A DNA stretch of 64,000 nucleotides, taken from positions 310,001 to 374,000 of the forward strand of contig OX337229.1 in assembly GCA_946965045.2 (NCBI GenBank), written 5' to 3'. Every line of letters begins with the position of its first letter. Position 1 is the stretch's first letter. The notes under the pieces are model-generated. The model was not told where the DNA came from, searched no databases, and saw nothing but the letters and a program-made list of their open reading frames with translations. Source of the stretch: Epithemia pelagica. Lineage: Eukaryota > Protista > Bacillariophyta. Position numbers and translations under genes: made by a program. This document shows, one piece after another, positions 1 through 64,000 of the stretch.

Positions 1-1044
1 CGACGTGGACGACGTTTGTCAAGAAATTCACGATGCCTGCAAAGGCTTTGGGACCGACGAAGAGTACGTTCTTTAAGGACCAGATGCTGCTGCAAGTTCT
101 TCTTCAAAGTTGCTCACAATGTTCATATTTATTTGTGTCTATTCTAATTCGTATTCTTGTTTGTCTACAGTCGTTTGCTCACGGCCATGGGTGGCATGAC
201 GCCGGACATGCGAACCAAGGTGCCGTTGCGGTACAAGGAATTGTATGGCGATACCAAGGAATTGAAAAAGATTATGAAATCGGAATGTGGGAGTCGCGAT
301 TTTGGTACGGCCTTGCAATTGTTGGCCGTGCCCCCGCATGTGGCGGAATGTGACATGATTGCCTTGGCCTGCAAGGGCCTGGGGACGAATGAAAAACTGC
401 TGAGTTCGATTTTACTTGGACGGACCAATGCCGAATTGGAATTGTTGAAAAAGACATACTTTGACTTGCATACCAGTGATTTGGGACGCGATTTGGACAA
501 GGAATTGGGCGGCCATTACGAACAATTGATCGTCAATGTCCTGCAAGCCAGTGAAAAAGACTACGATCCCGAATACCATACGGAAGACAAGGCCAAGGAA
601 GATGCCGAATCCTTGTACCAAATGGGACAAGGCAAATGGGGGACCAATGAAAAGGGATTGTTCAAACTCTTGTGTAGCATGCCACCGGAATACTTTGCCA
701 CGGTCAATCAAGTCTATGCCACAGAATATGGCTATACCCTTCCCAAGGTGATGGAAAAGGAATTTGGTGGCGACGTCCAATGGGCCGCCCTCTTTTTGGT
801 TCAATTCAAATTGAAACCGCACGAGACAGTGGCCAACTTGATTCACGAAGCCTGCAAAGGCTTTGGTACCAACGAATTGCTCTTGACCGTCACCTTGATT
901 CGATACCAAGCCATTTTGAAGGATGTCCAGACGGCCTATGTCGAAAAATATGGCAAAACCTTGCCAGAGGTTATTACCAGTGAAACCGGGGGCGATTATC
1001 GAAAGATTTTACTGCAAATTGTCGCCACGGCCGAGGAACTCTAG
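1..1044 (+). CDS. Annexin, 5' end outside window; exon <1-63, intron 64-170, exon 171-1044
   Basis: Four annexin repeats with type II Ca-binding motifs KGFGTD, KGLGTN, GKWGTN, KGFGTN. Splicing GA|gtacgt...ctaat...ctacag|T joins DACKGFGTDE-D-RLL in frame. Confidence 0.95.
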
Positions 1045-1394
1045 AAATCAACAAAAGGACTACCTAGTGTCGTCCATCGTACGGCAGAACCGACAAGACG
1101 TTGTGTATGTGTAATGATTCACAGGGGTCTACCAAGAAGAAGCATGTGTGTGTGTATTGGATGGACTGGTCTTTTTCTCGTTTCTTTCGGCATGACATTG
1201 TGAACTAGAAACCACAACGTATCGATAAAAGTATATAGAAACAAGCGGTATTTTATCAGCGTATCAATACAAACTGTATGCCCGAGTACAACTAGCCGAC
1301 TCAGCTAGTAGTCTGTGACGTTCCCTTCCCTTTGAATCACATTTTGCTCTAATACGACAAGGTCAATCCTTTGCCATCTACCGTATTTACGGTA

Positions 1395-3458
1395 TTACAC
1401 CTTCTTTTTCTTGGTTGACGGAGTGTTTGCATTGGCAGTCTCTTCCAGGAGCCATTGTCGAACCGTTTCATGGATATAGGTTCGGGCCGCTACAATGGGA
1501 GGACGGTCCGTCGGTAGGGACGCATGAGTCCAAAAATGATGACTGGCACCCGGAATCATAATGGAGGGAAGCGACTCCTTCGTTCTCGTTTCTGTTGAAC
1601 GACGACGACGACGAGACCGACGATGACTGTCTGATGGTTCCTCCCATTTCGTCGTACCATCCAGCAACATGTCATGCGTCGTGACGGTTGTGTTGTTAGG
1701 AAAAAGTGCCAATTCACTCCAGGGATCCACTTGTCCATTCAGGGACAGGATCCGCGTCGAATCCGTCCCAAACTCCCGTCCCCCATAATAGTCCCTGGTT
1801 TCTTGCACGGCCGCCTGAACTTGAAAGGCCGTCAGACCAAAGGCCACCTGGCACAGTTGCAAATCTTGCGTCACCACATGCCATCCTCGGGCAAAGGGAC
1901 AGGCCTTATTATGGTTGAGGGGACAGGTTTGATAAAAGCCAAATTCCGTGCATGTTTGCCACAACCACGATCGAAAGCCATTGGTTTTGTGCGTCAAGGC
2001 AGTATCTTGAATTTGATCCAGGACGGCTTGCCAACTCACATTGATACAGGTATCATGGTCGTCGTCACTATCCGTGTCATTCGTGGGACGCTGCTCCAAT
2101 CGCCACATTTCATTCGCCAAGTGTTGCACATGTTGCCATGCCTTGCGGTTGGGATATTGTTGGATCTGCGTTTCGAGAAAGTGACATTTGTGGGCAATGT
2201 TGCACAATTCGTGTTTGGTACAGGCTGGATCATTTTCTTGAGTGCCGATCGAAACGACACCGTCCCCCATAAAGACGGCGACATTGGCGTAGACGCGACG
2301 ATAGGGATTGTCGTCCACCACCATTGTCGTATCCACTGGGTTGGGCCGGAAAATGGTACTGGCATTGCACAAGTGAAAGCGTTGAGCCATGGCGGTCCAT
2401 TGGTCCACAATGGTGGGATGTCGAACGGGCGACACGGAAAAGAGCCGGGCCAATTGCTCATGTCCTTGTTGAATCACGTTCCAGCAGGTGGGAGACCCAC
2501 CAATTCCATGGTCGCTACTATTCAACACAGTGCCCACATGGCGATTGTATTGCCAAAAGTCCAATTCGGGTTGGACCGGCGCCGAGGACGATACCGCGCC
2601 ATGGACCAAATGGGGCAGTTGCCATCGACTCCAGGCAGCCAACATGCCGGGATACGAGCCACCAAATGTGATCCACACCCACGACGAATCATCATCGTCC
2701 TCTTCTGGGTGTCGCGAGGGAATGGTGGCAATGAAATGACCAATATCCGCCAAGGCTTGACGGGAGGACAAATACACCAAATTCCGAGTCGCCAGGGGAG
2801 AGGATGTGTTGTGGTTGTTGTTATTATCATCATGATCATCAAAGTGAGGATAGGAATCACCATAATAGCGATGTTCCAGAGCAAACAAGTGAATGTTGGT
2901 GGTCACAACTGTGGAGCCTGCTCCGTGCTGTGGTTGTGGTTGTTCTTGAAAGAGTGTTTGGGCCAATTCAATCATGTCTCCGGTACAATGGACACTATCG
3001 ACCAAGACGGATGGATCGAGGGGTGGTCCTTCACCACCCACACACAAGAAGGCATAATTGCGTACCGTGCCATTGTTCGGGTGGTTGTGGTTGGCAGTGG
3101 GATGCACAAAGCGATTGGAATAAAAATAGCGTTGATCAAAGGTACGTCCATCGCTCAATCGAAAATGATCCAATCGTTGCGGAAAATACAAGGTTTGAAC
3201 ATGGTTCGTGTGTTCTTGTTGTTGTTGTATGAACCTTGAGGAGCGGGGTGGTGGCACATTGATCCAATCCACAAACCGACGAGGGGGGCGAGACTGATGG
3301 TCTTGACGACGTGGATTCGGGGACTGAGTGGATTCCTCCAACGACACAAAAGAGGATGATGATGATGATGCCACCACAAGGTGAATGACATACGAAACCA
3401 CAACAGCCAACCAACACAAGAGCGATGGCTTGTTCATTCGTGGCATGACTCTTGCCAT
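1395..3458 (-). CDS. Secreted serine peptidase family S28 (thymus-specific serine protease / Pro-X carboxypeptidase-like)
   Basis: QRLDHF, GGEGP, LEHRYYGDS, LSSRQALAD, nucleophile TFGGSYPG, SSAPV, WLWQTCTEFGFYQTC, NGQVDPW and GASH motifs; N-terminal hydrophobic segment. The track start at 3554 is TTG, so the ATG at 3458 was chosen (an upstream ATG at 3536 is possible). Confidence 0.92.
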   Translation of the reverse strand: MARVMPRMNKPSLLCWLAVVVSYVIHLVVASSSSSSFVSLEESTQSPNPRRQDHQSRPPRRFVDWINVPPPRSSRFIQQQQEHTNHVQTLYFPQRLDHFRLSDGRTFDQRYFYSNRFVHPTANHNHPNNGTVRNYAFLCVGGEGPPLDPSVLVDSVHCTGDMIELAQTLFQEQPQPQHGAGSTVVTTNIHLFALEHRYYGDSYPHFDDHDDNNNNHNTSSPLATRNLVYLSSRQALADIGHFIATIPSRHPEEDDDDSSWVWITFGGSYPGMLAAWSRWQLPHLVHGAVSSSAPVQPELDFWQYNRHVGTVLNSSDHGIGGSPTCWNVIQQGHEQLARLFSVSPVRHPTIVDQWTAMAQRFHLCNASTIFRPNPVDTTMVVDDNPYRRVYANVAVFMGDGVVSIGTQENDPACTKHELCNIAHKCHFLETQIQQYPNRKAWQHVQHLANEMWRLEQRPTNDTDSDDDHDTCINVSWQAVLDQIQDTALTHKTNGFRSWLWQTCTEFGFYQTCPLNHNKACPFARGWHVVTQDLQLCQVAFGLTAFQVQAAVQETRDYYGGREFGTDSTRILSLNGQVDPWSELALFPNNTTVTTHDMLLDGTTKWEEPSDSHRRSRRRRRSTETRTKESLPSIMIPGASHHFWTHASLPTDRPPIVAARTYIHETVRQWLLEETANANTPSTKKKKV

Positions 3459-4047
3459 TCTTAGACAGTTTTGGTTCGAATGGATCCTTTGTTGATACTC
3501 GTATGCGTAAGTACAATACCCTACAAGCTTGTACATACAAGTTGGGTCAGACAATCCAAACGATCTCTCGACACCACTCAGCCGACTGTCAGCAACTCAG
3601 CAATGGAACCCGGTGAAGAGAGATGAATAACAATGGCCAAAAAAAGGTCCATTCTTTTCAGCGACTAATGAGCTTTTCTCGGTCGCCCTCTTCGAGCCTG
3701 GTCGCGGAAAGACCGACGCATGCCAGACATGTCTACAGTAGTAAAAGTACTCGGATACTGGTAGAGATATTATGACAATGACAATGACCCCTACCTACCA
3801 AATTGCGACACAATAGTTTGGAGCAGCCGAGACGCCACAGATCCCCCTCTCAAAATTCAAAATCCATGACATCAATCTCCGTGTTGGAACGAATACATGG
3901 CAACTGGCAACACAAATCCGCCGAGACGACAAGCAGAAGAATCGAGCACCCCCACGAAATTCATTCGTCCAACATTGAACAAAAGGCACCCTTCAATTAC
4001 CATTCCAACGAATCAGCCGCCAATCCGAGTTGTCATTCACGCACGAC

Positions 4048-5826
4048 ATGATCACGTCTCGCAAGGTATCTCCCCTGGCCTTTTGCCTCACCTTGGTGGC
4101 ATGTTGCGCCCTTCAATTGGGAATCAGTCTGCAATGGATGACAAGCTCGATGCAAGACCAAGATGATTTGTGGATACTCACAACAACAACACTCGCCAGA
4201 CCAGACACCTTTCCACTACCATCCGCACGGTCACAAGGCGTCGTACTGGATGTCTTGAGTGTTCAAACCGATTCTTCTTCGTCGTCGTCCTCCTCGTCGT
4301 CGTTTTCGGCCAATTTGCTACAAGCTCAACACGACACCTGGGGCTCACACCCGGCCGTTCGAACCTTTCAAACCGCCACGTACAAGGACGATGCCGAACG
4401 CCATTGCACGTCCAATCTAACTTTGTTTCATGTCCGAAACGTGGCCGATCGTTGTCAATCGGGACATCGACACGTCCATTTTCCGCACTTGTACAAACTC
4501 GGTAAACTCTTTCCCTCCTTTGCCGAATTGCACGAATCCCATGCCAATCCCATGGAATGGATGTGTGCGCAAAAACGACCCGTCCATGGATTGTATCGCA
4601 TGCTCCAACAACATTATCGCTATCAACCCTTTGAGGATGCCTCCTCGCCAAGAACATTCTGGTTCTCATGGTTGTTTTCATTTCTTTCGATACGACAACC
4701 AACAGCAACAAACTATGACCCTTCGAGCTTGCCCGATTATCTCATCTTGGTAAAAGATGACACCTATCTCAATCTTGATCAAATAGAGCCGCATCTTCGT
4801 CGTGGGGTACACCCATTATTGTCGACCGCAACGGCTCCCCTCCAGGCGGGCTGTCTGACCACCCGCCGCAGAACCATCACCTCCACGACCCGAACGTACC
4901 TTCGACAGACGAATACTACTACGATGAGTAGTGGCGAACAGCCAGTGACCACCATCACCACAACTACTACAGCCACAATTTCCATGACACATCCGCATTC
5001 AGGATTTGGAATCTTTTGGCCTCGTATCGCGTTGGAACGACTGATGCAACCCTTGCACTGTGATCGTTTCACTTTTACTAGCAGCAGCAGTCCCAAAGCG
5101 AGCAGCCTCTTGCGGCATGACACAACTGTCAAACAGCAGCAGCAACCACAAGACGACGACAACAACATTAACGACAAGGACATGGAGGAATTTGTTCAAG
5201 AGGCGTGTTGGCGTGTGTCCCAAAACAAGATTGGTGAAGGCACCGTCTTTCAAACTGGCATGAGTTTGATGGATCTCCTGCAAGCCCTTGCGGCCGAGTC
5301 ACACTATAACGGGGTCAACCAATGGGGCGATCGTCCTGGATTTTGGTACGTCTCTCTGTGTGTGTGTTTCTGTGTGTGCAGAACCGCGTTTCTACTACCT
5401 ATGTCTGACAGGTCCGTTTCCTCTCTTCGTTGTGTGTCTTTTCACAGCTTTGAGAGTGACCTATTGTGGGCCTATTTTGTGCGGTATTATCGCATCTCTC
5501 CCCTACTACACAGGCAAGGTCCCAATGCCACCCATGCCAAACCACGTGACACGGAAAATCTCGACAACGAGGCAGAGGACAACGCAACAACAACCACAAC
5601 TCCAAGCGGCTATTCTCATCATGGATGGCTCCAATACCCCGACCCCAAACACGATTCTTCTTCTTCTTCTTCTTCTTCTTCTTCGTGTGCGCATTCGGGA
5701 ACCAATTATGCCTGTTCCATGACGGATCCCATTTGTCATGGCCTCGACGCTCCCCATATGCGATATTTGTATGAGAATTGGAATGCCGTGGTTCGATCTG
5801 CAACCACCACCAGCACACCACCATGA
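4048..5826 (+). CDS. Type II membrane protein, Fringe/GT31-like glycosyltransferase candidate (paralog 1); probable intron 5346-5447
   Basis: N-terminal anchor; blocks LDVLSV, WMCAQKRP, LPDYLILVKDDTYLN (resembles the GT31 DDDTY motif), ACWRVSQNKIGE. Intron TG|gtacgt...cacag|C restores GFCFESD, matching the paralog's SFCFSSN. The CDS is solid; the family call is inference. Confidence 0.7.
   Translation: MITSRKVSPLAFCLTLVACCALQLGISLQWMTSSMQDQDDLWILTTTTLARPDTFPLPSARSQGVVLDVLSVQTDSSSSSSSSSSFSANLLQAQHDTWGSHPAVRTFQTATYKDDAERHCTSNLTLFHVRNVADRCQSGHRHVHFPHLYKLGKLFPSFAELHESHANPMEWMCAQKRPVHGLYRMLQQHYRYQPFEDASSPRTFWFSWLFSFLSIRQPTATNYDPSSLPDYLILVKDDTYLNLDQIEPHLRRGVHPLLSTATAPLQAGCLTTRRRTITSTTRTYLRQTNTTTMSSGEQPVTTITTTTTATISMTHPHSGFGIFWPRIALERLMQPLHCDRFTFTSSSSPKASSLLRHDTTVKQQQQPQDDDNNINDKDMEEFVQEACWRVSQNKIGEGTVFQTGMSLMDLLQALAAESHYNGVNQWGDRPGFWYVSLCVCFCVCRTAFLLPMSDRSVSSLRCVSFHSFESDLLWAYFVRYYRISPLLHRQGPNATHAKPRDTENLDNEAEDNATTTTTPSGYSHHGWLQYPDPKHDSSSSSSSSSSCAHSGTNYACSMTDPICHGLDAPHMRYLYENWNAVVRSATTTSTPP
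5655..5684 (+). repeat. (TTC)10 microsatellite encoding poly-Ser
   Basis: Read directly from the sequence. Confidence 0.95.
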
Positions 5827-6558
5827 GACGACAACCAAAGGACACAGAACTGGACAAGGACTCGTGCTCACCAACACGGACCTTGACCCTCATTTCCTAT
5901 TGGTAGTACATTTTTGTATGGATCTGGAGGAACATGTTGTGATCTACGGTCGAGGATACCCACTTTAGTCCCGAGCAAGGAAGAACAGCACATGGTCGAA
6001 AAGAATTCCATACTCAAAGGAATCATTGAGGATCATTTCAAGCCCACCTACTACTCTAGAGCTAGCAGCTAGTAGAGAGCTTTGTTATCTCTCAAGTCTA
6101 CCAATCGATGGTTGGTTTGCCTTTGAATGGATGGAAATAGTTGGCTGCCCGAGAAAAGATGATGGGTAATCCTCCTAGCTGTCCCAACGGAAATCACCTC
6201 ATTTGAACTTCAATACGAGTATCAGTACGAATATAGGTAGTGTAGTCTTGCTGGCATTGTAGACTGTAGACTTGCCTGATAGGGAAGTCATTACGAGTAC
6301 CGCTGTATTCTTTGTAGTATTGCCTCTTTCTTCATACTATAGCCCGAACCACTCTCGTAATTCCGCGGCCCCCCAGATCCCACTCGGTTTCCAAAAAAGC
6401 AACTTTTTTCTCGTGTGTTGTTGACTGGAACCCTTGGGTCCTTGCCGGTTGCCCAAAGCCATGATGGATCATTCACCTCCTCGTTGGAAACCGAACCTTG
6501 GTGTAGGCGCCTCATTACAGTCGGACCACCACGAAGAAAAAAGGCATTCACCACCACC

Positions 6559-8274
6559 ATGACACCACCCTTGACCAAGAACCGACCACTGCACCTCTGT
6601 TTGGCCTTGGCCTGGATGTGTGGCATTCAAATCTTGGCCAGCGTTCATTTCTTGTCTCGCATCGGTCGAGGCGACGACGCGGCTCATACCAATGAGGCCT
6701 ATATATTGTCCATGCAATCTCGAACCACCTCTTCGGCCAACTCGTATCCTCCTTCAACAACTACTACAACGAGTACCGACTCGTGGCTTCCCACCCATTT
6801 ACAACGTTCCGACGAATCTACGAGTACGCAACCACTTGTACTGGACGTATTAAGTATAGGCAGTGTCTTTCGAACCGACTTGCATCGAACGCAACAAGAC
6901 TTGATGGGATCCCATGCATCGGTTCGCCATTGGCATGTGGCGACTGAAGAAGACGATGACGAATATCAATGCGATCAACGCTTGACCACAACTCATATTC
7001 GCGCCATTACAGACTACTGTCACGGCAGTGACAGCAGGAGCAGCCATTCATTGCTGTGGTACGACTTGGCCCAACTGTATCCAACCCATGACCAACTCGT
7101 CCAAGATACTACGAGGAATCCCATGGGATGGATGTGTGCGCAAAAACGTCCCACCGAAGGCTTGTACCAAATGATGCAACAAGTGTATCAGTATCAGCCA
7201 CGTTCTCCCCACCGATTGGCACGAACGCAGCCGCATCTCATCAATACAACGACTACCACAACAACTACCACCACAACCATAGCACTTCCCGATTATCTCG
7301 TGGTATTGGAGGCCGATACCTGGTTGAACATGGATCAATTCGTCCCGCTCTTGCAGCAACACCAACTTCAAGAACAACAGCAACAGCAACAACAACAAGC
7401 CTCATCTTCTTCTTCTTCATCCTCTTCATCCTCTTCTTCTTCTTCGAGCAGCAGCATGATGGCGGGTTGTTTGCAGTCCACCACCTTGTCAGATGGTACT
7501 CAGTTTGCCTTTCCACAAAGTGGCATGGGCATTGTCTTGAATCGCAAGGCCTTGGAAAAGTTGATGCAACCCTTGTATTGTCAAACGAATGGGGCCGTCC
7601 ACGAGGCGGAGGAGGAGGATTCGGTGGAGGATGGAACACGAATAGCAGTCATGGATCCCTGGTTTTCTCGCTTGGCCTGTTGGCGCTTGTCCCAAAATGC
7701 CATTGGGGAACAAGCCGTCTATCGTCCCGGCATGAGTCTGTTGGATCTCATGTACGCCCATGCGACCAACGCGCCATTGCAACAGGCGAGACAATGGAAC
7801 AAGAAGAACCACCATCAACAACAGTCCTCCTCCTTTTGTTTTTCCAGTAATGTGTATTGGGGATACATGCTGAGTTATTATCATGTCGCCTCCCGTCCTT
7901 CGTCGCCGGCCCCCACATCCACAAGAACAAGAACAACAACGACAAGCCTCGACACGTTGCACGAACATCGATGGAGCCTCTTGACATCCTCGTCGTCGTC
8001 GTTATCGACCATGCAACAAGAACGGGCAGAAACGATTGTTTCCCATTCGTCGTCTTTGGATGCCAACGATTCGACTGCCACTCCCAGACAACAAGCACAA
8101 CAACAACAACAAGAGGGGTTTTGTCCCAACCACAATGACAACAACAAGGACAAGACGGGCAATTATCAGTGCCTGGTACATACACCCGTGTGTCATGGCA
8201 TTACCGCCCCTCATATGCACTATCTCCATGACAATTGGCAACAACTGGTGCAACGCCATGGCCGCCAATCCTAG
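6559..8274 (+). CDS. Tandem paralog 2 of the Fringe/GT31-like protein, intronless
   Basis: Same ordered blocks as 4048-5826: LDVLSIGS, WMCAQKRP, LPDYLVVLEADTWLN, LMQPLYC, ACWRLSQNAIGE, CHGITAPHMHYL. Confidence 0.7.
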   Translation: MTPPLTKNRPLHLCLALAWMCGIQILASVHFLSRIGRGDDAAHTNEAYILSMQSRTTSSANSYPPSTTTTTSTDSWLPTHLQRSDESTSTQPLVLDVLSIGSVFRTDLHRTQQDLMGSHASVRHWHVATEEDDDEYQCDQRLTTTHIRAITDYCHGSDSRSSHSLLWYDLAQLYPTHDQLVQDTTRNPMGWMCAQKRPTEGLYQMMQQVYQYQPRSPHRLARTQPHLINTTTTTTTTTTTIALPDYLVVLEADTWLNMDQFVPLLQQHQLQEQQQQQQQQASSSSSSSSSSSSSSSSSSMMAGCLQSTTLSDGTQFAFPQSGMGIVLNRKALEKLMQPLYCQTNGAVHEAEEEDSVEDGTRIAVMDPWFSRLACWRLSQNAIGEQAVYRPGMSLLDLMYAHATNAPLQQARQWNKKNHHQQQSSSFCFSSNVYWGYMLSYYHVASRPSSPAPTSTRTRTTTTSLDTLHEHRWSLLTSSSSSLSTMQQERAETIVSHSSSLDANDSTATPRQQAQQQQQEGFCPNHNDNNKDKTGNYQCLVHTPVCHGITAPHMHYLHDNWQQLVQRHGRQS

Positions 8275-9217
8275 AAGAAACCGCACATGGTATGTGGTAC
8301 TAGCTTGAGCTGGAGGGAACAACAGCCTAACACTCACTGCGAGTGACGCGCAACCTGTATACCTACCTACCGAGTAACTACTCCTAGAGGTATTTCGCGC
8401 TCCAATGAAGCAACAAAAAGACCAACAAGACACTTTTATAGGAGTGGAATAGACCCAGTATATCCCTTTCTAGGTGGATTTTATGATTTTTTCTACTCCT
8501 TGGGTGGTGATCGGCGCTTTTTAGGAGTGGTAGTGAGAGCAATTCATGTCATGATCCAACTACCCCGACCCTGCTCCTGGCGGGATCACACATCATCACC
8601 CAAAGACACGCCATGGACAGCCGGTCTCTCGGGTCCAAGGCCACCGACACGGAACACACACGAAAAAGACACACCCCACAGACAACAGCCGTCGTGTCTG
8701 GTGTCTTTGTGTTCTTTGCGTGACTGGGTCAGAAGTCGGCGAATGGTTCTGCTCAGCAGGAGGAGCGTGAGAACATGAGAACAGCACAGACAGACCCATC
8801 TGTGCTCCATCAAGCCAATCTGTCTGAAGCAATAGAGGCGTAATAGGGACATGGCCTTCTCCAAATTTGCATGCAAGACGATACTACTGGAAAAAGAATT
8901 CATACATGCCTGCTATATGCTACACCAATGCGATCCAACAAAAGGACTGCTGGAACGATGGCAACTTATGAACAAGAGAGCTCGTCGTTTGGGTTGGACT
9001 AATGTACTTTTTTATTTGGTTAAAAATAAAGGCTAGTTCGAGACAATGATTCCCCCCTGACCAAATCAATCGCCCTGGGGGGTTGTAGTTGATATTGTAT
9101 AGCAGAAGTATTGGTAGAGCTCCATTCGCTGTAGGCTAGCGTGTGTCTTGTCGAATTTCCTGTGGTAGCAGCAGGGTTCCGTGCGCACAACAACAACAAC
9201 AACAATTGGGAGTGTGT

Positions 9218-9626
9218 TTACTCGGTATCACAGTCGGTAGCACTCAACAAGCTCAAGGTCCTTCCTTCACCAGGGTTGGGCAAGCCTCCTTGCATGTGCC
9301 AGACACCGTCGTATTCGGTCTTGTATCCGGTCGCCATGCTGCATTCTTCGGCGTCGCATTCCAAAATAGACACTTGAGCGGCATCGTGCATGTGTTGGAC
9401 CAAATCTTGAACGTCCGAAGGATCTGTCATTCAAAAAGGAGAACAACAAGGAACCACTGTCAGTAAACTGGGTCCATGGTGGCGCACCGTGTACCGTCCA
9501 TTTCTCGTCGTACGTACCAATCAAAAAGGCGGCCGTCTTGGACGCACGAGGTGCAAAGGCGGTGGGAGCAAAGGCATTGGCCATTTGCAAAAGAGCAGCA
9601 AGAGTAACCATGGAAAAGACCTTCAT
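9218..9626 (-). CDS. Small (104 aa) predicted plastid-targeted protein of unknown function; exons 9626-9518 and 9423-9218
   Basis: MKVFSMVTLAALLQMANA-FAPTAFAPR is a textbook ASAFAP-type presequence. The 94-nt intron g|gtacgt...gacag|at joins it in frame to the acidic ORF 9218-9430 (DPSDVQDLVQHMHDAAQVSILECDAEEC...). Confidence 0.75.
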
Positions 9627-11144
9627 GATGTTGTAGGGATAGATTTGGATGATAGAAGAGAAAAGATAGAACGAGGCAACGGTTGTTGGCGTTTGAACTT
9701 TTGGTCGAGTCAAAATTTGTGTTCTCAAAAGAGTGTGGCTTGATGTTTGTAGCGAGCGGAGGAGGAGAGAAGAAACAGGAAGAAGGGACACGGAATTTGG
9801 GTCACCGAAAGACACTCCTCCAGACTGTCTTGGGCGGCTTGTCGAGTACTCCATGGAACATTTGACTGGGCGCAATCAGTAGGCTTGCGTCAGCATCGTC
9901 AGAAGGCCAAATTCCGATCTTGCAACGTCAGTTCGACAACCCAATGGCCAGACTTCCAAATGCGACCGGACAGTATCCGAGACGTTCACTCACCTCAAGA
10001 GAGAAGTCTTGCTTCACGATTGATTCCCATACCTGACGTCATATCGCGCTTCTCATGCCAACCGTTATATCCGGGATGGATCTTGTCCCCCAGATCCAAC
10101 TGTTCGATTTCAAAAAAGATCCTCGAAAGCTGCATCCGTCGTGTCTGAGCCATGGAGAGCGAGAAGAGCGGAGTTCCCTGCACGTTCTTTCTTCATCTGC
10201 TTGCGGCACGTCTTTGTGAAGGACCATCATCATCATGGGATACACATGGTTGGGTTTGTTATTTGTTCCTTCCATTGGTCCATCTTTCCTCGCAAGTTCC
10301 ATACAACATCTTGCCATATCCTGTGGAAGGGTTGTTCTTTCTCTCTCGGACGCACCTTCTTTCAACCTCCTTCTTTATGTGCTTGGGAATAATGAAGTGA
10401 AGGTGGTCGTAGAGATTTGGAGCGAGCATACAAGAGGTGGATCCATGATGATCCCGCCGTTAGCGTTTTTGGTTTCTTTCTCGTCAAACTACCCATGCGT
10501 CTCGCCTACAATCTATCTAGTAGCTAACTATTGCGCAATCCGTCCACTGACTTGGTCACGCCCTAATATTCAATCGGCTTTACTTGCAACAAGAGTTGAG
10601 AGACACACAAACCAATAGGAGTACGAGTATGCATCGATTCCAACATGAAATCCAACGGTGCTGGAGAAATAGGGATGAGGGCAATCCATCGATCCACCTC
10701 AAAAAGTGACCAAGAAGATGGCCCAACCTTGGCTTCTCCTTGTATCAACGGGCAAGAGTGTGATGAATGGCTTACTACTTACTATAGGTTCCATTTACTA
10801 GAGGAGTAAGAAGTACTCCTAGATTGGGAGCGGATCGAACACAGCTTTTCTTGAGATTCCGGTAGATTGTATCGCGGAAAATATGTGTGACACCGCCCAC
10901 ATCCATACAACCACAAAACGTGCAAGAATTTTTTTGCCAGCATTAATAGAGCAGGTCTCCTCCACATGACAACAAAACAAGGTTTGGTTCGACGATTGTC
11001 TCGTGTCTGGGATTTCCAGAGTGTCCTCCTGTTTGTGTAATAGAGGCTTCGTGGTTCCTTTCGTTTCTGGTACAAAATTCGGCATGAACGAAATGCAACA
11101 ACACTAACAACCAACTACCTATATATCAAAAAGTCAACAACACC

Positions 11145-14100
11145 ATGACGTCCAGTCTTGTGGTATTGACGACGGCGACAATGGATTCAAGTCCGTGCTT
11201 GATTTTGACCATGCCCGTGGTCCACAATGAGGCCTCCTCCTCCAAAAAATCGTCGTCGTCGTCCCATTCCTCCACCACGAGTGGCGTGGGTCGTATTTTG
11301 GTGGATTGTGGAGAAGGAACCCAACGAGCCTGTTTGGAATACAATCAACGATTGTCGACCTTACGAGCCGTTTGCTTAACCTCTTTACAGGTCACGAGTA
11401 CAGGCGGTTTACCCGGACTCTTGTTGACCGCGGCCGATGTCCAGGCCGCCGTGTCGTCGGCTGCGACATCCGTCTCCAAGAACAAGACGACTGCGAATCC
11501 AAAAACTGACAATGATCACAACAACAGCAACAACAAGACGTTGCCATATTCTCGTTCCACAACAATGGAGGTATCCTCATCCTCTTCCTCCTCACCAATC
11601 AAAGAGACTGGGATTGTTTCGAGAAAAGACCAGAGTCCTATTAGGGACAGCAAGGACAAGAAGATGCGTCCAGGGTCCATATCCTGGCCCTTTTTGGTCT
11701 TTTCCGACGACAAGAACAACAAGACCGATAGCAAAAGTTCTCCTGGAGATGCTTCCTCCTCCTCAACGACGGCCTTGCAAATTGTCGGACCACCTCAGAC
11801 GAAGACGTACCTGGCCGCCTTGCGACACTTTGTCCGTCGTCCTCACTTTCCAGTTCAAGTCCACGAACAGGCACCCGTGCAGGACGACGACACCACAAGA
11901 GTTTCGAGTAGTAGTGGTAGGACTCTATTGACGGCCGAGGAACCATCCAGTGTCACAACCGTTCCAGCAGCCACGGACTCCCACACTCATTACATGGAGG
12001 ATCCTGCTGCTGCTTCGCCGCCCTCCAAACGAGCCAAACCAACGCCGAGTTCCCAGACTACACGTACTGCTCCACCACCACAACCTGTCGTCCAGTCCTA
12101 TTATTCCATTTATCCCATGACATTTTGCGAAGAAACCAATGCAACACCATCACCAGCCCCAAACGCAACGTCGTCGTTTTCGTCGTTCAGTACTAGAACC
12201 ACCACCTGCTGGGTGTCGTACTTGTTTGTCACGGACCCCTTACCAGGCAAATTTCGACCGGATCGAGCCCAAGCCTTGGGCGTTCCTCGAGGACCCTTGT
12301 TTGCCCAACTCAAGGCCGGTCAATCCGTCACCTTTTCGGTACAAGACGATCCACAACCATTCACCAAACAAAAACAGCACAAAAAGAAGCAAAAGGCCAA
12401 ACAAAACAAGAAGAATGATTCTGCTGCTGCATCCTTGAACGCCACTGACACGGTCCATCCATCCAGCAGTTCTGATATGAACCACCAAAAAACGGTTCAC
12501 AGTTGGCAAGTGGTGGAACCTTCGTTACCCGGTGTCGGTGTCTTGGTGTTGCGATATCCACGCCAGGTTCAGGAATTGCCACGGTTTTGGAACCACGTGC
12601 AACAACAACTGTTGCAACCACATGGATTAGTATCATGCTCCTCCTCTTCATCATCATCATCAGCAGTAGCATCCAACCATGGTACCAAGAACCAGGATGC
12701 CGCAACAGGAATCGGCACTCGACTGGAACTGGTGGTTCACATTGCCAGCAAGACCGTCTTGGACGATTCCACCAGTGTCGCGTGGAGAAGACAATCGAAT
12801 CATACGGTTCGGACGGGCGAGACTCCTCCGGATCATGTTTGGATCAATATGGATCCCTCCTATTCTATTACGGGGACCACGACAACTCCTGCTACGACGA
12901 ACCACCACCACGATCCGGGAACCCCTCATGTCTCCGCCGCCCAGACGGCGCAACTCCGTTCGTTGGTGTGTCCACACCTCTATCCCTATCCCCGCCGCCG
13001 CCGCCGAGCGACGCCTGTACCAAAACGCTTGGAAACGGACCAGGACGAGAACGACAACTTGGACGACAATACGGATGGGGTGGTGGTCGGATATCCTTCG
13101 TTGGAATACCAACTTATTCCTCGTGCCAAACGAGGCTTTGTCCATTCCCCACATCGCAACGACAATCCAGAGGGGGAGAACGAGGAGGATGATACGGTTA
13201 CCAAGGAACTGAAAACACTGGCGACGGATTCGGGCGCAGTGTCCTTGGCCAAGGACATTTTGTCTCGTGTCACGACGACTACTACTTCAGCAACCACAGT
13301 AGAAGGGATTCCACACTACATGGAACCAAGTGATTCCGTGTCAACCAATACGAATGACGACCAGAAGCTTTACGGGGTAAAGGCAGTACTGGAACCAACC
13401 ACGTATGAACAGGAAAGCGGTCAGATCATTTTTACAGGTACTGCTTCGGCCGTTCCTTGCAAACATCGCAATGTGAGTGGCATTTGCCTCATGAGTCAAG
13501 CGAAAAGATCCAAGGACAACAAGCCTTCATCATCCCTGAGCTCTACTCGTCGATCCATGATGCTTTTGGATGTGGGAGAAGGGACAATCGGCCAATTGTT
13601 GCTAACGTTGGATGCCCATTCGGATTCCATTTGCACCACGCAACAACAAGTACACTCAATTTTGTCCCAAATCAAGGCTGTTTGGATATCACATCCCCAT
13701 GCCGATCATCATTTGGGCTTGTTGCGATTGCTCCATGAACGCATGGATCTCCACAATGATAACAACACTCAAGACGTTACTATGGAACGAGTCTTGGTGA
13801 TTGCACCCAAGCCCATTTTCGACTTTCTGCAAGAGTATTCGGCAATTCATCCATGGATTACTCAGACCTATCATGGTTTGGATTGTCGCGAGTTTCTCCC
13901 ACAAACACCAGACGCCAACAACAATCGTTCGCATCACTTGTTGACCAATCACAACAAGAATGCTCGTGCGGCACAAGAGCTGCTGTTTCAGTATACAGGA
14001 ATATCCCAGTGTCAATCCATTCCCGTGCAACATTGTCCCAATGCCTATGCGGTCGTGTTGGACGGAACGAGTTTTGGTCGACTCGTGTACAGTGGGGATT

Positions 14101-14570
14101 GTCGACCCAGTCGGGCATTGGCCCTGGCGGGTCAGGGTGCCAATGTGCTGATTCACGAGGCTACCTTTGAAGATGGTATGGAAGCCGAAGCCTGTCTCAA
14201 ACGGCATTGTACGATTGGTGAAGCGCTCCGTGTCGCAAAACAAATGAAGGCCCAGACTGTGATTTTAACCCATTTTTCACAACGCTATCCCAAGATACCA
14301 CCCCTACCCTCGGACGATCATTACAATGATGCCAATGATGCTGCACCCGTGATTTTTGCCTTTGATTTCATGACGCTGCGACCGTGTGATTTGTACTTGG
14401 CATCCCATCTTACTCCGGCCTTGCGCCTCTTGTATCCCGATGAGAACAATGGAACCAAAGGAAACGGTGCCGCTAAGGACAGTACAGAGGACGCAACCGA
14501 CGCGCTATCGGAAATGGCAATGACAGCCATGTCCCAGCCAGGTCTATTCGCTCAGTCCGAACTCCTCTAA
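11145..14570 (+). CDS. ELAC2: Long-form RNase Z (tRNA 3'-processing endonuclease)
   Basis: N-half LVDCGEGTQR and GGLPGLLLT; exosite GKF...LGVPRGPLFAQLKAG; C-half GTASAVP, LLDVGEGT, metallo-beta-lactamase SHPHADHH, YSGDCRP, LIHEATFED, THFSQRYPK, AFDFM. Confidence 0.96.
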   Translation: MTSSLVVLTTATMDSSPCLILTMPVVHNEASSSKKSSSSSHSSTTSGVGRILVDCGEGTQRACLEYNQRLSTLRAVCLTSLQVTSTGGLPGLLLTAADVQAAVSSAATSVSKNKTTANPKTDNDHNNSNNKTLPYSRSTTMEVSSSSSSSPIKETGIVSRKDQSPIRDSKDKKMRPGSISWPFLVFSDDKNNKTDSKSSPGDASSSSTTALQIVGPPQTKTYLAALRHFVRRPHFPVQVHEQAPVQDDDTTRVSSSSGRTLLTAEEPSSVTTVPAATDSHTHYMEDPAAASPPSKRAKPTPSSQTTRTAPPPQPVVQSYYSIYPMTFCEETNATPSPAPNATSSFSSFSTRTTTCWVSYLFVTDPLPGKFRPDRAQALGVPRGPLFAQLKAGQSVTFSVQDDPQPFTKQKQHKKKQKAKQNKKNDSAAASLNATDTVHPSSSSDMNHQKTVHSWQVVEPSLPGVGVLVLRYPRQVQELPRFWNHVQQQLLQPHGLVSCSSSSSSSSAVASNHGTKNQDAATGIGTRLELVVHIASKTVLDDSTSVAWRRQSNHTVRTGETPPDHVWINMDPSYSITGTTTTPATTNHHHDPGTPHVSAAQTAQLRSLVCPHLYPYPRRRRRATPVPKRLETDQDENDNLDDNTDGVVVGYPSLEYQLIPRAKRGFVHSPHRNDNPEGENEEDDTVTKELKTLATDSGAVSLAKDILSRVTTTTTSATTVEGIPHYMEPSDSVSTNTNDDQKLYGVKAVLEPTTYEQESGQIIFTGTASAVPCKHRNVSGICLMSQAKRSKDNKPSSSLSSTRRSMMLLDVGEGTIGQLLLTLDAHSDSICTTQQQVHSILSQIKAVWISHPHADHHLGLLRLLHERMDLHNDNNTQDVTMERVLVIAPKPIFDFLQEYSAIHPWITQTYHGLDCREFLPQTPDANNNRSHHLLTNHNKNARAAQELLFQYTGISQCQSIPVQHCPNAYAVVLDGTSFGRLVYSGDCRPSRALALAGQGANVLIHEATFEDGMEAEACLKRHCTIGEALRVAKQMKAQTVILTHFSQRYPKIPPLPSDDHYNDANDAAPVIFAFDFMTLRPCDLYLASHLTPALRLLYPDENNGTKGNGAAKDSTEDATDALSEMAMTAMSQPGLFAQSELL

Positions 14571-14726
14571 CGACGGGACCTACTTTCCGGTACGGAAATC
14601 ATACTTACCGTTGTACAAAAAGAGCTCCCAGCATATTTGGGCCGGTAAGTAACAACAAACATAAAAACACCAAAGAAGGACGTACTCTGAGAGAGTGTTA
14701 TCCATGGAGGATAGAAGATTCCGCGA

Positions 14727-14780
14727 CAATTCATCCATGGATTACTCAGACATATCACAGTTGTGAGTTTCTCCAACAAA
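14727..14780 (+). repeat. Short degenerate copy of an internal RNase Z segment (source about 13843-13905)
   Basis: 25-bp exact match caattcatccatggattactcagac (14727-14751 = 13843-13867), then gagtttctcc (14765-14774 = 13890-13899) after a deletion. Confidence 0.8.
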
Positions 14781-15590
14781 TATGAAATGTCAGTCACAAA
14801 CTTGACGTCGCTGTCGAGTCCAATTGAGAATGCTCCAGTTCCATGAATGAAAGAGAGATATACCAGGTGATGCACGAATTGTCACAGGTTGAACCAAAAT
14901 TCGCAAGATCAACGGGCCTTTGATGAACGAATAATGACATGACGTGGCATTACCCTTCTCGGCTTTCCTTGAACGAATGTGCACATGCAGTCCTTGCAAA
15001 ACGACAGGGCAGTTCTAGAATTGTCTATGAAAACGAGCAACCAGTTGTTCTCATTTCACACGAGACCATGTTCTGTAAGTCAAATAGAATGGAACATGTG
15101 CGTTCTGGGAATCACGAGACTGCTTCTTGTATCTTGTAGTTTCACTGGTAAGAAATTCCGGTACGCAGCCAACGTTTCTTGCCGGTAGTGACAGAGTATT
15201 GACAGCTCTTGATCGCTACCTATTTTACCGGTTGGTGCTTGGGCAATTTCCTGGAACGAAGGAATGCCCCAGGTGTGGGAGTAACGCAATGTGCGGTACG
15301 CAATCAACAGACACGATTGCTTTTGTCCGATTGATAAGCGATGTCGCAGGCGTGAAGCGATTTATGATAGATACTACCGCTATCATCTACTCTAGAGTGG
15401 TTGAAGCTATCCAATTCTATCGATGTAAGTATCAAGGATCGGGTAGGTCGATTTCCATGGACAACAACAGTGTCTTAACAGCCTTACTCATGCGTCTATG
15501 GAGTTCATTTAGTAGTGGCTACCTGCTCCTCTTTGTTTCGATAGCACCGAGGAAACACTTGTTTGCAGCCATAGGGCTAATTGATTCATT

Positions 15591-17106
15591 TCACATGTTC
15601 TCTTCTTTGTCAGAGTCGTCACCGCTCTGGTCTACTGCTATCCCCCATGACATGAACTCTTTCAAGTCAGCCAAGAACGATGCTCGGAATGATCCACGAC
15701 CACTGGCACCAGATGCTCGAAGAGAGCCGTTGCGACCAAAGACCTTTTCCAAAGACACGGGCTCTACATCCATCATGTCCTCAGTCTCAATCGCTCGGCC
15801 CGCTTTCATAGGCGTAGGTGTCAAAGACTTGGATACGTCAGCTTGTTCCAGTGCTGCAACGTTCTTGTTGTTGCCATCCTCCTCGGAAGTAAATCCCATA
15901 ATGGGTAGAGGTGGAAGACCATAAGAAAGTGACGATGCAAGGGCAAAGGGAGGAGGTCCGACCGACTTTATGGAGTTTGAAGCAGCTGCACTGTTATCCA
16001 TAGCATGTTCGGCTTGCCACTGATGCTGATCGGTGCGTTGGTAAGATGTTTGGGAATGTTCGGATGCATCGCCGAGGTTGAGAATATCAACGACTTCAAT
16101 GGGACCAATGCTACTAGGGATCTTGGCCGTAGGTTGACTGTGGTTCGAAATCTTGTTCTTGGATGTTGCGCGGCGCGGCCTCATGGTTGCGCGAGTTGCC
16201 ATTAAGAAGGTGGGTTCCTCCAGCATGGAATCAAAAACTGAAGCCGATGCCACACTATCGTCATTGTCACTATGGACTTGTTCATGTTGCTCTTCGTCTT
16301 GTTGTGTCATGGGGATGCTACCCGTGGACACTGCCCGTTGTTGTTCTCGTTTCATAATCTGGAGCTGATCACGATCCGAAGCAGCTCGTTTCAATTGCTG
16401 TACCTGACGACGCTTTTTGGCTTTGGTACTAGACTTGTATTTGAGATGCAAGAGATCACGAAACCTGCATATAGATGAAACACATTGGAGAAAGGGAGAG
16501 AGATGGTGAGACATGTTCATTGATTCTTGTTCAAGTCATGGTTGGATAGCGCCTTGTATCAAAACCATGAAACAAGATTCGCATCATGGCAATCTTGTCA
16601 ACTTACCCTTGTCCAACTTTTTCACGTGCAACGGCATCGCCGACTTCGTACCACCTGCTGCAACCGGTAACTTCATCTTCGCTTTCGCGCAAAAAGCCAC
16701 CAGGAGGATCCGCATGTCTTACTCCATCGACAATTTGTGACACCAGCATGCTCTTTTCCAACTTGGTTGCGGCCATGCTGTACCGTTCCATGTAACTTTC
16801 CACCATGTTGCGAAAGCGGCGATTGCCTGGATGGTTAAAGGCACGCTTGCCTCGAGCGCAAATCACATCGTTTGGTCCTGGTTCGCGATGGACGAGACGG
16901 GGTTCAGAGTCACCAGTGTTGGTAAGAGGCAAGGACGATGAAGAGTCCATGTGATTCGGTTCGTCTCTAGACAAGACGCTTCTCCAGGCTGCAGAAGGGT
17001 CATTAAAAGATGGCGTATAGCTTGTGTCTGGTCTCATTCTCAAGGACTGTTGTTGTTGAGCGTCACTTCCAAAGACAGCAGCGTTGATCGGATTGATAAT
17101 GATCAT
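15591..17106 (-). CDS. DUF6824-domain protein (putative diatom transcriptional regulator); exons 17106-16607 and 16464-15591
   Basis: PNDVICARGKRAFNHPGNRRFR...KLEKSMLVSQIVDGVR...GGFLR...WYEVGDAVAREKVGQ. The 142-nt intron GG|gtaagt...atgcag|G gives the expected continuation GFRDLLHLKYKSS. Start ATG uncertain. Confidence 0.88.
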
Positions 17107-20100
17107 TCTCTCTATGGCTTGAGGTTTGCTCTCGTGTGTTCTGCTGGAATTCGTGTTATAGGTTTGACTGGTTATGGTTTTATGAAGAGATTGATATAGA
17201 TGCCGGTTGGCAAAGTTGTGGTCTAGATTGTGGTTGTGGTTGTTGTTGCTTTCCGTGATTGAGTTTTTGTGGGAGAAGGCCAATGGCAAGCAGTTTCCTG
17301 GTCCGACATTATTTTGTTTATGTGGGCGGTGGGCGCGTCTATCAAAGGTCGATTCGGGGGTCGGCGGAACGGAATTTGAGTGGGACTCCTGTTTGTTAGT
17401 GTACTCTGTACAGGCATATTAGGTACAGTCTCTCTCAGGAAGTCATGATTCATGATGATGTGTGTTTCAATGTTTCTCAGCTCGGACCAATAGAAAAAAT
17501 AGAAAAAGGATAGCCTTACAAAATCAGACGCTGTCGAGTAGGTACTCTAGGAGGTAGCAGTAGTTACTAGAAAAACGAAAAACTAGCTAAATGACGAAAA
17601 ATATCCCGGCAAAACCCTCCGACTAGGTGTCCGCTTCTTAGCCCCCCAGCCGCTCTCCGCGACCAACCATTTTTATCTTGGTCTTTTTGCGTTTTAGAAG
17701 AAAATTTCTGGTCAAAATGAAAAAGACCACGCCGGCCTTCTAGATCACACTTTCAAAATTTTGTGAGCAGGCGTGCGCACTTTGACCGTTGGTCTTCCCC
17801 ATTCTTGATTGTCCCACATTATTTTCACCACGCACCTTTTGCCATTGACAATGGATATGCACCATCACAATGCATTCTCCATCATCTGCACACCATGGAC
17901 ATTTGACATATAGACCATAGATATTGTTTTGCTCTACCGCCATCCTTTCTTTGTTTTTTCTAGGAGAAGTGTGGTTGTTTCTAGTGTTAGTGTCCGTTTA
18001 AAAGTGAACCCTCCTCCACAACACCGTGCCGTTGCCGTAGGCTTGTCTCTTTGCAACCACTTGACTTACTACAGTCCTATTTTAGAATACGTTTCTTTCG
18101 AGTTCCGTTATGAAGTATGTTGAGTGTAGAGTCCCCTGCACTGCTGGGAAAGACATGTCATGCTCATGGCAATAAAAAAAGAATAAGAGGAGCAGGTCGA
18201 CATCACAATCGACTAGAGACGACAGAGGAAAAATGGATGGCTTCCTCCACTTATCCTATCTACTCCTAATTGAGGTCTATAGCTATATTTTGTCCTATAA
18301 GAATCCTACAAATGATGCCAGCAGCATCGACCAAAATGGATGTTATTAGGCACAAACAAATGACACACTATGGCAACGTAGTGACAGCCTAAAACTAAAC
18401 ATTGTCCATTCCAATGCAAATATTAGTCATTCCAGAACTTACCATGCTGGATGTGCAGTGACAAAGATGAGATGAGATGCCCAGGGACGAAGCATGCCGT
18501 TTTTGGTGTTGGTTTGGTCATTGCCTCGTTTTGTTGCTTTCATCGATTTTGTGGCCTGTGAACCCACCGAGAACACTATTTTGAGTCTTGTTGAGCAGAA
18601 CGCCTGCCATCTTCCAACTGTCACAGCACGCCAGCCTTTCCACCGATGGATGTGAAATTTCCATTCATTTTTTGTCTGTGAGATTGGGTTTGTTTTGCCC
18701 GAACAGACGAGCTAAGAAGCGGACATCTAGTCGGAGGGAAAAAATCCGTTAAATCATACACTCCTACCATTCTGAATTCTGAACTCTGAACAAAAAAGAC
18801 GCGGAGCACAAGCTCTGAGAGAATAAAGTCCACGATCCAAAACGCGTTTGAAGCTGGAATGAAGCATAACGTCAAGCGGGACTCCCATCAACACTCCCCA
18901 GGCTAGAATCAATTCCGTGTGGCATACAAACTGATGATATGACTGATCACCTTTGAGATCGGTTGTATTAGGGCAGAGAAAGCAGTATGCGTCGAGACTT
19001 TTTGTCAGCTTACGCCGGAAAGGGAGGAACTGAGGTCAAAAGAGTAGACGACGAAAGCATCGACGAACTTTCAAGTAATTCGGCTCCCTTTCCAACTAAA
19101 TATCGATTGAAGATGGAAACGAGCAATGGCGGCCACTGGATTTTTCTTGGTCGACTGATCAGAAAATTCGTGTATGTTTCACTTGACAAAGCCAATAAAG
19201 CGGGGTGAAATGAATTCAATAAGGGGCATGGAAGTCATTTACTCTGTTAGGGTTTTCGCGGGTGGTCTGATCGAAAGGAATTCGGGGGTGGGGGGTATCA
19301 TTGAGATGCTTTTTTGTGTAAAAATCAAAAATAGGATGACGGATTCTTACTATCAAAATGCGTTGAACTTCAGCAGTCGAAATGATAGACATTTTGCCGG
19401 GAGCTAACGTTGGGTTTTCCTTTTTCCACTCGGTACTCCGCATGCTCTTGAGAGCTCCGCGTGCTTCTTACGAACCAGCTTCTTGATTTTTCAAACGCGT
19501 CAAAATCAAAACGTATGGACAGTGACAAAACTTCGCAGCGGACGCGTTACCTTCATCTGTTTTGTTTCTTTGTTGCTTTAATTCATTTTCTGACTGGGGA
19601 GTTTTCAAAACTCTCTTCTGCCGGCAGATGAGGGAGAGATATCACATAGGCTTATATCCCAAACATCAACGATGACACTACCGCCGAGTCGATGGACAAA
19701 TTGGAATTGGAAATTGGAAAGTGTCCGATCTCCTCGAAATCTGAAAGGAACAGATTGTAGCGATTAGCGATGCGCGTATCAGTAGTTATATCATTTATTT
19801 TTTTATGAAGTAGTTGGATGGAGTCGTCTCGCTCTCCCCCAGGCTGGGGGACAAAGGCGATCTTTTTTGTCCCGTACAAGACCAAATCTACACGACCAAG
19901 ACTTGGAAAGGGATCCTCGTACGAATAGACAGACGATTCACACTTGATCGCGATGAATTCTTGCATCAAACAACAGATTCCAAACGATCCATCTCTATTG
20001 TGTGATTGGAGTTCACACTTTGGATCTGTGATTGATGCAGATAGAGAACGGAACCAGTTAGAGAGATCTGAACCTTGATCTGATGATACCAAGTTCTCGC

Positions 20101-20789
20101 CTCTTCCATGGGGCAATCAAGTTGACTGTTGAGCGTTGAGCGATCAACTCACCGTTTATCCAATGTGACAAAACAAGAACGACTCCATTATTGAAGTCAG
20201 ACAAACACAACCCAGTCAAGGGCGCAAGGCTGCATATGATGTGTCATTTGTTATATGACAATGCTGGAAACAATTATGTCTCTCTCGATGTTCTCGTTTG
20301 GTACTCAGGGATGCTGGGCAATTCGGAACCTGAACACAGTATTTCACTGGTGAAAACAAATGCTAGTTCTCAAGGAAGCTAGCTAGCATGTATGCTCAGC
20401 ACCGCAACGATATAAATGGCAGCGGCGTGTGGACGATCACATGTTGCACTGCCAAGTGTGATTGGAGGTCTTGAAGTCAAAGCAGTTTATTGTTCCATTC
20501 GTTATTCAAAGGCACATTCGGTCTCCTTTCATTGTGCGCCCATCAAAGGCGTTCGCAGGACGGCTTGTGTCCTGGAGGCGGTGAAGTCATGTTCAAATCT
20601 ATACAACTACGAGACCTGGGAGCGCTCACTCATCATACAACACAAGTTCGGCAGTTCAATCCAAACATTTCATATACTATCTACAAAGGCATGTGAAGGG
20701 CGTTGCATAGCTGGTTTTACAGTAGATGTGCATGTAATATACAAGTGGTGGAGCAGACTTTTCCGCGTGACGATAATTGTTCATCATTG

Positions 20790-21566
20790 TTACTCTTGCG
20801 CGTTGGCTTGACCCAGAGCCGAGGCGAAAAGTCTTGAAGGTCGTGAGATGTGTTGACATCTTTCTGAGATCAATTCGGACAATTGATTGGATGAAAGATA
20901 GGAATAGTTCTCAGGGACGCAGAGGTACACTGCTTGTTCGACCAGACGTTGTCGCCGTATTTGTTTGGTTCCATGGGAAAAGCCAGCATGGATCACAAGT
21001 GGTTCCAAGCCCAAACGATCAGTGACGCTGGTTGTTTCGGAAACCTCCTCGGCAGCCACTCCAATTGCTTCCACCAAGCAAGATGACAAGAATCCTCGAT
21101 CACAGGAAGCATATGCCGCCATGAGGGCGTCAATGTGTTGGTCTTGATGGTCTTGTTTCTTTTTCAAGCATGCCATGACTTTACGATAGAATTTGCGGCA
21201 ATTTTTCTTGTGGTTTTCCTTCATTTGGTGATATTCCGCCGACGTGTACCACGTTTCGGTCCAGTCCTCTTCATCTTCTGGATCAATCGAAGCACTTGAA
21301 GGGTACACGGGACGGCCGTAGGAAACGTTCTTGTTTTCGTCAAACTGGACAGTGCGATGAGGTCTTTGAAGAAACGCTTGATCGACCGTTTCCGGGACAA
21401 GCTGCTTGTTTTGATCCACAGCAGTGTGTGTAGAGCAAAGTGACAACTCCTCAGATCCAACTTGCTGCTCAACATCCCAGACCTGAATATCTTGCGGCAC
21501 TCCGCCACGTGTGCTGGATCGAAACCGGGCAATCTGGCGACGGACTTTGTTCATTTTCTCCACCAT
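20790..21566 (-). CDS. Hypothetical protein of a diatom-type 'VxF...WY...RGLE...SRxFA' family
   Basis: 258-aa ATG ORF with RTVQFDENKNV, TWYTSAEY, RLGLE, ISRPSRLFASALG; same motif order as 57995-59368. Confidence 0.7.
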   Translation of the reverse strand: MVEKMNKVRRQIARFRSSTRGGVPQDIQVWDVEQQVGSEELSLCSTHTAVDQNKQLVPETVDQAFLQRPHRTVQFDENKNVSYGRPVYPSSASIDPEDEEDWTETWYTSAEYHQMKENHKKNCRKFYRKVMACLKKKQDHQDQHIDALMAAYASCDRGFLSSCLVEAIGVAAEEVSETTSVTDRLGLEPLVIHAGFSHGTKQIRRQRLVEQAVYLCVPENYSYLSSNQLSELISERCQHISRPSRLFASALGQANAQE

Positions 21567-21931
21567 TTTAAATGAGCTGATGTTAGTATCTCAAGAAAAC
21601 GAGACGGTGGTGGTGCTTCACGAGATGATGGATATCAAAAGAATGAGATCATCTGATCAATGGTGTTTTTGATTGCTTGTTTTGTAAATCAGGGTAACAG
21701 AAGCTATAACATAAGATCCGAATCCAAATCTCCGAATAGAATTGTTTCGGATAGCACCTTTCAACTCAGATTTATAGCTCTCTCGTCAGACCCTACCAGA
21801 ACCGGATGCGAATGTATCGGAATTCATCTGAAATGTTGACTAACTCTCGGAGGCCCAATCAATATTTGCTGTGGTGCATTATTTATATTCCACTTAGAGG
21901 ATTGACACACACCCAACGAGCAAAAGATCCC

Positions 21932-21973
21932 ATTCGCCATTAAATCCCCTCCATTTTGGTGAGGCGGCCAGAC
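21932..21973 (+). repeat. 42-bp inverted repeat, left copy (partner 23736-23777)
   Basis: attcgccattaaatcccctccattttggtgaggcggccagac is the exact reverse complement of 23736-23777. Confidence 0.95.
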
Positions 21974-22479
21974 CAAACTCGGTCGCGTGTCCTGGACACG
22001 TGCTTGGGAGAGCTTGCTCTTGAATAGGGTGGCTTTGCCAGCTCTCCAACTGCCAGCAAGCGGCCCTGCGTGAAAGACGGCATAATGCCGGACAAGCACA
22101 CAACACACAATCCTTTTCTCTTGTTGCCAAAGCACATCGTATTAATGGCATTCCAGGTGAGCTTGATCCATTGCGGATTGCCATAACAATTACATTGCTT
22201 ATGCTCCTGCCCACTCACACTTGTCACTTTTGCTTGCTCTGCCCATCGGACGAGAGTCTGCTAATCTGCTGTGTCTCTGGCTCAGCAGCAGATTACTTGC
22301 CATTGTTGATTTCTGTCGAAATGAGACCCACAACTTACATTGCATTTATCCACAGACTATAGACCTTCTTATCTTTACTTACTAGGAGTAGAAATAGAAC
22401 TCAAGTGCTAGCCATCCATAGAGTTTAGTGCCTTCTGTTTTCGTGTTGTACATCTGTTTTCTGTTTTGAGCACGTCAAT

Positions 22480-23062
22480 CAAGGATGCTACTGTGACGAC
22501 GTCACATTTGACGCACGTCACGTGACGTGACGTAAAATTGACGACGTCACGTCAGGCCATCAGGCTGTGACCAATGACGGGAATGAAAAAAAGTGACGGG
22601 AAACAAAAAAATCTTTTGTGGATCTTTTGTAGTCAAACAGATACGTCGAGAAACGCACAAAAATGGCATCCAAAGTGATCCAAGGAATGAACAACAATCA
22701 ACCATTGATGATCAAGCATGGTCATAACTATGATGTGTGCATGATCGATGTTGACTTACCGTGGTTGGATGTCAGAACCACTACTGTGACGGGACAAGGA
22801 CAAACTTTGGGGATTCATCCTTGGAAAAGGAGACGAAGTGGAGCTTCCGTCCACTTCAGGCACCATTTACAGACATCAGAGACCATTAATCATGATACAT
22901 ACAGTCAAAACATCCTATTTCTACCATACATCCCTATTGTCTTATCAATATCCCAAAATTGATGAAAGTGACGGGAAAAACCTGACGGGAACATATTCCC
23001 GTCACTATTTGACGGCGTCACGTCACGGTTGTGGCCCGTGACGTGACGTAGTAGCAACCTTG
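22480..23062. mobile_element. Non-autonomous DNA transposon (MITE), 583 bp, P- or hAT-like termini
   Basis: 13-bp TIRs CAAGGATGCTACT / AGTAGCAACCTTG (1 mismatch); perfect 7-bp TSD CGTCAAT at 22473-22479 and 23063-23069; dense subterminal TGACG, GTCACGTGAC and TGACGGGAA arrays at both ends; no transposase ORF. Confidence 0.88.
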
Positions 23063-23735
23063 CGTCAATGACCCTCACTTTCACCATGAACACACCACAG
23101 AGCAGCTCTAACACGCTGTTACAGCTACAAATTGAATCATTCGCTGTTTAACTCTAGCTCTCTAGCAGCTGATAATTGGAAAGTAGGGTGTGGCAAGAGC
23201 AAGATGGAGCCATCTACTTGAAGCAAAAACAACAAAATGCTCGGTCGTTGAGAGTCGATTGAGAATGATGCTATGAATAATGAATCATCTATCCTACAGA
23301 AGACATGAAAGTTACCAACCAGCCAACAATCAAACAACAGAAGAATTACACGAAGGGGAAAGGGAAAGATATTCCACTTGACCACAAGCAGCTTCTACCT
23401 AGTGTACTCGTACAACATGAGACAAAAATCATGCATGAACAAAGGGTAAGAAGAAAGAAAAGGAGACAACAAGATTAGAAATAAGCAGCAGTAGTGAGAA
23501 GTTAGAAGCGATTCAGCCCAGCATGATCCGTCCATGGTTCTTACCTTACGTTCCTCGGTTTTTGGTTTTTGTGACAGATGAGAACGAGAGGGTTGCCCAA
23601 ATTTCAAATTTATGAGCATTCCGAGGGAACTGGACGCAAGCCGACCTTTATGTAACGGTGTTGGCAATTAGAGATACTTAGAGCTACCTGGAGCAGTGGC
23701 GGGCGACAATGAAAAAAGGATAGGGTTGGGGATTT

Positions 23736-23777
23736 GTCTGGCCGCCTCACCAAAATGGAGGGGATTTAATGGCGAAT
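23736..23777 (-). repeat. 42-bp inverted repeat, right copy (partner 21932-21973)
   Basis: gtctggccgcctcaccaaaatggaggggatttaatggcgaat; exact inverted match. Confidence 0.95.
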
Positions 23778-23940
23778 TTTGTCCGAGTCAAATAGAGTTA
23801 AAAAGTGTAACATAGCTTCCAGTCATAACTGGAATAAACAAGTTATGGCTAAATGAATGTCTTATCTGCGACCCCATGCATGCGTGTCGACGCCCAACCA
23901 ATTATTTCACTTGTTGAACATAATACAATACGAGTATCAT

Positions 23941-24210
23941 TTATTCGTTTGTGAGATGGTTTGGATGGTAGCAAGTGGCAATTGCTGGAAGCGGCAACAA
24001 AACATGATGGGACTCTTCATGGACCAATGCGCTTCTCTTGGAACTTTGGTTGGAAGAATGCGTCGTACGAACCATGACGTTGATTTTTCCTTCTCCATCC
24101 TTGAGTTCGTATTCGGCCGCCTTCAACACCGAGAGCTTGTTGCTGGGCGTCGTCACGGTAAAGGCTTGTGCTACGGCAAGGAATGTGGCGAGAAGGGCAA
24201 TGAATTTCAT
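23941..24210 (-). pseudogene. Probable 5' remnant (or very small product) of a plastid-targeted gene
   Basis: MKFIALLATFLAVAQA-FTVTTPS presequence, then protein-like AAEYELKDGEGKINVM and a possible donor (gttcgt). No convincing downstream exon before the repeat at 23777. Confidence 0.5.
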
Positions 24211-25848
24211 ACTGATGTAGGTAGATATCTTTTCGGGAAGGAACGGTGTGTGTCTGTTGGTGATGATGTTGTGATGGCGGCTTGAGGCACTATCAGGTTA
24301 TGGAAGGAGTCTGACACACGCCACCACCGGTCTCCTTTCTTCACAGTCTCTTTGCGGTTTGTCCGCGTTGGTGTCGGTATTCCAAATTCCATCCGAACAA
24401 AACAAGAGCGATGTTGGAGACATAGAACTCGTGACTGACGTCAGTTTTTGGAATCACGAAGGACGAAGGATATCCGAAGATATAGGGATTGGAACATCGA
24501 AGAAAAACGAATGGCTATGGTGTCTACCCTACCCAAGTCACATAATATTAGAGAACTCTCTAGTGATTCCACTTTTCCTATGGACAAACCTCACTTGAGG
24601 GGAAAGAGGATGAAACAATGGATCCATGCGGGCCAACATCTTGGCTGTTTGCGCTCATGTGAATGAAAGTTTTGCCCATTAGATGATTCAGATTTTGAGA
24701 CAAAAGATAGATATTGGTTCATCGTCAATGAGAGCGACGTGTGTGATAATAATTGTCGGCCACAAACAAATCTTTCTGGAGACTACTGCCTCTTGCACTC
24801 TCTCAGAGGAACTGTGTAATGTGTCACCATCCCGTTAATCGTTACCGTTCGCTTCTGCCTCCCGAAGGTAGTCTCGAGTCGAAGGATCCGAGCCGCAGCG
24901 AGAAACTGTGGATCGTAAATCGTAAAACCACATAATCATACATATACATTGCTTTCCAGAGACGAGTCGCGAATACGACAGGGAGAGAAGAAGCAATAAT
25001 AAGACACCGACCCGACACCCGACAAGTGTGATTGTGATCGGAGATTGGAGGATACGATATAACAAAACATATATTCGACCTACACGCGCTCTCTCACTTG
25101 CTGTTGCGAATGAGGAATCCAAATGGTTCGGGAAGAACATCAAATAAGGGATAAGGGAATAGGGGATGTGATGCACACTTTATTTTGGTCTGACTACACC
25201 TTTTTCTTCTCGCATTGTCGATGGGAAATCGTCACTGGAACAACAAACACAAGCACTTCGAGTGTAACTCGTGGTCGCTTTGGATTATGGATTTTGGATG
25301 GTTCGCTGGATGGATGTCAATAAATCAATTTGATCAATCACCGAACAAACTTGTGTGTTTATTCTCATGTCAGTCGTTGAGAATATATGGTGTGATATAA
25401 GATATCAAATTGAGTCACAATTGGATGGACGTGAAACATGCGAATCCAAAACAACATGATCTTATTGGCTCTTCGTCGAAGAAAAATGTGGAAGAAGTTG
25501 GCAACGGCCGTCATGTTCGGACGTTTTGGATCAACGAGCGGCCATTGAATCTCTTATGCACATCGATCCTCAACGGCCTGTCATGGGTCGGACACTTTGA
25601 GTAAACGGTGAGAAGCAACGCAGATCTTTCTCCTTGGTCGGAGACGTGTCGGCCCAGAAACTTGCTATCGAAACCCTTGAATTTGATCGTAGTCCATCCA
25701 GCATCAGTTTTATTCGTAGTATTATTTGTTCATAACAACTCTATTGCTTCTACCTTCTAGGCATTTATTCAAGGTTCCTCTGGAATACAACCGGTTCTTT
25801 GTACAAATGTGTTTGTTATCGCTCGTCCCCAGACAGGACAACAACTCT

Positions 25849-26066
25849 CTCATTCGCCTTGAGAGAGGGTCTTTCATCTCTGGATCAACCACGAACATGC
25901 AAGTTCCATTGACCACATTGGATACGATAGGGGACAATCCACGATCAATGATTCTCATTCGCCTCGAGGAGAGAGGATCTGTAATAATCTCTGGATCAAC
26001 CACTAACATGGCAACTTCCATCGACACCCTCTGGATACGATAGAGGACATTCCACGATCAATGATT
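25849..26066. repeat. Diverged tandem duplication, units 25849-25953 (105 bp) and 25954-26066 (113 bp)
   Basis: Shared blocks ctcattcgcct, atctctggatcaaccac, tggatacgatag, tccacgatcaatgatt in both units. Confidence 0.9.
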
Positions 26067-26084
26067 TGTCGTTGTCGTCGTCTT

Positions 26085-28595
26085 CTAAGCGAGGGCCAAT
26101 TCTTTTTCGGGTTGTTCCTGTTGTTGTTGTTGCTGCTGCTGCTCGGGTAGGGCTGCCTCCTCGAGTGTGGCTTCCTCGTTGTCTTGTTCTTCGTGTGCGA
26201 CCTCCTGTGGGTGGGCGGTCGCTGCCGCCGCAGTTTCCACCAGCGATGGCGGCAAGGTAAAGTAGTGGTCAAAGTGTTGCACGACTTGATCTCGATAGTC
26301 GTCCGATTGAGCCATGGCCCGTAATACACTCCATGCCAGCAGGAAATCGACCTCATCATCGTGTCGAGCAATCAATTGGGCCGCTTGGGCTGGAGCAAGT
26401 GGCCACGACGACGACGAAGATGTCGTCGTCGGACTGGGGCCAGAACACGTGTCACACGCATTCGTCCCGTTGTCACAGGCCCCGTTCGTTTTTGTTGTTG
26501 TCGAAATGTGTTCGACATCATCTTGATCATATTGGGCCGTATTGTATTTGGGAAAGGCGGACGACTTGTTGGGTTTCGTTTCGGGGAGGGATTGGGACTT
26601 GCTGGTGGTGCTATCCGTCTTGACACGAAACAAGTTCATAAAGTTTTGATCAATGCGATCCTTCATTTGCAAGACCCATTTTCCATACAAGGGAATGCCA
26701 AATCGAAAGCCGACCGCTTGACCAGGTCCACACACGAGTAGTTTGAGAAAATCGTCTTGGGGTTGATAGGAGACCAAGGTCAAGTCTTCTTGTTCTTCTA
26801 GTTCTTCTGTGACTGAGGTTGTAGCTGTAGGACTCGTAGATTTTGGTAATTGTTGTTGTTGTTGTTGTTGTTGTTCTGTTTCTTTTTGTTCTCGTTGCAA
26901 TTGTTGTTGTTGGAGATAGCGGGTCAAGTTTTGAATCAAAATGGGTCCGGCTCGCACGGCATAGACACCGGCCTTGGGGGGCGATTTGCCGTTCCCAACT
27001 TGAATGGAGGCACAATCGCCAGCGGCAAAGACAAAGGGATGCGAGGTGGATTGCAAGGTATCCTGCACTTGAATCCAGCCATGCTCGGTAACCTCCAATC
27101 CCTGATGCTCGTGCAACTGGAAGGCCAAGTCGTGCGCCCCGGCCCCCGTGGCCCAGACACAATGGGTAAAGGGAATCGTGCTGCGGCGTTTCGTCCTTGA
27201 AGTAGTAGCAGTAGTACTAGTAGTACCACCATTCTCTGGAGTATTGTGGTCCTTGGGTTGGAATTCCACTTCCAACAAGTGTTGCGAAACGGCCGTGACG
27301 TGAGCATTGTGTTGCACTTGGATATTGCGTTGGTCCAACAATTGATAGAGGGTTTGTCGCGAGTGTACCGATTGTTCGTGAGGTAACAATTCCGATCCGG
27401 CATCGAGCAAGACGGTTGGATGGGGTTGCAAGCCATCGGCGTGCCATTTGCTGGTAATGGCCATGGACAATTCGACACCGGCGGCTCCCCCACCGACCAC
27501 CACCAATCGAGGACGATCCTCTGTGGATTGCAATGGCTTGCGTTGGGCGGCGGCCACCACCATGTCGTCTCGCGCTTGATTCAAGCGTTCCACGAGTTTG
27601 TGAATGGGCCGCGTCGGAATGGTATACTCTCGCGCACCGGGAATCTCCTTCCAAGCTCGACTGGTACTACCAATATCAATCGACACGGCATCAAAGTCCA
27701 GTTCGTCTCCTTGAGCCGTTCGCACGCGTTTGTGGGTCAAATCCATGTCCACGACCCGGTCGTGGACAAAGGTAATGCCGGAAGCCACCGCCAAGGGCTC
27801 GAGGTGCAACAAGGTTTCGTCGGGTGTATACAAGTGGGCAATGGCACCGGGCACCATGCCGGAATAGGAGGCTGACGCTTGTCCATCAATCAAGGTCACG
27901 TGCAACTGCGACGGTCGGGCTTGGGCGGTCAAGGCCGTAATGACTTGGACATGGGCATGACCACCTCCAATCAAAATCAAATGCTGAGGCTTTGTAGGAG
28001 GAGACGAGGACGAGGACGACGACAATGGAACCGACAGGGACTCGTGGTGGTTGTTTGTCATTGCTGTGGTGGTTTCCGACCTTGTTCTGGTTGCTGGGAA
28101 GGGTGCTTCTTGTTGGGAAAGGTCTTGTTCGTTGTCGTTGTTTTCAAACCTCTGTTGTGCTCGGATGGCCGTTCGTGGGGAAAGGAACGACAACGACGAC
28201 GACGACTTGGACGACGCGGGTGAATGCCCAAACGAGTTTCGGGAGAAAGGACCAATGGCAAAGGCCGATACAGCGACGGTGGGGAGCTCCACTAGTTTCC
28301 ACCCAACAACAACAACAAGAACTAGGAGAATCCACCAAGCTCGTAGCAGTCCGGAACGACGTCTGGTCGTTGTCGTAGTCGGTGTTGTTGTGTCAATCGT
28401 ATGACGGTGGTGGCTTGAAGTGATGGTGGTGATGAATCGAATGGAATTTCCTGTGGAGGATCGATGGCTTGGCCGTCTTCTGTTTCCTCCTCCTCCTCCT
28501 ATTCTTCTTCTTCTGTTGCTTGAGAGTGTTGTTGCGGTCGTCAAGGATTGTTCTGTTTCAAATCGATGCTGTTGTTGTGGTTGTGGTTGGTCCAT
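26085..28595 (-). CDS. FAD/NAD(P)-dependent pyridine nucleotide-disulphide oxidoreductase of the type found N-terminal to SelD (no kinase domain)
   Basis: LIGGGHAHVQV, ASYSGMVPG, DIGS, VVGGGAAGVELSMA, VWATGA, VFAAGDCA, PKAGVYAVRAGP, YQPQDDFLKLL, MKDRIDQNFM. Start uncertain; a hydrophobic segment ending VSA-FAI suggests plastid targeting. Confidence 0.85.
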   Translation of the reverse strand: MDQPQPQQQHRFETEQSLTTATTLSSNRRRRIGGGGGNRRRPSHRSSTGNSIRFITTITSSHHRHTIDTTTPTTTTTRRRSGLLRAWWILLVLVVVVGWKLVELPTVAVSAFAIGPFSRNSFGHSPASSKSSSSLSFLSPRTAIRAQQRFENNDNEQDLSQQEAPFPATRTRSETTTAMTNNHHESLSVPLSSSSSSSPPTKPQHLILIGGGHAHVQVITALTAQARPSQLHVTLIDGQASASYSGMVPGAIAHLYTPDETLLHLEPLAVASGITFVHDRVVDMDLTHKRVRTAQGDELDFDAVSIDIGSTSRAWKEIPGAREYTIPTRPIHKLVERLNQARDDMVVAAAQRKPLQSTEDRPRLVVVGGGAAGVELSMAITSKWHADGLQPHPTVLLDAGSELLPHEQSVHSRQTLYQLLDQRNIQVQHNAHVTAVSQHLLEVEFQPKDHNTPENGGTTSTTATTSRTKRRSTIPFTHCVWATGAGAHDLAFQLHEHQGLEVTEHGWIQVQDTLQSTSHPFVFAAGDCASIQVGNGKSPPKAGVYAVRAGPILIQNLTRYLQQQQLQREQKETEQQQQQQQQLPKSTSPTATTSVTEELEEQEDLTLVSYQPQDDFLKLLVCGPGQAVGFRFGIPLYGKWVLQMKDRIDQNFMNLFRVKTDSTTSKSQSLPETKPNKSSAFPKYNTAQYDQDDVEHISTTTKTNGACDNGTNACDTCSGPSPTTTSSSSSWPLAPAQAAQLIARHDDEVDFLLAWSVLRAMAQSDDYRDQVVQHFDHYFTLPPSLVETAAAATAHPQEVAHEEQDNEEATLEEAALPEQQQQQQQQEQPEKELALA

Positions 28596-29472
28596 GTTCG
28601 GCCTTCTTATTTGCTTTTTGAGCGATTGGGATGTATGCCAAGGAACAAAACCACCTGTCAAAATGCCTTCGGATTTGTGAGCAACTGATGCGTACATCCA
28701 CGCGGTCTGACTCAAGCAAGGATCCCTGTTGGCACGAACATGACGTTCGCCCCAATCCAATACGTGAATGCGAGGGTGTGTGGAATGAGATTACGTCACC
28801 CACCGTAATCTGGCGCAGGAAGTGTTGGTGAATGAGTCACGAGTCACTGCGCCCCCCCCAAAAAAGCCATGAGACCCACACCAACTTATTTGGGGGGCAC
28901 CGCATGTTGTGATTCACTCATTCATTCATTCATTCACATCTTAGACGTCACAATCCATGACTCGAACAACCTCTCTGAAATAGAAGATCTATGTACTCCT
29001 ACTATATTATCTCTCTAACCTAGAGATCAAGACGCCACAGAGAGCAACGACAATGAACAACGCAATGTCCCTCCGCCAAAAAAGAACCGTTGTTTCGATC
29101 CATTGCACGTAAAAATCAAACTGTACTGTCCAAGAAATTGAGATTATCTCAAACGTCGCTGTCAAAGTGTCGAGAAGCAACCCAGCATTCCAAGCTGGCT
29201 ATTTATAGATTCTCTCGCGCAAGACACGATATACCGCACCAGTACAACACATCTTTGGTGGCGGCGGTCATCATCTCTCTGGTCGTGCCTGGTGGATCCC
29301 CTTCTCAAGAAATAATACTAACGGTGTACCTTTGGAAGTGAGAGTCTCCAGAATCCAAACACAAGACGGAACACACACAAGAAACCGCAAGTCTCTACCT
29401 CTAGGAAAGAAACAGGATACCCCACAAAAATCTACGAGAGGCCCTGTCCCACAAAGAACGAAACATTGGACA

Positions 29473-32400
29473 ATGTCATCATCTCCATCCAATAATGAGG
29501 CCGTCTCCCAAGACGCCATGGAGAATGCGGATCCAAACAACGATGAGGAGAATGAGGAGGAGGATATGGATGAATTATTTTCGTTTGGAGTGGCCGATGT
29601 TGCCTCCAGTGCCGATGACGACGATCCGCATCCCACAGTAGTATTGTCCAGGACAGCCTCCTCCTCGTCGGCAACCTCTCCGTCTCATGCCACGAGTCAT
29701 TCGGTCTTGTCACCCGCCTCGTCTTCCACCCACTCCAATCCTCTGCTTGCGGCTTCGGGTTCGTCTCCCCATGCTCCTTCATCCTTGTCTCCTCCCACCA
29801 CCACCCGGATTGGGACTGGTAGTGGCCTCTCTCCTCCACGACCTCGCAAGGACACGTCGGATTCCTTTTTGGACATGCTCAATGCCTCGTCGTCCATGTC
29901 GTCTCCCACCCATTATCGATATGACAATGATCCACAAGAGGACGAGGAGACTCCCCGAAATGAGGAACCACCTCCACAACAACCCTCCTTCTTGAGCATC
30001 CCATCAAACAACAACAATCATCATCAAGAAAACTCCCTCTTGTCGTTCCGACCAGGATCGGGACGTGTCGACCACCTCGACAACAACCACAACAACACTT
30101 CTTGGAATCACAATTCGACTATTGCTACGACGACCCTCCCATCATCGTCCTTGGATCCATCACAACCACCCAGCGAGTTTGATGACGAAACGCAAGACTT
30201 GTTGGATTGGTTGAGTGAAAGTGGAACCACCAAACCAACCACCACCACCACACCCACCAAGGACACGACGACCAACCACAACAACAAGACGAACGAGTCA
30301 TCCTCCCAGTCCATCCAATCTCCAAGTAGTAGTAGTAGAGACCCAAACGAGCAGGAGGACAACGACAACGACAAGAACAACTCCAAGACGGGTGCCCGCA
30401 AAGCTCCGTGGGCATCGCTCTTGCCGCAACGCAGTCAGGACAAGGAAACAGACCATAACCAGATGCCAACGCTCGACGACGCCGAGAACGACGACACAAT
30501 ACCATCTTCTTCTTCTTCGAGTATCCATCATACCTCCACCAGTACGACACCACCACCAAGTCCTCCGTTACCCAAAACCTTACCATTGGCCTTGGCCTCC
30601 TCCGAAACCTCCGTATCCCAAATACGACAATTGGCGATTGGGACCAAACTTGTGCCTCGTAGTAATAGTGGTGATAGTACTACGAATACTACGACGACAC
30701 CACCACCACTCGACGACGAAAATAACAACGACAACAGGAACAAGACCTTGTCGGAATGGATAGCGGAACAACCCTCGTTGCGTTCCGAATTGTATTGTCG
30801 ATTGGTGTGTGGGAACAAATCCTTGGCGCACATTCAATCGTCCAGTTTGGCCGATGCCTTTTCCTCCTGGGACTTTGAATCCAGTACGGTCGCCCACACG
30901 TGGATACCAGTTGCCACACGCTATTGTCTGGAAACCATGCCGCCGCTGGAGCAACAACCGCAAGAGTCTGCCCATGATACGCTCCAGCAGGATTTGATGA
31001 AACTCCTTGCCTACCATTCCAACAACAATCAGCACAAGGATAGTAGCTCATCGTCGTCGTCGTCCAATTCCATGGATGTGTTGATTCCCTGTGTGGCGCG
31101 CGTCTTGTTGGCGGCAGGAATTCCCGTGGCGGCCGCCAGTGTCGTCTTGGGTCAAGTCCAAGCACAAGTCATGCCACTCTTGGCCTTGGATCCCCACGAA
31201 GAACGATGGGAAGCAGCTCTCTCCTTGCATCATGCCCTCTACCTGTTGGCAGCCTACCATTTGCCTCTCCTCGTCGTGCATTTGGATCGACACTTGCCCG
31301 GATGGTTTGCTCCGCAACAACAACCACAACAGCAATCCACAGAACCGGCGGGGGGCCCCAAACCCACCACCAAGGCGACCAGGGAATCTTCGGCGTCGTT
31401 ATTGTTGACCAATGCCACGGAACGAGCCCGTCATTGGGAGAAACAGGGTCAAATTCCACCTTCCTGGTTACTCAGTTTCTTGTCGGGTCAAGTGGTTCTT
31501 CCCAACGAGGAGCAGGAGGAGGAGAATCCAGAAGGACCATCGGCATCCGAAACCAGCAAGGATTCAGCGTCCTTGTCGTCGTCCTCGTCCTTGCCCCTGT
31601 CGCAAATTTTGCACTTGTGGGATATTCAATTGGTCGCAGAACGTCCTCAACAAGCCTTGTTGCGGTACTTTTTAACCTTGGCCGTACTGGAACGAGCGGC
31701 AGATGATTTGATTTTGGTCACGGGACAAGAATTGCAGCACCAATTGCAACAAGCTTTTGCCCTTTCGGGCTTGACAAAGACCCATGACGACCATGACGAC
31801 ACTGATCCGGACGAAATGAACCTGGATCGTTGGTTTCACTATGGCTGGTTGTTGGCCGCACGTGCCTTGTGGCGTGCCACACCCATTACAGTTTTGGAAC
31901 GGTTGGTGACGGCCGAAGATGAAGCCGTCCAAACGGCATTGCAAGTGCGACAAGCGCGGGCTGAGGCAGCCCTCAAGGCTCGATTGCAAGCCGAAGCCGC
32001 AGCCCATGCCCGACAACAAGAAGCCAAGGCCGAACAAGCTCGACAACGGTTGACCCGGGCTCGATTAGTCGCCTTTTATCGCAAACATGCACCGGAAAAA
32101 GAAGCCAACATTGACAAAATATTATCCAACTATGCCGGTCGATTGGAGATTTTGGATGCAAAACTCTTTAAAAAGTATGGGGAATCCTTTGAACCGGCCT
32201 TGGGGAACAACAACAAAGGGACATTGACCAAAAACAAACTATCGGGCCAACAGAGGGCAACTTCTACATCCGCAACTGGAAATGACAAGAAACCACCATT
32301 GCCACAGCCTCACAAACGTTCCAAAAGCTTGTTGGGATTGGGAGGACGCAAGAAATCGGCGACGGTGGAGGACGAAACGCAAGACGATGCCGACGATGAA

Positions 32401-34215
32401 CATGAGACTGCTGGTTCGAATCCATTCTTATCCAAAGCTTCTCGGGTCAACCGGAAACCAGATCAAGTGGCTGTCTTTGTGGCAGCCAAGGAAGTTTTGC
32501 CGGTCGTTTGTGGATGTACCTATGGACCGCGACAACGGCGACGACAACGATCGGCAGGAACCAAGGAAGGAAAACAAGAGACTCCCAACCATGAGAGTGT
32601 AAATGTGCGATGCCATTTGGACGATGGTTCCTCCCAGTTTGACTTGGAACCATTGAAGTATTTCTTGGTCGATAGTCGATCGGAAGAAGCCGCGTCCGAA
32701 CAAGGTCGATTTCCTACGGCTGTCACACTGAGTCCAGAGGCTATGCTCGATCCAGATCGCATTGCCGAATTTGAAGAACGATTGGAATCGTTGCGGGGCG
32801 CTGTTCACATTGTGATTATGGGAGAAGGCTTCTCCGCCATCCCAACGCTGTACAAACAACAAAAGCTGTCTCCCAAATTGGAAGCTGCCATGGTCCAAGA
32901 TGAATCACGAACCAACATTTGCGCGCTCTTCTTTCTCAAGAAGGGCTTTCCCTTTGTGTCTGTTTTGGAAGGCGGCTTTGCCTCGGCTCATGCTTGGTTG
33001 GTCCGACATGGTCAAGAGGAACAGTACAATTTGAAAGCTGCCAATGTCTTGGTCGACTACAACCCGGAAGCCTCTGTCTTTGGACAAATGGAAACCTTGC
33101 ACAATGCCAGTGTGAGTGAAAAAGCCCAACGGCAATTGGCCAATTTGTTGGAATCATCCTTGGTTGCCATGACCATGCAAGCACAAAACCTGGAGAAATT
33201 GACGGCCGAAAAGAATCCCAAAGCTGGTACTTCTGCCAACAACAACAACACGGGAGGAGGTGGTGGCGGTTTGCGATTGGGCGCCTTTTTCAAAAGTTCG
33301 GCACAAGTCAATGCCCCGCAACCAGACAACACCAAATCGTCCACGACACAGCCCAGCGAACCAGCAGCTTCCATTGAGTCTGTCTCGTCGACCGATGACC
33401 CGAAAGAAAAGGACAGTGAAGCTGCCAAGGCGAGTGGATCGGACGACAATCATAGCACGGGTAGTGAAAGCAACAATATGGGCAAGGAACCCGACAAACA
33501 ACAACAACAACCTCCACCACGCATGGGAGGCTTCCTCAGCAACCCGTTTGGTCGTGGTAAGGCTGCAACAGCCGCCTCCACCGAAGATGGTGCGGCCAAT
33601 CCAAAGTCTCCCTCTTCCACACCTCCACGAAAACAGAGTCCAGCACCCACACGAAGTCCAACGGCCAGTGACAACACTAGCAACAGTAGTAGCAGTGACA
33701 AGAACCAGAAGGACCATGATGCATCGACAGACGAACCTACCAAGACCATCGACTCATCATCGTCGTCGTCTTCCAAAGCAGCCGACTCGAATACATCAAC
33801 CACAACCAGCACCAACACCCCAAGTGGCGGAGGTGGTATGGGCGGTTTGTTGAAACGAAACCCGTTTCGATTTGGTAGTGGAGGCAAGATCAAGAATACC
33901 TCGCAACACGGTGGGAGTAAGATCAAGAATACCTCGCAACACGGTGGGAATTCCTCGGTACATGGACCGTCCAATAACAATAACAAGCAACAACGGCATG
34001 GTCGGAACAAGAGTGTCACCGCGGGTGGCTTTGCCAGTTTGAACAATTTACGCAAAAGTGCCTTGGGACGCATTCGATCGGCACCCGGTGGTGGAAGTAT
34101 GCCGGATCATAGCAATCATTCCGTGGGAAAAGGTGCTGCGGCCGCCTCACTCAAGCGCAACACCAGCAAGGACAATGAGGACGATCAAGAAGAGGAATCC
34201 ATTTCGTTTGAATAG
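29473..34215 (+). CDS. Large TBC(Rab-GAP)-like + rhodanese-like protein (TBC1D23-like)
   Basis: TBC-like helices (LRSELYCRL, LAAYHLPLLVVHLD, ILHLWD, LLRYFLTLAVL) and a rhodanese-like domain (YFLVDSRSEE...GRFPTA, HIVIMGEG, FLKKGFPFVSVLEGGF); long disordered termini. Confidence 0.75.
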   Translation: MSSSPSNNEAVSQDAMENADPNNDEENEEEDMDELFSFGVADVASSADDDDPHPTVVLSRTASSSSATSPSHATSHSVLSPASSSTHSNPLLAASGSSPHAPSSLSPPTTTRIGTGSGLSPPRPRKDTSDSFLDMLNASSSMSSPTHYRYDNDPQEDEETPRNEEPPPQQPSFLSIPSNNNNHHQENSLLSFRPGSGRVDHLDNNHNNTSWNHNSTIATTTLPSSSLDPSQPPSEFDDETQDLLDWLSESGTTKPTTTTTPTKDTTTNHNNKTNESSSQSIQSPSSSSRDPNEQEDNDNDKNNSKTGARKAPWASLLPQRSQDKETDHNQMPTLDDAENDDTIPSSSSSSIHHTSTSTTPPPSPPLPKTLPLALASSETSVSQIRQLAIGTKLVPRSNSGDSTTNTTTTPPPLDDENNNDNRNKTLSEWIAEQPSLRSELYCRLVCGNKSLAHIQSSSLADAFSSWDFESSTVAHTWIPVATRYCLETMPPLEQQPQESAHDTLQQDLMKLLAYHSNNNQHKDSSSSSSSSNSMDVLIPCVARVLLAAGIPVAAASVVLGQVQAQVMPLLALDPHEERWEAALSLHHALYLLAAYHLPLLVVHLDRHLPGWFAPQQQPQQQSTEPAGGPKPTTKATRESSASLLLTNATERARHWEKQGQIPPSWLLSFLSGQVVLPNEEQEEENPEGPSASETSKDSASLSSSSSLPLSQILHLWDIQLVAERPQQALLRYFLTLAVLERAADDLILVTGQELQHQLQQAFALSGLTKTHDDHDDTDPDEMNLDRWFHYGWLLAARALWRATPITVLERLVTAEDEAVQTALQVRQARAEAALKARLQAEAAAHARQQEAKAEQARQRLTRARLVAFYRKHAPEKEANIDKILSNYAGRLEILDAKLFKKYGESFEPALGNNNKGTLTKNKLSGQQRATSTSATGNDKKPPLPQPHKRSKSLLGLGGRKKSATVEDETQDDADDEHETAGSNPFLSKASRVNRKPDQVAVFVAAKEVLPVVCGCTYGPRQRRRQRSAGTKEGKQETPNHESVNVRCHLDDGSSQFDLEPLKYFLVDSRSEEAASEQGRFPTAVTLSPEAMLDPDRIAEFEERLESLRGAVHIVIMGEGFSAIPTLYKQQKLSPKLEAAMVQDESRTNICALFFLKKGFPFVSVLEGGFASAHAWLVRHGQEEQYNLKAANVLVDYNPEASVFGQMETLHNASVSEKAQRQLANLLESSLVAMTMQAQNLEKLTAEKNPKAGTSANNNNTGGGGGGLRLGAFFKSSAQVNAPQPDNTKSSTTQPSEPAASIESVSSTDDPKEKDSEAAKASGSDDNHSTGSESNNMGKEPDKQQQQPPPRMGGFLSNPFGRGKAATAASTEDGAANPKSPSSTPPRKQSPAPTRSPTASDNTSNSSSSDKNQKDHDASTDEPTKTIDSSSSSSSKAADSNTSTTTSTNTPSGGGGMGGLLKRNPFRFGSGGKIKNTSQHGGSKIKNTSQHGGNSSVHGPSNNNNKQQRHGRNKSVTAGGFASLNNLRKSALGRIRSAPGGGSMPDHSNHSVGKGAAAASLKRNTSKDNEDDQEEESISFE
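33886..33949 (+). repeat. In-frame 33-bp-period tandem duplication (KIKNTSQHGG x2) in the TBC gene
   Basis: aagatcaagaatacctcgcaacacggtggga occurs exactly at 33886 and 33919. Confidence 0.95.
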
Positions 34216-35039
34216 CAAAACAAGGCCGAAAATGAATGGAACGAACGAAGTGACATGGACGGCACGGAACGGGTCATGGAGTATTCAAGGCAGGTGCAAT
34301 CTGTGGATCTGCACGGCAGTGTGTGTGGTCGGCGTTGTGCCCTGTATTATTGTGGGTGGACCAGTAATATAGAACCGAATAGGAAAGGACCCCACGCGCA
34401 CACGGCAGAGAACCAACACGGAACGAGCAACAAGAGGTTGCCCGTGCCACACCCCACTCTCATTCTCGCCGCCAACAACACAATGGTCCACTTTGAAACA
34501 CCTCTAGAGACTCGAATCTTTTTTTTTGGTATCTACCAGACACTGCGGTGTGTCTGTTTGTTCCCTACATGTGTGTTGTGGTACTTGTGGAAACGGTCGT
34601 GGATCCAAACTCAGATTTTAGATTATAGTGTGTGTGTCGAGTTCCAGTGGTCCATAGTCGTAGAGAGCAGTATATAGCACTATTGTACCATCTCTCTTCC
34701 ACGGGAGACTGTTTGGACCGAACCATTCGTCGATTCCTGGTCCACGTTATGAATTTATGTCTGATGCAATTCCAAGGATATTAACACAACCAATGACACC
34801 AACAAGTCATTGTCCGCATCCTTCCAGTGTTTGCGGTAAGAAACGAAAGGGCCTGTATTATAGTATATAGGACGCTCTACCATCCAATCCAAGGGGTACA
34901 CCACACTCCAGTAGCTTGCGCGCCACACACAGCATGCCAGTGTGGTTTTGGAACGGACCATTCCAGTCTCGAGTATAGACACACTGGCGGAATCCCTCCA
35001 TGTCGTCGTCCTGTGGTTCCCGATCCTCCGTATGGTGTT

Positions 35040-36275
35040 TTACGATTCCTTTGGTTTGCTCGTAGACCCTTGTGGTGGTGGTTGTTCGGCTTGACAAATG
35101 TGCGGCAGGGCTTGATAAATGGCGTGGGTACAACGTTCTTTGAGAGCTGGTCGATTCGCCGTGGCCGTGACAGCCACGGGCTTGTGGACGGTCAAGGTAA
35201 TCGTGGGTCGATTGGCTCGCGCCAATACGGGATATCCGGCATTCCACACAGTGGGAGGAATGTCAATGGACAGGGGAATCAAGGGCGATTCGGTCGATTG
35301 CGCCACGACAAAGGCCCCTTCTCGAAAGGGCAAGCGATTCGCCATCCATCGTGTGCCTTGGGGAAAAAACATGACGGGAATGCCTTGTTCCAAAATGGAT
35401 GCCTTGGCTTGGGCAAACATTTGTTGCGACGACGACGAGGACGACGACGAGGCCGTGGAAGACGACGACGGTGGTGGCGGTCGAGGCGTATTCGTCGTGG
35501 ACGACGCAGTGCAATTGGAATTCGATTGTGATTTGGGTTTTTTGCGAATCAAGATATTTTGTGCCAAGAGGGCAATTTGGCCGACCCCGGGCAGGTAGGC
35601 AATGGATTGTTTGGCCACCCATTGGAATCGTCCATATTGGGACAAGACAAAGTACACCAAGGCCACATCCAATTGACTGGCATGATTGGCAATGTACACC
35701 GGTGCCGGGACGGCATGGCGACGACGACCCGAGGCAGTCGATGCGTCTTGTGGTGCTGCTGGTGGTTGTGTCTTCGTGTTGGGTTCTGCTTGCTGCTGCA
35801 ATTGCGTTTGGACCGTTTCGTGCGACACGAGGGGTGGCAAGTGTTCCATGCCATGGACTTGGACATGACCAATGAGAAAGGTCACGACCCGGACCGCCGT
35901 CCACCAAGACACATAATGGGCTTGATCGGCCATGGCGGTACGAACTTGCGTCCACGACACTCGGCTGTTGCTGGGGGATGCAAGGGCCCACAGCAACCGA
36001 GGCCCATGCCACAGACAAATGGACGCGGCTCCGACAAAACAACAGGTACACCACAAGAGATTGAAGCAAAATACCTTGATCAAGCCCCAGACGGTCAAAC
36101 TGGGCAAAGAGGGGGGCAACCATATTTTTCGTTCTTGATAGGTGGCAACCGCACTGGCCAATACACTGCCTCCCACCAACCACACCACACACAATCCAGC
36201 CAGCCACTGCAACAACATGGTCGTCATTTTTGTCAGGACAATAAGAATCCAAGACGACCCCACAATGTCCGTCAT
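35040..36275 (-). CDS. 1-acyl-sn-glycerol-3-phosphate acyltransferase (LPAAT/PlsC family)
   Basis: Block I YIANHASQLD (NHxSxxD), WVAKQSIAYLPGVG, block III FFPQGTR, FREGAF, IPLSI; N-terminal TM segments. Start uncertain. Confidence 0.9.
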   Translation of the reverse strand: MTDIVGSSWILIVLTKMTTMLLQWLAGLCVVWLVGGSVLASAVATYQERKIWLPPSLPSLTVWGLIKVFCFNLLWCTCCFVGAASICLWHGPRLLWALASPSNSRVSWTQVRTAMADQAHYVSWWTAVRVVTFLIGHVQVHGMEHLPPLVSHETVQTQLQQQAEPNTKTQPPAAPQDASTASGRRRHAVPAPVYIANHASQLDVALVYFVLSQYGRFQWVAKQSIAYLPGVGQIALLAQNILIRKKPKSQSNSNCTASSTTNTPRPPPPSSSSTASSSSSSSSQQMFAQAKASILEQGIPVMFFPQGTRWMANRLPFREGAFVVAQSTESPLIPLSIDIPPTVWNAGYPVLARANRPTITLTVHKPVAVTATANRPALKERCTHAIYQALPHICQAEQPPPQGSTSKPKES

Positions 36276-37487
36276 CCTTGTAGAACTATATTTGTGTTTA
36301 TATCTCAATGCAAGTGGATCTCCTCTTCTATTAGAACGTTTTGGTTCTCTCTCGTCCTCCTCTTTTGTCGGCCGTGTTTTTTCTATGCAAGTGTATAGAG
36401 TGACGCGAAAGAATGGATTCGATCTTCTTCTCGCTTTCGTGTTTTCTCGTGGTCTTTCTTTGTGCGAGTGAGTGAGTTTGTGTTCCTTGTTGAACGTACG
36501 GTCGAAAAGGGCCATGCCCAAAGATTTTTTGGGGTAGTGCGTCGTCCAGCGATACGCTTTTAGGTCGCCGAAAAAGTCGTATCGCGGACGACGAACAGAA
36601 CGCAAGACTCAAACTATTCTATCTATCTATACTGTATTGTCGGCTGTCGGCTATCCCTTATCCCTATGGATGATGGCCTCTAACGAATATGTAGATCATC
36701 ACCAGAATCTCCTCAATGGTGATGCAGCCGTCATGACGATTGATACAACACACGTTCCAACTCTGTAGATTCCAAGACCATAGAGTGCTGGGATATCACA
36801 CTTGAATGGACGACCCATCCATGCCTCTCATATCCCTCTCTCCATCGCCATGGGTATCATATATTCCCGTATGACGCAAAAGTTCCCTGAAAAAAAAAGG
36901 CAACAATAACAACAAAACGTCAATGATTCTTTTTTCTGTCTTTCTAGATTATAGACCTATCATTCACCGTGTCTCTACTTTGTTGTTCCCTGTTAACGTC
37001 AACCTTATTGTTTTGCAAAGAGTTTGCATCTCTCTCTTTTCCCCTGGGTAGTTAATCCCCTAGTCCACATCCAGATCTGCCTCTCCAGGAGGTGTATATA
37101 TCCCCTCCTAGTTACTATATCTCCAGTTTGCTCCTCTACGCCCCGCACACACAAACCCAACTGTCTTTTGTTCTTGTATGCCCCCGGCCAGTACCTGTCC
37201 AACGACAGTCCTACCAGCACTGCCAAAACTATTGTCTTTTTTTCCGAGACTGGTTCTCCCCTCCATACCATGGTTCTGGTGTGTCGTCACCACAAAGAAC
37301 AGTACCCATGCCACGAACACAACAAGACCTCTTGTTTGCGACACACACAGGTCCGCCCCATTCCATTGGCGCTTTTCCTTTGCTTTGCATTGCAGTCTCG
37401 AGTTTTGATGGTCGAGAGAAGGCGAGAGAGAGGGGGCTCGTGTTCCAAACGATGCCTTGTACCAGAACCGTTCTACTTGTACTACTA

Positions 37488-40037
37488 CTAGGACGAGCTC
37501 GAGGATACATGATAGGATCGGCCGTTGGGATTGTGAATGGGCGTGGCCTCCAAAATGGTACCCGTCCCCTTGTCCCGAACCACGGCCGCCCATTCGTACC
37601 AGACGCGTTGTTCCGATACCGACGACTTGCGAATCATGTGGACACCCACCACCATCTCGCCCTCACCGGAATTGATGGACAGTGGTTGGGCCAAGGGAAA
37701 GTACAAGGGAAACCACGAAAACATGCCCTTGGAAAAGGTTTGAGGACAAATGGAAATGGAAACGATTTCGGGGGCCGACAGGGACGATACCGGACGACGA
37801 ATGTACAAATCGGCCGCAAAGGTTCCCAAAAATCCCGTCAAGATCCACGGAAAGTGACACTGAGACGGACGAAACTGTGCCTGCTGGGTGGTGGCGGCAG
37901 CAGCGGTAGGAGTCGTAGTAGTAGGATTGTTGGAGGATTCGTCCAACATGGTGGCAATCTTTTCCTCCACGGGACCGTATCCCGGACCCCATTGGGCACT
38001 GGTCGAACGGTCCTGCAGGTTGTCAAACTCTAGATACACGCGTTGATTCCAGTCATTTCCCAAGTTGTGGTTGTTATGGTTGGAAGATTCCAGGGTAGTC
38101 GCCGTATTCCGTGTCGTCGCATGGTTCGGATTCGTCGTGGAAGTGTTGGGATGCGCAAAGGTCCAACAGGGCAGGGCGGTGGCCATTTGACTGGCCACGC
38201 GGGATCGTACGACATAGGGAGTTTCCGTGGCTCGTTGCAAGCCAATCACTCCACTACTACTGCCATTCGTGTCGTTGTCGTCGGCCGGATACAGAGCTTG
38301 TTCCTGAACCTTTTGATGCAATTTCCACGATGAGACGGGTGCCAAATAGGACGTGTACCGAGTCGGAATACTAATGGTATGAGGCTGACAGACACTATGG
38401 GGACCATGTGGTTGTTGAAAGAGCGGATCCAAACATTCGGGAGACAATTCATTGTCCCCAAAACTCCCCAACAATTCGCTGACAATCAAATCCGCCTTTT
38501 GATTGTTCAAAATGGGACTGGTCAAATGGCGCAAATCGGAATGGACGACTTGAATGGATATGGGATACCGTTCTTGCCACTGGGCATGGTGTCGCACCAT
38601 GGCCTGGAGGTACAAAATGGCCGACGGATTCTTTTCCACGGCATACAAGGACAGGCGGGAGGGCCGTTGCGGGACGGGCAACTGGAGATAGGCCTGGACA
38701 ACCCGTTGCACCAAGGGACCCCGACCGGCCCCCACGACCAACACCACCACGCCGCGCGGAGGAGGAGTCGCAGTCGCCGTATTGTTGTTATTGGTGCTGG
38801 CGGTGGCAACCAAATCGGTCAAGGCCATGGCAATGGCTTGTTGGTATTGGTTATATTTGATGGGATCTTGTTCAAAGGTTTGGTACGTGGCATTTTCCAA
38901 ATGATCACCCAGGGGTTGCAAGGGTCGTTGCAAGCGATCGCAATGATTCTCTTCGGCCCGGGCCTGAAATGTATCCAACACGAGACGCAAATCCGGACGT
39001 TTGCGAATGTGTTGCAAATATTGAATGTAGGGCAAACAACCCGACACACCCAAACGGTCCACATGGACTTGGTTGGGGGGAATGACAGAAGAGTTGTTGT
39101 GGTTGTTGTGGTTGCTCTGCAAGGCTTGATGATGATGAAAGGCTTGTAGGTCATTGGTAAAATGACACGCCGGTCCTTGAACGAGGAATCGGAGCGAAGG
39201 ACCCCCGAGTCGCTGGAGGAGCCAGGCAGTAATGAATTGCACGCCGCGCGACAAGGCGGGAAAGCCGCCCTTGTTGGTCAAAAAATCGGCACAGGCCAAG
39301 CGACAGCCCCGAATCGTAGCCATGCCCAACAAGTGATGCAAAAAGACGACTTGCAATTTTCCCCACGCCACGGACGACAAGACAGACGACGACGACGACG
39401 ACGACGAGGACGATGAGGGTTGTTGAATGTCGAGGAGAATTCCAATATTGTTGTGGTGGCGGTTGGCAATGAATTGTTGGACGGTGCGCCAATTGTGCAA
39501 CCATTCCTGGGCTTGTTCGACCGAGGCGGGCAAGGTCATGGCAATCCACAAGTGACTATCGACGCGATGCGCATTGCGGGCGGCGTGACGCACGGCTTGG
39601 GCATAGTCCCACAGGGCCGAGACGAGTGCCGGCGACGTTCGAGTCGTTGTGGTTGGATTGGTGGTAGTAGTAGTGTCCATGGGGACCTCATCGGATTCTT
39701 GCTTAATGGGTGGCAGGGGTGGTGAGGGTGTTGTTGTGGCAGGAGTATCGAGGATGGTCCACGATGTGGGAATGGGTGGAAGAATGACGGCTGGCAATTC
39801 CATATGCCAGGCCCATTCCAGCGGTGTGTTCCAACTGGCATAGTTGGGAGCCGTGGTGGCTGTTGTGGTTGGTGATTGTGATTGTTGTGGTGGCAATGGA
39901 CCCTTATTGTTGTCATCCGTGACCAAGACACCCACGACGGTGCTGCGCCATTCCGAACTGGGCCATTCCATGACATCGCTTCGTTCGTCGTGGACCGATG
40001 TTGGCAAGTTGGTGGTACAAAACCGATACCCATCCAT
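37488..40037 (-). CDS. PRMT5: Protein arginine N-methyltransferase 5
   Basis: LQRPLQPLGDHLENATYQTFEQDPIKY, VVGAGRGPLV, YAVEKNP, ADLIVSELLGSFGDNELSPECLD, SIPTRYTSY, ETPYVV, GMFSWFP, VWYEW, IHNPNGRSY. Confidence 0.97.
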   Translation of the reverse strand: MDGYRFCTTNLPTSVHDERSDVMEWPSSEWRSTVVGVLVTDDNNKGPLPPQQSQSPTTTATTAPNYASWNTPLEWAWHMELPAVILPPIPTSWTILDTPATTTPSPPLPPIKQESDEVPMDTTTTTNPTTTTRTSPALVSALWDYAQAVRHAARNAHRVDSHLWIAMTLPASVEQAQEWLHNWRTVQQFIANRHHNNIGILLDIQQPSSSSSSSSSSSVLSSVAWGKLQVVFLHHLLGMATIRGCRLACADFLTNKGGFPALSRGVQFITAWLLQRLGGPSLRFLVQGPACHFTNDLQAFHHHQALQSNHNNHNNSSVIPPNQVHVDRLGVSGCLPYIQYLQHIRKRPDLRLVLDTFQARAEENHCDRLQRPLQPLGDHLENATYQTFEQDPIKYNQYQQAIAMALTDLVATASTNNNNTATATPPPRGVVVLVVGAGRGPLVQRVVQAYLQLPVPQRPSRLSLYAVEKNPSAILYLQAMVRHHAQWQERYPISIQVVHSDLRHLTSPILNNQKADLIVSELLGSFGDNELSPECLDPLFQQPHGPHSVCQPHTISIPTRYTSYLAPVSSWKLHQKVQEQALYPADDNDTNGSSSGVIGLQRATETPYVVRSRVASQMATALPCWTFAHPNTSTTNPNHATTRNTATTLESSNHNNHNLGNDWNQRVYLEFDNLQDRSTSAQWGPGYGPVEEKIATMLDESSNNPTTTTPTAAAATTQQAQFRPSQCHFPWILTGFLGTFAADLYIRRPVSSLSAPEIVSISICPQTFSKGMFSWFPLYFPLAQPLSINSGEGEMVVGVHMIRKSSVSEQRVWYEWAAVVRDKGTGTILEATPIHNPNGRSYHVSSSSS

Positions 40038-40861
40038 GGAACACAATTGATAGAGGGAACACGCATTGGCTAGTATATATAGTATAGAGCAATCATACGG
40101 AATGGAACCAAACGAGAAACATGTACACATGTGTACACACACCAAAACAAGGAAGAAGAGGACCCAGCACACCAGCACAAAATGAGAGACACATTTGCAC
40201 AAGAGGGCACAGGAGTGTTGGTCACGTACGTGTTGGTTGAGGCAAGGACAAGCCAATCACCAAATCTTCGGGGTCCTGCAATTCGGTGGCTGGTGATGCT
40301 TCTGCAGCGGCGGATTCTTCGGGCGATGGAGCCGACGAGGTAAACATGATAATGATCGTTTTGTAAGCCAAACGACACTGTCTGTTGCTTGTTGTTGTTG
40401 TTGTGTTGTTGTTTGTCGATCACCAAGACACACCCTCGTCAATCAATACGGAACACGGCTCGTTTCTTCTTCTGCTTCTTCTTGTTTCGGGGAACAACTT
40501 TGCGAGGAACGCCAATGAGATTCCAGCATAAAAAACAGTCGAGACTCTTACAGATCCACACAAAAGGAGACAACCGAACCAACTCAAAAGGCCTCTTGTG
40601 TGGGTTTGGTTACTTCTGGGCGAGAGAGGTGCAATCGAATCGGCGACTGAAAATTCGATGGCCGCAGTCCCAAAAAGTCTGCCTGTTGACCCGTCAACAA
40701 TTGTCACGCAAATAATGCGCGACCCGAGCACGGAACCATCCGAGCCCCACAATGGCGTTCCATCCGACGTTCCGACTTGGCCAATCCATAGAACAATAAG
40801 AACGAACCATTCAACGAACACACACGGTCTCTAGAGAGGTTCACCTACTTTGGCGGCTCTC

Positions 40862-42844
40862 ATGGTCCAGCATTCGAGATTGGAACCACGTGGACCGGAA
40901 AAAAGAAGAACCAGATTTGTCCTCCCGACACAAAGAAGAACAACAATTTTGACGACGACAACAACAACGACCAGCTCCTGTTTGTGTTGGATCTTGGTAC
41001 TATTACTAGTGGCTGTCGTTGGGGTCCTCGCACAACACCCACCACAACCCTCCGCACCACACTGGACCGCCATGGCACTTGTAGTAGTAGGACGACCATT
41101 TCATCGTTGGACGACAACGACCTGTCGTCCTGGTCGTCTTGGAGTTTGTGGTGCTGGTAGTAGACGGAGGTTCTTGTGGCATGATCTACGACATGGAATG
41201 GCGGCAGCTTTCGTCACGACATGCTGGAACCGGTGTTCCATTCGGCAATCATCATCACGTACGACAGCGACAAGCTTGTGTTCGTTGGTTCAACACGACG
41301 ACGACAGCGACCACCACCATGGGGAGCATTCCGGTCTCCTCTTGCCGTCCCACAACCACAACCAGAAACCCATTACGAGTATTGCGGCACCCATGGTAGC
41401 CGCCAGTGATTATGCCTTTCGATGTTTGTGTCGACAATACGGAGTCGATTTGACCTTTACGCAAATGTTGCATGCCAAAAATGTCTGTCACGATCCACTC
41501 TTTCGACACCATCATTTTGATTTTTACGAATCGACACCAACAAACCTGTCACCACACTCGCAATCGTCTTCTCCTCCGTGGGCACGTTCTCTCTTGGACG
41601 GCTTGTGGGAGTCTCCCATCGCCTCGTCGCACGGCATTCAACCAACACTTCCCCCGGAATGGGACTCCTATACTCGTGGTCCCCTGATTGTCCAATTGGC
41701 GGGTCATGATGTGGCCCAAGTCGTCGAGGCGGCCCAACGGGTCGTGTCGTCCACGACGCCCGGAAGCATTGCCGGCATTGATTTGAATTGTGGCTGTCCC
41801 CAAGGCATTGCCCGCAAGGGCAATTATGGAGCCTTTTTGACCGAAGCCGACAATGGACAGCGCGTGGCCCACATTTTGACGGCCCTGCGACAGGCCTTGC
41901 CGTCCACCATTGCCGTGTCGGCCAAGATTCGCTTGCCCCTCAATCCGTCGGATTTGCCCCGTCGCATTCGAACCCTGGTGGGGACTACGGGCATAAATTT
42001 TTTGACCGTCCATGGTCGAACCCTCAAGGAAAACAAGACCCTGGTCCGCGCCGTGCACTTGGATGCCCTGCGACACGCCGTGCAAATGGCCCACGACGAA
42101 CGAGGCCCCGGTTTTCCCGTGGTGGCCAATGGAGGAATGGAAACCTATGAGGACATGGTGCGGATCCGACAGGAAACCAACTGTGTCGCCGTCATGTCCT
42201 CGGAAGCCTTGCTCGAAACTCCCAATGTCTTTGAACCACCACCTTCCATAGATGGTTCAACGACCCAAAATAGCATGCATCCACGCCGTCGGTTTCAGCA
42301 ACAAGTTCAATTTGCCCGGGATTATCTCCAATGGGCCGCTCTCTATCCACCCCTACCCGGTGTCTTGGGTCACGAAAGTGGCTCCTTCAACATTGTGCGA
42401 GGCCACTTGTTCAAATTGTTGCATCGGTATTGGCACGAACACACGGATTTGCGAGACCAATTGGCCAGTCACTCGGGTACTCGTAGCATTGTGGATGCCC
42501 TTGAGTTATTGGAAACCTTGCAGCAACGATACGACACGCCACAACTGCACAATGACAATGACGACGCATGGAATCAATTGGAATCCTCTCGACCCAATGC
42601 TTCTTGGTATCGACGTCATTGGGATGTGCTGCAACAACCACAATCACAACCACAAAATCAACACGCGGCATCCCGGTCATCCTCGTCATCCTCCTCCTTG
42701 TCGTCCTCGACGACACCCGTAGGATTACTATCCGTGTCCAAAGAGGAACGGAAAGACTTGGTCCGACAGCGCATTGCCAAACTCCACGAATTGCGACACG
42801 CCAAACGAGCAAAGTTGCAACAACAGCAGCAACAACAAGCATGA
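40862..42844 (+). CDS. DUS1: tRNA-dihydrouridine synthase (DUS1-like)
   Basis: APMVAASDYAFR, LIVQLAG, IDLNCGCPQ, KGNYGAFL, VSAKIR, LTVHGRT, VVANGG, VMSSEALL. Start uncertain; subfamily assignment moderate. Confidence 0.88.
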   Translation: MVQHSRLEPRGPEKRRTRFVLPTQRRTTILTTTTTTTSSCLCWILVLLLVAVVGVLAQHPPQPSAPHWTAMALVVVGRPFHRWTTTTCRPGRLGVCGAGSRRRFLWHDLRHGMAAAFVTTCWNRCSIRQSSSRTTATSLCSLVQHDDDSDHHHGEHSGLLLPSHNHNQKPITSIAAPMVAASDYAFRCLCRQYGVDLTFTQMLHAKNVCHDPLFRHHHFDFYESTPTNLSPHSQSSSPPWARSLLDGLWESPIASSHGIQPTLPPEWDSYTRGPLIVQLAGHDVAQVVEAAQRVVSSTTPGSIAGIDLNCGCPQGIARKGNYGAFLTEADNGQRVAHILTALRQALPSTIAVSAKIRLPLNPSDLPRRIRTLVGTTGINFLTVHGRTLKENKTLVRAVHLDALRHAVQMAHDERGPGFPVVANGGMETYEDMVRIRQETNCVAVMSSEALLETPNVFEPPPSIDGSTTQNSMHPRRRFQQQVQFARDYLQWAALYPPLPGVLGHESGSFNIVRGHLFKLLHRYWHEHTDLRDQLASHSGTRSIVDALELLETLQQRYDTPQLHNDNDDAWNQLESSRPNASWYRRHWDVLQQPQSQPQNQHAASRSSSSSSSLSSSTTPVGLLSVSKEERKDLVRQRIAKLHELRHAKRAKLQQQQQQQA

Positions 42845-43246
42845 GGATTGTTTGTCCATCAGAATAGTTTTGCAGATTGGGGCAAACTCCTTGTCCTAGA
42901 GAGGCTGTCTGTGGAAGGCCATGAAGCGTACGAGTCCGCCATAGAGAAAGAAGATCTAGTTGTGGTCGTTCCAGGATGGATGGGTCGCGTCTCATTGGGA
43001 ACGAACGTTACAGAAAAACAGGCAAACGACCAGATATGTGAATACGTGTTCCCTTTGACAGGAGCAGCTCTGCCAATGGAGCACGGAAAGTTCACCAACC
43101 AATCTCTATACATGCTCATACTTGGCCGTTTCCTACAATTAGTTCCCCATCTATTAGAGAGAAACAAGGAGAAAACAAAAGGTTCTAGATACTAATAGCA
43201 GGAGGAGTTCCGTCCGTGTTTGGTCTACACACTATCTACTTACACA

Positions 43247-45436
43247 CTACACACGTTGAAAGATGAGAATGGTATCCATCGAAGTGCTGCCGCGCATGAT
43301 TCGCAAATCGTCATCCAAGTACACGACATCCAACATGTTGGTGGGTCCCAAACTCTTCCAATGATCCGCCTTGGTGGATGTGGGCCCGTACATGACCCGA
43401 TCGGGTTCCACGGCCAAGACCACTGAGGTTTCTCCCGTAAACAGCGACATGCTTGGTCGGAGTTCCCAATTCCCATTGACGGTCACATCAAAGGATACAC
43501 CGGGGCTTGGCACTTCAATGTGCTCCTTGTATTCCACGTCAGGAAGCAAGGCCGATGCGGATAAGGTCTGGGTCAGTCCTCCAAATTTTCCATTGGGAAA
43601 ACTCCCACCCAAGCCACTCAACCCCTTGTTGAATTTCATGGCCGACGAACTGGTGTACAGCAATTTCCAAGTTCCAGCCACGTCGGCAGTGGCAATATTT
43701 CCCCTTGTTTGCAGAAGGAGATTGGAATCCTCTTGTATCAGCTGGTTGGCTAGAGCTAATACTAAGGTTTCTTCCTTTTCGGTACTTTCCAGTCCACAGG
43801 GAAGCCTTGTTTCCTCCTCCTCACTTGTACCAATGGTAACATCATTGACCACGGCAAGTGCTCGTAATAGGTCCCCTTTGGAGGAGCCCGCAGTTTGTGG
43901 TGGTTGTTGTTTGGCCACTGCTGGTGCGGCTGGCTCGTTGTCCTCGTCGTCCTCCTCTTCAAACAAATCGTCAATGGAAGCCTTTAGGACTGCAAATGCC
44001 GCTTCATCCAAGGCGGTATCATCCTTGGACGCTTCCAATGCCGTGGCATACATTTGATCCAATTCCGACGACAACAAATCTCCATCCTGGATCATTTCTT
44101 GGAGTTCGTCCCATTGACTCAACAACGTCTCCTTGTTGACCAACAAATTCGTCGATCCCGCCAACGTTTGAAACAAACTTGCTTTGCCTGGAGCTGGTGA
44201 TGAATCCGCTTCGTCGTCCTCCTCTTCAAACAAGTCATTAATGGCGGTGCGAAGCACGTCAAAGGCCGTTGGATCGAGCGCCACGGCGTCAGTGGATTGT
44301 TTCAAGGCCACTGTGTAGAGTTGATCCAATTCCTCCATGGCCAAGTCCCCGTCTTCCATCATTTCCACCAAGTCGGGCCACTTGGTCAACAATTGCTCCT
44401 TGTTGACCAAATTCTCCGAACCGGCCAATTCCCGAAACAAGGGATCGTCGGTCGGCAGGTCCGGTTCGTCCATGGAGGCAGGTTCGACGCTTGCTTCCGG
44501 CTCGTTGGAATCTGTTTCTTCTTCTTCTGTTTCTGTTGTTGTTTCTTCCTCCAGGTCCTCAAAATCAAACAGTTCATCCACCATGGCATTGAATTGGATA
44601 AATCCCTGCAACTCAATGTAAGTTTGATCATTGACGGATGATGATGATTGTTTGGGTGTCTTGTTCCACAAGTCTAAAAATTCATCTTCGCCCAACATGC
44701 CATCCACAATCAAGGTATCCACTTCATCCCAGGCCCGCAAGGCTTGTTGGGACAGTACCAAACGATCCTTGTCGTTGGGCGTGGCAATGATTTGAAAAAT
44801 CTCCTCCAATTCCCGTCGCGTTTCGTCATCGACCAGAGGAGCCTCTTCCTCGGATGCGGATGGGACCACCTCCGTCTTGTCGTTGTTGTCATCATCATCG
44901 TCGTCGTCTTCAAACAAGTCATCAATGGCGCGATAAATTTGCACAAAGGCAGCCACATCCGCTTCTTGCTGTGAATTGCTGGAAGTAAATTGTTGCCAAA
45001 TGTCGTTGACATCTTGTTGCAACAATTCTCCCTCTTGCATCCATTCCTTGATTTCGGTAATTCGCATCAAATCCGATTGCACCATAAGGCCCGTCGATGG
45101 ATTGGCCAATTGTTGAAACAAGGCTTGGAGAGTTTCGTCCGTCAAACCGCCATTAGTCTCGGCCACCACGTCGGACGACGATGACGAGGAGGAGAAAAGG
45201 GGATCCAGTCCGAAGGAAACGGACCAACGTTGTGACACGAATGGAACGACGACTGCCATCCCCCGTCGGTGAGAATGGTTCCGGATGGGCCGATCCGACG
45301 ACCAGGAGGGAGGATGAAAGGCTTGACTGGTCGAACTCAGCAACAACAAGGTCACCACCGTGACCGAAAGGCGGCACCATTGCAGGGGCGACCACCGAGT
45401 CAACGGCGTTCCATGAGACAACAAAGATACTATCAT
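43247..45436 (-). CDS. Plastid-targeted PAP/fibrillin-domain protein with four N-terminal acidic helical repeats
   Basis: Signal ending SQA-FHP; C-terminal GTWKLLYTSS...FNKGLSG...YLDDDLRIMRG...LIFQR typical of PAP_fibrillin; four repeats of about 75 aa ending (I/V)(D/N)(D/E)LF(E/D). Confidence 0.82.
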   Translation of the reverse strand: MIVSLLSHGTPLTRWSPLQWCRLSVTVVTLLLLSSTSQAFHPPSWSSDRPIRNHSHRRGMAVVVPFVSQRWSVSFGLDPLFSSSSSSSDVVAETNGGLTDETLQALFQQLANPSTGLMVQSDLMRITEIKEWMQEGELLQQDVNDIWQQFTSSNSQQEADVAAFVQIYRAIDDLFEDDDDDDDNNDKTEVVPSASEEEAPLVDDETRRELEEIFQIIATPNDKDRLVLSQQALRAWDEVDTLIVDGMLGEDEFLDLWNKTPKQSSSSVNDQTYIELQGFIQFNAMVDELFDFEDLEEETTTETEEEETDSNEPEASVEPASMDEPDLPTDDPLFRELAGSENLVNKEQLLTKWPDLVEMMEDGDLAMEELDQLYTVALKQSTDAVALDPTAFDVLRTAINDLFEEEDDEADSSPAPGKASLFQTLAGSTNLLVNKETLLSQWDELQEMIQDGDLLSSELDQMYATALEASKDDTALDEAAFAVLKASIDDLFEEEDDEDNEPAAPAVAKQQPPQTAGSSKGDLLRALAVVNDVTIGTSEEEETRLPCGLESTEKEETLVLALANQLIQEDSNLLLQTRGNIATADVAGTWKLLYTSSSAMKFNKGLSGLGGSFPNGKFGGLTQTLSASALLPDVEYKEHIEVPSPGVSFDVTVNGNWELRPSMSLFTGETSVVLAVEPDRVMYGPTSTKADHWKSLGPTNMLDVVYLDDDLRIMRGSTSMDTILIFQRV

Positions 45437-45758
45437 GGTGGTTGCTGCTTTGCTTCTTGTGTGTTGTCGCAGCTCACAGAACCGATGGAATCTGGAGATT
45501 GGAGATTTTGTGCGAGGATTTTGCTTCCTTCGTCGTACGCCTCGGGGCGGAGTGTATCTTTCGGTTTCTCTCCAGATGACGTCATGTCGACAAAGTACGT
45601 GTTGGTTGGAGGTTTTGGGTTTGGGGCAGCAAGCAGCACTCTTTGAGCTCATAACCCATCGACACAGATTTTCAACTTTGACCCATCAACATCAACATCA
45701 ACCCATCAACAGCACATGATCCACAAATCCATTGACAGCGTGTGTTGCTCGATATATA

Positions 45759-45778
45759 CTCTCTCTCTCTCTCTCTCT
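45759..45778 (+). repeat. (CT)10 microsatellite in the divergent promoter between the fibrillin and FtsZ-C-like genes
   Basis: Read directly from the sequence. Confidence 0.95.
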
Positions 45779-45877
45779 AATAATATATTGAATTACTGAG
45801 TTTCCAACCACCACCAAGGACGACGCAAAACCAAAAGTTGATTCATTGATCCTCTACAAGCAAAAGACACACAACCA

Positions 45878-46801
45878 ATGTCGTCGTCGTCCCAATTTAC
45901 AAGAACAAGAACAATCACCAGTGGTTGGTGTCTCGTGTCACTGCTCCTGGTGGATTGGCTCGTCGTTGGCTCGGCCTTTTCTCCTCGTTTCACGAATATC
46001 ATTCGACAACCATCCGCCTCACAATGGAGATCGTCGTCTCGTGCGGTTGTGGGTCCATTGTCCTCCTCCTCCACGGATACTAGTCCTTCCTTGTTGTCGA
46101 CGGTGATTTATGCCGACGATGACGATTTCAATTTTGATCCCGGTCAAGGGGGCGTTCGATTGGCCGAAGAGTGTGCCCTGTGTTTGACCGGTACACTCAA
46201 TACCAATAATAATCGACCCCAACCCGAAAGCTTTGTCCGGTACACCCAATTGACACCCCTGGACGACAACGACAATACGATTCCCTCGCAGGTCACTATT
46301 GTTGGTACGGGACAAGGCGCGGAATTGTATCAAGATCCAAAAGAGGGCACCACGCAACGGATTGAATTGGCACCTCTGCAAGCCATTCAAACCTTGTGCG
46401 CCAATGTCATGGAATCGGGCCCGCTGCGGGATGCCATGAGCGGTAGTAGTTCGCTGTATGTGAATTTGGCGGGCGGCAATGACGTCCAAGTCTTGGAAGT
46501 CTTGGCCGCCCTGATGGAATTTCAACAAGCCTTGGACACGGCCTTGAAGAATTCCAACACAACGACCAAAAAGGGAGGACCCACTGTCACGTTTACCTCC
46601 TTGACGCATCCCTCTATTCCACCGCTCGAGGTGACCGCGACACTGGTGGCCGTCCTGGACGACGATGAAGAAGAAGATGGCTTTCCCAGTACTCCACCTT
46701 CGGGAATCGAAAAGGCTGTGGCGGCTGGAACCATTTTTTCCAATTCCAAGGGACAGTATTTTACCGTACTGGAAGAAGATATCAACCCCGATTTGTTCTA
46801 A
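45878..46801 (+). CDS. Predicted plastid-targeted protein, 307 aa, with an FtsZ C-terminal-domain-like region and no GTPase domain
   Basis: Signal WCLVSLLLVDWLVVGSA-FSP; motifs VGTGQG, SGSSSLYVNLAGGNDVQVLEV, VTFTSLTHPSIPPLEVTATLVA. The CDS is solid; the fold call is inference. Confidence 0.72.
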   Translation: MSSSSQFTRTRTITSGWCLVSLLLVDWLVVGSAFSPRFTNIIRQPSASQWRSSSRAVVGPLSSSSTDTSPSLLSTVIYADDDDFNFDPGQGGVRLAEECALCLTGTLNTNNNRPQPESFVRYTQLTPLDDNDNTIPSQVTIVGTGQGAELYQDPKEGTTQRIELAPLQAIQTLCANVMESGPLRDAMSGSSSLYVNLAGGNDVQVLEVLAALMEFQQALDTALKNSNTTTKKGGPTVTFTSLTHPSIPPLEVTATLVAVLDDDEEEDGFPSTPPSGIEKAVAAGTIFSNSKGQYFTVLEEDINPDLF

Positions 46802-47094
46802 TACTACTACTAACAAGTAAGTTAAATAACTCTCTCATTCTCTTGTCGCTGTCGTCGTCGTCTACGTGGATTGAGATTCGACAGTGATTATGGACGCATG
46901 AGAGGCTGTTATGTTTTTTTGACTTATCGGTAGAGACCCCTCAGTATTCGGGGCGAGATCTACGTAAGGTCGGTTTGGCATGTAGGTTTGGTGTTTTTCT
47001 TGGTGCCATGTACCTGCTATGGTTCGGCTCGGCTCGCCGCCGAGTCGACGAAACCACCACATATATATTCGTGTCCATCACCGACAAAAGTGTC

Positions 47095-49275
47095 TTATAG
47101 CAAGCAAAAGAACGTGAATCCCACTCGAATCACAACACTGATTTTGGTGGCAATAGAAATGGGTCTCACTTCTCGCATTACGGCACATGTGTTTGGTCGT
47201 TGTTCTTGATGCAGCACAACCGACGCAGCACCACAGTCCGTGCGCCATCCTCCCCCAAAAGGGGAGACCCGCCATTCTTTGGCGCATGCAGTGCTTGTGT
47301 AGTTTCCAGAGGACACCACGAGTTTTGGCGACAAGGTTTCAAGAATATTGCCCACCACAAAAACACACCACAACAAGCTTGTTAAGTCGAATTTGGTGGT
47401 GGTCGTGTCCGTCCGAGAGGATGACCCTGACGACGCCATGCTGGTCGACGACGACAACGACGACATGGTTCGCAATCGTTTGCGCAAGGCCTTGGCCCAC
47501 TTTTTGCCATCTTGTCGATAGATAAAGAGGTAACAATCTTCCATGCACAATTGGGTGTGTCCCAAACAATCAAACGACGATGGATCGGTGGTGGTATCGG
47601 CAAAGGGATCATTGATGCGTTGACAGACCATGGAGGTGCCCAAAAACCCGTAGGTACACAAAAAGACCAGCAGGGCCGGGACGAGGGGTGTCTCGTTCAA
47701 GTATCCGGCATTGCTGTCATCACTCCAGGTTGATACATGACACATGACCAGGGGCAAGGTAAAGACCCAGGCAATCAAAATGGTATGCGCCAATTGCAAA
47801 ACGGGAAAGGGAATGGGGGTTTGAATGAGAGTGTACAAGGTGGAAAAGGATTGCAAAATGACACCGACACAATCTAACAATTTCAATTCTTCGTTACAGT
47901 CATGTTGCCATGGACTTGTTGTTTTTGTTGTTCTTGTGGATGATGATGCATGCTTGGAGGAGGATTGGCCAAACCAGGTGCCATCGCGTTGTTTCATAAT
48001 TTCCCGACGAACGTTCCAGGCCAATAACATGGGAGCTCGCATCAAATCGTCCGCTTCCACACGATCTTGGCGAGGAACATGCGCCAATGTTTGTCGTAAG
48101 GTGCCCCATCGACTCGTAGCACTCGTGGTGGTGGTGGCTGTAGGTTTTGTTGTAGTTCCGATACTGGAAGGTGCAGGAAACAAAGATTTGGACGACGACG
48201 ACGATGATGATTTCAGAATCGATTTCAATGGCAAATTTTGGTCCACCGACAAGGAGGATGCCACTGTCGTGGATGGATCAAAGGACACGCGTTTCTTGGT
48301 AGACTCCTCCTTTGCTGGTTCCGTCGGCTTCTCCGTGTTGTTTGTGGTCCATGCCTCGTTGCTGGTCTTGTTGTTGTTGGTGATACTGTCCTTGTCACGT
48401 GATACGGCAGGTTGCTTGCCGTCGTCCACCCACAGAGGATCGGGCTTGTCGTCGCTGGTTCTCGTCGTGGTGGTGGTGTTGTGGTGGTTGTGGGTATCCC
48501 ACAATTCGTCTTGGACTTCTTGCAACATATAGGGCAATTGCCACGGATTGGTATGAATGCGATATTCCAAGACGGCCAAGACGACACGCAACAAGACGAG
48601 GACGGCATAGGTGACATCGTGTCGCCATTGTTTGGCACCGTGACTGTCGTCGTTGGCGGTGAGCAAACAGGCATGGGCCACCAAATCTCGCGAGGCACAA
48701 AAGACACCGGCCTGCAAGGTTTGAGCCTTTTTTTGGTAATTGTCCACGGCCCGCTTGACGCGACCCGTCAACAAAAAGGACAAGAGGGGAGCCATGTAAC
48801 CATGCGCCGAAGGACTGGCCGTCAGGTCCAATTGACGATGCGTTTTCAAATACCACACGACAACGACCCAAATCATGTTGAGGACGCAATATTTCCAAAC
48901 TTGAGGCCAGACCGACCCATAGGTTTCCATCAAGACACGGAAATAACTAGAATCATCCCAGATCAAGGGACGAATCGCGTGATTTTCAAATTCGTCATCC
49001 CAAATACTGCGCGACGACCAATCGTCGTCATCATCATCATCGTCGTCTTCATCGTCACTACTCGATTGTTTCTCCAACAATTGTTGTTGCTGTTTGGCAA
49101 GCACGCTTTCCACAACAAGATCGTCGAAATGTCGTGGTAGCAAGGATTTGCTGGCACCTCGTCCCAATGGGTTCTTGGTTGTTGTTCTTGTAGTAGTAGC
49201 AGTAGCAGCAGGATGCCCTCCTGGCTTTTTGTGCATGCCAAATGGCATCCACGAGGCGAAATGGCGACGGTCCAT
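47095..49275 (-). CDS. Bestrophin-like (UPF0187/RFP-TM) anion channel, divergent
   Basis: YGSVWPQV, LLSFLL, SRDLV, IQTPIPFPVLQLAHTILIAWVFTLP, YGFLG, INDPF...FD. The 3' end may be over-extended. Confidence 0.8.
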   Translation of the reverse strand: MDRRHFASWMPFGMHKKPGGHPAATATTTRTTTKNPLGRGASKSLLPRHFDDLVVESVLAKQQQQLLEKQSSSDDEDDDDDDDDDWSSRSIWDDEFENHAIRPLIWDDSSYFRVLMETYGSVWPQVWKYCVLNMIWVVVVWYLKTHRQLDLTASPSAHGYMAPLLSFLLTGRVKRAVDNYQKKAQTLQAGVFCASRDLVAHACLLTANDDSHGAKQWRHDVTYAVLVLLRVVLAVLEYRIHTNPWQLPYMLQEVQDELWDTHNHHNTTTTTRTSDDKPDPLWVDDGKQPAVSRDKDSITNNNKTSNEAWTTNNTEKPTEPAKEESTKKRVSFDPSTTVASSLSVDQNLPLKSILKSSSSSSSKSLFPAPSSIGTTTKPTATTTTSATSRWGTLRQTLAHVPRQDRVEADDLMRAPMLLAWNVRREIMKQRDGTWFGQSSSKHASSSTRTTKTTSPWQHDCNEELKLLDCVGVILQSFSTLYTLIQTPIPFPVLQLAHTILIAWVFTLPLVMCHVSTWSDDSNAGYLNETPLVPALLVFLCTYGFLGTSMVCQRINDPFADTTTDPSSFDCLGHTQLCMEDCYLFIYRQDGKKWAKALRKRLRTMSSLSSSTSMASSGSSSRTDTTTTKFDLTSLLWCVFVVGNILETLSPKLVVSSGNYTSTACAKEWRVSPFGGGWRTDCGAASVVLHQEQRPNTCAVMREVRPISIATKISVVIRVGFTFFCLL

Positions 49276-49640
49276 CGTTGTTTTGTGGGATTAACACATA
49301 CACAACAACGTGTCTCTTGATATTAAAGGATACGGTGCTTCTCGTTTTCTTTGTAGGAGTAATGGCGTGCCTCATTTTTCTATTTCGCAAAAGATCCAAC
49401 AAAGAATTTTTTTCTTGTGGTCGCACGAATTACTAGCAATGCTATGGTAGCTACATAGAGTGGCACTCCTACTCCTAGGTGTGAGCGATGTGTTATGATG
49501 TGTTCACCTACTCCTATATACATATCTATCAATGCACGAGGCCCACGATCCATGGGCCAGAGTCATGTCACAAAAGGGCAGTACAAGAGGCAGGCAACTT
49601 TCGATGGAAAGTCTGTCGTATTATAGTTATAGTATATCAT

Positions 49641-50958
<1,318 letters not shown>

Positions 50959-51322
50959 TCAGCTCTTCTTCTTGTTGTTGTTGTTCTTCTTTTCCTGCAG
51001 CAACAACAATCCTAGATGGGAGCGGTCTTGGTGTTCAATGATGTCCTTGCGCTTTTGTTGGTTGTGTTGCCCGCATTTCGGATCTCTTCGGGTTGCTTCC
51101 AAAAGAGGTAACAGCGACCGGAACGAGCGATAGATCCGCGACAAAAGAAAGATCCAAAGTCCCTCGCTCTCGTCCACGTTTCTGTGTTTGTGAGGCCACG
51201 ACAACGAAAGAGTCGAGCGAGACAAGAAGAAAGCGTCAAGACGTCCCTCTACATCGTTTGAGGCCCTTCGACACACCACAGCACGCCGATCGTAAACCTC
51301 TGACTCTGTCGAACGAAACAAA

Positions 51323-51673
51323 ATGTGGTTTTGCCCCTTGGATGGAACCTTGCTCAAGGTCATTTGTCCCAGCCCCGGTGCTGGCGGCAGCAGCCCCGAA
51401 GGCGGTTCTTCGTACTTTGCCTGCAGTACCTGTCCCTATTCCTGTCCAATTGTCCAATCGAAATCGGTCAAAACGACCAGCAAACGCAAACAAGTGGATG
51501 ACATTTTGGGTGGAGCCGCCGCCTGGGAACACGTCGATCGCACCATGGCCACTTGTCCCAATTGCAATCATCAAGAAGCCTACTTTATGCAAATGCAAAT
51601 TCGATCCGCCGATGAACCCATGAGTATCTTTTACAAATGCTGCAAATGCAGTTTTCAATGGAATGACAAATAG
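51323..51673 (+). CDS. POLR3K: RNA polymerase III subunit C11 (RPC10/Rpc11)
   Basis: Two Zn ribbons: FCPLDG...CSTCPY and CPNC...AYFMQMQIRSADEP...FYKCCKC; KQVDDILGGAAAWE linker. Confidence 0.96.
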   Translation: MWFCPLDGTLLKVICPSPGAGGSSPEGGSSYFACSTCPYSCPIVQSKSVKTTSKRKQVDDILGGAAAWEHVDRTMATCPNCNHQEAYFMQMQIRSADEPMSIFYKCCKCSFQWNDK

Positions 51674-52584
51674 TCACCAAAACGTTTGGCCGTCGGTTCG
51701 TTGGACTCGAGAAGGTTGTCATGGGTTCCTCCTACTTATGGGCGCACACCAACGCAGGTTGTGGGCAGAAAAAGAAGAACAAAATCGTCTTCTTGGATCG
51801 GAAAAATGAAAGAACTGGATCGACTTTTTCGAATTTTTGCCCTTGCGCAAGTCTCTGGCGATCTCATCAATTACTGTGGAGTGGTTTTTCACCCAACGTG
51901 CCTCCGGTGAATGCTCTCCATTTACTGTTACGGGGTGCGGAAGAGTTCTACCTATATCCTAGTAGAATTGTGGACTTGGAGGTCTGTGGGTCAAGACGAT
52001 GGTATCATGCGCCCATTGTCGGACAAGAAAGAAGAAGGTCATGCTTCTTTGGGGTGGGATGGTTGTGCGGGGGCAGAAAAGAGGATCGTGGTATCGTGCC
52101 TACCACAGCATTCGGGGGCACTGCGCCGAATACGAATCTTGTGGTCGCGCGAATAACGTCCTCGTTCGGACGAGATTCCAGATAACATCTGTTCGGTTTT
52201 TTACTATCGGTCCTAAAGTAGAAACTGTGACAGTGTGACAGAACGAGAACCTCGCCAAAGAAGAATACATGCACCTGCCTCTCCTCATCCAAGTCAGTCA
52301 AGTGGCTCACGCACGACACCCATGGCCCAGAGGACTATGAGAGGATAAGGCTACTAGAGAAAGAAGAAGATGATGATTATTTGATAACTTGACACGATTT
52401 TATACAACAGATTATTAGTGATTCAAGTGGGTATGCTTGCCCAGAATAGCGTATAGCGACGGAGATAGAGGAAGGCCTTCCATTCGATCGGCCAAGTGAT
52501 TTCAACGTCTCGCTGGATGCATTCGTATTCGTCCTCAACCTCCAGTTTCAGATTGGCAAGGGGGACGGTGGAATGCCAATAAAT

Positions 52585-52899
52585 TCAGTAGGAATCATCT
52601 CGTACTCTCATGTTGTTCAAACAGGTGTCGTAGTAGGATGCGGCGGTCTTGCATATGCTATCGTTCGAATGAGACGAGATGCAATCCTCCAAAATGGCTT
52701 GGACATCGGCACAGGTATCCATACGATTCCCTTGAAGCATGGCACTCACGACGGGAGAATGGGAACCCCATTGCGAATGAAGCTCTTGCTGGCGTTGTCG
52801 TCTTCGGAAGGAAGTGGTGGTACTCGTGTGTGTCGTCGTTGCCGTTGTGGTGGTCGGCGCAAAGGATGGATTCGATGGAGCAACTGGAATGGCGTTCAT
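52585..52899 (-). CDS. Small protein (104 aa) with C-terminal twin CX9C motif
   Basis: C-ADVQAILED-C-x9-C-KTAASYYDT-C; ATG at 52899 (the track start is TTG). Confidence 0.62.
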   Translation of the reverse strand: MNAIPVAPSNPSFAPTTTTATTTHTSTTTSFRRRQRQQELHSQWGSHSPVVSAMLQGNRMDTCADVQAILEDCISSHSNDSICKTAASYYDTCLNNMRVRDDSY

Positions 52900-53969
52900 T
52901 TCTTGAATATCGTGACAGAGGAGCTTATGATGATAGAGCCTTGATAGGTTTGACTTTTTGTTTGATGAAAGAGGAACAAGTCTTCTTCTTGTGGATCGAA
53001 AGGACAGGTGAAAAGCGATTTTGGGTATTGAGTTCAACGTAAAAGTTTTTATGACAGATCATGGTTGGGTGAGTTCTGGTTTTGCTCTCTTGGGATTGGG
53101 AAAGGTAGAATGGGCCAATGGGGCTTTTCGGGGGCGAGACACTATGTTTGCGTGTCTTATTCCGTGTCGTTCTTCCCAATTTCTTCTGACTCCAATGCTC
53201 TTCGCACTGTGCACTATAGAACAAACTGTACCGTTACAACTCATCTGCATTCTTCCTTTCACGGGGAATTCAGAACCAATGTCAGACGTGTGAGTGCAAA
53301 GCAAGAACTGCCCCACCCCCGATTTGGAAGCTTCCGAATTCGGTGTTCTGTGGGAGACATCGAGAATGGATTCATGTTGTCGATGCTCGACAGATTCAGA
53401 TTTGGCGGATGATGGTCCCTTCATCGACGACACAGACATGCTTGGGGTGATGGCATCGTTCTGTCGGAACAAGCAGCGAGGAGCCGAATTTCCAGATCTC
53501 GTCCAGAACAAAACTGCTGGTAGAAAACTTTCTTGACCAAGCAAAGAGGAGGACCATACGTTCGACGTCTGCCAAAGAAAAAGAACAAGTTTCAGTACCC
53601 GGTCCACTTGCAAAACGATTGGCTGCGGCAAAGGATGAATCATGATTCTGAATCCTCGATATCTTGAGCTCTCAGGTTCTGTCCTTTGACGGTGTTTCCA
53701 ACTTCTACCCGCATTGGACGCAACATAACCAGAGAACGAAGGACGCATTCGATGCATCAACCCACAAGTCTCGACAATCCCCTTACAGTAGATTGAATGA
53801 TACCTAGACAAAGCATAAACTTAGTCTCCATTGACAATTTAGCAAGGATCATAAAACACTTCTAAGTTCTAAATGCTTAACGTTGTGGCTGTGTCCTTTG
53901 TCCACAGCCATATTGCTATTCGACAATATGAACAGGTTTTTCCACTGTGTCCCAATGTGCTAAGGTTTC

Positions 53970-56298
53970 TCAAGGATCGGCGTGGTATTTGATGTCCAGT
54001 ACAGGATCCAATCCAAAGGAGCATCCATCTTCCCGTTCAATCTGCAAGATGGCCGATACACACTGAAAGGCGACATACATGCGAGTGGCATCGGGAGAAA
54101 AGGTCAATCCAGTCGTCTCGCAGTTGTAATCCATTCCATGAAGAATGATATAGTACTGTTTGGTGTCATCAATCGCATGAACGTCGCCATCGGGGTTGTC
54201 TTCGCAAAAGTACACGATGTCACGCCCACCGGCACTATCGGCGTCGCCCAATATCTTGGCAATTTGGTCCGGTTGTCCCTTGAATTCATCCCTCGTGCCG
54301 GAGGATGTGGATGTCACTGAAAAGTTCATGGCAATCAAATCCAACGTGTGCAACTCTTTTTGCGACTTGCTCACCATGTACAGAATGTTTCCCTTGACAT
54401 CAATTCCTTCCGAGAAGGGATAGTTTTGGGCACTCACTTCTCCTTGTGGGCGACTCGATACCCATTCGAATTCTCCCGTGTCACCGGCAGAAGCATTCAC
54501 GACATTGTTCTTGTAGTTCAAAAACAGGTATGTTCCACCACTCGTGAGGCGCTCCTGAATTTGTTCCGTGTGGATTGCCGAAGCGGTCCGATTCGGTATG
54601 AACTGAACAAAGAGGAACGACCACAGCAAACATAACAACCAAATTGAGAATGGACATTCTTGGGTTCAGCAGTTAGAATGTTCGCGCTGCCCTACGTACC
54701 ATGACAAGCGCCCCATTGATGGAGTCTTCGGTCGTGAAAAAGTGATACTCATCCTGGTCGGCATCGAGCCACCAGGCAATGGATTCGTAGTTTCCTCCAA
54801 TATCGACACAGTCGGTTTGCCACGACGAGGAATTGCCCGGTCGAACGGCATGATTGGGATCCACCTCATGCACACGACCTCTCGAACCACTTTCTTCGCA
54901 ACTTAACCAGGTATTCCAGGGGGACCGCCCGCCTCCGCAATTGCGCCGTGTCCACGACAAGAGCCATTCATAGCCCACCACGTCATGGTTGGCATTCAAT
55001 TCCAAACATCCCACACCACCCGAGTGGACCGTTTCCGAATTGGAGCAATAAAAGTAACCATCCGTCTCTTGTAGATTGGAGTCGAGTTTGGGAATGACGG
55101 CGGCCCCATCCGCCATGAGATGCATTTGGATACTGGACTGTCCGTCCAAGAACGCAATGGTTTGGTTTGCCGTAGTCAAGCGCTTGGATTTCAAGCCTCG
55201 GGAAAGCAACACCCCATTTTCTGGGACTTGACCATCAAACATGCCCGGAAAATACGAAACCTCTCCATTGGGACACGCATACGTGGTGGGGAATCCGGTG
55301 GGTTCCACCGAGGGCCACTGGGAAGGGGAGGCCGAGGGTGTTTGGGTTGGAGCTCCGCTGGGCAATGATGTCGGGGATAGTGTCGGAGATGCACTGGGAG
55401 ATGTTGATGGGGATAGTGTCGGCGATCCACTGGGAGATGTTGATGGGGAAAGTGTCGGAGATGCACTGGGCAACATTGACGGGAACGTTGTGGGAGATCC
55501 ACTGGGCAATGTGGACGGAGTTGTGGAAGGCAATGCTGTTGGTAAGATTGTTGGAAGTGTCGATGGAGCCTGTGAGGGGAATCGTGTGGGGTCTGTGGTC
55601 GGCACTGTAGACGGTTCCTTGCTGGGTGCGTCGGTGGGCGTGGACGATGGCACCAGGGTCGGAACCGTGGAAGGCCGGGTCGTGGGCTGGTCGGTTGGAA
55701 GTGTCGTGTGAGTCACAATGGACGAAACCAAGTCGAGCTGGGGTGGAATCCCACCCTCGGACGACGAAAAGTTCCAACCAATGGTCGAATTGGTCATGAG
55801 AATCCATCCATGGTTGAGCGTGGGTGCATCCAACCAAACTTGAACATCGGCCGTCACATCAAAGGAAGCCAACGCCGAAAAGAGAAACCGTCATGTAAAA
55901 GAAGCTTCCTCTGTTTGGTCCAGTGTCGCGAAATCCGCCGAGAGGGAGTTCCACGTACTTTGTTCCGTCCACTCTTGAGTGAAGCGATAGCCGTGCACCG
56001 GGCCAAACGCGGCATAGGTGGTTCGCAGACGCAGAGTCGCGGAAAGGAGTGTTTCATTGGGAGGAATTGAGAGCGGGCTAAACCGTAACAATCCATGGAT
56101 TTTACCTTCGCCGTCGCTTCCATCGACCGTGACGTATGCGGCAGTTCCGTACGAGGCGTCGCCATGGGCCGAGTGAAGGAACGTGTCGGAAATGGTCCAG
56201 GGTGCTGGTGCCTCGGAAGGTGGCAACGTTTGGGAATGAGAGGATAACGGCAGAGCCAAATATTGTATGATAAACAGCAAAGTGGAACAGAGAGTCAT
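53970..56298 (-). CDS. Secreted DNRLRE/CBM-like domain + Pro/Ser/Thr stalk + PhoX-like (DUF839) phosphatase; in-frame TGA at 55891-55893, intron 54603-54699
   Basis: Signal MTLCSTLLFIIQYLALPLS; DT...SYG...GLLRF...IP...SATLRL...W.E..TWN...FDVT.DVQ.W...NHGWIL; PhoX motifs SNSE, NCGGGRSPWNTWLSCEE, QPDQ, FCED, ETTGLTFSPD, YVAFQ. May be a pseudogene because of the stop. Confidence 0.8.
55358..55531 (-). repeat. 36-bp tandem repeat (four full units plus a partial) encoding PSASPTLSPSTS-type stalk
   Basis: Units start ctggg at 55358, 55394, 55430, 55466, 55502. Confidence 0.9.
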
Positions 56299-57994
56299 TG
56301 TGTTTCTGCCTATTGGGGCTTTGAGACACAAGAAGAAAGCGTCACAGTGAGCAAATTTCAACCTCTTCACGCCGAACGAATATGGACTTACTACTACTCT
56401 TCGAGCTCCGTAAGAACACTTTTGTGTGTTTTGAGAGATTCGAATCTGGTCAGAGAAGAAACATACTATCTCAACAATCGAAACCACACGTCCACAAACG
56501 CCACAAGAGGAGGCACAAGGCGAGAAATCTATCCATGTAGTATGGTCCGAAAAGGCGGTTTACATTTTTTACAGGTCTACACATCGTCATCCAATCGCCC
56601 GACTTTTTTTGAATTGTCAGAAAACTTGTGGTCCGGCAGGCGCAATTCGGGGGGAATGGGGGAAAGCCGGAGGAGGGTGAGGCTACGAGTATTCAAGAGA
56701 GAGGTTTGCGCGCACAAAATGAATGAAAGGACTGCGATTAAACCCAAGTGTTTTGTTCAGGGCATGTGTCCCCTTTCTTCTTCATGTCTCGGGCGTTGTG
56801 TCTTGTGTGTCATTGATCAATGGATGCGTCGACCGTTTCTACCCAAGAATGCCGCCTTATTGAAGAAGTTACTTGAAGATTGTCCTCATACCATGATCTT
56901 TTCGCACTGTCTAGCTAGACTACCTAGGTGTTTGTATCCTGGATGAGCGACAGGCCAGAACGACGAGTGGCCGACCAACAAGCGCATTCGACGAAATGAA
57001 GGTAGTAGGAGACATGGTCGAATGGTGAGACATATCTTACAAACGAAATCATTGGGGGAGAACATTACGAACAGATAGCATCGACGTTGACAAATCTTGC
57101 CGCCCTGGCCGTCAAGGATTCAAAACTTGACGTGGGAAAGAATGTGCCGAGCATGATTCATATATTATTCTAGTATTGACAAAGAATGAGGCACAAATCA
57201 GCCGCATTGGACGATCACATCTCAATCGATTAGGCCCTCGTCAAATCGTCGTGTTTCTCGCCGTGATTGATAGTACTGTTTCTTCTGCGTTCATCTGGAG
57301 CAGCTGCAGGAGAGAAGAGATCACCAAAGCCACGACGAGACCAAGTTTTTACGATCAGTGGTCGGATGGCACCACATCAGAGATCCGACAAGAGATGATT
57401 GGTCGGCAGACCATCTGGATCCGGAAACCTTATCCTGTATAGTACAATCTACAGGGTCGACCGTGTATCCTTCCATGACACGTTGCTTCGAACGAACGTC
57501 AAACGACATTTCGTGTTAGATCGGAGGTTCGGAAAACTGAAAAATGGGAAACAAGCGGCCATCGACAAGATGGCCCTTTGGATAATCCATAAGCAAGTAT
57601 TCGTAGTTGGCCCAGCGAAAAACTCTGCCCTACCAAATAAAAGTGGCAAACTCTATAACAAAATTTTTACTATAGACCAAAGTGTAATAAATTACTATTG
57701 CCCAGGGAACTTAATCGGAAGTGAAACATGCAGAGCAGAGTGCTATTCTGTTCCTATTGGTCGATTTCATAGTGCCCTTGCATTCGTCACCTCCCCTGCT
57801 GTTTCGAATTGCCAACAACTCTCCCCCGGGGATACGAATAACGAATAACGAATAGAGAGTTTTTGTCCACAAATCAACAACTGACATTGCGCTATTGCTC
57901 CACATCCGCCACATTATATCTACTACTTGATAAAGCGTTCTAAAAACGAGAACGTTGCAAGGTTCGAATCGAGTTGTAAATCTGAGAATTGACC

Positions 57995-59368
57995 ATGATG
58001 ACTTCGGTCCTCAAGACGTTGTTTCCTCAATTTGAAGAAGAGGAAACCAATGCTGAGGAAGAGGATCAGTCCTCCTGGTCGTCCACAACGCCCGACTTGT
58101 CCGTAATTTCCGATCTCAGTCAAAGTACCACCGAAGAAACGGGGTCCCTTGTCACATCGCAACATGACCGATTGTCCATGCTCAAAGAAGACCAAGTCGA
58201 ACATCATCCCTCTTCGGATCCCCATTTTACGTCCAAAGAAGATCAAGATGTGGCCGTCTTTTTGGGCCTAGTCGAACGCATGTCGGTCAAGAGTTTACTC
58301 TTTATTCTACAGGATCATGCCCGTTCCATGCACAACATTCATCAAGATCATTTGCAAAAGGTTTTGGAACGACAAGAAAAGAAACAGGAAGAACGCAAAC
58401 GCCGGCGGCAATGGCTCAAAGATCAACATCATCATCCACAGGGTTCCTCCACTCCCAGTAGTAGTAGTTCTACTCGACCAAAGTCGAAACGAAGAGGGTC
58501 TACGGGTGGTAGTTTGCGGGCCAAATTGCGAGAATTGGCGCCCCCTCTCTCTTCCTTTCCCGTCAAGAAAAAGTTTCGGTTTGCCGAAATCATGGGAGGT
58601 CAGCAAGTACGAACCACAGTGTACGAGATTCCTCCCGTGCAGGATCATGAAAAAAATGATTTGTGGTGGACCGAAGGCGATATGGTCCGCATGACTAAAA
58701 ATGCCTTGCGAGTCGTTCGACATTACAAAAAGAATCGTCCCGATTACGTCGAGTCCATTACCGTCTTGGCCGAATCGTACAAGTCGGATTTGGAGCCACG
58801 GGAAGTGGAACGGTACATGAAAAAACTTAGTGCCGATTCCGTGGCACGAGGATTGGAACCACATTTACTCAAATCGTTGACCACTTGTCGAATCAAGAGC
58901 ATTGATGTTGTCTTGGACGAACAAGAGAAGTTTCGACGACAACAACAACAACAACCACAACCAATCGACTCGTCTCAACATGCGACCAAGGCCTTTGCCG
59001 CCCAAGTGCAAGCCGAGGCGGTGGCCGATCGGATACGACGACGGTATCGAAAATCGTCCCAATTGTGCCGAACCTTGGCCTTGAAAATGGCCGAATGGGA
59101 TCATGTCGAAGCCCTCAAGTCCAGTCTTTCCAGTTGGGGCATGCCACCGCCCGCCCCGACCCACCGAAAATCCTCTTCTTCTTCTCCTTCTTCCTCTTGT
59201 TCTTCTCCTTCTTCTTCCCCTCGAAAGCAACCGTCCTCTCCTCATCGAAAGCATCCGTCTTCTCCCAACCGCCGGAAACAACCCGTGTCTTCTCCTCACC
59301 GAAACCAACCTCCATCTGCTCCTGTTACTCCCACCAAGAGGATAGATCGATGGAGTTCGCATGGGTAA
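57995..59368 (+). CDS. Hypothetical protein of the diatom-type 'F.F...WW...RGLE' family
   Basis: KKFRFAE...VRTTVYEI, LWWTEGDM, RGLE, YRKSSQLCRTLALKMAEWD; S/P-rich tail. Confidence 0.75.
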   Translation: MMTSVLKTLFPQFEEEETNAEEEDQSSWSSTTPDLSVISDLSQSTTEETGSLVTSQHDRLSMLKEDQVEHHPSSDPHFTSKEDQDVAVFLGLVERMSVKSLLFILQDHARSMHNIHQDHLQKVLERQEKKQEERKRRRQWLKDQHHHPQGSSTPSSSSSTRPKSKRRGSTGGSLRAKLRELAPPLSSFPVKKKFRFAEIMGGQQVRTTVYEIPPVQDHEKNDLWWTEGDMVRMTKNALRVVRHYKKNRPDYVESITVLAESYKSDLEPREVERYMKKLSADSVARGLEPHLLKSLTTCRIKSIDVVLDEQEKFRRQQQQQPQPIDSSQHATKAFAAQVQAEAVADRIRRRYRKSSQLCRTLALKMAEWDHVEALKSSLSSWGMPPPAPTHRKSSSSSPSSSCSSPSSSPRKQPSSPHRKHPSSPNRRKQPVSSPHRNQPPSAPVTPTKRIDRWSSHG

Positions 59369-60005
59369 TATTAAGAGGTCACTAGAGAATGGGGGACAAG
59401 TCCTACTCATAATTCAAAAGTTTTCTTCCGATTCCTCTTTGGCTCTACGGTTTGAACACTCGACTACTCCTAATAGGAACCTACAACGCTTCCGAGCTGT
59501 CTACAGAAGAGTCTACCTAAACCTAAGGGTGTCTGCAACAGCAAAATATAAAATATGTGAATCGATCCAATCCTAGCAATCTGCTGACTGTGACAAAAAG
59601 ACAGCACTGCGTTCCGGAATGTCATTCTATTCCAGAGAAACTACTCGATGGCATTGCGAAACGGCTCAACAAAGGAACGGAATGCTCCACAACCTATCAT
59701 ATTCAACAGAAACAAACATACTACTACAAGCGGGTCTGTTGTGTGTGTGTTCCATTCTTGTACGGGCATTTTCCGTTCCAATCACAGCACACCTACTGTG
59801 CTTTTGTTTCTTGGTTCTGGACCAAAAAAAAGAGATGTCAATCTCCCTGTCATAAGAAGGATCCACCGCCCTCTATCCTAGCATGGTTCCCCATGCGGAT
59901 CTTCTGTGTTGGTGGTTCACTGGACTCGCCCTGGTTTTCCATACATAGTTGCCTCTGATAAGGACGTGTGTGCTGTCATTGTCGTGTTCGTAATGTACCA
60001 GGAGT

Positions 60006-61319
60006 TCATGTCGTCGTGTTGTCGTTCTTGTTCTTGTCGTCGTCCACGGGCGAAAGGGGAGTCGCCAAGGCTCCTGCTTTGGGCAACTTGCCCTCTTTGC
60101 GCAATTGCTCCACCAAAAACAAGGACCTGCATCGACAGAAAGAAGAAGAAAGAGCATACACAGAAACCAACAAACAAACAGTTGTAAGATCGGCTTCTCC
60201 CAACCAAAGCACACAGTGTCACAAACAAGTCTGCGCATCGTCGTGTCTCACTGGCAGCTATAGACACTTAGAATATATCGGTATCGTTGGTAGCACGTAC
60301 ATCATGGCCTTGGCATCGCCCGACACTTTCCACACTTGATCCATGGGTACGACGCGGAGGGTAATGTATTCGCCCTCGGATCGCAATCCTTGCAATCGTC
60401 CTTGCATGGCTGTCAATTCTTGGGCCGTTACCGTCTTTTCCAAATAGAGTAATCGCAAGACCTCGTCGCATCCACCCGGACTGGGAGGCACGGCCGCACT
60501 CGGCAAATGCCACGGCCACTGCAAGGAGCAGGACTCGGGAGGACAAGTCGTAGTGCTACCATGACGCTTCGTCGAACTTGCAGCAGCATTGGCCCGGTCT
60601 CCAAAGGCCAATTCGGTCAAATCCACCAACCCATGGGGATCCACGACAATACCACATTCTTGTTGCAATTCTTGCAAGGCAATGCCCGATACCGTTTCTG
60701 TTTCGGAATCCACCATGCCGGCCGGCAATTCCCAACAGGCCACTTGTCCAATGGGAACCCGCGGTTGTTCGACCAACAAGGAATAGACTTGTTGTTGTTG
60801 GTGTTCCGTGTCGTCGTTATTGTCGTTGTGGTTGCTACAAAAGAGGGCCACGAGAATCGACACGGCACTTCCTCGCAAAAAGCAAATGCCGGGCAAGGGT
60901 TTGGATTCTTGTGGAATGACCGTTTCCGATCCATCCTCATTGACAATCACAGTGGCGAGGGTCACGTGCGATTGGAGTTTGATAAAGCCGACGCGTCGTG
61001 GTCCAAACATGTCAATCGATTGCAATTCGACCGAATGAAGTTGCAATTGTTGATATTCTTGTCGTTGTTGTTGTTGGGTTTGGTTGGCGGTAGTGTCGTC
61101 GTGAGGTGATGATGGGGAGGATACCAGAGGGACCCGACGTTCACAGCGACGACACCAAGTTTCAAAGGGTTCCGAGCGGAGGGCGGCTGTGGCCAATTCC
61201 CACGAAATGACGGATCGATCAAACGTCACGGGAACTTGTTGGTTGCGAAACGTTAACTGCAACACAGAAGAAGGAGACGGATCGGCTCCTTCGTTGTTGT
61301 TTGGTGGCGACGGTTCCAT
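60006..61319 (-). CDS. Nudix hydrolase, plant NUDX14 / ADP-sugar pyrophosphatase-like; exons 61319-60301 and 60126-60006
   Basis: FGPRRVGFIKL, LPGICFLRG, LLVEQPRVPIG, ELPAGM, SPGGCDE, GLRSEGE.I, DAKA. The 174-nt intron AT|gtacgt...atgcag|G gives the C-terminus MSLFLVEQLRKEGKLP. Confidence 0.88.
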
Positions 61320-61508
61320 GGTTCTCTTATTCAAGTCGAAATGGCGCGAAGGTGCAGGTGTAGGGTGCTGATAACCCTATCCCTTTCGTAGTACGGATGG
61401 CGGAAGCTATTGTATGCGCTGTACTTTGCAATGATAGCTATTAGTACCCGTAAGATTTTTCTGACCTCTACTACAATGAATCATTTATGATCTATCAACA
61501 TATTTCAT

Positions 61509-62186
61509 CTAGTTTGTGGTCGGTTTCTTACGTTCGATCCATTCGGCGACGGCCGGAATGGCAATGAATGTTTTGTACAAGGTGGACAAGTGCGGGTACG
61601 TAGACGAGGTCAATGTTTCTTCTGTAAAGTGACCCAATTGAATGTGATCGTACAAAATACTGAACATGGCAGTATCGCCCCACAAGGGAAAGCCAGACGG
61701 ACTGGTACTCAAATAGGCGTGATCTTTGCCCGTCGTCTTGTATTTTTGGTACAGGGCTTCAAACTTGGTCAATAGGTCAGGGACAGTCTTGGAAGCATAT
61801 TCCGCCTTTTGTTCGTCCGTGCTGGCGAACGACTTTTCAACCCAGATATTGCGAAATCCCTGGTATTCATCCGCAACGACATCTTGGACGTAGTCCTTCC
61901 ATGCATCTCCCGAATCCAACTTGTTGATACGGGCAAAGTACCGAGCCATGGCAACGTGCTGACTCAAATGCTGGCCGTCCTCTGTGTAGGCGACGGGAAC
62001 TGTTCCACAGGGATTGTCACCCGACTCGACCAGCCGTTTCTTTTCGACACCCCATACAGAATCATTGTATTGGTACAAGTCTTCTGTGTAGGGAATGCCG
62101 TAGGCGAGCAGAAAGAAGCGTAGAGTTCCTCCCCGGCCACCAATGTGACCCAAATCAAGATACTTGAATGATACAGATGTCGTCAT
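61509..62186 (-). CDS. Glutathione S-transferase (Tyr-type, sigma-like)
   Basis: FKYLDL...GRG..LRFFL..GIPYTE, NPCGTVPV, LSQHVAMARY, WGDTAMF, PAVAEW; 225 aa from the ATG at 62186. Confidence 0.9.
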   Translation of the reverse strand: MTTSVSFKYLDLGHIGGRGGTLRFFLLAYGIPYTEDLYQYNDSVWGVEKKRLVESGDNPCGTVPVAYTEDGQHLSQHVAMARYFARINKLDSGDAWKDYVQDVVADEYQGFRNIWVEKSFASTDEQKAEYASKTVPDLLTKFEALYQKYKTTGKDHAYLSTSPSGFPLWGDTAMFSILYDHIQLGHFTEETLTSSTYPHLSTLYKTFIAIPAVAEWIERKKPTTN

Positions 62187-62458
62187 AATATTGTGATGTA
62201 CACTTGTTTTAATTGTTGCAGCCGAACAGGTCAAAGTTCGATTTGTCGTGATTTTGGTTTTGTGAGAACAACCAGTCTCTCGAACACTCCGCATCACCTG
62301 TTCCTCTCGGAACATACAAGAGCGCCATAGAGCAAAATGGAGCATCTAGCGAATCTTGCCCATGAAGGTTTCGCGATAAGTATGGAGTAGATAGTACAGA
62401 GGGAAAGGTGCGATCTTTTCTCCCGACGAGAATCAGCGACCGAAACTAAAGCCGAGAC

Positions 62459-62479
62459 AACGCGCGGTCACCGCGCGTT
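62459..62479. promoter_or_regulatory. 21-bp palindrome about 270 bp upstream of the GST start
   Basis: aacgcgcggt-c-accgcgcgtt, perfect 10-bp arms. The sequence is certain; a regulatory role is inference. Confidence 0.4.
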
Positions 62480-62821
62480 CTTTTGTCTGCCCTCATCTTT
62501 TGTACGAGGTACGAGTACGAGTAGGAAGCTTTAGACAGAGAAAAAGAAAGCTTCGTTGGGTCGCTGCGACAGTAGCCGCACTTGGTTGTGGTTCTGCATT
62601 TGTAAGTTTGAGTGTACGAGACGTGTGAGAGAATTGGTCAATCAGACGAACGATTGTAGTTTGGACGAAATCTGATCGCCTCGAACAGATCTCCCCTTTA
62701 TTGCGGACAAGGACAAGCTTCAATGCTTGAATGACGATGCGGACAAGCAATACGAACAAATTCCCAAGGCTCCATCGAAGGAAATGAAGGCAAAGCAACT
62801 GCAAGAAAGATGGACGCGGTA

Positions 62822-63903
62822 AATTGTAGAACGTCCTCAGCAAGCCTTGTTGCGCTACTTTTTAACCTTGGCCGTACTGGAAGGAGCGGCAGATGATTTG
62901 ATTTTGGTCACCGGACAAGAATTGCAGCACCAATTGCAACAAGCCTTTACCGTTTCGCGCATGACAAACCACCATGACGACGACAACACTGATGCTGACG
63001 AAATGAACCTAGATCGTTGGTTTCGATATGGCCGGTTGTTGGCCGCACGTGTCTTGTGGCGTGCCACACCCATTACAGTTTTGGGACGGTTGGTGACGGT
63101 AGAAGATGAAGCCGTCCAAACGGCACTGCAAGTGCGACAAGCAGGGGCTGAGGCAGCCCTCAAGGCTCGATTGGAAGCCGAAGCCGTAGCCCATGCACGG
63201 CAACAAGAAGCCAAGGCCGAACAAGCTCGACAACGGCTCACTCGGACTCGATTAGTGGTCTTTTATCACAAACATGCTCCGGAAAAAGAAGCCAACGTTG
63301 ACAAAATATTATCAACTACGCTGGTCGATTAGAGATATTGAATGCGAAACTCTTGAAACATATGGAGAATCCTTCGAACCGGCCTTGGGGAACAACAACC
63401 AAGGGACATTGTCGAAAAACTAAAACCGGGCCAAAAGTCGGCATCTTCTACATCCACAACTGAACATGGCAAGAAACCACCATTGCCACATCCTCACAAA
63501 CGGTCCAAAAGCTTGTTGGGAGTTGGGATTGGGAGGACGAAAGAAATCCGCGACGGTGGAGGACGAAACACAAGACGATGCCGACGATGAACATGAGACT
63601 GCTGGTTCGAATCCGTTCTTATCCAAAGCTTCTCGTGTCAACCGGAAACCAGATCAAGTGGCTGTCTTTGTGGCAGCCGAGGAAGTTTTGCCGGTCGTTT
63701 GTGGATGTACCTATGGACCTCGACAACGGCGACGACAACAATCGGCAGGAACCAAGGAAGTGAAACAAGAGACTCCCAACAACGACAGTGTGAATGTGCA
63801 ATGTCATTTGGACGATGGTTCGTCCCAGTTTGCCTTGGAGCCGTTGAAGTATTTGTTGGTCGATAGTTGATCCGAAGAAGCGACGTCCGAAGTCCGAACA
63901 GGA
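62822..63903 (+). pseudogene. Decayed partial duplicate of the TBC-rhodanese gene (source about 31629-32705)
   Basis: Colinear similarity (LLRYFLTLAVLE...EPLKY); 1-bp deletion near 63313 shifts frame, further indels follow, CGA>TGA at 63868; no start or promoter portion. Confidence 0.93.
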
Positions 63904-64000
63904 TGCTGTGTCTTGGTGGCTGGTCGATCGGCCAGCGATAGACTGCTTGCTTGGACGAATCCAACCCATTTCCAAGAGGAATTGTCAATGCGATTTCGGT

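Follow-up and report, generated by a model that had tools for sequence, protein, structure and literature searches.

An intron-less gene coding for a protein of 307 amino acids lies on the forward strand of Epithemia pelagica contig OX337229.1, at positions 45878 to 46801 of the stretch of 64,000 nucleotides analysed here (the window). Limits, strand and length are exactly those claimed in the sequence-only reading of the same DNA. The protein is made by a presequence, a core resembling the C-terminal domain of FtsZ, and elements with no counterpart in FtsZ. The features are the following:

45878..46801, + strand: complete intron-less coding sequence, 307 codons and a stop, ATG start (list of open reading frames)
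45878..45976, + strand: signal peptide, residues 1-33, predicted cleavage between GSA and F (hydrophobic 19-mer, then small-x-small followed by Phe)
45977..46105, + strand: transit-peptide-like stretch, residues 34-76, Phe first (Ser/Thr/Arg-rich, nearly devoid of acidic residues, low pLDDT)
46106..46216, + strand: N-terminal element, residues 77-113, I77...D87-x-G-x-G-G-V-R-L-A-x-E98 and invariant G105 (conservation)
46217..46663, + strand: FtsZ C-terminal-domain-like core, residues 114-262 (hhalign, A2 profile, Foldseek, VIA-align)
46238..46291, + strand: counterpart of helix H8 and of the T7 loop, shorter in this protein and without the catalytic Asp pair, residues 121-138 (high-confidence block in hhalign)
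46322..46375, + strand: insertion between S7 and H9, residues 149-166, E-L-Y-x-D-P-G ... A-P (no FtsZ counterpart)
46463..46501, + strand: S8-H10 signature N-x-x-G-G-x-D-x-x-x-x-E-V, residues 196-208 (common to FtsZ N263...E274)
46550..46579, + strand: lineage-specific insertion of 10 residues, 225-234 (between 92 and 100 of the 102 members have a gap at these columns)
46664..46702, + strand: variable acidic/Ser-Pro linker, residues 263-275 (sparse, unconserved columns; dip in pLDDT)
46703..46798, + strand: conserved C-terminal element, residues 276-307 (column conservation, C-termini of the 102 members)

The open reading frame is a real gene under purifying selection. Transcript-like contigs from runs X3 and X4 span positions ~45810-46819 unbroken and without intron, and leave the upstream spacer uncovered. 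This spacer measures only 225 bases from the start codon to the divergent upstream gene, which leaves no space for an upstream exon. Measured against an 85%-identical relative, dN/dS is 0.32 for the whole protein and 0.22 for its mature part; the transit-peptide-like residues 34-76 change faster than the remainder (0.53). The gene is an expressed diatom nuclear gene, and its product is soluble, acidic, and measures ~25 kDa once processed. Neither membrane segments nor repeats were detected in the mature protein by sequence analysis, and no second FtsZ-like sequence was found elsewhere in the 64-kb window.

Related proteins, collectively referred to here as half-FtsZ, were sorted into 143 clusters, and all the named sources are diatoms. 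Members retrieved with the family profile are nearly throughout 215-320 aa long. A word search with the alignment of 102 sequences added almost no further members or names. The family tree roughly tracks the diatom phylogeny, and the family appears to be diatom-wide, vertically inherited and plastid-targeted. One member (P0012) falls in the half of the tree that holds both named centric genera, Odontella and Chaetoceros, adjoining neither. The gene next to that of P0012 is a radial-spoke gene.

The Phaeodactylum orthologue is Phatr3_J34093, four peptides of which were identified by mass spectrometry (proteomics supplement). PhaeoNet classifies the gene among the FtsZ-type proteins of division (KEGG K03531), and places it in one WGCNA module with two true plastid FtsZ genes (PMC7596299). 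Co-expression with FtsZ says little, since this module ('blue') ranks with the largest and shows a general chloroplast enrichment. The same paper is silent on the missing GTPase half, the truncated nature of Phatr3_J34093 was not found described in the literature searched, and nothing was found under B7FUQ1, XP_002178358 or EEC50023. The protein had been presented as undescribed: this fails for the gene, already catalogued as FtsZ, and stands for the lack of the GTPase half.

The strongest hydrophobic 19-mer of the E. pelagica protein begins at residue 16 (KD 1.85), and the cleavage context is GSA followed by FSP (residues 31-36), of the ASAFAP type. In diatoms, a Phe in position +1 behind the signal peptide marks stromal import. 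A presequence was recognized in 91 of the 102 family members, nearly all of which, by inspection, feature the small-x-small motif followed by Phe. The transit-like stretch contains on average, in the family, 29% Ser plus Thr and 4% Asp plus Glu. Signal peptide, Phe after the cleavage site and transit-like stretch together match the bipartite organization of diatom plastid presequences, as predicted from sequence. Plastid targeting, initially proposed on the single protein, agrees with the presequences of the 102 relatives and with ASAFind, which labels Phatr3_J34093 as 'Chloroplast'. HECTAR returns 'signal peptide' only for the same protein, and MitoFates predicts also a mitochondrial presequence. 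No localisation study was found in the literature for a protein of this family.

It is well supported that core residues 114-262 are homologous to, and diverged from, the C-terminal half of FtsZ (the 'bottom', GTPase-activating one). The family profile built on 102 sequences was aligned by hhalign to a profile made from 18 FtsZ of diverse origin, retrieved from plasmid and chromid records, with a probability of 95.6% (E 1.2e-8, 120 columns), residues 114-263 corresponding to residues 194-317 of E. coli FtsZ. The match is far above chance, as the reversed-sequence control gave a probability of 0.9% and an E of 0.06. The homologous span includes the T7-H8 segment, together with strands S7-S10 and with helices H9-H10. 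FtsZ accounts for 37 of the 38 matches of the family profile to PDB sequences, and the best PDB sequence match of the A2 profile is B. subtilis FtsZ (E 1e-5). Pfam FtsZ_C (PF12327) is matched by 40/102 members at E<=1, and the runner-up Pfam family by 8/102. The FtsZ_C matches (best E 1.2e-5) are below threshold, the gathering score being 27 bits, and 17.7 bits the best score among 10 members scanned singly.

Searches made with the 307-aa protein alone gave no Pfam domain at E<=10, nothing useful in NCBIfam, one chance match in PDB by phmmer (EMC4, E 0.2), and scores at chance level (~0.8) in the ESM Atlas feature search. The outcome of hhalign varied with the FtsZ sequences used. Matched to E. 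coli FtsZ alone, the register was correct and the score not significant; with a low-diversity gammaproteobacterial FtsZ alignment, an out-of-register local match was picked; the outcome was clear with the 18-sequence profile only. A scan of genome contigs with E. coli FtsZ as query retrieved close gammaproteobacterial genes only.

The region 46301-46654, originally singled out by eye as FtsZ-like, encodes residues 142-259, and lies within the part that the tools align to the FtsZ C-terminal domain. The hand alignments proposed for this region were reproduced by hhalign. In the GTGQG segment, G145 is paired with FtsZ G228 in strand S7; in SGSSSLYVNLAGGNDVQVLEV, N196, G200, D202 and E207 are paired with N263, G267, D269 and E274 of E. 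coli FtsZ; in VTFTSLTH...VTATLVA, V237-A258 are paired with FtsZ V292-A312. The S8-H10 signature is highly conserved in the family (N in 95/102, the two G in 98 and 96/102, D in 87/102, E in 91/102 members), and the matching columns in the 18 FtsZ sequences are N in 14/18, G in 12/18, D in 13/18, and E in 17/18. According to the column map, a T-V-V-A pattern in S10 is also common to FtsZ and to half-FtsZ.

Structural comparisons led to the same protein. FtsZ alone is found at the top of fold searches made with AlphaFold models: the best 50 Foldseek matches listed are all FtsZ (E 2e-5 to 9e-5, probability 1.0), and VIA-align scores against FtsZ are Z 7.2-9.9, with an rmsd of ~3 A over ~100 residues. 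In a scan independent of Foldseek, FtsZ is 2-3 Z units ahead of the next fold; Rid, DhaK and OmpA-like folds reach Z 4-6 in VIA-align. The complexes SulA:FtsZ (1ofu) and FtsZ:MciZ (4u39) are among the fold-search matches. Profile-profile alignments, PDB profile searches, Pfam scans of the members and fold searches thus agree in depicting a stand-alone, GTPase-less protein similar to the FtsZ C-terminal domain, as anticipated in the sequence-only reading.

The nucleotide-binding half, most of core helix H7, the linker and the C-terminal peptide of FtsZ are all absent. The GGGTG(S/T)G signature, already reported as missing along with the GTPase domain, was not found on inspection of the 307-aa sequence, and Tubulin (PF00091) is not among the Pfam families matched by the 102 members. 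In hhalign the similarity begins only at FtsZ residue 194, and just the last residues of H7 align to half-FtsZ. The T7 synergy loop of FtsZ, N-x-D-x-x-D, by which the GTPase site of the neighbouring subunit is completed, is not conserved in the family: at the column corresponding to D209, Asp or Glu is found in 52% of the members only, at the D212 column in 19 of 74 occupied cells, and the N207 column features Glu, Pro or Ser, not Asn. The N-terminal D-F-x-F-D...GGVRLA was considered as a remnant of T7-H8, and rejected, hhalign confidently placing T7-H8 at residues 121-138. The core motif at the C-terminus of FtsZ is D/E-I/V-P-x-F/Y-L (PMC4641359). This peptide is unmatched at the C-termini of the 102 members, which end in ...E-E-D-I-N-T/P-A/D-x-x. 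Phatr3_J34093, named 'cell division protein FtsZ' in published work, is predicted to be unable to bind GTP or to polymerise like FtsZ.

Elements exclusive to the diatom family surround the FtsZ-like core on its N- and C-terminal sides. Residues 77-113, outside the hhalign match to FtsZ, hold the columns of highest conservation in the family, and are modelled as a helix (92-98) and a strand (100-107). In the insertion between S7 and H9, modelled as a beta-hairpin at 150-163, conservation is 88% or higher at each of E149, Y151, D153, P154, G155 and P166. The 10-residue insertion at 225-234 is found also in the 85%-identical relative. The C-terminal element carries the motif G284-E-V-Y-F-x-x-G292-K-(Y/W)-(W/Y)-T296-V-x-E-E-D-I-N, and the protein stops four residues later. 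The acidic tail LEEDINPDLF noticed from the sequence is present; rather than being floppy, it is part of this conserved motif, modelled as folded with high confidence (pLDDT ~90-97 over residues 280-300).

The data as a whole are best explained by a plastid-imported half-FtsZ acting as a mimic of the FtsZ subunit, which would cap or sequester FtsZ (probability about 0.5); this role we infer. In the sequence-only reading, the fragment was likewise conjectured to cap, bundle or poison the filaments of the Z-ring. The protein would be imported into the plastid via the bipartite presequence. The retained bottom-face elements, of which the S8-H10 N..GG.D....E is the clearest candidate, would dock on the nucleotide (top) face of plastid FtsZ, either in monomers or at the ends of filaments. 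With no top face for the next subunit, and without the catalytic Asp pair, half-FtsZ would, once docked, cap or sequester FtsZ, and tune Z-ring dynamics. The link to division is suggested by the conservation of the FtsZ bottom-face signature, the WGCNA module in common with FtsZ, and the set of division proteins detected by BLAST in P. tricornutum, in which FtsZ and DRP5B are present, and Min, ARC3 and ARC6 are not, nor is any other known factor which positions or tunes the ring. The plastid FtsZ proteins of this species are J42361, J14995 and J14426. As a counterpoint, the constraint on N..GG.D....E may come from folding, and not from binding. The stricter proposal, that a dedicated diatom stromal half-FtsZ docks on the GTP face of FtsZ, caps or sequesters it, and supplies the Z-ring control that pennate diatoms seem to lack, is put forward tentatively.

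Alternatively, a domain derived from FtsZ may have been co-opted, only the fold being inherited, and family-specific surfaces may serve a plastid partner or process apart from FtsZ filaments. Conservation in the family peaks within its own motifs (GGVRLA, ELYxDPG and, at the C-terminus, GK(W/Y)(W/Y)TV..EDIN), all absent from FtsZ, and not at the FtsZ interface residues, suggesting that the key surface may be a new one. The loss of the T7 catalytic residues, the little that co-expression says, and the use of the same fold by Rid, DhaK and OmpA-like proteins for unrelated functions point in the same direction. Yet the bottom-face N..GG.D....E is kept at ~85-98% across the family, and the family is retained across diatoms alongside plastid FtsZ; co-option is regarded as possible, though on the unlikely side.

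Half-FtsZ could also be an accessory of the Z-ring, binding FtsZ laterally or linking it to division proteins as a bundler or adaptor, and neither an end-cap nor a sequestering mimic. Second binding sites could reside in the conserved elements at the two termini, and diatoms are devoid of organisers of the ARC6/ZipN type; but the mature protein has no membrane segment or repeats, no data point to lateral contacts, and such a role seems improbable. Even less credit is given to the decaying remnant of an FtsZ duplicate, or to a protein retained in the ER, secreted or periplastidial. The 'signal peptide' only call by HECTAR is in line with the latter locations, but a dN/dS of 0.22, conserved motifs across 143 clusters, the peptides detected by mass spectrometry, and Phe at +1 after the signal peptide throughout the family are not what either hypothesis predicts. 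Convergence on a generic alpha/beta sandwich with two layers, as in the chorismate-mutase/Rid type, suggested by the lack of Pfam matches of the protein alone and by VIA-align scores only moderately high (Z 7-10) relative to those of Rid, DhaK and OmpA-like folds, appears largely refuted by fold-independent sequence evidence (hhalign, PDB and FtsZ_C matches) and by the failure of the reversed control.

How the secondary plastids of algae divide is poorly understood, and half-FtsZ, derived from the interface half of FtsZ, is a concrete candidate regulator, whose orthologue is detectable as a protein in Phaeodactylum, a genetically tractable model. The annotation of Phatr3_J34093 as 'cell division protein FtsZ' is corrected by the present analysis. 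Should half-FtsZ bind FtsZ, a natural half-subunit mimic would represent a new mode of polymer regulation; should the capping proposal be true, half-FtsZ would stand as the first natural case of a tubulin-family polymer regulated by one half of its own subunit.

Among known systems, the FtsZ C-terminal domain (PF12327) has the same fold, and the homology extends over T7-H8, S7-S10 and H9-H10, with N-x-x-G-G-x-D-L-x-x-x-E and the S10 T-V-V-A in common. Half-FtsZ differs from FtsZ by a conserved 13-residue insertion after S7 and by its own conserved N- and C-terminal elements. Bacterial stand-alone FtsZ_C-like proteins, such as PDB 3c8l (Npun_R1471, Nostoc) and ESM Atlas clusters of 115-195 aa with PF12327, are similarly small and made by the FtsZ_C-type sandwich only, but have no plastid presequence. 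Half-FtsZ matches 3c8l at Z 6.4 and 5.1, versus 7.2-9.9 for true FtsZ, and 3c8l is not among the PDB sequence matches of the family profile at E<=10.

ARC3 contains an FtsZ-like region without GTPase function, and would for this reason be the nearest functional precedent. In green plants ARC3 is a plastid-stroma inhibitor of the Z-ring acting on FtsZ2, which takes the place of MinC in a system where the latter was lost, and its long chain combines several domains with MORN repeats at the C-terminus (PMC13650779). In contrast, the 307-aa protein has no MORN or other Pfam domain, and family members are nearly all 215-320 aa; half-FtsZ is not an ARC3 orthologue. FtsZ1 and FtsZ3 of Agrobacterium (Hyphomicrobiales) are additional, shortened FtsZ paralogues proposed to tune division, and continuous expression of FtsZ1 inhibits division (PMC13732431). 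These are bacterial proteins which retain the GTPase half, whereas the diatom family is organellar and retains the opposite half. SulA and MciZ, unrelated to half-FtsZ in sequence and fold, exert an action of the kind proposed here. Both are small proteins which lodge on a longitudinal face of FtsZ, and block or cap assembly. The face bound by SulA and MciZ is that of the FtsZ C-terminal domain; half-FtsZ would imitate this face, and dock on the opposite one.

The window protein, a product of 307 aa, carries at residues 114-262 a true, diverged homologue of the C-terminal domain of FtsZ; it and its relatives are here called half-FtsZ. The protein alone retrieved no useful matches in Pfam, NCBIfam or the PDB sequence search, whereas the sequence evidence is clear once the family alignment of 102 sequences is used. 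A word search yielded 12 relatives, among them a 'predicted protein' of Phaeodactylum tricornutum. An exhaustive profile search collected 143 cluster representatives at E<=1e-3 (100 of these at E<=1e-30), almost all 215-320 aa long, and ordinary FtsZ proteins were absent among them. Searched against PDB sequences, the family profile matched FtsZ in 37 of 38 cases at E<=10; the best match, B. subtilis FtsZ (E 1e-5), was aligned over FtsZ residues 238-324. FtsZ_C (PF12327) was found by Pfam scan of single members in 40/102 (best E 1.2e-5), the next commonest family in 8/102. Comparison by hhalign with a profile of 18 diverse FtsZ gave a probability of 95.6% (E 1.2e-8, 120 columns), and superimposed window residues 114-263 on E. 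coli FtsZ 194-317; the reversed family alignment, used as control, gave 0.9% (E 0.06). The likeness to FtsZ proposed in an earlier sequence-only reading is thereby confirmed, and hhalign reproduces the three alignments made there by hand.

Two AlphaFold models were built, from 12 sequences (mean pLDDT 67) and from 102 sequences (mean pLDDT 81); in the latter, pLDDT exceeds 90 over most of the mature part. The check by AlphaFold and Foldseek, suggested in the same reading, came out in its favor: for both models FtsZ filled all of the best 50 PDB rows listed (E 2e-5 to 5e-4, probability 1.0). VIA-align superimposed model residues 99/137-261 on FtsZ ~200/221-316 (Z 7.2-9.9, ~3 A rmsd, ~100 residues). 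In a scan of 48,161 representatives, independent of Foldseek, two FtsZ chains ranked top, ahead by 2-3 Z units of 3c8l (labelled as a Nostoc 'FtsZ-like protein of unknown function'), an OmpA-like domain (SiiA), Rid-family proteins, CetZ, DhaK and tubulin. In the ESM Atlas, the closest cluster holds 195-aa hypothetical proteins with FtsZ_C; full-length FtsZ comes next. Small stand-alone FtsZ_C-type proteins occur also in bacteria, as clusters of 115 and 195 aa with PF12327 in the ESM Atlas, and as Nostoc Npun_R1471 (PDB 3c8l).

Several FtsZ elements are kept in the column map: the S7 glycines (G145, G147), the A-P-x-x-A of helix H9, the S10 pattern T255-V-V-A258 (FtsZ T309...A312), and the S8-H10 signature N196-x-x-G199-G200-x-D202-L-x-x-x-E207-V208 (FtsZ N263...G267-x-D269-L270...E274), whose positions are strongly conserved in both families. 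The T7-H8 segment V-[D/E]-x-x-x-V-x-x-x-L-x-x-x-G is kept in most members, and shortened in the window protein. The entire nucleotide-binding domain is lost, as the missing GTPase signature had suggested, the match starting at FtsZ 194. Nearly all of helix H7 is lost too (only its last residues align, FtsZ 194-204), as are the linker, the C-terminal core peptide and the T7 catalytic residues. The family has E, P or S in place of N207; the equivalent of D209 is acidic in 52% of members, that of D212 in 19/74 occupied cells. Three conserved elements have been gained:

Residues 77-113: N-terminal element, with D87-x-G-x-G-G-V-R-L-A-x-E, the most conserved motif of the family, and an invariant G105
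Residues 149-166: post-S7 insertion, E149-L-Y-x-D-P-G...P166
From residue 284: C-terminal element, G284-E-V-Y-F-x-x-G292-K-(Y/W)-(W/Y)-T-V-x-E-E-D-I-N; the protein stops 4 residues later

The C-terminal end does bear an acidic motif (E-E-D-I-N), but the acidic tail of the sequence-only reading is, as modelled, a structural or functional motif rather than a floppy one, because the flanking elements are predicted with high confidence. The mature window protein, as computed, is free of membrane segments, with a pI of ~4.05 and a mass of ~24.7 kDa.

The gene and its neighbors are arranged as follows:

43247-45652, minus strand: gene of an acidic repeat protein, 801 aa, divergent 5' neighbor
45878..46801, plus strand: half-FtsZ ORF, ATG start, 307 codons, as read from the sequence
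47095-49275, minus strand: gene of a bestrophin-like protein, 726 aa, neighbor on the other side

The arrangement recurs around an 85%-identical relative in another assembly, where the same bestrophin-like gene adjoins half-FtsZ. The divergent gene lies only 225 bases from the start codon, which leaves no space for an upstream exon. Contigs from four public runs were placed on 44800-47800; coverage was even and DNA-like in two, patchy in the others. Within 45100-47100, contigs of one patchy run (X3) cover only ~45710-46819, mostly 45810-46819; those of the other (X4) leave 45507-45809 at zero depth and start at 45810. Overlapping contigs span the ORF in both, with no internal joints. The ORF looks like an intron-less transcript, which is suggestive only, the run type being unrecorded and transcript ends unprovable from contigs. 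Substitutions against the 85%-identical relative (dN/dS 0.22 in the mature part, 0.53 in the presequence) show a genuine gene on which purifying selection acts.

The 801-aa neighbor is very acidic, repeats several modules of ~90 residues (L..W..L.EM..DG.L...ELD..Y), and matches PAP_fibrillin weakly, at the extreme C-terminus only (E 1.8e-4). The 726-aa neighbor matches Bestrophin_2 (E 2.4e-13) and has long Ser/Thr-rich low-complexity inserts. Single-base differences at about half depth (A>G, C>T, A>G, T>C, G>T) cluster at 46576-46633 and 46966 in all four runs; they fall inside the coding sequence, and are more like the two haplotypes of a diploid than like errors. One X3 contig skips 64 bases at 45834-45899, which would take out the annotated start codon; the ends (AA..TT) carry no intron signature, and the skip, seen in this contig only, which has just 36 bases on one side of it, is possibly a deletion allele or an assembly artefact. 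The spacer common to the divergent genes holds a (CT)n microsatellite (45758-45780), at which reads seem cut, 45747-45789 being passed over as repeat.

Import into the plastid stroma of diatoms is marked by a signal peptide with Phe at +1, and by a region of transit-like character behind it (the ASAFAP motif, sought by ASAFind). The plastid targeting first read from the sequence is supported: the window protein starts with a hydrophobic signal peptide ending in GSA|FSP, and then has a stretch rich in Ser, Thr and Arg and almost devoid of acidic residues. Of the 102 relatives, 91 begin with Met and have a presequence 25 residues long or longer, and almost all of these show, by inspection, small-x-small and then Phe where the hydrophobic region ends. 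A simple automatic rule picked out such a site in 82 members when an aromatic residue or Leu was accepted, and in 55 when Phe was required, an undercount, since the rule stops at times inside the hydrophobic core. The Phaeodactylum orthologue is scored 'Chloroplast' by ASAFind and 'signal peptide' by HECTAR in the PhaeoNet table (PMC7596299).

All members with an organism name are from diatoms (Phaeodactylum, Entomoneis, Odontella, Pseudo-nitzschia, Chaetoceros, Fragilaria); most of the family is metagenomic or transcriptomic and unnamed, so that it may extend beyond diatoms. One copy bears the name of the foraminifer Nonionella, which keeps diatom kleptoplasts, and is presumably diatom material. 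A quick maximum-likelihood tree separates named centric genera from named araphid and raphid pennate genera at a weakly supported basal split, places the window protein with an Entomoneis sequence with strong support, and is consistent with a single gene passed down vertically since early in diatom history. Member P0012 falls in the half with the named centrics. On its contig are genes for radial-spoke protein 3 and for a ParcG-like protein (3072-3995 and 11872-12042), and its host therefore makes flagella.

The Phaeodactylum orthologue is XP_002178358 (B7FUQ1, PHATRDRAFT_34093), equated by naming convention, rather than sequence check, with Phatr3_J34093 (251 aa, positions 6001-6756 of its locus). 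PHATRDRAFT_34093 was detected by mass spectrometry in a whole-cell proteome (4 peptides, 19.5% coverage; PMC8252717 supplement). The curated PhaeoNet table lists Phatr3_J34093 as KEGG K03531, 'cell division protein FtsZ', and assigns it to the chloroplast-enriched 'blue' co-expression module together with the genuine FtsZ genes J42361 and J14995 (PMC7596299), weak evidence because the module is among the largest. A BLAST-based plastid-division inventory of P. tricornutum (PMC4641359) has three other FtsZ and DRP5B; ARC6, MinC, MinD, MinE, ARC3, PDV and MCD1 are not listed. Our literature search found no paper describing the protein as an FtsZ relative reduced to the C-domain, nor any functional study of it or its orthologue. 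Phatr3_J34093, devoid of the GTPase domain, is mis-filed as 'FtsZ', and the annotation should be corrected. The gene merits experimental follow-up in Phaeodactylum.

Half-FtsZ is thus a soluble, plastid-directed homologue of the FtsZ half forming the 'bottom' longitudinal face, in a GTPase-less, single-domain family; we assign identity and targeting a probability of about 0.9. The bottom half of FtsZ normally puts its T7 loop into the GTP site of the neighbor. Subunit mimicry is the simplest mechanism, because the bottom-face signature is kept and the top face is absent. Half-FtsZ would dock on the nucleotide face of a plastid FtsZ monomer, or on the matching filament end, and could then not be extended by a further subunit; missing the Asp pair, it would probably trigger no hydrolysis at that site. 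Such capping or sequestration, which may control Z-ring assembly or turnover, is the leading version of a direct role on FtsZ, to be held tentatively, at nearly even odds.

The main rival, a domain derived from FtsZ and co-opted for a partner unrelated to it, is less likely; it is suggested by the best-conserved parts of half-FtsZ being the motifs of the family's own. Convergence on the FtsZ fold is unlikely, given the matches to FtsZ by sequence, as are a pseudogene, given the selection on the gene, and a non-plastid location, despite the orthologue 'possessing mitochondrial presequence' by MitoFates (PMC7596299). Capping or sequestration by half-FtsZ would have its nearest functional precedent in plant ARC3, which inhibits Z-ring assembly and acts directly on FtsZ2. 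Isolated or mutated FtsZ interface halves, SulA and MciZ act in a comparable way.
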